Positions 1-38,087 of a stretch of 38,087 nt of DNA are shown here, in pieces. Made by a program: the position numbers and the translations under genes. The DNA is from a virus. Lineage: Duplodnaviria; Caudoviricetes. The stretch lies in IMG/VR virus record IMGVR_UViG_3300049052_000004, positions 1-38,087 of that record; one strand, given 5' to 3'. How positions within the stretch are numbered: position 1 is the first letter of the stretch; the number at the start of each line of letters is the position of its first letter. The notes under the pieces are model-generated. The model saw nothing but the letters and a program-made list of their open reading frames with translations, ran no database searches and was not told the origin of the DNA.

Positions 1-119
1 TGTAGGCGAACGTGACGTAGTCTTCCATCTTCTCCAGGCTCCGAGTGAAGATGGCTGCGACCGTGTACCGGCCATCGCTCATCATCTCGTAGTGCTCAGG
101 GAAGTGGGGAGTGCCTGCG
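1..119. repeat. Terminal direct overlap with 37969-38087 (circular assembly overlap)
   Basis: 1-119 matches 37969-38087 except A110 vs G38078; the portal reading frame continues across the join. Confidence 0.95.
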
Positions 120-448
120 GAGTCCACCACCACAGGACACTCCCCACGCGCGAGCAGCGGCACCAGGCAATTGCTGAAGCCGCTGAGCTTGGAGGGCACC
201 GGCACGAGGTTCTCCGCGTACAGGTCGATGACGCTCTTGTAGATGTTCTCACTGGTCTGCTGCTCGGCCAGATCAGGGAAGGCGTCCTCGACGTACTTCT
301 CCCAGGCCTTGCCGTGCAGAGCGTACGACATCTTGCCGGTGTAGTAGGCCGGGTGCTCGGGCTCCGAGCGACCGAGCAGGTGCAGCTCAACCGCTCGCAT
401 GTCGGTGTCTGTCTGTGTGGCCATGAGGGTAGGCTGAAGAGCGTCCAT
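1..448 (-). CDS. Portal protein, N-terminal part (continues at 37968..37064; 450 aa in total)
   Basis: ATG at 448, 1 nt after the terminase TAG; open frame MDALQPTLMATQTDTDMRAVELHLL...GTPHFPEHYEMMSDGR joins the 37064..38053 ORF; position directly after TerL. Confidence 0.85.
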   Translation of the reverse strand, partial: MDALQPTLMATQTDTDMRAVELHLLGRSEPEHPAYYTGKMSYALHGKAWEKYVEDAFPDLAEQQTSENIYKSVIDLYAENLVPVPSKLSGFSNCLVPLLARGECPVVVDSAGTPHFPEHYEMMSDGRYTVAAIFTRSLEKMEDYVTFAY

Positions 449-449
449 G

Positions 450-1850
450 CTAGGATCCCATCTTGAAGTAGTCTTGCTTGGCCATGTTGAGGGCCTGGGT
501 CATTGCGTCTACACGGTCGTCATGCTTGGCGAAGGGGAAGTCCCTCAGCTCGTTGAAGAAGTCCTCGGAGTACACGGTGTCGAGTACCTTGACCTGACCC
601 CCGTCCACGATGGGTTGGATGGCCAGCGCTCGGGCCTCCTTGCTGCCCATCGGGGTCACCGGCTTGATGAGGGCTGCTCGCTTACGGAGGCTGTCGAGCA
701 CGGCTGCCCCGTTAGCTGCCTTCTCGACGTAGATCCTGCTGGTCTGGGGCCACCGAGCAGAGAGCATCTGCACCTGGCTCAGGGTCTGCGTGAACGTGAA
801 CCGGCCATGCACCTGATCGATCAGGAACCACGTACCCCCGACGTTAGCCCACACCTGACCGGCCACATAGTCCCCAGTGGTGGTCTTGCGTCCGCTCTTG
901 GGGAGCGTGCCGAAGGTGAGGTCCCAACTCTGAATGACCAGTGCTCGGCTGAGGGTTTGCATGAAGCCGTGATCGTCGCGGAACACCACCTGGTCCCAAG
1001 GCACGACGTCGATGTTGGCGACGTTGATGTAGCTCCCCCCAGTGACCTGTGGGTCACCCTGGTAGAGTGCCTGCCAGACATACGTGCCGACAGCCCTCTT
1101 GATGAGGAGCCACGACTTCTCTGTCCGGTTCTGCACTGAGGGGAGCCATTCCCCGGCTGCTCGGCCCAATATGTCCGTAGACTCGTGTGTGGCCTGAGCG
1201 GGTATGTTGATGTACTCAGCAGCGAGCACATCGGGCTTAGTGACGTGGGCGATTAGATCGTCCTTGTGCCAGCGAGTTGCGATGACGATGATCTGGCTCA
1301 GAGCTGCCATACGCGTCATGACCACTGAGCTGAACCAGTCTACGGTCGTCTCGCGGATGATCTCACTCTGAGCCTCCTGCATGTCCTTGATGGGGTCGTC
1401 GATAACGGTGAGGTCCGAGCGGAAGCCCGTCATGGCCGAGCCTCGACCAGCAGCGAGCAGCCCACCACCCTCACGCGTCTCCCAGAGTTGGACGTTAGAG
1501 CTTCCTGACTTCAGAGGGGTCCAGGCCTCTACCAAGCCGCGGATCTGCCGGGAGACCGCGTTCGCACGTGCCTGGCTGTACGTTGCGTACACGACCTTCA
1601 GCCACGGGTTGCGGATAAGCTGCCAGGCGATGTAATGCACGATCCAGGTGGTCTTGCCTTCCTGTGGAGGCGTAGAGAAGGCCACACAGCCCAGACTTGT
1701 GTTGAGAGCGTCACTGTCAATGCTTGCGGTCAGGACCTCAGTGAGCGGGCTCGTGCGGATGCCGCTTGCCTTGCAGAAGAGCGTGAAGTCCTCGGACACC
1801 TGCTCGTAGTCGTATGAGGCTAGCTCGGCCTCTCGCTCGTCAAGAAGCAC
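450..1850 (-). CDS. terL: Terminase large subunit
   Basis: Walker A-like PPQEGKT, Walker B VIDDP, coupling motif ATRWH, RNase H-like nuclease SWD...DY...YVE...HDDRVDA; GTG at 1850 has GGAGG upstream (the ORF track starts at 1922). Confidence 0.93.
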   Translation of the reverse strand: MLLDEREAELASYDYEQVSEDFTLFCKASGIRTSPLTEVLTASIDSDALNTSLGCVAFSTPPQEGKTTWIVHYIAWQLIRNPWLKVVYATYSQARANAVSRQIRGLVEAWTPLKSGSSNVQLWETREGGGLLAAGRGSAMTGFRSDLTVIDDPIKDMQEAQSEIIRETTVDWFSSVVMTRMAALSQIIVIATRWHKDDLIAHVTKPDVLAAEYINIPAQATHESTDILGRAAGEWLPSVQNRTEKSWLLIKRAVGTYVWQALYQGDPQVTGGSYINVANIDVVPWDQVVFRDDHGFMQTLSRALVIQSWDLTFGTLPKSGRKTTTGDYVAGQVWANVGGTWFLIDQVHGRFTFTQTLSQVQMLSARWPQTSRIYVEKAANGAAVLDSLRKRAALIKPVTPMGSKEARALAIQPIVDGGQVKVLDTVYSEDFFNELRDFPFAKHDDRVDAMTQALNMAKQDYFKMGS

Positions 1851-2487
1851 GCTTGCTGACCTCCAGAGCGACTTCATCCACGCTGATGCCTGGGAACGCC
1901 TTAGCCAGTCGAGCTGCCTCACGAGCCGTCTGCATCCGGATACGCCGGACGTCTACCTCTTCAGTGCCTCCAGTGACCTCGTGGAGCAGCTTGAGAATCT
2001 GGACTAGCTCCATCTCGGCCTTGTGCAGCTCCTGGACCCACACGCTTGTCGACGCCTTACGGACACGAGTCTCCTGGCTACCAGTCTTGGACTGGACCAC
2101 ACCCTCAATGTCGTACTCGGTAACGGTGTGAGTATCTGTCAGCTGCCCGATGTGACGAGTGACAGGGTCGGTGCTGATCTTGATGCGGAGAGCCATTACG
2201 TCAGTCAGCTTGTTGCGTGCCAGCTTACGTAGTTCCTCTTCAACGCTGAGGCCGCTAGTGTCCGAGCTTATGCCCCAGAGCGTAGCGGCCTGTTGGCTGA
2301 CACTGGCACGCTTACTCACCCGGACACTAGCGGCAGTGCCTCCACCGTGGCTCTTGCAGACGGTCAAGCCTGGGACGGCTGGACGCTTGCACCGAGACCC
2401 GCTCGTAGTGAGAGCCTTGCAGACACGCCGACGGGACGACTCGCTGGAGTCGCCCGTCCTAGGAGGCGTAGGCTGCTGGGGAGGCAT
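1840..2487 (-). CDS. Probable terminase small subunit with HGGxSTG-like Cys/His motif
   Basis: CKALTTSGSRCKRPAVPGLTVCKSHGG motif; directly upstream of and overlapping TerL. Confidence 0.6.
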   Translation of the reverse strand: MPPQQPTPPRTGDSSESSRRRVCKALTTSGSRCKRPAVPGLTVCKSHGGGTAASVRVSKRASVSQQAATLWGISSDTSGLSVEEELRKLARNKLTDVMALRIKISTDPVTRHIGQLTDTHTVTEYDIEGVVQSKTGSQETRVRKASTSVWVQELHKAEMELVQILKLLHEVTGGTEEVDVRRIRMQTAREAARLAKAFPGISVDEVALEVSKRAS

Positions 2488-2493
2488 GGGCTA

Positions 2494-2523
2494 AGCATAC
2501 CTCACCCCCAGCAGCGCGCGCAA
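2494..2523 (-). promoter_or_regulatory. SigA-like promoter for the packaging/structural arm, probably leaderless
   Basis: TTGCGC-N18-TATGCT, then TAGCCC, then the ATG at 2487; no SD sequence. Confidence 0.65.
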
Positions 2524-2585
2524 GCGCTCAGACCTCCCCGGCGAGCCTCCCGCTCTACAGCACCTAGCCCTCGTACGGCCACACG

Positions 2586-2984
2586 TTAGCCGACGGAGTC
2601 TCGGCCTATCTGAATGCCCGCTCGGATGCCTGCTTGCACGAGCCCTTGGACCTGAGCCCACTGGTAGAAGTTCAGCGACAGGCCAACCCCGTGAACGTCG
2701 ATAACCTCCAGAGCAACCTCTTCCACGGCCTTCGCTTCGGGCTTGAGACCGACCTCAGCAGGCGGAGTCCAGATGTTGTCCAGCACGTCCTTGAGAGGCG
2801 TAGGCTCTCCCGGCTTGGCCTTAGCCTCGACCTCTGCCTGAGCCTGAAGCAGCTGCATGTCGAGCTTCTTGGCGAATGCCGTGCTCGCTCCCCCGATGAG
2901 GTCTTCCCGCATCTGGAGCTGAGCCGGAGTGAACGTGTACGACGGCTCCTGCTGGAGCTTGCGACGCTTCTTCTTGGCGTTCAT
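2586..2984 (-). CDS. Hypothetical protein (132 aa, MNAKKKRRKL...)
   Basis: TGATG coupling with the upstream ORF at 2984; phage-like codon usage. Confidence 0.7.
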   Translation of the reverse strand: MNAKKKRRKLQQEPSYTFTPAQLQMREDLIGGASTAFAKKLDMQLLQAQAEVEAKAKPGEPTPLKDVLDNIWTPPAEVGLKPEAKAVEEVALEVIDVHGVGLSLNFYQWAQVQGLVQAGIRAGIQIGRDSVG

Positions 2985-3118
2985 CAGATCAGCTCCAGCT
3001 CGAACACTCGGTACTCTCCGCAGCTTGCACACGGAAGGTGGACCCAAGCCGTGCCGTCGGCTCGGTAGTGGACGTCGTTGCTCCCGAAGTTTTCAGGAAG
3101 CTCGTGCTGACAGTCCAT
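2984..3118 (-). CDS. Small Cys/His protein (44 aa, MDCQHELP...CASCGEY), possible Zn finger
   Basis: TGATG overlaps at both ends; CxH...CxxC. Confidence 0.65.
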   Translation of the reverse strand: MDCQHELPENFGSNDVHYRADGTAWVHLPCASCGEYRVFELELI

Positions 3119-3324
3119 CAGGCGTGCCAGTAGTGGTTCGGGCTGAAGTGGTAGTACATCGTCGGGATGTACAGCACGATCCAACCGAACAGCAGGTGCT
3201 TGGTCAGCGAGTGACCCTTCTGCTGCCGCGTGTACACGGCTCGATCCTTGGCCTGCTTCTGAGGTACCGCCTGAGTCGAGCTGACCGGAGGGTACTGCTC
3301 GGGGTTCGGCTGTTGCTGGTTCAT
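3118..3324 (-). CDS. Small membrane protein (68 aa)
   Basis: AGAAGGAG SD; hydrophobic LLFGWIVLYIPTMYY segment. Confidence 0.75.
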   Translation of the reverse strand: MNQQQPNPEQYPPVSSTQAVPQKQAKDRAVYTRQQKGHSLTKHLLFGWIVLYIPTMYYHFSPNHYWHA

Positions 3325-3555
3325 GAGGGTGGACTCCTTCTGTGTTCTGAATGAGGGTGTGGGGCTGGCTGCTCATCCCGGCTCATCTGTCGGTCAGCCT
3401 CATCCGAAGAATCAACTTTTCCCCTGTCGATGTTACCGGAGCCACTTGGCTCAGCTAGAAGCTGTTACCAAACCAGCCCCACAGGGCAAGCTTAGCGCAC
3501 ACCTGCCCCGCACACAAGCACCTTCCCACAACCTAGACAGCGACTAGCAATCACA

Positions 3556-3666
3556 GGCCACACTCATCGGCCGGACTGCGTTGGCGTCTGCGAGCGAACG
3601 CGCCGAAGGCGTGGAGAGAGCGAGCTGACGTCACCCCTGAGCAGCGGCCAGCTGGATGAGTGGTGT
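3556..3666. other. Nested inverted repeats in the intergenic region between the divergent arms; candidate origin or priming signal
   Basis: CACTCATC/GATGAGTG, GGCCG/CGGCC, CTGC/GCAG, TGGCGTC/GACGTCA and an inner CGCGCC-GAA-GGCGTG hairpin. Confidence 0.4.
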
Positions 3667-3796
3667 TTGGTGGGAGCTGGCCCCTGGCTCTCAGCTAGCT
3701 CCTCCGGAGCGCTTCGAGTTAGAGGTATGTTTCTAATTCTAAGTAGCGCGAGCGCGCGTGCTTAAAGGTTAACCCTTAGGGACCGAGAATCCGAGC

Positions 3797-3825
3797 TTGC
3801 TTCTTGTGGCCCGGTACGGCATGCT
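3797..3825 (+). promoter_or_regulatory. SigA-like promoter, first of the early arm
   Basis: TTGCTT-N17-CATGCT; shares ATGCTTAGCCC with the divergent promoter at 2488-2498. Confidence 0.55.
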
Positions 3826-3862
3826 TAGCCCACTGACACTCGATGCCCCTGGGAGGCACAAC

Positions 3863-4174
3863 ATGAACACTGACCCGCGTGAACAGCTCGTCGAGATGGG
3901 GAACAAGCTTCTCGATCTCATCTACCGTCGAGCCGAGTGGGAGCGCAAGAACCTGGACCTCGTGAAGCTGATCGAGCGTAAGCAGCACGGCGACGACATT
4001 CCGGACGCAGAGCTGATCGAGATGACCTCTCGCCCTGGCCTGATAGAAGCCATCATGGAGGATCTCAATCTGGACGCTCAGTATTCGGCCACCCGGTCGC
4101 AGTACGTACTGCTCCGGAACACCATCGAGTCGCTCGACCGTCCGCGCGTCGACCTGCCGGACCTGGGGCTCTGA
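3863..4174 (+). CDS. Hypothetical protein (103 aa)
   Basis: GGGAGG SD before ATG 3863; first gene of the early operon. Confidence 0.75.
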   Translation: MNTDPREQLVEMGNKLLDLIYRRAEWERKNLDLVKLIERKQHGDDIPDAELIEMTSRPGLIEAIMEDLNLDAQYSATRSQYVLLRNTIESLDRPRVDLPDLGL

Positions 4175-4175
4175 G

Positions 4176-4484
4176 ATGTGCGGCTGCAAGCGCCACGCTC
4201 AGAAGGAAGCTCCGTGTGACTGCATCTGCCCCGAGCACCAGAACTTCGCTCTAGTCCGGAAGCTGCTACAGGATGAGTGGCGCAAGTCCACCAAGCTACA
4301 GACACTAGACACATTGGCTGCTGAAGCTGGTCGCAAGGCAGAGCTGGAGCATCAGTGGAACGCCACGACTCGTCTCTGTGCTTGTGGCGAGTTCTTCAAT
4401 GCCACCCTGGACGGCAATCATGCCCACGACAGGCACCGGCTCGTGATGGCGTACGCAGCTATCAAGGAGGCTCAACTCTCATGA
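4176..4484 (+). CDS. Hypothetical Cys/His-rich protein (102 aa)
   Basis: MCGCKRH...CDCICPEH and CACG...HDRH motifs; tightly packed in the operon. Confidence 0.7.
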   Translation: MCGCKRHAQKEAPCDCICPEHQNFALVRKLLQDEWRKSTKLQTLDTLAAEAGRKAELEHQWNATTRLCACGEFFNATLDGNHAHDRHRLVMAYAAIKEAQLS

Positions 4485-4705
4485 AGCTCTGGAACATCGC
4501 TACCACCCACGAGGACTGCATCAGTTGCGAGGAAGCGACTGACCTGGCTGTGGAGCTGGCCGAGCAGAACGCCACCGGAGAGGCAACCTACAGCATGATG
4601 CTCTTCCGGCCCCACGACGTGCCTGCTGCCACCACTCTCCCGGCCACACATGTCGCAGCTGTCAAGCGCGTGCCTCACGTTGCGACGGTGATGAAGAATG
4701 GCTAA
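4481..4705 (+). CDS. Hypothetical protein (74 aa, HEDCISC)
   Basis: ATGA overlap with the upstream stop; AAGGAGG SD. Confidence 0.7.
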   Translation: MKLWNIATTHEDCISCEEATDLAVELAEQNATGEATYSMMLFRPHDVPAATTLPATHVAAVKRVPHVATVMKNG

Positions 4706-4910
4706 GCTCAGCCAGACCGAGCTGAACCACATCAGCCGAGAGAAGCTGCAAGAGAAGCTCGCCGAGACGGTGCTGAAGCGTAGGTCCGCTCGCTCGCTGT
4801 TCGAGCAGAAGACTCGTGAGCTGAATGAAGCCCGTGAGCAGCTCGATGAGTTGTCCACAGAGGTACACCGTCTCGAGAAGCACTACAAGCTCATGGAAGG
4901 GATGCAGTGA
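4698..4910 (+). CDS. Hypothetical coiled-coil protein (70 aa)
   Basis: Heptad-like E/K/L pattern; overlapping operon arrangement. Confidence 0.7.
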   Translation: MAKLSQTELNHISREKLQEKLAETVLKRRSARSLFEQKTRELNEAREQLDELSTEVHRLEKHYKLMEGMQ

Positions 4911-5266
4911 ACGCTGACCGGAGACAAGTGGCCCTGGTCTGTATCGAGCTAATCGAGGAGTGTGGTGAGGTAGGAACCATGAGCGACCGTGCTCATGTGG
5001 CTCTAGTGGAAGCGGTCCAGCACCTTCAGAAGGCCGAGTACTGGCAGCTGAAGAACCAAGAGAGGCACGCGGGCAAGAACGCAGCTACCGACAAGCAGAT
5101 AGCTATCTGTCGGGCTGCTCTGCCAGCACTGGAGCAGGCCGTGGAAGCGCTCGGTTCTGAGAACTACTCTCGGGTGATCAAGCTGCTGAGCCTAGCAGCT
5201 ACTACCGACGGGGAGCAAAAACCCGTCAAGAAAACTCGGAAGAAAAGCTTGCGCGAACCTCGATAG
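4907..5266 (+). CDS. Hypothetical protein (119 aa)
   Basis: GTGA overlap with the upstream gene. Confidence 0.65.
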   Translation: MNADRRQVALVCIELIEECGEVGTMSDRAHVALVEAVQHLQKAEYWQLKNQERHAGKNAATDKQIAICRAALPALEQAVEALGSENYSRVIKLLSLAATTDGEQKPVKKTRKKSLREPR

Positions 5267-5277
5267 CGTGCAATAAT
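5249..5277 (+). promoter_or_regulatory. SigA-like promoter, leaderless for the ORF at 5284
   Basis: A-rich upstream tract; TTGCGC-N17-AATAAT; 6 nt to the ATG; no SD. Confidence 0.65.
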
Positions 5278-5283
5278 CTAGTT

Positions 5284-5523
5284 ATGAGCACACACCACGA
5301 AGTAGACGTCAAGGCCCTCTCGTTCAGCCCCAAGGTTATCGAGTGGGAGTTTATGCGGGTCCACGAGTGGATCATGGTCGAGGGCATCAAGTTCGTCTGG
5401 CGTGCCGATGTCGACGGTGGCTACTTCTCGGAGGACGGCACCGACGAGCTGTACCTCGAAGGCTCCGATCAGGTTCTCACGGACATCTGGTACGCTGAGA
5501 TCTGCCCGGTCAAGGGCCAGTAG
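5284..5523 (+). CDS. Hypothetical acidic protein (79 aa)
   Basis: ORF with strong codon bias and its own promoter. Confidence 0.7.
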   Translation: MSTHHEVDVKALSFSPKVIEWEFMRVHEWIMVEGIKFVWRADVDGGYFSEDGTDELYLEGSDQVLTDIWYAEICPVKGQ

Positions 5524-5533
5524 TGGGGTTCAG

Positions 5534-5580
5534 CAGGCTTCCAACTTGGATTTGCTTCTGAGTTGGAAGTCTGCTAAACT
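5534..5580 (+). promoter_or_regulatory. Hairpin plus SigA-like promoter
   Basis: 14-bp stem 5534-5547/5560-5573; TTGCTT(5552)-N17-TAAACT(5575) with extended TG. Confidence 0.7.
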
Positions 5581-5623
5581 TCTAACTATCAGCAGCACCC
5601 CCCTAACTTCCAAGGAGCACATC

Positions 5624-5860
5624 ATGAGCAACCTCAACACCGTCACCCAGCTCACGGCCAACATCGACAGCATCCGCGCACACGTCGAGAGCGTTCGCTC
5701 CGAGATGGGTGACGCGTGGGCTGCTGAGCAGCTGAGCTACCACGAGGGTCGCATCGTTGAGGCCATCGAAGAGTACATCAACACCTTCCCCACGGCTCCG
5801 GAGGCTCTCAAGAGCGGCATCCGGACCAACCTGCTGAAGCAGGCCAACATCACCCGCTGA
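5624..5860 (+). CDS. Hypothetical protein (78 aa, MSNLNTVTQL...)
   Basis: AAGGAG SD; strong codon bias; the ORF-track start at 5402 is an over-extension. Confidence 0.75.
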   Translation: MSNLNTVTQLTANIDSIRAHVESVRSEMGDAWAAEQLSYHEGRIVEAIEEYINTFPTAPEALKSGIRTNLLKQANITR

Positions 5861-5869
5861 GTAGCTCAT

Positions 5870-5910
5870 CGAGTCTTCCACTTGAGAATAGGTGGAAGGC
5901 TCGCTAAGCT
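5870..5910 (+). promoter_or_regulatory. Hairpin plus SigA-like promoter
   Basis: 14-bp stem 5870-5883/5890-5903; TTGAGA(5882)-N17-TAAGCT(5905). Confidence 0.65.
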
Positions 5911-5950
5911 TCTAAGTACCTAGAGCCACACCTACTGAACGGAGTCCACC

Positions 5951-6679
5951 GTGTCTGAAAAGAAGATCGACCTCATCGCCCAGCTGCTCGCTAAGGCTGA
6001 GAGCACGACGCCTGAAGAGGCTGAGGCTCTTACACAGCATGCAGAGCGCCTGATGGTCAAGTACATGATCGACCAGGCTACCGTCGACGCTCGCCGAGCC
6101 AAGGCAGGCCAGCAGCAGGAAGCCATTATCGAGCACCAGATAGAGTTCCGTGGCGTGTACCGTGGCGAAATGATCAACCTGGCTAGTCAGGTCGTCTACG
6201 GGCTCGGTTCTCTCCGTGGGATGCAGTACACCGGCTCGGGCAGCACGTTCGTGTTCTGGGTTGTGGGGTTTGAGTCTGATGTGGCCCAAGCGGTTACCCT
6301 CATCAACAGCCTTCAGATTCAGGCCACAGTCGCTGTGCGTGACTGGTGGAAGAAGTACTCGACCGCCTACAACATGCTTCCGCCCTACGACCAAGAGAAG
6401 CAGCGTCGCAGCTTCGTACACGGCTTCGGCACGGGTGCTGGTAGCCGGATCCGAGAGAGCCGCAAGGTCGTCATCAGCGAAGCTGCTGCTGGCACCGAGC
6501 TGGTTCTCGTGGACCGCTCGGCTCAGGTGCAGGCCTACATCGAAACCAAACGCACCCGTCGTGCTCGGGCTCGTACTGCCACTAGAGGCGGAGCAGCAGC
6601 AGGGTACGGGTACCAGGCTGGCAAGCAGTCCAACACCGGCGGAACCGGCATCGGTTCGGGACGCAAGGAGCTGAGCTGA
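5951..6679 (+). CDS. DUF2786-like domain protein
   Basis: N-terminal KIDLIAQLLAKAESTTPEEAEALTQHAERLMVKY pattern; C-terminal RRSF..GF and G..AG. Confidence 0.75.
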   Translation: MSEKKIDLIAQLLAKAESTTPEEAEALTQHAERLMVKYMIDQATVDARRAKAGQQQEAIIEHQIEFRGVYRGEMINLASQVVYGLGSLRGMQYTGSGSTFVFWVVGFESDVAQAVTLINSLQIQATVAVRDWWKKYSTAYNMLPPYDQEKQRRSFVHGFGTGAGSRIRESRKVVISEAAAGTELVLVDRSAQVQAYIETKRTRRARARTATRGGAAAGYGYQAGKQSNTGGTGIGSGRKELS

Positions 6680-6942
6680 TGGGTCTCCTCACCGACGCGT
6701 TCTACGCCAGCGACCGCTACATGCGTCCTTACATCTACGGGGGTGTAGTGCTCGCTGCTCCCTTCAAGATCAACGATGATGAGCTGTACCTCATGTCGAA
6801 CGAGGAAGCTGACGAGAAGTACGGCTGGCTCATGGATGCTCCGAACCTGGAACTGCTCTCGGACCCTATGACAGGGGGCCTCACGTACCGATCCATAACT
6901 CCGTGCATCACAACGCTTGCGGAAGTTGGAACACCGTGCTAA
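6679..6942 (+). CDS. Hypothetical protein (87 aa)
   Basis: TGATG coupling; AAGGAG SD. Confidence 0.65.
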   Translation: MGLLTDAFYASDRYMRPYIYGGVVLAAPFKINDDELYLMSNEEADEKYGWLMDAPNLELLSDPMTGGLTYRSITPCITTLAEVGTPC

Positions 6943-6945
6943 AGT
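6917..6945 (+). promoter_or_regulatory. SigA-like promoter (paralogous to 5552-5580)
   Basis: TTGCGG-N17-TAAAGT; shares AGTTGGAA, TGCTAAA.TTCTAACTA, AGCAGCACCCC and CCAAGGAGCAC with 5561-5620. Confidence 0.7.
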
Positions 6946-6986
6946 TCTAACTACGAGCAGCACCCCACCGAACCAAGGAGCACGAA

Positions 6987-7226
6987 ATGACCACTCTCAC
7001 CGGACCCCAGGCCCAGATGCTCAGCCGCGTTGAAGAAGCTGAGGCAGGCAGCATCCGTCTCGCTTACGACGGTTCCTGGCTTATCAACGGGATCAACGCC
7101 ACGGCAGGCGAGCAGCGGGTCATCAACTCTCTGTTGGAGAAGCGTGTCTGTAACATCGCTTCTGTCTTCATCAAGATCCACGGACGCAACGACCGTGTAA
7201 CGGTCCGCGCTCTGGTCATCCGCTGA
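6987..7226 (+). CDS. Hypothetical protein (79 aa)
   Basis: AAGGAG SD and its own promoter. Confidence 0.75.
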   Translation: MTTLTGPQAQMLSRVEEAEAGSIRLAYDGSWLINGINATAGEQRVINSLLEKRVCNIASVFIKIHGRNDRVTVRALVIR

Positions 7227-7233
7227 ACCCCGT

Positions 7234-7265
7234 GCCTCCCGAGCCTGTAGCGCTGCTCGGGAGGC
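7234..7265 (+). terminator. Putative terminator hairpin (no U-tract)
   Basis: Perfect 11-bp stem GCCTCCCGAGC/GCTCGGGAGGC just after the stop at 7226. Confidence 0.6.
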
Positions 7266-7272
7266 TGGCCCC

Positions 7273-7301
7273 TTGTAGGGGCTCCCCCCGTGCGCTACAC
7301 T
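7273..7301 (+). promoter_or_regulatory. SigA-like promoter of the base-modification operon
   Basis: TTGTAG-N17-TACACT; the -35 sits in a GCCCCT-TGT-AGGGGC mini-hairpin. Confidence 0.65.
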
Positions 7302-7352
7302 TAGTACAGCCGGGTTCCCCGCTCGGCTCTAGTCCACAAGGAGAACGCAACA

Positions 7353-8117
7353 ATGCTGACATATAACAACGACTCGATCGTCCTGGCTCTGTCCAAGGCT
7401 CCGATCGACACCCGCACAGGTAACCGAGTGCTGTACGGAGTCAGCTGGGTTGCTGACCAGGACAGCATGATTGGCCAGGTGAACGAGGACTGGGTCCGCC
7501 GAGAGCTGGCCTGGTTCCGCTCGGGTAGTGACAAGCTCTCTGACATGGAGCCTCCCGTCCCTCAGCTGTTCCAGGCGTGTGCAGGCACCGACGGCAAGGT
7601 GAACAGCGCCTACGGCCACATCCTGTTCGCTCCGCGTCTCTTCACGACGCCAGAGGGACAGGGTCGGTGGCTCAGCCTGTTCGACCGAGTCGTAGACACC
7701 TTCCTCGAAGAGGGTAAGGGCACGCGCCACGCGGTCGCCATCATCAGCGACCGTGACGTACACATGCTGGCCAAGCTCAACGGCCGGAACGACTTCATCT
7801 GCACGAATGCGCTCAACTTCATGATCGACGATGACAACCGGCTGCACATCGTGGCTCAGATGCGAAGCATGGATGCCGTGTTCGGCTACCGTGCTGACTA
7901 CTCCATGTGGGACTACCTCATGAACTACCTGCTCGGCTACCTGGAGCTGAACTACCCTGAGATCGAGCGTGGGAGCATTACGTTCCAGGTTGCCAACCTG
8001 CACGTCTACCCGCGCCACTTCAGGCTGCTGGAGCAGGAGGCCGAGCAGCGCCACGACAGACTCAACAGAGAGCTGCGGGAGATTGTGCGTGAGGCCAACC
8101 GAACGGACTTCTCATGA
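7353..8117 (+). CDS. dCMP hydroxymethylase (T4 gp42-like; thymidylate synthase superfamily)
   Basis: RELAWF, GKVNSAYG, DFICTN (catalytic Cys), MRSMDAVFGYRADY and LHVYPRHF parallel T4 gp42 RELEWY, GEINSNYG, DFMCTN, MRSNDVVFGFRNDY and LHVYSRHF (recalled); Asp at the position of E. coli ThyA Asn177. Confidence 0.85.
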   Translation: MLTYNNDSIVLALSKAPIDTRTGNRVLYGVSWVADQDSMIGQVNEDWVRRELAWFRSGSDKLSDMEPPVPQLFQACAGTDGKVNSAYGHILFAPRLFTTPEGQGRWLSLFDRVVDTFLEEGKGTRHAVAIISDRDVHMLAKLNGRNDFICTNALNFMIDDDNRLHIVAQMRSMDAVFGYRADYSMWDYLMNYLLGYLELNYPEIERGSITFQVANLHVYPRHFRLLEQEAEQRHDRLNRELREIVREANRTDFS

Positions 8118-8431
8118 ACCCGTGGGCTCTGGCCTGGGACGTCTTCGGCTGGATCGTGCTGGTGTTCGTCGTCGTAATGGTGGTGCTCATCATGCTCGGA
8201 GTCATCGAGCGAGCTTTCAGCAGCATGATCGGTAAGTACCGAGCAGCCAAGCGCGAGCGGACTGAGACCGTAGAAGACTACGACAGCTTCATGGCTCGGG
8301 CTGTGGGGATGTCGTCTAGCCTGTACGGGAGTGACCTACTGCTCGACCGTAAGCAGCACGCCGCGTTCCGTAACGGTGCTCGATGGGCTTGGAGCGACCT
8401 GCACCAGGGCCAGCAAGAAGACACCCCATGA
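8114..8431 (+). CDS. Membrane-anchored hypothetical protein (105 aa)
   Basis: ATGA coupling; N-terminal TM helix VFGWIVLVFVVVMVVLIMLGVI. Confidence 0.75.
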   Translation: MNPWALAWDVFGWIVLVFVVVMVVLIMLGVIERAFSSMIGKYRAAKRERTETVEDYDSFMARAVGMSSSLYGSDLLLDRKQHAAFRNGARWAWSDLHQGQQEDTP

Positions 8432-8646
8432 ACGGCAAAGAGGTCGAGCTGCACGGAGGCCCCTGGCACGGCCGGAAGCTAGTCATCGATCCAGGGTTGA
8501 GGTTCATCACTGTGGCTAAGCCATCTGAGCCCCTGTCGGTCATGGAGGCCAAAGCCGACTTCAAGAATGTGCACTCCATCACTGGCACGTACTCTCAGGT
8601 GGCGAACCGGCCTTACGACTACGAGTGGGACGGGTGGCAGAAGTGA
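8428..8646 (+). CDS. Hypothetical protein (72 aa, ELHGGPWHG...YEWDGW)
   Basis: 4-bp overlaps at both ends. Confidence 0.7.
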   Translation: MNGKEVELHGGPWHGRKLVIDPGLRFITVAKPSEPLSVMEAKADFKNVHSITGTYSQVANRPYDYEWDGWQK

Positions 8647-9590
8647 ACCCGCACCTGAGACTCATCAAGGAAGCTCGGGCTAGCTGGCTGTACCCCATCT
8701 ACGTGCCGAGCTACACTCGGGCAGGTAGAGCACCGTTCTTGGAGCAGCTTCACGGCACGCCTCTCACAGTCCGTAACCGGGTGCACATCGTGGTACGGCC
8801 TGAAGACAAGTCTGACTACAGGAACAGCTACCCGTGGGCGAAGATCGTCGTGGAGGCTCAGCCTGGTATCGGTCCAGCACGTATGCGCTGCTTGATAGAC
8901 GCTGAGGCTCGTGGCTACTCTCGTATCGTGGTAGTGGATGACGACATCGAGAAGGTGTCTCTCCTTCGCCGAGTGGTGAGGCCCGGACAGCCGGACTACG
9001 CTCAACGGTACTCCAGTAGCATCACAGGCATCAGCAAGCCTGCTCTGACCGTGCGCACCTTGGCTGCGACCTGCCTGCTCGCTGATGGGGTGTTCGCTCT
9101 CCGAGAGGATGCCGCTTACGGTGCTGCTCGAAACGCGCTGTTCGCTGGTCCTGTGGCTGATCCACGTATCGGTGCCATGCTGCACAAGCAGAGCTTCCCG
9201 GCCTGTGTCATGCTCATCGACGTCGAGCGCTTCCGTATGCGTGAGATGCCTGAGCCCTTCCACTACCACGGGGAGGATCTAGCCATGTTCCTCGACACCC
9301 TGGAGAGCGGTCAGCGAGCGTTCCAGCTGCCTGCTGTGGCCTATGACCAGAACAGCACCATCCGCACTACCATCCCGCTCGACCCTCTGGATGAGGTCGG
9401 CAGGCCACACCTGGAGTACACTCCCGAGTTCTATCCGAACGTGCACCCGTTCCTCCGAGCTTCCGTCAAGAACAAGCTTGGCGGAGTCATGCGGATAGGT
9501 GTAAACTGGAACCGGCTCTACAAGGCCACCGGAACGGGACCGGACATTATCCCGATGAACGAGCTGCTGCAAGCAACCAAGGAGATCTAA
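8643..9590 (+). CDS. GT-A fold DNA-base glycosyltransferase (TET/JBP-associated, GREB1/JGT-like)
   Basis: YPIYVPSYTR N-terminal motif, GIGPAR, VVVDDDI (DxD), GED; GTGA overlap start; lies in the hydroxymethylase operon. Confidence 0.8.
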   Translation: MNPHLRLIKEARASWLYPIYVPSYTRAGRAPFLEQLHGTPLTVRNRVHIVVRPEDKSDYRNSYPWAKIVVEAQPGIGPARMRCLIDAEARGYSRIVVVDDDIEKVSLLRRVVRPGQPDYAQRYSSSITGISKPALTVRTLAATCLLADGVFALREDAAYGAARNALFAGPVADPRIGAMLHKQSFPACVMLIDVERFRMREMPEPFHYHGEDLAMFLDTLESGQRAFQLPAVAYDQNSTIRTTIPLDPLDEVGRPHLEYTPEFYPNVHPFLRASVKNKLGGVMRIGVNWNRLYKATGTGPDIIPMNELLQATKEI

Positions 9591-9591
9591 C

Positions 9592-10173
9592 GTGTTCATC
9601 GCATTCGAAGGGCCTGACAACACAGGCAAGAGCACTAGTGCTGCACACCTGACGCACAACGGCCAAGCCATCTACAACGCCACCAAGGAGAACTACCAGC
9701 AGGCACGTATCGACCTGGCTGAAGAGCCGGATCTGGTTCAGTGCTTCGACCGTATCGACTGGCTCAGTCACATGGTCTACAGGCTGGCCCTGCCCGAGCA
9801 CGAGTGGAACGACGATCGGGTGCGTACGGTGTTCGCCATGCCGGACACTCACTTGGTGTTCCGAGTGCACGGAGACGCCTACGTCAACGACATCGACGAC
9901 GAGCTGTACGACACCGGAACGGTCGCTCTCGTGAACCCCGTGTACCGGCTCCAGGCCGAGCACCTGGTTCGCCTGAACCGGCACCAGAGCTACAGGCTGT
10001 TCAAGAGCATCTCTGTGGTGGAGGTTCAGTACGACCCCTTCACCGGCTCGTTCCATCAGAGGCTCCTGTCTCATGACAGTGCTGCGTTCGGTTGGTACAC
10101 CGAGCACGACGAGATCGACTCTGACTCTGCGCTGCTCGGGTTGTTCCAAAGTGTCGAGCAGTACACAGTCTAA
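9592..10173 (+). CDS. dNMP kinase (thymidylate kinase-like), probable hm-dCMP kinase
   Basis: MFIAFEGPDNTGKST P-loop; FDR motif; AAGGAG SD. Confidence 0.8.
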   Translation: MFIAFEGPDNTGKSTSAAHLTHNGQAIYNATKENYQQARIDLAEEPDLVQCFDRIDWLSHMVYRLALPEHEWNDDRVRTVFAMPDTHLVFRVHGDAYVNDIDDELYDTGTVALVNPVYRLQAEHLVRLNRHQSYRLFKSISVVEVQYDPFTGSFHQRLLSHDSAAFGWYTEHDEIDSDSALLGLFQSVEQYTV

Positions 10174-10876
10174 GCGAGAGCAGCACCCTCACCTGGGACA
10201 CCTGTTCCTGATAGGGGTGCTGTACAGACGAGCGGCTGATAAGACACTCCCTAAGGCCACACGCAGAGAAGCTGAGGACGAGATCCTCCGCTACCGTGAT
10301 GAAGGCCTCATCCTACAGAAGTACGGCAAGGAGGAACTACTCGTGGCTAAGAAGACCCGAGCCCACACCAAGGATCCCAAGACCTTCACCGGTCAGGGCA
10401 TCCTGTTCGCTGTGGTAGCTGACCGAGAGGCCATGCGGACAGGCCGGGTGAGCACTATCGACGTGATCACCCAGGCCATCGAAGCAGCGCTGGATGCAGG
10501 CCACGAGGACAGCGAGAGCATCGCCAGGTACCTCACGACGAGCGCCTTCCAGCACGAGCCGGACAAGCGTGTGAGGTTCAACAGTGTTCTCAAGGCCAGC
10601 GACGCTGTAGGAGCGCAGATGCTCCGGAAGCTCTACAACAGCTACAACGACCTGGCTGCTCTCATTGATGAGGAGGAAGACCCCCGTAAGAAGGCCGAGC
10701 TGAAGGCTGAGGCGACCGGATTTGCAGAGGCCTTGCAGATTGTCCTCAGCCCGTTCAGCACTGAAGACCCGGAAGACCCCAGGCTCGTTGACTGGGAGCA
10801 AGTCGACCGGCTGACCGAAGCATTCGAGAAGGAACAGCGCTTCGTGCGCAAGGAGAGAAAAGGGAAGCCCCAGTGA
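10151..10876 (+). CDS. Hypothetical protein (start uncertain: GTG 10151, or GTG 10343 with AAGGAGG SD)
   Basis: Open frame filling the gap between kinase and dCTPase; GTGA coupling at the 3' end. Confidence 0.7.
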   Translation: MSSSTQSKREQHPHLGHLFLIGVLYRRAADKTLPKATRREAEDEILRYRDEGLILQKYGKEELLVAKKTRAHTKDPKTFTGQGILFAVVADREAMRTGRVSTIDVITQAIEAALDAGHEDSESIARYLTTSAFQHEPDKRVRFNSVLKASDAVGAQMLRKLYNSYNDLAALIDEEEDPRKKAELKAEATGFAEALQIVLSPFSTEDPEDPRLVDWEQVDRLTEAFEKEQRFVRKERKGKPQ

Positions 10877-11277
10877 GCATTTACGATGAGATCCAGAGCA
10901 AGAAGGCCGCAGCTGAGCAGGCGGGTCAGGGCATGGAATTCCTGCTCGGGCTGCAATCCAAGGTCGAGGCACAGTGGGGACGCACGGTTGACCCTGCTGA
11001 CCCTGAGGCTGTGAGTGGCTACGTGAGAGACGTGGTGCTCTGTGCTACCGACGAGCTTCACGAGCTGCTTGCTGAGGTCCACTGGAAGCCGTGGAAGGAC
11101 AGCAGAGGCATCCGAGACATCGACGCTTACCGGGAAGAGCTGGCCGACGTGCTGCACTTCATCCTGGACCTGTACTTGGCAGCAGGCCTCACGGGGCAGG
11201 ACGTGGTCAACGACTATGTGGCCAAGCATGAAGAGAACCTACGACGGCTGCACAACACGCAGTATCGGATCAGCTGA
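10873..11277 (+). CDS. All-alpha NTP pyrophosphohydrolase (MazG/dimeric dUTPase; T4 gp56 dCTPase-like)
   Basis: DELHELLAEVHWKPWK...EELADVLHF...Y..K..EN..R signature. Confidence 0.85.
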   Translation: MSIYDEIQSKKAAAEQAGQGMEFLLGLQSKVEAQWGRTVDPADPEAVSGYVRDVVLCATDELHELLAEVHWKPWKDSRGIRDIDAYREELADVLHFILDLYLAAGLTGQDVVNDYVAKHEENLRRLHNTQYRIS

Positions 11278-11738
11278 TGCCACGGAGTAGCTGGGACCGG
11301 GTGTGGTCTGACGTAGCCTTGGCCGTAGCTCGGCGAAGCGCGTGCTCTCGGGCTCAGGTTGGTGCTGTACTAGTGAAGGAGAACCGGGTAGTCTCCACCG
11401 GCTACAACGGGCCAGCAAGCGGCCACCCTGCTCCTACTGCACTCGGTTGTCAGGCCTACTGCCTGAGAGCCAAGTCTGGAGCGATAGCTTCCGATGAGTA
11501 CGGGTACTCGTGCCCGAGCATCCATGCTGAGGCGAACGCGCTGCTGTACGCTAGTCGAGCCGATACCGTTGGGGCCACACTCTATGTGACCCACGCTCCG
11601 TGCGCTGACTGTGCCAAGCTCATCAGCAACAGCGGTATCAAGGCGGTCGTCATGCTGGAGCAGCCCCCCGAGCACCGGCCAAACCCCATCCCCTATCTGG
11701 AGTCGTGCAGAATCTGGGTAGGTGTGATGCAGCCATGA
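11277..11738 (+). CDS. dCMP deaminase
   Basis: RSACSRAQVGAVLV, GYNG, HAEANA and PCADC Zn motifs. Confidence 0.92.
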   Translation: MPRSSWDRVWSDVALAVARRSACSRAQVGAVLVKENRVVSTGYNGPASGHPAPTALGCQAYCLRAKSGAIASDEYGYSCPSIHAEANALLYASRADTVGATLYVTHAPCADCAKLISNSGIKAVVMLEQPPEHRPNPIPYLESCRIWVGVMQP

Positions 11739-11878
11739 TGGATGTCGAAGAAGAGCTATACCAGATGAGGGTTCGCCTAGAGATACGCATCAATCGTCAG
11801 TACATGGCTGCTGTGTCTCGTCTTCATCAAGTAGATATCCGCACGGTGTACATCTGGCACGCGACAGGGATAGTGTGA
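11735..11878 (+). CDS. Small hypothetical protein (47 aa, MMDVEEELYQ...), absent from the ORF track
   Basis: ATGA overlap with the deaminase stop and TGATG overlap with the helicase start; fills the gap exactly. Confidence 0.6.
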   Translation: MMDVEEELYQMRVRLEIRINRQYMAAVSRLHQVDIRTVYIWHATGIV

Positions 11879-13257
11879 TGAAACTCCGAGACTCTCAACG
11901 CATAGCGCTAGAACGGCTCTGCGAGCCTGGTAGAACGTTTGGTGCTCTGTGGGCCGAGCCTCGTAGCGGCAAGACAGCCGTGGCGCTGAGCTGGCTGAAC
12001 TACCTGAAGCCTCAGGTGGTTGTGATTGTAGGCCCGAAGATCGCAGAGGCAACCTGGAGAACAGAAGCAGCCAAGTGGCTGACCGTGCCGTACAGGTTCT
12101 TTCCTCTGACAGCAGGCAACACCTACCCAAACCCGAGCGAGTTCCGAGGCATGGCTGTTCTGTTCGTGAACTACGAGCAGTTCAACAAGGCACCCTGGAA
12201 GAGGCTTCGGCCGTACCTGAGCATCCTGGCTAACAGTGTCGACAAGCAAGGGGCGATGTTCCTTGATGAGAGCCACATGATCAAGACCCCTAGCTCGGTG
12301 CAAGGTCGTAACATCAGGCCTCTGGCAGCAAGCTGGAAGTACAGGCTGCTCATGACTGGCACACCGGTCACCAACCCGAGCCAGATCGATGCTGTGTACG
12401 GCCAGTGGACCTTCGTAGACCCGAGCATCAGAGACCACTGGCCTACGGCAAGCGACTTCCGAGAGCACTTCGGAGAGTGGACAACAGTCAAAGGTTTCCC
12501 AGAGCTGATCCGACCCCGTAACCAGTACGAGCTGAACAGGTACCTACAACCCAATGTGATCACTATGGTAGGCCCTGGCAAGCCGGTACCCATCCACAAG
12601 GTGATGCACCGAGTACCGGAGTCAGTTCGTGAGCTGCACCACCAGATGCTGAAAGAGGGTGTCGTGAATGTGGGTGAGCATGAGGTCGTAGGCCTCAATC
12701 CGCTCACGCGGCTCCTTCGCATGCGCACTCTCATGGGTGGCTGGCTGAAGGACGACCAAGGTGTGTCGTTCACAGTCAAGGAGGCTGCTCGGGCTCGACT
12801 GAAGGCTCTCGGCCACACTCTCAGCAAGTGCGAAGGCAAGATCATCGTGGCGTGTACTCACCTGCATGAGGTCAGGCTGGTGCGTCGGTATCTGCGTCTC
12901 AAGGGCATCGGGCATCTGGTCATCACAGGGGCAACCAAAGACAAGAACTACGTCATCGAGCAGTTCCAGCAGGACCGAGAGGCTCGGGTGCTGCTCGTGC
13001 AGCCAAGGACTGTTGCGATGGCCGTAGACATCTCAGTAGCTCAGGACCTCATCTGGTACACGAGCGACTTCAACTACGTCACGTTCAAGCAGGCCAGCGA
13101 CCGGATCAAGCTCTCCCCTGCCAGCCCGCGCGTTTGGTTCCTGTGTGGCCGTGGTACGGTGGATGAAGACGTGTGGACCACTCTCCAAGAAGACCACGAC
13201 CACCTACAGAAGGTGGTCAAGCGAATCAAGAAGCGCGCGCAGCCCTACAAACACTAG
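11878..13257 (+). CDS. SNF2-like superfamily 2 DNA helicase
   Basis: LRDSQ Q-motif, EPRSGKT, FLDESH, MTGTP, QASDRI motif VI. Confidence 0.88.
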   Translation: MKLRDSQRIALERLCEPGRTFGALWAEPRSGKTAVALSWLNYLKPQVVVIVGPKIAEATWRTEAAKWLTVPYRFFPLTAGNTYPNPSEFRGMAVLFVNYEQFNKAPWKRLRPYLSILANSVDKQGAMFLDESHMIKTPSSVQGRNIRPLAASWKYRLLMTGTPVTNPSQIDAVYGQWTFVDPSIRDHWPTASDFREHFGEWTTVKGFPELIRPRNQYELNRYLQPNVITMVGPGKPVPIHKVMHRVPESVRELHHQMLKEGVVNVGEHEVVGLNPLTRLLRMRTLMGGWLKDDQGVSFTVKEAARARLKALGHTLSKCEGKIIVACTHLHEVRLVRRYLRLKGIGHLVITGATKDKNYVIEQFQQDREARVLLVQPRTVAMAVDISVAQDLIWYTSDFNYVTFKQASDRIKLSPASPRVWFLCGRGTVDEDVWTTLQEDHDHLQKVVKRIKKRAQPYKH

Positions 13258-13293
13258 GCCAAGAATCTGTTCAGGAAAAAGTTGCCACAAGGC

Positions 13294-13322
13294 TTGCGCT
13301 CGTGCGGGAGGTCAGGCAAAGT
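13294..13322 (+). promoter_or_regulatory. SigA-like promoter
   Basis: A-tract upstream; TTGCGC-N17-CAAAGT. Confidence 0.6.
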
Positions 13323-13330
13323 TACTCATT

Positions 13331-13421
13331 GTCAGCACGGCACAGCTTCAAGCACTGCTGGCAGGAGGCTCAGGGCCACGGCATCGCGACTGAGACAAGG
13401 TAGCACGGACGGCTACCTCCT
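13331..13421 (+). ncRNA. Candidate structured 5' leader or small RNA
   Basis: Stems GTCAGCA/TGCTGGC, CTCAG/CTGAG and AGGTAGC/GCTACCT, with AGGAGG/CCTCCT as an alternative pairing; begins near the predicted +1. Confidence 0.35.
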
Positions 13422-13462
13422 CACCACCAGCAGCACCCAACCACAATCAAGGAGAAGAAGAA

Positions 13463-13864
13463 ATGGCACCCAAGAACACCACCAAGGCCGCTGTTCTCGA
13501 AGACGAGGTCGTCGAGACGACCGAGCCCACGACCAAGCAGCTCATCAACGAAGGCATCGCCCGAGTCATCGAGGCAACCGGCATCGACGTCCAGAAGAAC
13601 CGCTACAAGGCCATGCGAGCCATCGCATTCGAGGCCTTCGCTCAGTCGATCGAGGCCGGTACGTTCGACGAGCTGGTCGACGCGGCTATCGCCAACGTCG
13701 ACGCTCTCCCGGCTGGCTGGGAGATCGAGCGCTCCGAGAAGGCCGCTCCCGCTCCGAAGGCCGCGAAGACCGCTCCGGTCAAGAAGGCTGCTCCGGTCAA
13801 GAAGGCCGCTGCTGCGAAGGCTGCTCCCGCAGCCAAGACGGGTCGTCGTCGCCCCACGCGCTGA
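13463..13864 (+). CDS. Putative DNA-binding protein with a histone H1-like Ala/Lys/Pro tail
   Basis: KAAPAPKAAKTAPVKKAAPVKKAAAAKAAPAAKTGRRR C-terminus; strong SD and codon bias. Confidence 0.8.
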   Translation: MAPKNTTKAAVLEDEVVETTEPTTKQLINEGIARVIEATGIDVQKNRYKAMRAIAFEAFAQSIEAGTFDELVDAAIANVDALPAGWEIERSEKAAPAPKAAKTAPVKKAAPVKKAAAAKAAPAAKTGRRRPTR

Positions 13865-13871
13865 CCCCCAG

Positions 13872-13910
13872 GAACCCCCGGTACTTGACCCGAGCTTGTA
13901 CCGGGGGTTC
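13872..13910 (+). terminator. Intrinsic terminator-like hairpin
   Basis: Perfect 13-bp stem GAACCCCCGGTAC/GTACCGGGGGTTC followed by TTCAT. Confidence 0.7.
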
Positions 13911-13921
13911 TTCATCCTCTA

Positions 13922-13990
13922 GGGCCACTATTGTAAATGGAAGCAGCCGCTCCTGGTAGCGTAGTCTAGGTTCGAATCCTAGGTGGTCCA
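13922..13990 (+). tRNA. tRNA-like RNA with Ala identity (G3-U70, A73) and a non-canonical short anticodon arm
   Basis: Acceptor GGGCCAC/GTGGTCC+A; U8A9; D arm TTGT-AAATGGAA-GCAG; T arm CTAGG-TTCGAAT-CCTAG; anticodon arm only CGCT-CCTGGT-AGCG; no encoded CCA. Confidence 0.75.
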
Positions 13991-14028
13991 CAACTCAAAA
14001 GCACCACCCGTCAATAGGAGTCCACCCT

Positions 14029-15876
14029 ATGCAACTTCTCATCAGCGACAGCATCGCAGAAGTACGTGAGTACCTAGCGAGCAGCACGGCTCCGCTCATC
14101 ACCGACATCGAGACCACAGCTCTGACTGTTGGTAAGGGCCGCATCCTGTGTGTTGCCTTTGCACCGTACGACCGCGACGACGTGCTCGTGTGGTGGCCAC
14201 AGAGCCTCGATGAGATTGCTCAGCTACGGCTCACCAAGATGGTCGCTCACAACAGCACGTTCGACAAGCGCTGGCTAGAGAGCTACGGGGCCAAGTGCCG
14301 AGTCGTCTGGGACACGATGCTCATGGCTCAGCTGCTCGACGAGAACCACCCCATCGGCCTCAAAGATCTGGGAGAGCGGCTGCTCGGATACAAGGCCTGG
14401 TCTGACGACAATGTGGCCGACTTGGGAGCCGAGTTCGAGCCTCACATCTCCAAGGCAGAGCAAGCCAAGAGCAAGCGTCGGATCAGCATGTACGCTGGCA
14501 CTGATGTGCACGTGACCCGAGAGCTGATGAAGTGGCAGCGTAGGTACATTCGGACTCAGCTGAAGCCGGGGGAGAACCCTGTACGAGTTATGCGAGAGAT
14601 TCTCATTCCGGCTATCGACCCTCTCATCCAGATGGAAGACAACCGTCTTCCCGTGAGGCTCGGCCTGGTGCGCAAGACACAAGCCCGAGTCGAGGCTAAG
14701 ATCGCAGCTATTGAGCAGAAGCTCGACGCCTCCATCCCAGACAAAGACCGCTGGCCGGAATGGTTGCAGAAGACCAAACCCAAGTGGGGTAACACCAACT
14801 GGACCAAGTGGTGGCTATACGAGTATCAGGGTGCTCTGTGCCCTCGACGCACCAAGCCAACCAAGACGTGGCCCGAAGGTAATCCAGGCATGAGCCAGGA
14901 GGACCTATCCAAGATCGATCACCCTGCTGCTCGCCTGCTGAGTGAGCGGTCAACGCTGTACAAGCAGCTGACAGGCTTCCTGAACCCTATCCTGGAACGT
15001 ACCCGAGACGGTCGGATCAGCACGAGCTACAACCTAGCAGGCACCGTCACAGGCAGGTTGAGCAGCAGCAGCCCCAAGGGTGACCCTGGTCTCAACTCAC
15101 AGCAGATTCCGCGTGACAAGGCCACACGTAACCTTTTCGGGGAGCGTGGGCAGGTGTGGATCGAAGCAGACTTCAGCCAGCTAGAGCTTCGGGTGGCTGC
15201 TGTGCTCAGCGGAGACCCGACCATGCTCAGCCTGTTCGAGCGGGATGAAGACATCCATACGTACATGGCTCACCGTCTGGTGCGTGGGGGTGAGGTCACC
15301 AAGGAGCATCGCAGCCTGGCTAAGGGGGTCAACTTCGGCTTCATCTACGGCATGCATGCAAAGCACTTCGCTGATTACGTGCGTGAGAGCTACGGAGTGG
15401 TCATCACAAAGAAGGAGGCTGAGGCCTTCCGCGAGGAGTACTTCACAACCTTCAGCTCTCTGCCCGAGTGGTACCGGAAGCAGCGTCAAGAGGCTATCGA
15501 GCACGGGGGTACCCACAACGAGTTCGGTCGGTTCCGGCACCTGCCTAAGGTGTACAACTCGGACTACTGGGTGCAGGAGAATGCCTTCCGGCAGGCGATC
15601 AACTTCCCTGTGCAGTCGCTTGGCAGTGACTTTATGCTGCTTAGTATTGGTAGGCTTGGCAGGGACTTGCGGCTCCCCGAGCTGGGGGCTAAACTTGTGG
15701 CTACCGTGCACGACTCGGTCTGTCTTACTGCCCCGTACAGCACAGCCAAGAGAGTCGGACGGATAGTCAAGGAGACGATGGAAAAGGCTGATGACACACT
15801 CGACCGTAAATTCTTCCTCAAAGCGGATGTCACGCTCTCGCGCTGCTGGGGAGGCGAGCCGCTTGCAGAGTTCTAG
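14029..15876 (+). CDS. Family A DNA polymerase with 3'-5' exonuclease (no 5'-3' exonuclease domain)
   Basis: Exonuclease motifs DIETT, HNSTFD, YAGTD; polymerase motifs TGRLSS, ADFSQLELR, RSLAKGVNFGFIYG, VHDS. Confidence 0.95.
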   Translation: MQLLISDSIAEVREYLASSTAPLITDIETTALTVGKGRILCVAFAPYDRDDVLVWWPQSLDEIAQLRLTKMVAHNSTFDKRWLESYGAKCRVVWDTMLMAQLLDENHPIGLKDLGERLLGYKAWSDDNVADLGAEFEPHISKAEQAKSKRRISMYAGTDVHVTRELMKWQRRYIRTQLKPGENPVRVMREILIPAIDPLIQMEDNRLPVRLGLVRKTQARVEAKIAAIEQKLDASIPDKDRWPEWLQKTKPKWGNTNWTKWWLYEYQGALCPRRTKPTKTWPEGNPGMSQEDLSKIDHPAARLLSERSTLYKQLTGFLNPILERTRDGRISTSYNLAGTVTGRLSSSSPKGDPGLNSQQIPRDKATRNLFGERGQVWIEADFSQLELRVAAVLSGDPTMLSLFERDEDIHTYMAHRLVRGGEVTKEHRSLAKGVNFGFIYGMHAKHFADYVRESYGVVITKKEAEAFREEYFTTFSSLPEWYRKQRQEAIEHGGTHNEFGRFRHLPKVYNSDYWVQENAFRQAINFPVQSLGSDFMLLSIGRLGRDLRLPELGAKLVATVHDSVCLTAPYSTAKRVGRIVKETMEKADDTLDRKFFLKADVTLSRCWGGEPLAEF

Positions 15877-17038
15877 TAAGGCGAAGCAGCTCCCGAGCAC
15901 TGGCAAGAAGCCGGGAGCGTGGCACGGTCCACGCGGCACTTGGCCCACGACCGAAGACGGTCGCCTCATCATCACACAGAGCATGGTCAGCGGCTTCGTG
16001 GAGTGTCCGCGCGAGACCTACTATGGCATCGTACTCGGGCTCCGTCCTCGGATCGAGAGCAAGCCCCTGACGCGTGGTACGTGGGTTCACTCGCTGCTGG
16101 AAGAGCGTGGTCGAGGCGGCGACTGGCGTAAGCTCCATGAAGAGCTGACTGAGAAGGCCCGTGAGCAGCAGTTCGAAGAAGAGGTCGAGGGCCTAGCTCA
16201 GGAGTGCTACAACATCGTTCTCAGCTATGATTGGGTGCACCGTAAGGAGCTTCTGAAGCCGGTCGCAATGGAGGTCACGGTCGAGCGTCCTATGTTCGGC
16301 AACAAGGTGCTGTACAGAGGCCGAATTGACATCATCTGGATGGATGAGAACGGAGACATCTGGCTCGGAGACCACAAGACCCACGCCACCCTACCTGACT
16401 GGCGATACCGGGAGCTGGCCTTCCAGCACTACTCGTACCTGTGGGCTGTTGCGAAGTCGCCTGAGTACGCACGGCTCCGCTACAAGGGGAAGCCTCTGCC
16501 TCAACCGAAGGGCTTCATCTACGACTACTGCAAGACCGGCAGCATCAACACACCGAGCCTGACCACCAAGGGTAAGATCAGCCGGGTGCTGAAGCCCTCT
16601 GGCACGACGCTCCCGGTGTTCAAGGCCTGGCTACACGAGCAGGGCATGATGACCACCATCAAGGGCAAGGAGCTGCTTGCTATCGAGGACCCTGCCGAGC
16701 GGGCCTACGTGGAGGAGTTCCTGGTCGAGCTGGAGCACCGAGATTACAGCGACTTCTTCCGTCGTGACAAGCTCGTGTTCAGCGCTGAGCAGGCTGAGCG
16801 GCAGAGGAAGGCGTTCGTCACCAGCGCTCGGAGGCTCCTGACGTACAAGTGGGACGACCCCGACTGTGTAGAGCGTAACCTCCACGCCTGCTCGGGCTAC
16901 ATGTGCAACTACAAGGATCTCACTGTGGCCGACCTCATGCACGGCACGAGCGAGATCGAGCAACGCACCCGGTACGTCACTACTCGTGACCCGCTGGACT
17001 ACTACCCGAACCAGACCAAGAAGAAGGGCAAGAAGTGA
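15827..17038 (+). CDS. Cas4/RecB-like PD-(D/E)XK exonuclease (start uncertain)
   Basis: TQSM...ECPR, RGTWVHSLLE, GRIDII...GDHKT, QHYSY, C-terminal Cys cluster. Confidence 0.85.
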   Translation: MSRSRAAGEASRLQSSSKAKQLPSTGKKPGAWHGPRGTWPTTEDGRLIITQSMVSGFVECPRETYYGIVLGLRPRIESKPLTRGTWVHSLLEERGRGGDWRKLHEELTEKAREQQFEEEVEGLAQECYNIVLSYDWVHRKELLKPVAMEVTVERPMFGNKVLYRGRIDIIWMDENGDIWLGDHKTHATLPDWRYRELAFQHYSYLWAVAKSPEYARLRYKGKPLPQPKGFIYDYCKTGSINTPSLTTKGKISRVLKPSGTTLPVFKAWLHEQGMMTTIKGKELLAIEDPAERAYVEEFLVELEHRDYSDFFRRDKLVFSAEQAERQRKAFVTSARRLLTYKWDDPDCVERNLHACSGYMCNYKDLTVADLMHGTSEIEQRTRYVTTRDPLDYYPNQTKKKGKK

Positions 17039-17268
17039 AGACTCCAGATCCTATTATCAGCAACCCTGGCAAGGGTAAGAGAACCCCCGAGCTGTGGGGT
17101 CAGTGGCTCCTCAGCAAGATGGGGTTCCAGCGACAGATGCTTCAGACCATGCAGAACCGGCCTATGTATCACGGTACAGCTGACGCAGCCAAGGTAGCCA
17201 AGCGTCGAGCCAAGAACAAGGTCGCACGTCGCAGCCGTCGAGTCAACCGTATCACAGCGAAGCGATGA
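17035..17268 (+). CDS. Small basic protein (77 aa)
   Basis: 4-bp overlaps at both ends; KRRAKNKVARRSRRVNR. Confidence 0.75.
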   Translation: MKTPDPIISNPGKGKRTPELWGQWLLSKMGFQRQMLQTMQNRPMYHGTADAAKVAKRRAKNKVARRSRRVNRITAKR

Positions 17269-17930
17269 GCATCTACTGCATCTACGGCAGGCCAAAGGTC
17301 GGTAAGACGACCCTAGCTCTCAAGGACGCGCCGAAGGGCAAGACGGCTATCCTGAGCGCTGACCAGGGCCTCATCGGCATCGAGACGGGTGGCTTCACCG
17401 TCATCGAAGACCTGAGCACGAGCAACCTCAACCGTACCATCAACTCTACGTTCCTGAAGAAGCATGACAGGATCGTCATTGACACGGCCACGAGCCTGCA
17501 CAGCATCTTCCTGTCGGAAGCCAGTGGAGGCAAGCAGGCCACCCAAGCCAACTACGGAGCAGCGAACAACGGTCTGGCCACACTGCTCCGCACTCTGAGA
17601 GACGAGAAGAAGGAGGTCATAGTCACAGCTCAGGAGAAGCTCATTCTCCCGAACGACGAGTGGAGCCCCGAGGACGACGATGAGGACGCGGCCGTGATGA
17701 CCACGGTTGATCTCAGTCCCGGTGCTGCTAGCGCGCTGCTCCAGATGTCTGACGTCATCGGTCGTCTGTACATTGCTCACGTCAACGGCAAGCCGGTTCG
17801 TCGTCTTTGGCTTGGCCCGAGCGGGAGCATTGTGGCTGGAGCCCGCAGCAAGACCTACCACGGAACCCCACCCTACTTGAAGCAGCCGAGCATCGGTCGC
17901 CTCAATCAGCTTCTCGGCTGGACCCGCTAG
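17265..17930 (+). CDS. AAA_24/Sak4-like ATPase
   Basis: IYGRPKVGKTT Walker A, IVIDT Walker B; lies between an exonuclease and an SSB-like gene. Confidence 0.82.
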   Translation: MSIYCIYGRPKVGKTTLALKDAPKGKTAILSADQGLIGIETGGFTVIEDLSTSNLNRTINSTFLKKHDRIVIDTATSLHSIFLSEASGGKQATQANYGAANNGLATLLRTLRDEKKEVIVTAQEKLILPNDEWSPEDDDEDAAVMTTVDLSPGAASALLQMSDVIGRLYIAHVNGKPVRRLWLGPSGSIVAGARSKTYHGTPPYLKQPSIGRLNQLLGWTR

Positions 17931-17961
17931 CTGAGAATCCAAGAAGAAAGAAGATACACTC

Positions 17962-18657
17962 ATGGTCAAGAAGATCAAGCTCGACTTCTCCAAGGTCGAA
18001 GAGCGCTCCGGCTGGAACACCAAGCAGATGCCGGAAGGCCTGCACAAGATGAAGATCGCTGATGTGCAGGAGACGGAGGCCCAGGACGGCACGGCCATGC
18101 TCGTGTACGCTCTGGTGCCGGAGGACTCGCGCTACAAGATGCGTCGGTTCCCGTTCTACTGCAAGCTCCAGCAGAACCAGCTCTGGAAGCTCCGTGACCT
18201 CTTCGTCGCGGCAGGGGAGACCATCCCCAAGCGGGCTGTCCAGATCGACCCTTCCAAGGTCGTGGGCAAGAGCATCGCGGCTGAGGTCGAGGATGACAAC
18301 TACCAGGGCAACCCGCGTTCGGCTGTCAACGGCACCTACGGTCTCGATGTCCTCGATGAGGACGGTGCCAGCGAGCCCGAGGACGACGAGGAAGAGTACG
18401 ACGAGGAAGACGCCGAGGACGACTCGGCTGACGAGGAGTACGAGGACGAGGAAGACGACGAGGAGTACGACGACGAGGATGAGGACGACCTCGACGACGA
18501 AGACCTCGACGACGAGGAGCTGTACGAGGACGACGAGGACGAGGAAGAGGAAGAGCCCGAGCCCGCTCCGAAGCGTCGTGCTCCTGCGAAGAAGGCTCCC
18601 GCCAAGCCCGCAGCCAAGGCAGCACCGGCCAAGCGCACGGTTCAGCGTCGCCGCTGA
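17962..18657 (+). CDS. DUF669-like single-stranded DNA-binding protein with acidic tract and basic tail
   Basis: LDFS...PEG.H..KI.DV beta-rich domain, WKLRDLF.A.G, long D/E tract, PAKKAPAK tail. Confidence 0.7.
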   Translation: MVKKIKLDFSKVEERSGWNTKQMPEGLHKMKIADVQETEAQDGTAMLVYALVPEDSRYKMRRFPFYCKLQQNQLWKLRDLFVAAGETIPKRAVQIDPSKVVGKSIAAEVEDDNYQGNPRSAVNGTYGLDVLDEDGASEPEDDEEEYDEEDAEDDSADEEYEDEEDDEEYDDEDEDDLDDEDLDDEELYEDDEDEEEEEPEPAPKRRAPAKKAPAKPAAKAAPAKRTVQRRR

Positions 18658-18660
18658 GCC

Positions 18661-18948
18661 ATGCAGGAAGCTGAGATAGTCCGGCGTCAGCTGGCTACGC
18701 TCAATTCCATCGACGGAGTGTACGCTATTCGCACTCACGGGGGTTCCTTTCAGCAGAAGGGGACCCCCGACGTCCTTGGTTGTGCGCTAGGCAAGTTCTT
18801 CGCAATCGAGGCCAAGCGCAGCAAGCGCGAGCAGCCCACACGAGCGCAGCAGTACAACCTCAAGAAGTTTCGAGAAGCGGGCGGAAAGACGTTCGTCAGC
18901 TTCGACCCTAAGGTTCAGGAAGTTGTAGAGTGGATATCAACCCTCTAG
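18661..18948 (+). CDS. VRR-NUC domain nuclease (probable Holliday junction resolvase)
   Basis: MQEAEI, GTPDV, FAIEAK, PTRAQ. Confidence 0.88.
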   Translation: MQEAEIVRRQLATLNSIDGVYAIRTHGGSFQQKGTPDVLGCALGKFFAIEAKRSKREQPTRAQQYNLKKFREAGGKTFVSFDPKVQEVVEWISTL

Positions 18949-20585
18949 ACATCATGCAGCGTGTATGGCGTCACTCGGGAGTTAGCGGTCATGTGTGGGT
19001 TCCTCACATCTACGCCATTGGCCAGAAAGACAAGGAGAAGTTCCGCGAAGGGCCTCCGATCAGGGCAAGGAAGCCCGAACTACCAGAGCTACGTGAGTCA
19101 GTAGACTGGTATTGGACGCCTGCCGTGAGCAGCAGCGACAGCCGTAAGGCCAAGCAGTACCCGGCTCAGCGTGTGGTCTGGGTGGACTGCGATGACAGCT
19201 ACAATGACGAGCTGTTGCAGGCCCTGAAGCCATCGTACATGTGGGAGACCAGCCCCGGCCACAAGCAGGCTGTCTGGCTACTCCGTGACTCGATGCCCCG
19301 CTCGGAGTTCCACCGGGACGGTTTCATCGGCATGCTCACTCAGGCTGTCAACGCGGACAAGTCAGGTGTCGATGTGGGGCAGCTGCTCCGGGTGCCCGGC
19401 ACGGTACACCACAAGCGGAATCCTTTCGAGGGCAAGATCCTCCGTAGCTCGGGCACCGTGTACAGCCGGGGGCAGCTGCTCAGCCGTGTGGCTAGGGGGC
19501 TCGGGTTCTCTCCGGGCCTGGCCTCCGAGCTAGGAGCAGACGACCCCTACGGCGACCGGAGCAAGGTGCTGTGGCGATTCGCCCGGAACGCGGCTGAGTT
19601 GGGCCTACCCCAAGACCTCACGTTCAAGCTCATCAAGGCCACCAAGTGGAACAAGTGGGCAGACGAGCCCGAGCGTCTCAAGGAAGACATCGGACGTGCC
19701 TACGAGCAACAGCCGAGCAAGACGGAGAAGGATCCGGAGCGAGAGCAAGCAGCTGATCAGCTGGAGCACCACACCGACGAGGAGCAGCCCGAGCCGTGGG
19801 GCATGGCTACGGTAGACAGCTTCGGCACCGTGCTTCGCAAGCCCGTGTCTTGGGTGTTGCCTGGCATCATTCCGGAAGCTGGCTGTGGGCTACTTGTCTC
19901 AGCCCCCAAGGTAGGCAAGACGCGTATCGCTATCGAGATGGCACTCGGGTTGGCATCTGGTCGGCGACCGCTCGGCATAGCTCTTCGCAAGCCGTTGGCT
20001 GTGGGGTTCTTCTCGCTGGAAGACGGCGAGTACCTGTTCTCTAGCCGGTTGGACAGCTCGCTCAACAGAGACCACGGTCGCTTCCGCCACCACTGGGAAG
20101 GCCACATAACCCCAGACATGGTCTGGCAGCCTCCCGAGCCTATGAGCCTGTTCACGAACTTCGCCCAGGTGGACCTCAGTGAGGCCAGCGACCAACAGCG
20201 TCTGTACGAGACCATCGTCAAGTACGAGCTAAAGCTAGTCATCATCGACACGCTGAGCATGGCCATCGGCAAGTCGGACGTCAGCAACAGTAAGGACATG
20301 TACTCCATCCTGAAGGTCATCAAGGACATAGCCAAGGCCACCGGCTGTGCTGTCATGTTCATCCACCACACTCGTAAGCGGGTTTTCGAGAAGGGTGAGT
20401 CCATTCAGGAGATGGTGCTCGGCAGCACGGCTCTGCACGCCTGGTCGGACTTCATCATGAACCTCGTAGCTCCGAGCGAGGAGCAGAACTTCCTACGGCT
20501 CGGGGTGCAGACCAAGATGGGCAACGACCTGCACTACATCGACGGAGCACTCAAAATCATCAAGAGGCCTCCGACTGAAGAATAG
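18930..20585 (+). CDS. RepB'-type primase fused to an AAA_25/SF4 RecA-like helicase
   Basis: WVDCD, ETSPGHKQAVW, LLRVPGT; APKVGKT, SLED, VIIDT, IHHTRK, GSTAL. Confidence 0.85.
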   Translation: MDINPLDIMQRVWRHSGVSGHVWVPHIYAIGQKDKEKFREGPPIRARKPELPELRESVDWYWTPAVSSSDSRKAKQYPAQRVVWVDCDDSYNDELLQALKPSYMWETSPGHKQAVWLLRDSMPRSEFHRDGFIGMLTQAVNADKSGVDVGQLLRVPGTVHHKRNPFEGKILRSSGTVYSRGQLLSRVARGLGFSPGLASELGADDPYGDRSKVLWRFARNAAELGLPQDLTFKLIKATKWNKWADEPERLKEDIGRAYEQQPSKTEKDPEREQAADQLEHHTDEEQPEPWGMATVDSFGTVLRKPVSWVLPGIIPEAGCGLLVSAPKVGKTRIAIEMALGLASGRRPLGIALRKPLAVGFFSLEDGEYLFSSRLDSSLNRDHGRFRHHWEGHITPDMVWQPPEPMSLFTNFAQVDLSEASDQQRLYETIVKYELKLVIIDTLSMAIGKSDVSNSKDMYSILKVIKDIAKATGCAVMFIHHTRKRVFEKGESIQEMVLGSTALHAWSDFIMNLVAPSEEQNFLRLGVQTKMGNDLHYIDGALKIIKRPPTEE

Positions 20586-20586
20586 C

Positions 20587-20615
20587 TTGCGCTCCACTCG
20601 AAGGTGTGCAACAAT
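20587..20615 (+). promoter_or_regulatory. SigA-like promoter, leaderless for ATG 20622
   Basis: TTGCGC-N17-AACAAT; 6 nt to the ATG. Confidence 0.65.
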
Positions 20616-20621
20616 CTCTAC

Positions 20622-21491
20622 ATGACGAACTTCAACTTCACCGAGACCCGCACCTTCGAAGGCTACGAGTACATCGTCTTCGAGGGAAGCTTCTACAAGG
20701 GCTGCTCTCGCTGTGGAGGCACCGGCCACCACTCGTTCAACGGATTCGACAGCATCTGTTACAAGTGCGGCGACACTCTTGATGCTCGACTGGGCGACCG
20801 GTTCGAGAATGAGGCCGCAGCTCAGAAGTGGTGTCACGAGCGGTTCGTTCGCCGGGCTCAGCGGGAACGCAAGGCTGAGGCCGAGCGGGTCGAGAAGAAC
20901 AACCGTCGTCAGGCCGCGTGGGACCGTCTCAAGGAGGCGCACCCTGAGGTCTTCGCTCTGGTAGACCAGGCTCGGTTCAACGAGGACAACGCTGAGCGGG
21001 ATCAGTTCGTTCTCAAGCTCGCTGACCAGATGTGGAATCTGGACAACAATGGCTACACTGACCGCCAGATCGCAGCTCTTCAGCGGGTCGTTGACCAGCG
21101 GAAAGCTCGTACCGAGCAGGCCGAGCTGAACCCGGCTCCGACTGGCCGAGTGGTAGTCACTGGCACCATCAAGTCGGCAAAGCTCCAGGACGGCGACTAC
21201 GGTGTGGCCTACAAGATCCTGGTCGAGTCTGATGAAGGCTTCAAGGTGTGGTGCTCTCTCCCGAGCGCTCAGGCTGCTCAGGCGATGGAGAGCTTCTACG
21301 AGGAGATCGAGGCTCAGGGTTACAGCGCTCACGACTTCGGCTCGGGTGTCTGGCTCATTGGCTCTCACGGAGACGACCGCTTCCCTGGAGTCAAGGGTCG
21401 TAGGATCACCTTCACGGCCACACTCAGCCCGAGCAAGGACGACAAGGGCTTCGCTTTCGGTAGCCGTCCCACCAAGGGGAGCTGGCTCTAG
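20622..21491 (+). CDS. Hypothetical protein with an N-terminal CxxCxGxG Zn finger and an OB-fold-like C-terminus (289 aa)
   Basis: CSRCGGTG...CYKCG; beta-rich C-terminus; start set from the promoter position. Confidence 0.8.
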   Translation: MTNFNFTETRTFEGYEYIVFEGSFYKGCSRCGGTGHHSFNGFDSICYKCGDTLDARLGDRFENEAAAQKWCHERFVRRAQRERKAEAERVEKNNRRQAAWDRLKEAHPEVFALVDQARFNEDNAERDQFVLKLADQMWNLDNNGYTDRQIAALQRVVDQRKARTEQAELNPAPTGRVVVTGTIKSAKLQDGDYGVAYKILVESDEGFKVWCSLPSAQAAQAMESFYEEIEAQGYSAHDFGSGVWLIGSHGDDRFPGVKGRRITFTATLSPSKDDKGFAFGSRPTKGSWL

Positions 21492-21494
21492 GGC

Positions 21495-21523
21495 TTGAGA
21501 TCTCGACGAGAGAGGCGCAAACT
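21495..21523 (+). promoter_or_regulatory. SigA-like promoter, leaderless for ATG 21530
   Basis: TTGAGA-N17-CAAACT; 6 nt to the ATG. Confidence 0.6.
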
Positions 21524-21529
21524 AATCAC

Positions 21530-21727
21530 ATGACGCACAAAGTGAACTTCTCAGTCCAGACTCAGGCGCTTGCTTACCAGGCCGGGTTCCAAGAGGCTCT
21601 GTCTTTCCTCGTAGACGCTCTCGTAGAAGGAGGCACCATCAACCACTTGATCGAGCGTCTTGAAGACAATGCAAACCCTGAGACGAAGGCCCGCATTGAG
21701 GCCTACTACGCAGCCCGAGACAGCTGA
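21530..21727 (+). CDS. Hypothetical protein (65 aa)
   Basis: Last plus-strand ORF; has its own promoter. Confidence 0.7.
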   Translation: MTHKVNFSVQTQALAYQAGFQEALSFLVDALVEGGTINHLIERLEDNANPETKARIEAYYAARDS

Positions 21728-21816
21728 GCCGCCTCAGGCTGGGGCCTACCAGGTAGGTAGGCTCGCGCTGCTCGGTCGCTGAGCGTACAGCAGGCCACCA
21801 AAGCCACCGACAAACG

Positions 21817-21856
21817 AGAGACCCACCTCCGGCCAACTGGCTAGGAGTGGGTCTCT
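21817..21856. terminator. Hairpin at the convergence of the two arms (probable terminator)
   Basis: AGAGACCCAC/GTGGGTCTCT stem with inner pairing; CGTTTGT follows on the minus strand. Confidence 0.7.
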
Positions 21857-21872
21857 GGCTCGTGGGAGGCTG

Positions 21873-21956
21873 CTACTGACAGCTCTCGCACTGAAGAAGG
21901 TCCATGGGGTCTACGGGAGCGTGGTACTCTCCGACCTTCTCGGTCTCCTGGTCCAT
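21873..21956 (-). CDS. 27-aa peptide MDQETEKVGEYHAPVDPMDLLQCESCQ
   Basis: TGATG coupling with the holin stop; GGAGG SD; ends just before the terminator; C-terminal CxxC. Confidence 0.7.
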   Translation of the reverse strand: MDQETEKVGEYHAPVDPMDLLQCESCQ

Positions 21957-22282
21957 CAGTTGCCTCCCGAAGTGACCATCATGTCCTGAGCCTTAGCCGA
22001 GACGGTAGTCGGCTTCCAGAGGCCGTAGTGCATTGCCACGGCGATGAGGAAGGCAGTCAAGGCCAGCACGAGCCCCGTTCCAAGGTCGTAGGCTGTGCCT
22101 GCGTTGACTGCTGCCAGCAGCTCCGTGAGCAGGCCGGTGACCGCAGCGAGCACGGCCAGCAGCACAGCCTTGACTCCGCTGTGCGTGACCCGAGTCGTGA
22201 CCAGGCCGACGATGATGGGGAGCACGGTGCTCACCAGTAGGCCGAGCACGAGAGCTGGAGGCAGGTTGAATACGATGTTCAT
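21956..22282 (-). CDS. Holin (108 aa, about 3 TM)
   Basis: AAGGAG SD; hydrophobic helices; HYGLWKP motif; downstream of the endolysin. Confidence 0.75.
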   Translation of the reverse strand: MNIVFNLPPALVLGLLVSTVLPIIVGLVTTRVTHSGVKAVLLAVLAAVTGLLTELLAAVNAGTAYDLGTGLVLALTAFLIAVAMHYGLWKPTTVSAKAQDMMVTSGGN

Positions 22283-22305
22283 GTGAAGCTCCTTCTTGAT
22301 GGGGG

Positions 22306-22620
22306 TTACTGGACTTGCGGATCCCACTCGGGAGGCATGTAGCCTTCCTTGGCGAGTACCTCGACGTGCCGTCTGGAGAGCACTGGGGGGGTATCAGAAG
22401 GCCACTGGTCAGCTACCTGAGAGAGTAGCGTGACAGAGGCCCGTACTACTCGTTCGAGCTTGTCCTGACGTTGCCAGACTTCTTGAGTTGTAGGGGGTGA
22501 GGGTGTTTGAGACGTGTGAGCGTCCCTCTCCTTCCGTTCTCTACGGGCTAGGAGCCATGCGATTGTCGAACCGACTATTGTGAATAGGCCACTGAGGACT
22601 ACAACCTCAATTGGCGTCAT
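22306..22620 (-). CDS. Membrane protein, 1 TM (104 aa), lysis cassette
   Basis: ATGA overlap; N-terminal TM helix followed by ARRERKER. Confidence 0.7.
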   Translation of the reverse strand: MTPIEVVVLSGLFTIVGSTIAWLLARRERKERDAHTSQTPSPPTTQEVWQRQDKLERVVRASVTLLSQVADQWPSDTPPVLSRRHVEVLAKEGYMPPEWDPQVQ

Positions 22621-23108
22621 CTGCAGGCCCCCTTTCCAGCTGCTTTCTCTCTCAGGCCTCGAATGAATAGTCGAGTCAGTCTCGGATACACCCCCCAAGT
22701 GGCCATGATAAGAATCACGGTAATGAACGCATTAGCAGGTGAGCCATGCGGAGAGAATGTCAGCACGAGGAATGCGTAGGAGGTTAGCAGGAATGAAATT
22801 CCAATCTTACCTACGACCTCCAGGTGCCACATACTCGGAATGCACACACCGATTAGCGCGAGCATAGCTGAGATAAGGAATGCGACAGCAGCACCGTCGA
22901 CTACATGAGGGTGGAACAGCTTGTTGAGCATCGGGCTCCCGACCACGTACGCAGCCACCCCACCACTCAGGGCGAGGAGGTTGTACAGCGGGAGCCAGAC
23001 CCTCACAGTCCAGCGGTCTTCATCGCAGTGTGAGGTATGCATCGGGTGCCATACCGTGAGCCGAGCCAACCGGCTCGTCCACGGTACGAAGTGAATTCGT
23101 CTGAGCAT
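22617..23108 (-). CDS. Membrane protein, about 4 TM (163 aa), lysis cassette
   Basis: AAGGAGG SD; four hydrophobic segments. Confidence 0.75.
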   Translation of the reverse strand: MLRRIHFVPWTSRLARLTVWHPMHTSHCDEDRWTVRVWLPLYNLLALSGGVAAYVVGSPMLNKLFHPHVVDGAAVAFLISAMLALIGVCIPSMWHLEVVGKIGISFLLTSYAFLVLTFSPHGSPANAFITVILIMATWGVYPRLTRLFIRGLREKAAGKGACR

Positions 23109-23126
23109 CGTAGCCTCCTTCGGCTA

Positions 23127-24053
23127 TCAGATGTTGCGGTTCATCCAGCCCGCAAGGGTACGGGCTCGGCTGGCCTTACTGAGAGGCCCGTCGATGCCGT
23201 CGACGATCCCGGCATAGTTGTTGATGATGTCTCCGTACCTCTGCCCGAGCCACACGTAGTTCGAGAAGTTGCCTGCATGCCCGTTGTATGGCTCTCCGTT
23301 GCTTGCAGCGTCGGTGGTGCGCCCGAGTTGGAGGCTGTTGAGGAACCGAGCCAGCAGCATGACCTCAGCCCGGTACGTCTTGGGTCCGGGGATGCCGTCG
23401 ATCAGCCCGTCGTAGATGCCAAGCCGGGTGCCGATACGCTGGACCATCTCGTAGTAGATAGGGCCAGGCTTGCCATCGTACACGGTAGTCGTGAAAAGCT
23501 TCGGTCGAGCAGGCTGAGTAGGCGACACGACAGGAGGCTTGGGCGCTGCTCCCCCGAGGATCTCCTGTGCACGACGCGTGATGGCGTCCAGGTCCATGGC
23601 ACCGGGGCAGGCCGTAGCGTAGCTCGCTTTGTGGATTGTGTAGACCTCTCGGTGGCCGAGCACTGTCCAGGTGGAAGGGTGTCCGTTCCGGTGCGGGTAG
23701 AAGTCGAACTCCTGAGCAGCTTCGGCGATGCACATCGCCAGGCTCTCAGCCGTCTCAGGGCTGATGGTCCAGCCGTTCGTGCTCTCGTTGACACACTCAG
23801 CCGTGACCGCCTTGCTGTCCCAGTACTTACTTGCCAGGCTGAAGGCACGGAACTTCAGCGGCACCTTGCGGACGCGGTCGTTGTTCTTGATGGCCCAGTG
23901 AGCGCTCACGGTACGGCCACCCGCTCCCATGAGGTTCTCGAGCCCGGGAAGACTCGTGGTAGCAGCGTGATGAGCCACGAAGTGTGTGACGTCTTCGGTA
24001 CGTACCCCGTACTCGCTGCTCGGTACGATTCGTGTGGCTGTTGCGATATCCAT
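23127..24053 (-). CDS. Endolysin (Amidase_2 N-acetylmuramoyl-L-alanine amidase plus cell-wall-binding region)
   Basis: VAHHAA, SAHW, GHRE and ATACPG Zn-amidase motifs; Pro-rich linker; repeated DGIxGP. Confidence 0.9.
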   Translation of the reverse strand: MDIATATRIVPSSEYGVRTEDVTHFVAHHAATTSLPGLENLMGAGGRTVSAHWAIKNNDRVRKVPLKFRAFSLASKYWDSKAVTAECVNESTNGWTISPETAESLAMCIAEAAQEFDFYPHRNGHPSTWTVLGHREVYTIHKASYATACPGAMDLDAITRRAQEILGGAAPKPPVVSPTQPARPKLFTTTVYDGKPGPIYYEMVQRIGTRLGIYDGLIDGIPGPKTYRAEVMLLARFLNSLQLGRTTDAASNGEPYNGHAGNFSNYVWLGQRYGDIINNYAGIVDGIDGPLSKASRARTLAGWMNRNI

Positions 24054-24074
24054 TAGTGCTCTCCTTATTCAGTG

Positions 24075-24341
24075 TTACTTGGTGTTGGTGGTCGTGATTG
24101 GGACCAGCTTCGTCGGTTCTGCCGGTGCTGGGGCTGCTGCCAGGCCTGCTGCTACCTGAGTGCAGAACTCAACGAACATGGGGAATTCCTCCACACTCAT
24201 CGTGACACTCATTGGATCAAGAACAGTGCTGAGATGCACGGCCACACTAACTTCTCCGTTGGCTGACGTAGCTGCGTAGCTGGCACCTTCCCGCTCGTGC
24301 GCGAACACCTGCTTGATCTCTGTCTTTGTGTTGATTTCCAT
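24075..24341 (-). CDS. Hypothetical protein (88 aa, MEINTKTEIK...)
   Basis: AAGGAGG SD before ATG 24341. Confidence 0.7.
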   Translation of the reverse strand: MEINTKTEIKQVFAHEREGASYAATSANGEVSVAVHLSTVLDPMSVTMSVEEFPMFVEFCTQVAAGLAAAPAPAEPTKLVPITTTNTK

Positions 24342-24351
24342 TATTTCCTCC

Positions 24352-25356
24352 TTATCGGTAACCATAGACCTGGACTTTTCCGCTTGCATTTCCGGTGGAC
24401 GTGAATAGGCGGAAACCGTCGTACACGGTGCCGAGCTGATGAGTACCACCCTGTGCAGATACAGCCATGAAACTAGGGGTAGCAATACGTCGGGTGTAGA
24501 ACTGACCGCTGTAATATGTGGCTTCTGATAGATTAGGGTTAAATACGTCGAAGATAGCAGTGTGCTGGTGACCGCTAGAGCCCCCATCCATGAACCAGAA
24601 CGTTCCATTGTCGGTGCTCGCACCAGCTGGGGTTCCTGCTCCACCCGTAGTCATTCGCATTGCATCGTAGTTAGCCGAGGAGTCAGCTGAAGAGCCTGCA
24701 CTCAGCTGGAAGCTGAGGCCAGCCTGAGATGCGGTTTCCATAAGCCAGACTATTCTGAATCGGTTGAAATCAGAAGGAAAGCAACCTTCTATTCTCCACC
24801 CGCTAGCCGTGTTGAGTGTTATGTCACCGTCTGAATCTATGGTGCCTCCACCAACTACGTCTGTAGGCTTGATCTTGATTAGACCCCCACCGTAGGACTG
24901 AGCACTGCCGGGAGCAGCTGTCTCATACCAAGGACCCCAGGTGTTATTATCTTCTGAGCGAACCCAAGTCTGACCAGAAACCTTTCGGATGGCAGTTTGC
25001 GAAGTTCTAAAAGTGCCTACCCTTGATGTAGTAACAGTCAAGAGTGAACTAGGCCACCCTGCCTCTGCTGAGATGGACATAACTGAGAGGCCGACCGGGT
25101 AAGTACTCGGCAGGTCTGTGCCGAGCTTAGCGGATATCACCCGGTCTTCACCCCGTGATACCCCATGAATTACGACCTTACGCTGAGACAGCTCCACTCG
25201 GACACGGTCTCCGGCAGACAACAGCAGAGGGTCAACCAGGCTGTCGGGGATGAGAGCCAGCGGAGCAGTGTCTCCGTCCAGCTTAATAGCGAGAGGGCTC
25301 GTGGCCGTGACCGTGGCCCACTTGAATGACGTGAGGTCTTTGACTGTTTCGATCAT
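24352..25356 (-). CDS. Minor tail protein, putative receptor-binding protein
   Basis: N-terminal ATV...GDRV OB-like segment, W.PW knob-like segment, beta-rich C-terminus; lower-GC 3' part. Confidence 0.75.
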   Translation of the reverse strand: MIETVKDLTSFKWATVTATSPLAIKLDGDTAPLALIPDSLVDPLLLSAGDRVRVELSQRKVVIHGVSRGEDRVISAKLGTDLPSTYPVGLSVMSISAEAGWPSSLLTVTTSRVGTFRTSQTAIRKVSGQTWVRSEDNNTWGPWYETAAPGSAQSYGGGLIKIKPTDVVGGGTIDSDGDITLNTASGWRIEGCFPSDFNRFRIVWLMETASQAGLSFQLSAGSSADSSANYDAMRMTTGGAGTPAGASTDNGTFWFMDGGSSGHQHTAIFDVFNPNLSEATYYSGQFYTRRIATPSFMAVSAQGGTHQLGTVYDGFRLFTSTGNASGKVQVYGYR

Positions 25357-26522
25357 AGCGCAATGACCTCCTGGAGTGTGGTCTTCATGAGGCCGAGAGA
25401 GTTAGTGTCGAGCTGCATGCTCGTGATAACGTGCTTCCCGTCCACGTTGGCTTGGCTGTTGGAGAACCGAACCACATCACCTACCCGAGCAGGGATGGGA
25501 AGGTGGCTGACCTTGACCTGAGCCTGAACAGCAGACATCTGGATGAGAGTCGTACGAGCCCGCTGCTCCAGGAAGGCAATGATCTGAGACTCTGTACCCT
25601 CAGGGCACTCTACAGAGTCAAGAACGTACGGGATCCACCGGCCACGGCTCACGAACGAGTAAGGGCTCGACGGGTCTTCGTTGGTCCAGGTGCCGATGAG
25701 AGCAGCCGAGTCTTCTCCTGCTGCTGCCTGCACTGCGATGACCTTGTTGGGAACCTCGAACGAGTCGCGATCCAGAGACCACTCGGGCTCGTAGATAGAC
25801 TGCTCTCCGTCGCGCAGCTCTCGGGGAACCCCAAGCAGCTCGTACGTTACAGACCGCTCAGCAGGGACGACACGGGGAGTCGCTTTGAAGTTACCCTGCC
25901 CGTCCATCCAGAGCGCGTTGTACCCGGCCACATCAAGCAGGTCGTTGATGATCTTGAGCTTGCTAGTACCCGCTTCCCACGCCATGCCGGTTGATGTGGC
26001 CTGTGTGTTAGAGGCGTCTACTGCAATGTACTCCCCGGCTGAGGCCAGGACGCTGGCGACTTCCTGTAGGATGAGCGTGCCAGCAGCCACCGAGTAGGAC
26101 TCGTCTACCACGTCCTGAGCAGGCACGGTGCAGCGGTCCAGCAGCTCCAGCGACCAGACTCTCCCCGTGCCACTCCATTCTTCTTTGGCGTACGAGATGA
26201 GGTAGGTTCCGAGCGGGTTCTCAGGCAGGCCCTCAATGACGCAGACAGGTCGCAGGCGAGCAGCGTTCAGCTGGAGGTCTGCGATACGCAGCATACCGTC
26301 CTGAGCTACAGCCAGGTCAACTACCTGCACCGAGCCTCCACCCTTCACAGCCGCGTTCTGGGTCCACTTGAGAGAGCCGTCAGAGACACCGTCCAGCAGA
26401 CCCACAAGCAGGTCTACCCCGTTTGAGTGCTCCAGAACTTCCCATCGGTAGGTAGTCGTCCGGTCACCGTACAGCGCGTCTTCAACAGAGAGCACCCTGA
26501 CAGGAATGATAGGCTCAGGCAT
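25353..26522 (-). CDS. Minor tail protein (baseplate hub-like)
   Basis: Position; PLGTY, W.D..G.F, PNKV and GDVV motifs. Confidence 0.75.
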   Translation of the reverse strand: MPEPIIPVRVLSVEDALYGDRTTTYRWEVLEHSNGVDLLVGLLDGVSDGSLKWTQNAAVKGGGSVQVVDLAVAQDGMLRIADLQLNAARLRPVCVIEGLPENPLGTYLISYAKEEWSGTGRVWSLELLDRCTVPAQDVVDESYSVAAGTLILQEVASVLASAGEYIAVDASNTQATSTGMAWEAGTSKLKIINDLLDVAGYNALWMDGQGNFKATPRVVPAERSVTYELLGVPRELRDGEQSIYEPEWSLDRDSFEVPNKVIAVQAAAGEDSAALIGTWTNEDPSSPYSFVSRGRWIPYVLDSVECPEGTESQIIAFLEQRARTTLIQMSAVQAQVKVSHLPIPARVGDVVRFSNSQANVDGKHVITSMQLDTNSLGLMKTTLQEVIAL

Positions 26523-26533
26523 GATGCTCCTTC

Positions 26534-28765
26534 CTAGGACGTCTCGGTTAGGTTGAAGGACAGCTCTCCCCGGCCGACCTTCTTGTAGCTCACGGAGCCC
26601 TTGACGCTTCCGAACAGCCTCCGACCGGAGGCGTCTCGGTAGCAGGCCTTCCCAGGCCGGAGCAAGAACTCTCGAAGCTCGTCTACCGTGGAGCCGAAGC
26701 CCTCATAGATGAATGAGCTAGCCTTCAGCTGGACCAGGCTCTCGACTCCGTAGAGGCCGATAGGACGGACCCGGCCTGCTGCCTGCACGACCGAGCTGGC
26801 CACACTCAGTGATTCGTCTACCTCCAGGTTGCCCCCGAACACGACCACGTCGCTGAAGCCCGCTCCCTTGCTGAGGAAGGCCCGACGGCACTCGTTGGTC
26901 TCCAGCGTTCTGGTGACTGTGTTAGTAGCTCCGAGCGAGCTGACCGTCGTAATGTGGTAGGTGTTGGTTCCGTTGATAGTCGGTGTGGTGTCCAGGAAAG
27001 TCAGAGCGCTTGCTGAAGGGTAGTCCAGCACAACGGTCTCTTTCTGGCCGTTGATGGTGCGGGTGATGGTTACCGTGGAGACTGCTGCTTGGCCTGCTCC
27101 CGGTGCTGCGATGGTCAGGTCGAGCTGTGCGTACCCACTCTCATCCAGGTAGCTCACCGAGACCACAGCGGGAACAGGCGTCAGGTAGGTGACGCTGAAG
27201 GCGTTACTCACCCAGGATGACCAGAGACCGTTCGAGTCTTGCACACGGGCTCGCACGGTGTAGCTCGTGCTGTTCTGAAGCTCTGTCGCGAACGTGATGC
27301 CGACGAGGTTGGTGCTCGTGAGGGCTTCCAGCAAGGTAGCCACCTGCAGAAGCTCCAGCTCGGCCTTGACGAAGCTCGCGCTCTCAGGCTGAGAGAACCC
27401 GACAGTAGCTCGAAGAGTGCCGTCGTTGACCACGCTGCTGTTAGCAGGTGACGTTATGGTGGCCGTAGGCTTGGTCTTGAACGTGACCAGATCGATGTCA
27501 GACCAAGCAGATGCCCCTGTACCGTCAGAGCCTCCAGTGGTAGCCGAGCCCCAGGTACGCACCCGCACAGAGACAGCCGCGTTCGCCGCATAGGTGTTGG
27601 CTGCGATGACACGGGTCGTTGCTGTCGACGTGACTTTGCCCGTGCCAGTCCAGCTAGACCCTCCGTCTGTGGAGTAGTTGACTTCGTAGAACTTCTGAGG
27701 CGTGGTGTCTACCGAGTTGTGGGTCCAGGCCACAGTGAGTGAAGCTGCCTTGTCAGCGAAGTTGGGCAGGTCAGCTAGCGTCGGCTTGTTGGGGGCCACG
27801 AGCAGCTGGACACTGTTTGAGACCGAGTAGGCCGAGAGCAGCGAGCCTGACTTGGAACGCACCTGATAGACATGCACCTGAGCCGCGTTCGGAGCGACGT
27901 GCGTGTAGCTCAGCACCCCAGAGGCAAGCGTCGTGAGAGCAGCCCCGTCCCAAGTGGTCACGCCTCCCGCGACCACCCCGTGCCAGACCTCATGGTTGTA
28001 CTCGTTGTAGTCCACGTTCTCGGTGAACGTAACCACGATATCGAGGTTGGCCTGCTTGGTAGCTACGACGTTTGTCGGAGCACCAGGAGTGGTGTAGATA
28101 GGACTCGAAGACGAGCTGTAGGCCGAGCTTCCTGCTGTGTTGTTACCCCGAACCCGGTACTCAGTCTTCCGGTTCGCAGCAGTGCTGACCACAGCGCTCG
28201 TAGTAGCGTTGACCGTGACCAGGTCAGCCCACGCACCACCGTTGATGCTTTGCTGGATGGTGTTGGTCGTCGGCTGTCCGTTGCTGGCCGAGGACTGAGC
28301 CCACGAGACCGTCGTCTGGGTGTCGGAGACTCGGGTAGCAGTGACCCCAGTAGGGACACCAGGAATGACCTTCAGTGTGGCCAGGCCTACTCCGACACTG
28401 ACACTTCCGCCCCCACCACCACCACTAGACCCGGTAGCTCCATTGCTTCCGCCGAACGTGACGCTCGGAGGGGTTCCGTCTGCGTTGTGGTTGATACGGG
28501 TGGTACCCGAGTACAGCAGCACGCTCTGAAGCCCACCGGGTCGCCAGTCGAATCCGAAGCTGCCGTTCCAGATTGCACTCCCGTTCAGGGACACGCTTGC
28601 TGCGACACCACCCGCGTTCCACGCAAGGTTGTTAGAGCCGCTTGTCTCTTCGAAGTACAGCTGCACGGAGACGTCTGACCAACGGCCAGCCGCGCTGCTG
28701 TCGACGACGTTGGCTTCGATACGGAGACGGCTGTACGTGCCTACCTGTGCTATACCTGTAGCCAT
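26534..28765 (-). CDS. Minor tail protein with fibronectin III/Ig-like repeats (743 aa)
   Basis: Follows the tape measure; repeated P..PT.V.A...VSW...Y.VR units; S/T-rich. Confidence 0.8.
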   Translation of the reverse strand: MATGIAQVGTYSRLRIEANVVDSSAAGRWSDVSVQLYFEETSGSNNLAWNAGGVAASVSLNGSAIWNGSFGFDWRPGGLQSVLLYSGTTRINHNADGTPPSVTFGGSNGATGSSGGGGGGSVSVGVGLATLKVIPGVPTGVTATRVSDTQTTVSWAQSSASNGQPTTNTIQQSINGGAWADLVTVNATTSAVVSTAANRKTEYRVRGNNTAGSSAYSSSSSPIYTTPGAPTNVVATKQANLDIVVTFTENVDYNEYNHEVWHGVVAGGVTTWDGAALTTLASGVLSYTHVAPNAAQVHVYQVRSKSGSLLSAYSVSNSVQLLVAPNKPTLADLPNFADKAASLTVAWTHNSVDTTPQKFYEVNYSTDGGSSWTGTGKVTSTATTRVIAANTYAANAAVSVRVRTWGSATTGGSDGTGASAWSDIDLVTFKTKPTATITSPANSSVVNDGTLRATVGFSQPESASFVKAELELLQVATLLEALTSTNLVGITFATELQNSTSYTVRARVQDSNGLWSSWVSNAFSVTYLTPVPAVVSVSYLDESGYAQLDLTIAAPGAGQAAVSTVTITRTINGQKETVVLDYPSASALTFLDTTPTINGTNTYHITTVSSLGATNTVTRTLETNECRRAFLSKGAGFSDVVVFGGNLEVDESLSVASSVVQAAGRVRPIGLYGVESLVQLKASSFIYEGFGSTVDELREFLLRPGKACYRDASGRRLFGSVKGSVSYKKVGRGELSFNLTETS

Positions 28766-28798
28766 GTTTAGGCCTCCTTGCTGATCAGAGAGAGCGAG

Positions 28799-31111
28799 TT
28801 ATCCAAGGACGCTCACCCCCTGCCGAGACTGTACTCGAACCGAGTCAACGATGACAGAGGCGAGCTGGTTGATACTCTCGCGCGAGAGCGTGACAGCTGA
28901 CTGCTCGTCCGAGGCCGAGCTAGAGAAGGCCTCATTCACGGCCGCTGCCAGGGCTCGGGAGTCGATAGCAGCTTCCACGTTGATAGGCCCTGGTGCTGTA
29001 GCCGTGGCTCGCATGGGAACAAGCTGTTGGGTGAGGCTGGCCTCAGTCTTGAACATCGCCTCCAGATTGAGGCTCTTGGCCTCATCCATCAGTTTGGTGT
29101 TCAGCTGACGGAGAGGCTTGATGGCCTTGTCCTCGCTCTCGGCCACACCTGCTCCGATGCCGCTCGGGAGATGCTGGCCGACCTCGTCACGGAGGCGCTT
29201 GGACGGGGAGGCGATGCCGAAGAACCCCGCGATGTTGCCTACCACGTCGTCGACGAACCCGCTGATCTGCCTCATTAGCCATCCAGCAGCGCCCGAGATG
29301 CCTTCCCAGAGGCCGCGCACCAGGTTGCCACCTGCCTTGACCATCTCTCCTACGAAGTTTCCGATGGCTCCAAAGATGGCTCCGGTGATCTGGCCCACAG
29401 CACCGAGCAGGCCCCCGAGGATAGCAGGCATGTTGCTGACCAGAGCTGTGAAGACCTTGACACCCATCATGATGAGCTGCGGAATGGCACCCGTGAGGGC
29501 TCCGAGCACACTACCAATGATGGTCGGAATAGCTCCGATGATAGTGCTAATGATAGTCGGAAGAGCGCTAATGAGCGCGATGAACAGCTGAATACCCGAC
29601 TCGATTAGCAGTGGAATAGCGTTAGTGAGCGCTGTGATAATAGCCGTGATGATAACCGGAAGGGCTGCCACAATCGATTCGATGATGATAGGCAGTGCCG
29701 CGATTAGCGACGTAAGCAGCGCAATACCGGCCTGCACGAGCATTGGAATAGCGGTCGTGATTCCGTTGACGATTGCTGTGATGATTGTGGGGAGCGCTCC
29801 CACGAGCTGTGTGATGACTACCGGGATGGCCGTGAGAAGAGCCTGGAACAGCTGAATGGCTCCACTGATGAGGATGGGGATCATGCTCACCAGGGTACTC
29901 ACGATGACAGGCACGAGCGTCGTCACGGTGCTGATGATGTACGGGAGAGCTGCCAGGATGCCGTCGACCAAGCCCTGGAACAGCTGGATAGCTCCTTGCA
30001 GCAGGACCGGAGCGCTCGTGATGAGCAGCTGTGCCAGGCTCACGACCAGCTGAACCACACCAGACAGGAGCGTGGGGAGCACGGTGACCAGACCCTCGAC
30101 CAGAGCAGGGAAGACCTTGAGAGCAGCCTGGAAGAACGCTGCTCGGCCAGAGATGATGGCCTCTACGATGGTGGTAATGCCGCCACTCGTGATCCATTCA
30201 GCAGCAGCCTGGATGCCGTTCTGGATGCCGGTACCGATCTCAGCAAACCCGATGGTACCGTTGACCACACCCTGCACCATAGCGGCTGTGCGGTCTACGA
30301 TGGCTTGGAAGGCGGGAGACTCTGCCAGCCCGAGGAAGAGGTCGTTGGCTCGGATGAGCACGTCGGTAGCCACCGGCAGGAATCCGCTGACCAGGGCCTC
30401 ACCGAGCGTCCCGACGCTGTTCTTGGCCTTAGCGAGCGCACCCTCGAAGGTGTTACCGAAGGCCTCTGCTGACCCTCCGAACTGAGTGTTCAGCTCAGCG
30501 AGGATCACACCCTGAGCACCGGCTACGTCGCCAGCCTCGACCATACTCTTGATGAGGTTCTTCTGGTCTTCGGTGAGCTGCACACCGACTCGGCTCAGCG
30601 CGCTCACACCTGCGATGGGGTCGTTGAGGGCCTTACCGACCAGTGTGGCCGAGCTAGCCATGTCCTTACCCATAGCCACGCTCAGGTCGAGCGCTGCCTT
30701 GGTAGCGGCGTCGAAGTTATCCCCACGGATCTGCGTGAACGTGAGCAGGAGGTTCTGACCCTCCTGGATGGCCTCAGCTTCGACGCCTGTGAGCTTCTCT
30801 AGACTGTCGGCTAGGCCGAGAATGTCGTCTATCGAGCGGCCTGCGAGTCCGTCAGTAGAGGCGAGCACGGCCTCCGTCTGAGCGTTCAGTCTCTCGATGT
30901 TGGCCAGAGCCTTGAAGCTCGCGCCAGCAAAGACCAGGAAGGCCCCTGCTGCGACCCCTGCTCCTACGGCCACACCCTTGAGACCCTTGGAGGCCAGCTT
31001 ACCGAGCTTACCGTCGGCCGATCCAGCACCGTCTCCGATGCCCTTTAGTCCCGACTGAACGGTGTTGGCACCGTCCAGCGAGACCTTGATCTTGACGTCT
31101 TGGTTGCTCAC
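28799..31111 (-). CDS. Tape measure protein (770 aa)
   Basis: Ala/Gly-rich helical protein; GKALNDP..G..AL motif; amphipathic Pro-spaced repeats; GIASPSK. Confidence 0.92.
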   Translation of the reverse strand: MSNQDVKIKVSLDGANTVQSGLKGIGDGAGSADGKLGKLASKGLKGVAVGAGVAAGAFLVFAGASFKALANIERLNAQTEAVLASTDGLAGRSIDDILGLADSLEKLTGVEAEAIQEGQNLLLTFTQIRGDNFDAATKAALDLSVAMGKDMASSATLVGKALNDPIAGVSALSRVGVQLTEDQKNLIKSMVEAGDVAGAQGVILAELNTQFGGSAEAFGNTFEGALAKAKNSVGTLGEALVSGFLPVATDVLIRANDLFLGLAESPAFQAIVDRTAAMVQGVVNGTIGFAEIGTGIQNGIQAAAEWITSGGITTIVEAIISGRAAFFQAALKVFPALVEGLVTVLPTLLSGVVQLVVSLAQLLITSAPVLLQGAIQLFQGLVDGILAALPYIISTVTTLVPVIVSTLVSMIPILISGAIQLFQALLTAIPVVITQLVGALPTIITAIVNGITTAIPMLVQAGIALLTSLIAALPIIIESIVAALPVIITAIITALTNAIPLLIESGIQLFIALISALPTIISTIIGAIPTIIGSVLGALTGAIPQLIMMGVKVFTALVSNMPAILGGLLGAVGQITGAIFGAIGNFVGEMVKAGGNLVRGLWEGISGAAGWLMRQISGFVDDVVGNIAGFFGIASPSKRLRDEVGQHLPSGIGAGVAESEDKAIKPLRQLNTKLMDEAKSLNLEAMFKTEASLTQQLVPMRATATAPGPINVEAAIDSRALAAAVNEAFSSSASDEQSAVTLSRESINQLASVIVDSVRVQSRQGVSVLG

Positions 31112-31129
31112 GCTGGCCTCCTCTCTGGT

Positions 31130-31566
31130 CTAGGGCTTCTCGGGCTGAGGTAGTGACTCGTTGAAGCCTTGTGAGAGCCAGAAGGTCCCCATCCGGGGGT
31201 CTGGCCCGTTACCCTTGTTGTGGGCCTCGATCGCTGACTTGTTGGCCGTGTTCCACATGTCCTGACCGTAGGCAATTGCTTGCTGTGCGGGACACTCCAT
31301 GGACCAAGCCGTGTAGTCCTCGATGGTCTCTTCTCGTCCGAGTCTTGAGTTGTGTAGATGCTGGGCTATGGGCCTCCCACAGCCGGGGCACCTTACTTCC
31401 TTGATGTGACGCCATTGAGACAGGATCTCTAGATCCAGCTCAGTCCAGGAGTCCGGGCTTCCCTCGTCAAGGAGGCGAACCGGGGGTCGCCCGGACTCCA
31501 GGGCCAAGTCCAGCAGTAGCGCTAGACGTGGCCCGATTTCGTAGGGCGGATGGTAACATCTCCCCC
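31130..31566 (-). CDS. Tail assembly chaperone, -1 frameshift extension (gpGT-like)
   Basis: The -1 frame is open from GGGGGA (31566-31561) to the stop at 31130; contains CPGCG; lies before the tape measure. Confidence 0.7.
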
Positions 31567-32067
31567 TGCGTTCTGCCAGGCCATGAAGCTCTGTACGACC
31601 GAATACAGAACCCCTCCTGACAGAATTCCCTTGGTTCCCTTGCTGCTCAGCAGCGCGGGGTCAGTAGACAAGGGCTCAGGCACGGGCTCGCCTTCCTCTA
31701 CGTCCGGATCCTGACCCCAGACCCCCACGAAGGTCTTGATGAGCACCTTCTCGTACTGCTCGATGGGGCTGAGCCCGGCCTGCTTGGTGAGCAGCGCCCA
31801 CTCAGCGAGATCGAGCTTCTTGTACCGGACCCAGACAGTGTGAGCCGGAGGCCGAGTAGCTTCCACCCGAGCCTCCAGACGGTCCATGTTGTCAGCGAGG
31901 AAGTCCCCGCCTTGCATGAGGGTCTTCATGGCTTTGGCCTGCTGAAGCTCGGCCTTGGCATCTTCGTGCTCTTGCGAGTACACGCCACCGAGATCGACTT
32001 CCAGTGTGAGGGTAGCCTGTCGGCGCTCCTCGACTGCTGCCATGAGTTCTTCGTAGCTGCTGAACAT
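31522..32067 (-). CDS. Tail assembly chaperone (gpG-like)
   Basis: Between major tail and tape measure; AAGGAGG SD. Confidence 0.8.
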   Translation of the reverse strand: MFSSYEELMAAVEERRQATLTLEVDLGGVYSQEHEDAKAELQQAKAMKTLMQGGDFLADNMDRLEARVEATRPPAHTVWVRYKKLDLAEWALLTKQAGLSPIEQYEKVLIKTFVGVWGQDPDVEEGEPVPEPLSTDPALLSSKGTKGILSGGVLYSVVQSFMAWQNAGGDVTIRPTKSGHV

Positions 32068-32102
32068 TGTCTAGTCCTCCTTGGACTGTAGGTGTGGCCC
32101 GG

Positions 32103-32600
32103 TCAGGCCGAGATGGGAACAGCGGTCGCAGAGCGAGCCTGGACGCTGATGTGGGCAGTGATCCCGATGAAGGTGTTGTTCGCCTCCAGCGGGTCGATGG
32201 AAGTGATGATGACCTTCCAGATCCAGACGAGCTGGCCAGCAGCCGGAGCAGTGTCGTGCGCGAGCCCGTCCCGACGCCAGATGTACACGACGTCGCCGAT
32301 GCTGAGCGCGCTGATCAGGTCGGTGTCGGCCTGGCCCGTGCTCTTGATGACCAGGTCATCCATCGAGTGGGTCGTGCTGCCAGGCAGAGTCTCGCTGGCC
32401 GGATCGCAGAGCCAGTCGACGGTCTGGCTGTCGGTGCTGCTCGTGCCGTTGAACGTCTGGATGGCGCAGTCGAGACTGATTCCGGTGCTCAGCTCGGCGA
32501 GGGACGGGTCGTTGATGTCGACGACGACCGGCGACACGTTGACTGAGACGTTGCCTCGACTGATCTGGGTCGAGGGATTCCACTGGGTAAGCGGAGCCAT
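32103..32600 (-). CDS. Major tail protein (165 aa)
   Basis: PSLAEL...LDC, WLC...PG, IWRRDG pattern; very strong codon bias; position. Confidence 0.85.
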   Translation of the reverse strand: MAPLTQWNPSTQISRGNVSVNVSPVVVDINDPSLAELSTGISLDCAIQTFNGTSSTDSQTVDWLCDPASETLPGSTTHSMDDLVIKSTGQADTDLISALSIGDVVYIWRRDGLAHDTAPAAGQLVWIWKVIITSIDPLEANNTFIGITAHISVQARSATAVPISA

Positions 32601-32612
32601 GATGTTTCCTTC

Positions 32613-32822
32613 CTACTCGTTTGCGGCTTCCGCCGGAGCGGAACCCTCGGTGTCAGGCGTCTCGGACTTTCCGATGCTGCCCTTGCGCAGAGGCTTGAAC
32701 CCCAGCACGGTCTCCCCGGCCTTCAGGTTACGCACCTTCTTGTGCGCCTTCGGGTCGAAGTTTTTCTCGGAGATGGCGTACCGGACGCCGGACTCCTTGT
32801 GGTCGACAACGATGCCAGCCAT
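32613..32822 (-). CDS. Hypothetical protein (69 aa)
   Basis: TAATG coupling; AAGGAGG SD. Confidence 0.7.
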   Translation of the reverse strand: MAGIVVDHKESGVRYAISEKNFDPKAHKKVRNLKAGETVLGFKPLRKGSIGKSETPDTEGSAPAEAANE

Positions 32823-33178
32823 TAGATACCTCCTTGGTGTAGTTGTACGGTGATCTGAGACTCGTAGTGCCCCTCGACCTGAGTGCCCGAGTAGCCCATG
32901 CTCACGGAGAGCGTCGTACCGGCCACACGTACACCCTGGAGCGCTCGCATGACGGCGAGTCCGAGGTTGTAGGACGCCTCCACGCTGCCCCCACAGCAGT
33001 AGAGCGTAGTCTGGTGATCCCAGCTGAGAGCATCCCCGTTCACTGCCAGGTTGACTTCCGTCACAGTGAGAGGCCGGTGCACCGTGTAGGGCAGAACAGC
33101 ACCCGTCGGAGCGTACCCGGTGTAGAGAGTCAGCTGAGCAGCTGTCAGGGGAGCCTGGATTTCCTGGAGAAGACTCAT
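32822..33178 (-). CDS. Tail terminator
   Basis: Y.G.AP....PY.V motif; position. Confidence 0.7.
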   Translation of the reverse strand: MSLLQEIQAPLTAAQLTLYTGYAPTGAVLPYTVHRPLTVTEVNLAVNGDALSWDHQTTLYCCGGSVEASYNLGLAVMRALQGVRVAGTTLSVSMGYSGTQVEGHYESQITVQLHQGGI

Positions 33179-33180
33179 GG

Positions 33181-33525
33181 CTACAACCCCAGATCCTTAG
33201 GCTTCAGGATCTCGCCTGCCTGCTCTGCGAGCCGTTGGGCTGACGTGATGTGGAACGGTCGAGCAGCCATGCGGCTTGTGCCGAGCGCCACGTAGATGCT
33301 GTATCCGACCGTAGGACCGATCTCCCAGGCGAGAGGTCCAGCCTTCTCAGCGCGGGTGCTGTTGAGCATGCTGCTCGTGTCGACCGCGTGTACCGCCTGG
33401 ATTTCTTCCTTCATGAGGCCTGTGCCTACCTGAGCGAGCGTACGGAGCTTGGTCTCTGCCACGGTGTCGACCTTGCTTGCAGCCTGTGCCATGCGGGAGG
33501 CGAGCTGACCCATCGTGATGCTCAT
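33181..33525 (-). CDS. HK97 gp10-like neck/tail completion protein
   Basis: VDT..M..S and Y..YV..GTSRMAARPF motifs. Confidence 0.8.
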   Translation of the reverse strand: MSITMGQLASRMAQAASKVDTVAETKLRTLAQVGTGLMKEEIQAVHAVDTSSMLNSTRAEKAGPLAWEIGPTVGYSIYVALGTSRMAARPFHITSAQRLAEQAGEILKPKDLGL

Positions 33526-33932
33526 GACAGACCCTCCTTGCCTTCCTGGTTCACGGTCTCGAAGTCACTCGCCACTGCCTTGTGCAGCATGGCCATACCG
33601 TTCCGAGACACCTTGTCGACCAGCAGCACCTTACCGATCAGCTCGGGCTGGTTGACACAGCTCACCACACGAACAGCCATGCCCGCGTCAATGAGAGTGC
33701 TGCGGCTGACCTTGACGGAGTACGTGCTCTCTGTGCGAGACTCGACAGCGTTCTGGAGGTTGGTCTGCTGAACCACTGCCGGGACGCCATTGGCCAGCGG
33801 CTCCAGAGGCCGAGTGACCTCGAACCCGACCGTGACCGGCTCCCCTACAGCGAGGATGTCGACAGTGTCGAGCAGTACCACGCTGTCGAACAGCTGAGCA
33901 CCCTCAGCTAACATCTGTGTCAACATCGACAT
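33522..33932 (-). CDS. Head-to-tail stopper (start uncertain)
   Basis: Position and beta-rich character. Confidence 0.6.
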   Translation of the reverse strand: MSMLTQMLAEGAQLFDSVVLLDTVDILAVGEPVTVGFEVTRPLEPLANGVPAVVQQTNLQNAVESRTESTYSVKVSRSTLIDAGMAVRVVSCVNQPELIGKVLLVDKVSRNGMAMLHKAVASDFETVNQEGKEGLS

Positions 33933-34326
33933 GAGCAGCACCCCCCGACCGCATGTTGACCCGCTTGACGTGCGAGCTGTCCGGGATGGGAACGACCTGC
34001 AGAATGGTATTGCCTGTCGCTGAGACGATCGAGGACATACTCCGGTAGTAGATCACCAGGGAAGACCAGTCCGGAGCGTCCACAGCGACGCTGGTGCCCT
34101 CCGAGCTGACCTGCCTGACGACCTTCTGGGCTCGGAGAAAGCTGATGAGGTTGAGAGCCGCGAAGTACACGTCGTAGGTGCTCTCGTAGCCAGACTGACC
34201 CGGCCACACGTTGAACGAGTCGGGAATGAGAGAGCCGTCGAGAGCGCGCTGCTTCATAGCCGGGGTCAGCAGCTCGAAGCCGGGAAGCGGGCTAAGCAGC
34301 TCGTCCAGGTCGCTCATTGCAGTCAT
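33904..34326 (-). CDS. Head-to-tail adaptor
   Basis: AGGAGG SD; first gene after the head module; SSEGTSV strand. Confidence 0.6.
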   Translation of the reverse strand: MTAMSDLDELLSPLPGFELLTPAMKQRALDGSLIPDSFNVWPGQSGYESTYDVYFAALNLISFLRAQKVVRQVSSEGTSVAVDAPDWSSLVIYYRSMSSIVSATGNTILQVVPIPDSSHVKRVNMRSGGAAHVDVDTDVS

Positions 34327-34349
34327 CTCATCCTCCTGTTGGTAGAAGT

Positions 34350-34381
34350 GGGGGCAGGTAGATTACCCGCTACCTGCCCCC
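34350..34381 (-). terminator. Terminator/attenuator hairpin after the capsid genes
   Basis: 12-bp stem GGGGGCAGGTAG/CTACCTGCCCCC followed by ACTTCT on the minus strand. Confidence 0.7.
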
Positions 34382-34400
34382 GTGAACCCCTGGTGCTGCC

Positions 34401-34784
34401 CTACTCCGAGTCGTCCTCGGAGCCGGTGTCGTCGGAGTCGGAGTCGGCGTCCTCGTCCTCGTCCTCGTCCGCGGACTCGTCGGACTCGGTGAGCCGCTCG
34501 ATCAGCTCGGCCTTGTTGCCCGAGACCGTGAGGCCACGTTCCGACAGGAAGCTCTTCAGCTCCTCGACGGTGTACTCCGAGTAGCCCTCGTCCCCGTCCC
34601 CGTCCTCGTCCTCTGCCACCGGCTCGGGAGCCGGAGTAGGAACCGGGTAGCCGAGCCCGCGTCGCCGAGCTGCCAGCTTCTCAGCGGCCTCCCGTGCGTT
34701 GGCTGCCATGACCTCAGCAGCCTCAGACTTGGCCTCACGTCGCCGAGCGTCCCACTCGGTCTGCGTCACGCGCTCCATGGTCAC
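34401..34784 (-). CDS. SAP/HEH-domain acidic protein
   Basis: YTVEELKSFLSERGLTVSGNKAELIERL is a SAP consensus; GTGA coupling to the capsid gene. Confidence 0.8.
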   Translation of the reverse strand: MTMERVTQTEWDARRREAKSEAAEVMAANAREAAEKLAARRRGLGYPVPTPAPEPVAEDEDGDGDEGYSEYTVEELKSFLSERGLTVSGNKAELIERLTESDESADEDEDEDADSDSDDTGSEDDSE

Positions 34785-35710
34785 GGAGCCACAGCAGGCG
34801 TGATGACCGCGAACGGGTAGTCCGTGGCCTCTCCGGCTGCCGTGCTGAAGGCCGTGGCGAAGGCGACACGGAACTTGAACCGAAGGGCGACCATGTCGCG
34901 CTCAGCGAGGTTGATGCCGCCGACCGTTGCCTGGTCGAGCATCTTGACCTGGACGTCCTCGCGGATGCCAAGCACGACCTTCGAGCGGTCGCCCACGAGA
35001 GCGAGAGCGTCGTCGCGGTCCCAGCTGCGGTTGCCGACGTAGAAGAGGTCCTGGCCGTAGATGCTGGCCGTGGAGCCGTCCGAGCGGAGCGCGTCGAGAT
35101 AGATCGGCGCGTTGTCTGCGTCGCGGAGGCCTCGGAGCTGACGACGGAGGAAGCGACCCGTGAAGGCCACATTCACGTCGAACTCGTCGTCCTCCACCAG
35201 GCCGAAGGCCTCGTTGAAGTCCTCAGCGAGGTCGATTCCCGTGCCCTCGACGACCTGGTTCGCTGCGGCGATGGCACCCGGCACGAGCGCGGGGTCGGTC
35301 CAGGTGACCGGCTTGTTGACTCCGAAGAAGACCGCCTGGTCGAGGACTCGGCCGAACTCAGCAGCCACGAGCGGGCGAACAGCAGCCCACACGTCGAAGT
35401 TGGAGTCGGCGAGCGTGTTCTCGTGGACCGGGACGATGACCGCGATCTCCTCGGCGATCAGCTCCTTGTTGGTCCAGCTGACCTTGCTCGTGGGCTTGAC
35501 ACCCGTGGGCTCGGTGGCGTCGCCGTCCGTGACGAAGCCTGCCGTCGGCAGAGCAGCGAGGACGGGCATGCGAGCCGTGCCAGCCGACATGCGGATGGTG
35601 CGGAACGACGCCAGAGCAGCCGACTGAGTGCCGGTCTCCGGAGTGATGATCTCGTTGATGTCCTGACGGGCCAGTAGAGCCAGCGCGTCAGCACGGGTGA
35701 TGTCAGCCAT
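34781..35710 (-). CDS. Major capsid protein (HK97 fold, 309 aa)
   Basis: IAVIVPV, LDQAVFFG, LRGLRDA...PI, VGD.S, NLAERDMVALR; strongest codon bias. Confidence 0.93.
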   Translation of the reverse strand: MADITRADALALLARQDINEIITPETGTQSAALASFRTIRMSAGTARMPVLAALPTAGFVTDGDATEPTGVKPTSKVSWTNKELIAEEIAVIVPVHENTLADSNFDVWAAVRPLVAAEFGRVLDQAVFFGVNKPVTWTDPALVPGAIAAANQVVEGTGIDLAEDFNEAFGLVEDDEFDVNVAFTGRFLRRQLRGLRDADNAPIYLDALRSDGSTASIYGQDLFYVGNRSWDRDDALALVGDRSKVVLGIREDVQVKMLDQATVGGINLAERDMVALRFKFRVAFATAFSTAAGEATDYPFAVITPAVAP

Positions 35711-35749
35711 TGGACTGACTCCTTTCTGGCCGTGAGGCCTTGATGAGGT

Positions 35750-36298
35750 TTAGTTCGCTGCTTTGCGGAGAAGGGTGTTCATGTCCGGCTTTCCGCCAGC
35801 CGGAGCCGCTGCAGACGAGCCGAGAGCTGTTGATGTGGCCGTAGGGTTGGCCGCGTTCCAGTCCTTGACGATGTCTGCGATGTCCTTGTCGCTCTCGAAC
35901 AGAGCAGTCGTGAAGCTCTTGCTGTCGAGGGCTCGGCCGAGCGGACCGCCCACTGCCTGGATGAAGGCCTCCAGCCGGTCGGAGCGAGTCTGGAGAGTCT
36001 CGTAGGCCTCCTTGGTAGGACGGGCCTGCAGATCCTGCTCCAGCTGCGTCAGCTGTTCGCTCTTCTGCTTCAGCTCGGCAAGCTCAGTCTTCTGAGCGGC
36101 GAGCGTGGCCTTCTGAGCTGCCAGCGTCTTGACCAGCGGGTGATCTTCCGGGAGCTGAATGGGCTCGCTCGGTTCGGTACTGGCCGGAGGCGTCTCACCG
36201 TTACCTCCCGTTTCGGGAGTGGGAGCTGACTGCTGGCCCTGCTGCTCCGGATCTCCCGTTTCGGGAGCGGAGCCGTTGTTCTCGATCTCGGTAGGCAT
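35750..36298 (-). CDS. Capsid scaffolding protein (182 aa)
   Basis: Low-complexity N-terminus, coiled coil, C-terminal DMNTLLRKAA; precedes the major capsid gene. Confidence 0.8.
   Translation of the reverse strand: MPTEIENNGSAPETGDPEQQGQQSAPTPETGGNGETPPASTEPSEPIQLPEDHPLVKTLAAQKATLAAQKTELAELKQKSEQLTQLEQDLQARPTKEAYETLQTRSDRLEAFIQAVGGPLGRALDSKSFTTALFESDKDIADIVKDWNAANPTATSTALGSSAAAPAGGKPDMNTLLRKAAN
36205..36267 (-). repeat. Two identical 15-nt palindromic hairpins CTCCCG-AAA-CGGGAG, 48 nt apart
   Basis: 36205-36219 and 36253-36267; both encode PETG. Confidence 0.85.
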
Positions 36299-36317
36299 TT
36301 CGCCTGTCCTTCCTGTA

Positions 36318-36346
36318 ATTGTAGCGTGTAGAGGCCTGCTGAGCAA
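36318..36346 (-). promoter_or_regulatory. SigA-like promoter for scaffold and capsid genes
   Basis: TTGCTC-N17-TACAAT. Confidence 0.7.
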
Positions 36347-36427
36347 GCCCCTGTCTGTCCCGGCGAGTCGCCTAGCATTACTAGGGATTTGTCACCAGGT
36401 CTTCCTCCTTGGAAGTCTATAGGCCCT

Positions 36428-37060
36428 CTAGGGCTCTCGGTCTCGGGCCACATTCACTTCTCTGCGGTCAGCTGAGGGGAGCAGCGTACCCCGGTAGTCC
36501 ACCCGGCTGCGGAGAGTCGGTACGAGAGTGCAGCGTCCGTTCGGGTGGTCGTAGATCTCACGGTCCTCCACCACTAGCCCATCCTTAGCCAGGCACTCGT
36601 CACAGGTGCGGGGTCCGTTCTCGGCGCTCCAGACCATGACCAGGTCGTCAAGGCCCTCGATGCTGTCCCACGAGTTGTTCCAGTAGGCCCGTACTGTCTC
36701 TGTGCGAGCGAGCCGTTCGAGGCGCTTGTAGTTCTTGTCCAGGCCCGCGTTCAGCATGGCCCGAGCTGCGTCCTTGGCATTGAGGCCAGCTGTGATGCTC
36801 GCGCTGATTACAGCCTGCTTCATCTCGTCGTAGATCACACCAGCGACAGGGCTCAGACTCAGGGTGCGCGGAGTGGGGAAGTCTCCGTAGGCTCCCAAGC
36901 TTGCAGCCTGACCCCCGAGCTGCTCGATGAGACGGGTGCTCTGAGCCTGGAAGACCAGCAGGTACGCCTGGACGTCGGTCTGCTGAGGCAAGCCCCTGAC
37001 CCACGTCAAGTACAGCTTACGAAGCTCGCGCTCCAGGCGACCAGTCGGCACGGTACCCAT
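36428..37060 (-). CDS. MuF/gp7-like minor head protein
   Basis: RLARTETVRAY, W...RTCDEC...DG, HPNGRC. Confidence 0.88.
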   Translation of the reverse strand: MGTVPTGRLERELRKLYLTWVRGLPQQTDVQAYLLVFQAQSTRLIEQLGGQAASLGAYGDFPTPRTLSLSPVAGVIYDEMKQAVISASITAGLNAKDAARAMLNAGLDKNYKRLERLARTETVRAYWNNSWDSIEGLDDLVMVWSAENGPRTCDECLAKDGLVVEDREIYDHPNGRCTLVPTLRSRVDYRGTLLPSADRREVNVARDREP

Positions 37061-37063
37061 GAG

Positions 37064-38087
37064 CTATCCAGCGGCTCCCGGCTCGGGCGGAGCGATGACA
37101 CCCTGAGGCGCACCCTGCATCTGGCCGGGGTTGGCTGCGTAGGCGGCGATCTGGTCGGGGGTAGGCTCGCGCTTGGCCTGGTTGAAGCCGTCGTCGAGGT
37201 AGTCGTCCAGGTTCACCCCAGGGGTCACAACCTCTGCGATGTACTCCAGCGGGTACCCCATCTGGCTGAGGCTGATGCCGTGGGCGTCCAGCGACTCCTG
37301 AAGCAGGTCGTCACCCTGAGACCAGAACTCATAGACCGGGGTCTCGGTGCCGTCTGCGTTCTTCTCAGTGCCCTCCTTCTCGACTCCGAGCAGGTCAGCC
37401 AGGCGGGTCATCTCTTCGGTGAGGTCGTCACGCATGCGGGCCACCTTGTTGTTGAAGCGCTTGCTGAGCACCTTCAAGGCCACACCCGTAGGAGGCGTGC
37501 CCTGACCCGGCTTGAAGTAGTGCTGCGGAATGCCTGTGGCCTGGCTCACCTTGTCGATGATGCTGTCGTGGTAGCCGATCATGTCCTGGATGGTAGGAGG
37601 CGTGAGCTGACCGAACGGTCCCTCGCTGCTCGTGGTGAAGATGCGTCCTGCTGCCCCGTCAGCCTTCTGCTCCTTCAGAGCGTCGCTGCTCGGCTGCTGA
37701 GTCATGTACGGGTTGGTCGGCGGAAGCTCCACATTGAGCAGGTACCAGAAGGGGCGAGCGTACATCTCAGCTACGACGGTGAGGTCGATGATCGAGTGGT
37801 TCACGCGGTCCTGGAGTGCTGCCAAGCTCCCGCCGAAGCCCTTGTCGTCCAGCGCGAACCGGAAGAGGGTGTTCCCGCTCTGCTCCTCGACGAACATGTA
37901 GCCTTCCTTGTCGGCCTGTGAGAAGTCCTTAGGCACGGCCTTAGCGTACAGGCGGGTGACCCCGTTGCTGTAGGCGAACGTGACGTAGTCTTCCATCTTC
38001 TCCAGGCTCCGAGTGAAGATGGCTGCGACCGTGTACCGGCCATCGCTCATCATCTCGTAGTGCTCAGGGAAGTGGGGGGTGCCTGCG
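37064..38087 (-). CDS. Portal protein, C-terminal part (joins 448..1 through the overlap)
   Basis: SQATGIPQHYF...TGVALK motif typical of SPP1-like portals; between TerL and MuF. Confidence 0.85.
   Translation of the reverse strand, partial: AGTPHFPEHYEMMSDGRYTVAAIFTRSLEKMEDYVTFAYSNGVTRLYAKAVPKDFSQADKEGYMFVEEQSGNTLFRFALDDKGFGGSLAALQDRVNHSIIDLTVVAEMYARPFWYLLNVELPPTNPYMTQQPSSDALKEQKADGAAGRIFTTSSEGPFGQLTPPTIQDMIGYHDSIIDKVSQATGIPQHYFKPGQGTPPTGVALKVLSKRFNNKVARMRDDLTEEMTRLADLLGVEKEGTEKNADGTETPVYEFWSQGDDLLQESLDAHGISLSQMGYPLEYIAEVVTPGVNLDDYLDDGFNQAKREPTPDQIAAYAANPGQMQGAPQGVIAPPEPGAAG

What the first reader, a model, noticed from the sequence alone, without database searches (positions are those of the whole stretch)
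7273..11738. Complete T4-like glycosyl-hydroxymethylcytosine pathway in a small PolA actinobacterial siphophage
Seen in sequence: one promoter drives a tightly packed, mostly translationally coupled run of a gp42-like dCMP hydroxymethylase, a GT-A glycosyltransferase, a dNMP kinase, a WKPWK-type all-alpha NTP pyrophosphatase and a dCMP deaminase, upstream of the helicase and PolA. Established: T-even phages use gp56 dCTPase, gp42, gp1 kinase, Cd deaminase and glucosyltransferases to replace C with glucosyl-hmC and so block restriction and CRISPR nucleases. Inference: this 38-kb high-GC phage runs the same logic (dCTP to dCMP to hm-dCMP to hm-dCTP to DNA to glycosyl-hmC) with a family A rather than family B polymerase and a different kinase and glycosyltransferase. 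Routine annotation would label these genes as thymidine metabolism and miss the system.
Basis: partly seen in the sequence, partly recalled or inferred. Interest (0 to 1): 0.88.

Follow-up and report, generated by a model that had tools for sequence, protein, structure and literature searches.

The report
Sugar-coated cytosine in Microbacterium phages
This small soil-type phage and about 190 cultured relatives carry a gene filed as thymidylate synthase that has the active-site residues of T4's cytosine-modifying enzyme, usually beside a glycosyltransferase, so they likely coat cytosines in their DNA with sugar, though their avoidance of restriction sites suggests the coat is probably incomplete.

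Summary
The genes are real. The window is a Microbacterium cluster-EA-like siphophage. ORF 7353 matches T4 gp42 at all published hydroxymethylase positions (S85, Y87, D147, C150, D174, D182) and fails the signatures of ThyA, the RB69 hydroxylase and SPO1. Beside it lie a TAGT-family GT-A glycosyltransferase, a thymidylate-kinase-fold protein, a gp56-like pyrophosphatase and a dCMP deaminase, behind a conserved promoter. Corrections: three further ORFs interrupt the run. The five genes are not a fixed set: in 28 non-redundant relatives the kinase is in 28, a GT in 26, exactly one of two unrelated pyrophosphatases in 28, the deaminase in 9. PolA with modified cytosine is already known (Xp12; MetaGPA contigs). 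Against a complete T4-like shield: the genome excludes restriction sites (GAGCTC 0 against 31 expected, GCCGGC 0 against 18; palindrome observed/expected 0.63, against 0.87-0.97 for Xp12 and T-even pieces and 0.38-0.48 for two actinophages lacking the module). Best reading: hm-dCMP is made, enters DNA and is glycosylated, probably at only part of the cytosines. No DNA was analysed. My ten paper searches found no report of this for cluster EA. Cultured phages with zero, one or two GTs make it directly testable.

The parts
7234..7265 (+). GC-rich hairpin after the upstream gene, likely terminator
   Evidence: 11-bp perfect arms; -26.9 kcal/mol, z -4.2, 0 of 200 shuffles as good; similar hairpins seen upstream in many relatives
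7273..7301 (+). sigma-A-type promoter-like site (TTG...17-nt spacer...TACACT)
   Evidence: Pattern in 36 of 50 distinct upstream regions of relatives vs 0.7 shuffled (post hoc pattern); missed by consensus scan
7353..8117 (+). gp42-like dCMP hydroxymethylase (annotated thymidylate synthase in relatives)
   Evidence: PDB 1b49 E 8e-28; E51,S85,Y87,R125,D147,C150,R171,S172,D174,D182,H217,Y219 equal T4 E60,S94,Y96,R123,D145,C148,R168,S169,D171,D179,H216,Y218; D/C/D/D signature in 120 of the best 120 homologues
8114..8431 (+). 105-aa protein with hydrophobic N-terminus, phrog_4198, no known role
8428..8646 (+). 72-aa protein, phrog_5300, no known role
8643..9590 (+). GT-A glycosyltransferase of the TAGT family (start may be 8634)
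   Evidence: Pfam PF20691 35.2 bits over cut-off 27.5; phrog_842 beta-glucosyl-HMC-alpha-glucosyltransferase E 7.9e-10; R26, D99-D101, E211-D212 invariant in 18 sequences, matching the R...DDD...ED motif of Pyle et al.
9592..10173 (+). P-loop nucleoside-monophosphate-kinase-fold protein
   Evidence: AF2 pLDDT 92.7; VIA Z 11.1 YorR (rmsd 3.7, 142 aligned), 10.5 deoxyadenosine kinase, 10.3 yeast TMPK; present in 28 of 28 relatives
10151..10876 (+). conserved helical protein of unknown function (phrog_4086); second strong start at 10343
   Evidence: 27 of 28 relatives; no Pfam, NCBIfam or PDB match; only 20 representatives library-wide, most beginning near the internal start
10873..11277 (+). gp56-like all-alpha dNTP pyrophosphatase (WKPWK)
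   Evidence: Pfam dUTPase_2; 24-27% to T4 and RB69 gp56 with 22 invariant columns in 15 sequences; best PDB hits are dimeric dUTPases
11277..11738 (+). dCMP-deaminase-family zinc enzyme (HAE, PCxxC)
   Evidence: Pfam PF00383 E 4e-24; motifs at 83 and 108; in 9 of 28 relatives
11875..13257 (+). SNF2-type helicase, coupled to the run through a 46-aa ORF at 11738-11878
14029..15876 (+). family A DNA polymerase with 3'-5' exonuclease
   Evidence: Pfam PF00476 E 5e-65

Best explanation
The operon likely makes 5-hydroxymethyl-dCMP, feeds it into phage DNA and adds a sugar to it afterwards, probably covering only part of the cytosines. Steps: (1) ORF 7353 turns dCMP into hm-dCMP with methylene-THF and water (active-site identity with T4 gp42 shown; activity inferred, about 0.9). 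(2) The TMPK-fold kinase phosphorylates hm-dCMP, which host kinases would handle poorly; a host NDP kinase completes hm-dCTP (fold shown; substrate inferred, about 0.75). (3) The pyrophosphatase lowers dCTP and/or dUTP and supplies dCMP (family shown, specificity not determinable). (4) PolA inserts hmC (inferred; precedent Xp12). (5) The single TAGT-type GT-A transfers a hexose from a host nucleotide sugar directly to hmC in DNA (family and motifs shown; acceptor and sugar inferred, about 0.75). (6) The deaminase is an optional pool-balancing enzyme. Continued exclusion of Type II sites indicates that a real share of sites stays cleavable, through partial substitution or partial glycosylation (inferred, about 0.55-0.6).
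For: Residue signature identical to T4 gp42 and different from ThyA, RB69 gp48, Xp12 and SPO1 gp29 at the positions defined by Lee et al. PMC13326640 and Park et al. PMC6400193; MilA ribo-specificity positions carry the deoxy residues R125 and S172. The EA clade (100/100) falls inside the gp42 group (97/93). Kinase in 28 of 28; a pyrophosphatase in 28 of 28, one of two unrelated families and never both or neither; a TAGT-like GT directly before the kinase in 26 of 28, drawn from three divergent groups. Other phages keep a gp42-like gene beside a separate ThyX (L071, L037). PRA-PH and dCMP deaminase co-occur with TS in C-modified contigs (PMC8670742; bioRxiv 2024.12.05.627091). For partial cover: 6 of 35 palindromic hexamers below 0.2 of expectation vs 4 of 1592 non-palindromic; eight EA-like genomes 0.52-0.72; Xp12, 44RR2.8t.2 and T4/RB69 pieces 0.87-0.97; Veracruz and Theresita 0.38-0.48; GT-less Pherbot lowest of the eight. 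Fully hmC DNA resists NaeI and PstI, and hmC coliphages show almost no avoidance (PMC7653180; PMC6286503).
Against: No nucleoside, enzyme or digest data. R124 of T4 (phosphate binding) is His here and the EA stem branch is long (2.76), so its place in the tree is unsure. Kinase sequence matches cover only the P-loop and Foldseek E-values are weak. Avoidance does not differ between gp56-like (0.72) and PRA-PH (0.68) carriers, and four relatives show little (0.83-0.90). Controls are few, are partial genomes with other hosts and base compositions, and only Xp12, T4, RB69 and SPO1 have measured modifications in papers I saw. Two relatives lack any GT.
Confidence: 0.52

Rival explanations
1. Complete T4-like replacement: the pyrophosphatase is a dCTPase, all C becomes hmC and most is glycosylated; site avoidance has another cause (host enzymes that cut or require modified C in these hexamers, or older selection).
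For: A pyrophosphatase is always present (28 of 28); the window's is gp56-like; Xp12, fully substituted, has a PRA-PH gene next to its TS as most EA phages do; TS-based pathways with measured DNA (T4, RB69, DLP3, Xp12) replace C fully.
Against: Exact zeros of GAGCTC, GCCGGC, GGGCCC, GGCGCC or CAGCTG that differ between lineages imply recent selection by Type II enzymes; hmC DNA resists NaeI and PstI and 5mC DNA resists ApaI and ApaLI; 31 distant gp42-like loci average 0.91.
Confidence: 0.3
2. hmC enters DNA, but the GT acts on something else (virion proteins or cell surface) and merely travels with the operon.
For: Actinophage virion glycosylation exists (passing mention and reference in PMC12582341; the primary paper was not held); GT is absent in 2 of 28.
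Against: The GT is of the DNA-acting TAGT family; three divergent TAGT groups occupy the same slot between hydroxymethylase and kinase, far from structural genes.
Confidence: 0.08
3. The deaminase works on hm-dCTP or hm-dCMP, so hmU also enters DNA and the JGT-related GT makes a base-J-like glucosyl-hmU.
For: More than 60% of 56 active phage deaminases of this family preferred 5mdCTP or 5hmdCTP (bioRxiv 2024.12.05.627091); phage GT-A enzymes resemble trypanosome JGT.
Against: The deaminase is missing from 19 of 28 relatives, 17 of which keep a GT; no dTTP-removing partner is evident.
Confidence: 0.06
4. Ordinary thymidine metabolism (dTMP synthase, TMP kinase, dUTPase, deaminase), as annotated in GenBank, or a different C5 product (methyl or hydroxyl).
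For: GenBank names; strong restriction-site avoidance; kinase and pyrophosphatase folds fit thymidine supply.
Against: Asp at the N177 position, Asp at L143, Asp kept at D169; NCBIfam ThyA models score 16-24 bits against cut-offs of 175-327; no DHFR among the window ORFs scanned.
Confidence: 0.04

Closest known systems
T-even glucosyl-hmC pathway (T4 gp42, gp1, gp56, Cd, alpha/beta-GT; T2/T6 TAGT)
   Same: gp42-type active site; gp56-like pyrophosphatase and dCMP deaminase in the window; TAGT-family GT related to the T6-type second glucosyltransferase (phrog_842).
   Different: 38-42 kb PolA siphophage; TMPK/YorR-fold kinase; a lone GT-A, not GT-B, would add the first sugar; pyrophosphatase interchangeable with PRA-PH; deaminase optional; genome still excludes restriction sites.
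TET-associated GT-A DNA glycosyltransferases and ThyS + GT-A contigs (Pyle et al., bioRxiv 10.1101/2023.12.21.572611)
   Same: Same GT-A motif; the paper reports many ThyS-linked GT-A contigs with dCMP deaminase.
   Different: Its tested GTs were paired with methyltransferase and TET; 'Microbacterium' does not occur in the main text; its Table S4 of NCBI genomes could not be seen and may list EA phages.
Xanthomonas phage Xp12 5mC pathway and MetaGPA modified-C contigs
   Same: PolA phage with N177D TS homologue, PRA-PH, deaminase and helicase in one block.
   Different: Xp12 makes 5mC, has DHFR and no GT in the 38 kb fetched, is fully substituted and shows little site avoidance.
RB69/DLP3/RL38JI glycosyl-5-hydroxycytosine pathway (PMC13326640)
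   Same: TS homologue, GT and a YorR/TMPK-like kinase side by side (DLP3_078 has the same top structural match, 3kb2).
   Different: Those enzymes carry D169N and make 5-hydroxy-dCMP; the window keeps Asp; no sugar-synthesis genes here.
Microbacterium cluster EA phages (PMC7302621)
   Same: The window is a relative: terminase 67-76%, TS 66-73% identical in listed rows; same gene order.
   Different: Published descriptions call the gene thymidylate synthase and mention no DNA modification in the passages found; the three cultured members examined carry PRA-PH MazG and no deaminase.

Membership tests
dCMP hydroxymethylase (T4 gp42 type) | Catalytic Cys148 and Glu60 | tested here: met
   C150, E51; invariant in 35 sequences
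dCMP hydroxymethylase (T4 gp42 type) | Asp179 (N177D) cytosine specificity | tested here: met
   D182; 120 of 120 best homologues
dCMP hydroxymethylase (T4 gp42 type) | Asp145 three residues before Cys, with Ser94 and Tyr96 (hydroxymethylation signature, PMC6400193) | tested here: met
   D147, S85, Y87
dCMP hydroxymethylase (T4 gp42 type) | Arg123-Arg124 phosphate clamp | tested here: inconclusive
   R125 kept, second Arg is His; SPO1 gp29 also lacks it
dCMP hydroxymethylase (T4 gp42 type) | Makes hm-dCMP from dCMP and methylene-THF | not testable with these tools
   needs enzyme assay
5-hydroxy-dCMP synthase (RB69 gp48 type) | D169N | tested here: not met
   D174 vs RB69 N186
Thymidylate synthase ThyA / dUMP hydroxymethylase | Asn177 | tested here: not met
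   Asp in the window; Asn in E. coli ThyA and SPO1 gp29
TAGT-family GT-A DNA glycosyltransferase | PF20691 over cut-off and R...DDD...ED motif | tested here: met
   35.2 vs 27.5 bits; motifs invariant
TAGT-family GT-A DNA glycosyltransferase | Transfers sugar to hydroxymethyl-pyrimidine in DNA | not testable with these tools
   needs assay or nucleoside analysis
T4 gp56 dCTPase/dUTPase | All-alpha fold motifs DE..E, WK.WK, E..D..HF | tested here: met
T4 gp56 dCTPase/dUTPase | Hydrolyses dCTP | not testable with these tools
   best solved relatives are dUTPases; no specificity signature was found or tested
T4 gp1-type dNMP kinase | gp1-like structure and hm-dCMP acceptance | tested here: inconclusive
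   NMP-kinase fold shown; top rows are YorR, dNK, TMPK; gp1 not among the 50 rows shown
Complete T-even glucosyl-hmC system | Full replacement of C, seen as absence of restriction-site avoidance | tested here: not met
   indirect test only: palindrome O/E 0.63 vs 0.92-0.97 in T-even pieces (basis PMC6286503)
Complete T-even glucosyl-hmC system | Glycosyl-hmdC in virion DNA | not testable with these tools
   needs LC-MS

The most novel reading that the evidence does not exclude
Cluster EA phages, among the most often isolated Microbacterium phages, run a tunable, partial glycosyl-hmC system: a gp42-type enzyme with an exchangeable GT-A cassette (none, one of three types, or two in tandem) writes different, possibly undescribed glycans on a fraction of cytosines, trading Type II protection against modification-dependent nucleases, while site avoidance covers the rest. 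That would be a TS-based pathway that departs from the full replacement seen in the measured cases, available in about 190 cultured phages on a harmless host.
Probability: 0.3. Interest if true: 0.78.

Novelty: new variant of a known kind. Interest (0 to 1): 0.55.

Why it matters
It re-annotates a core gene in 191 GenBank phage records and predicts hypermodified DNA in a widely held teaching and research collection. Natural variants with zero, one or two GTs and three GT types offer a ready panel for new DNA glycans and for asking how much modification pays against Type II versus modification-dependent defence in actinobacteria. The mismatch between a gp42 pathway and persistent restriction-site avoidance is itself a question that one LC-MS run and one digest panel would settle.

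Tried and rejected
Idea that the longer EA MazG is a fusion of the window's pyrophosphatase and deaminase: no similarity. Sequence and profile searches of PDB for the GT and for the 10151 protein: nothing at E<=1; single-sequence fold of the 10151 protein unusable (pLDDT 47); Atlas gave no usable hit. Kinase vs RB69p045: only the P-loop aligned. TAGT search of the whole Pherbot record: no match. Skylord was fetched as an unmodified control and dropped from that role because its TS has an N177D signature. Theresita carries a PurA-like gene, so it is only a control for lacking this module. The 61 of 61 gp42 signature in distant loci is partly built in by the search patterns and includes T4, so it is not used as evidence. 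Deaminase enrichment with the gp56-like gene (7 of 11 vs 2 of 17, Fisher p 0.01) is not corrected for kinship. No tRNA genes. Four look-ups of earlier scan findings returned nothing. No published digest or nucleoside data for EA phages were found.
Full report
Identity. The window is a virus record of 38,087 bases, about 60% GC, with terminase, portal, capsid, SNF2 helicase, PolA and exonuclease. Its terminase matches 193 phage records at E<=1e-100, 192 of them Microbacterium phages; these are cluster EA and relatives. ORF 7353 matches 191 Microbacterium records at 60-80% identity, mostly annotated thymidylate synthase in the rows shown; the kinase matches 191 and the GT 168.

Observation. The five ORFs are intact and closely packed. 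Three more ORFs lie among them (8114, 8428, 10151), and the run continues into the helicase. A hairpin (7234-7265, z -4.2) precedes a promoter-like site at 7273-7301. The consensus scan missed it, but the pattern TTG-N19-21-TAnnnT is upstream of the gene in 36 of 50 distinct relatives against 0.7 in shuffles; I chose the pattern after seeing the sequences.

The key enzyme. The only PDB sequences matched at E<=0.01 are T4 dCMP hydroxymethylase (8e-28) and MilA. Lee et al. (PMC13326640; abstract, passages and section 28 read) define L143, C146, D169 and N177 as discriminating positions. Park et al. (PMC6400193; passages) add Ser94 and Tyr96. Against fetched references the window reads D/C/D/D like T4; RB69 gp48 reads E/C/N/D, Xp12 N/C/D/D, E. 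coli ThyA L/C/D/N, SPO1 gp29 D/C/D/N. S85 and Y87 match. One departure: T4 R124 is His. The signature holds in 120 of the best 120 of 287 homologues, the window's own protein included. In a 32-row tree the eight EA-like rows form a clade (100/100) inside the gp42 group (97/93), on a long stem. This is as strong as sequence evidence gets; activity is not shown.

Partners. The GT passes the TAGT cut-off and carries the R...DDD...ED motif that Pyle et al. give for DNA-acting GT-A enzymes (preprint passages and section 9). The kinase model (pLDDT 92.7) aligns best with YorR (Z 11.1, rmsd 3.7, 142 residues), deoxyadenosine kinase and TMPK; Foldseek and profile matches are weak. The pyrophosphatase aligns with T4 and RB69 gp56 at 24-27%, while its solved relatives are dimeric dUTPases, so dCTP specificity is open. 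The deaminase has its zinc motifs; related phage enzymes often prefer 5mdCTP or 5hmdCTP (bioRxiv 2024.12.05.627091, passages).

Co-occurrence. Of 74 EA-like loci, 45 reached the helicase; these reduce to 28 at under 95% TS similarity, three of them cultured phages. Kinase 28 of 28; unknown 10151 protein 27; GT 26 (one locus with two; three divergent groups, the third below the Pfam cut-off); deaminase 9; all five as in the window 7. The pyrophosphatase slot holds a PRA-PH protein in 17 and the gp56-like protein in 11, never both and never neither. This exchange of unrelated enzymes argues that the function is required. Pherbot has no TAGT anywhere in its record.

Evidence against a full shield. 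The window lacks GAGCTC (0 vs 30.8 expected) and GCCGGC (0 vs 17.8), nearly lacks CTCGAG (2 vs 25.5), and also avoids GAGGTG and GCGGTG. Six of 35 palindromic hexamers are under 0.2 of expectation, against 4 of 1592 non-palindromic ones. Eight EA-like genomes give 0.52-0.72, each with its own excluded sites; GT-less Pherbot is lowest and two-GT Zepp highest. Pieces of Xp12 (0.87), 44RR2.8t.2 (0.92) and T4 with RB69 (0.97) show little avoidance; Veracruz (30 kb, 0.38) and Theresita (0.48), which lack the module, show more. Rusinov et al. (PMC6286503, passages) found 2.4% of sites avoided in hydroxymethylase-bearing coliphages against 55.8% in others. Flodman et al. (PMC7653180, abstract and part 1 of Results) found hmC DNA resistant to NaeI and PstI. 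The EA values are intermediate, which fits partial protection. Limits: few controls, partial genomes, other hosts; four relatives show 0.83-0.90; the two pyrophosphatase types do not differ.

Mechanism. I commit to hm-dCMP synthesis, phosphorylation, insertion by PolA and post-replicative glycosylation by the lone GT-A using a host nucleotide sugar, with incomplete cover. Shown: genes, families, residues, gene order, avoidance. Inferred: every reaction, the sugar, the degree of substitution.

What is known. T4 supplies the logic. PolA with modified cytosine is established in Xp12 and is among the top neighbours of deaminases in modified-C contigs. ThyS plus GT-A contigs were reported in bulk. 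Other phages found here pair a gp42-like gene with PolA (L040, L071; Kurnik). For cluster EA, passages of PMC7302621 and PMC9224216 give only the name thymidylate synthase, and part 1 of 2 of PMC13741009 notes glycosyltransferases and MazG without a role. Ten searches returned no paper linking EA phages to modified cytosine. The library lacks most subscription papers; Iyer et al. 2013, the journal version of Pyle et al. and Freeman et al. 2023 were not held, and Pyle's Table S4 may already list these phages.

Verdict. Real and well supported as a cytosine-hypermodification module; overstated as complete and T4-like; a new variant of a known kind. Interest 0.55.

Noticed in passing
L144:34912-37056 and 20927-21995 (Microbacterium phage Skylord): Its thymidylate synthase has Leu three residues before the Cys and Asp at the N177 position, with DHFR, a WKPW pyrophosphatase and a kinase; palindrome O/E is 0.96 with the same low sites as Xp12 (TGATCA, TTCGAA). 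It likely carries 5-methylcytosine DNA.
   Followed up: partly
L158:26543-42180 (Micrococcus phage Kurnik): Kinase, gp42-like enzyme, deaminase and PolA in one block, plus PRA-PH, two annotated glycosyltransferases (one weakly GT25-like) and a C5 methyltransferase; little site avoidance (0.85). A second cultured actinophage with a predicted hmC pathway.
   Followed up: partly
L021:5642-6529; L017:11019-11966; L020:11162-12097; L136:11259-12200: Divergent TAGT-like glycosyltransferases (24% identity or less to the window's) occupy the same slot before the kinase, suggesting different sugars.
   Followed up: partly
window 10151-10876: Conserved unknown protein with a strong internal ribosome site at 10328 and GTG at 10343 (177 aa); distant homologues begin there, yet the upstream 64 codons are also conserved. 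Present twice in L026/L126-type contigs.
   Followed up: partly
window, whole: Non-palindromic hexamers GAGGTG (1 vs 25.5) and GCGGTG (0 vs 14.7) are excluded, which may mark Type IIG, III or BREX-type host sites.
   Followed up: no
L071:3878-8541; L040:6083-10597: Unrelated phage contigs pair a gp42-like gene with PolA; L071 also has a kinase, deaminase and ThyX.
   Followed up: partly
L001:10147-10740 (TeddyBear gp41): Annotated phosphoesterase has a 2H domain with a weak Pfam match to anti-CBASS Acb1 (E 0.011, below cut-off).
   Followed up: no
L157:36713-37969 (Theresita): This EA-structural hybrid lacks the module and has a PurA-like gene instead, suggesting a swap of one base-modification strategy for another.
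   Followed up: no
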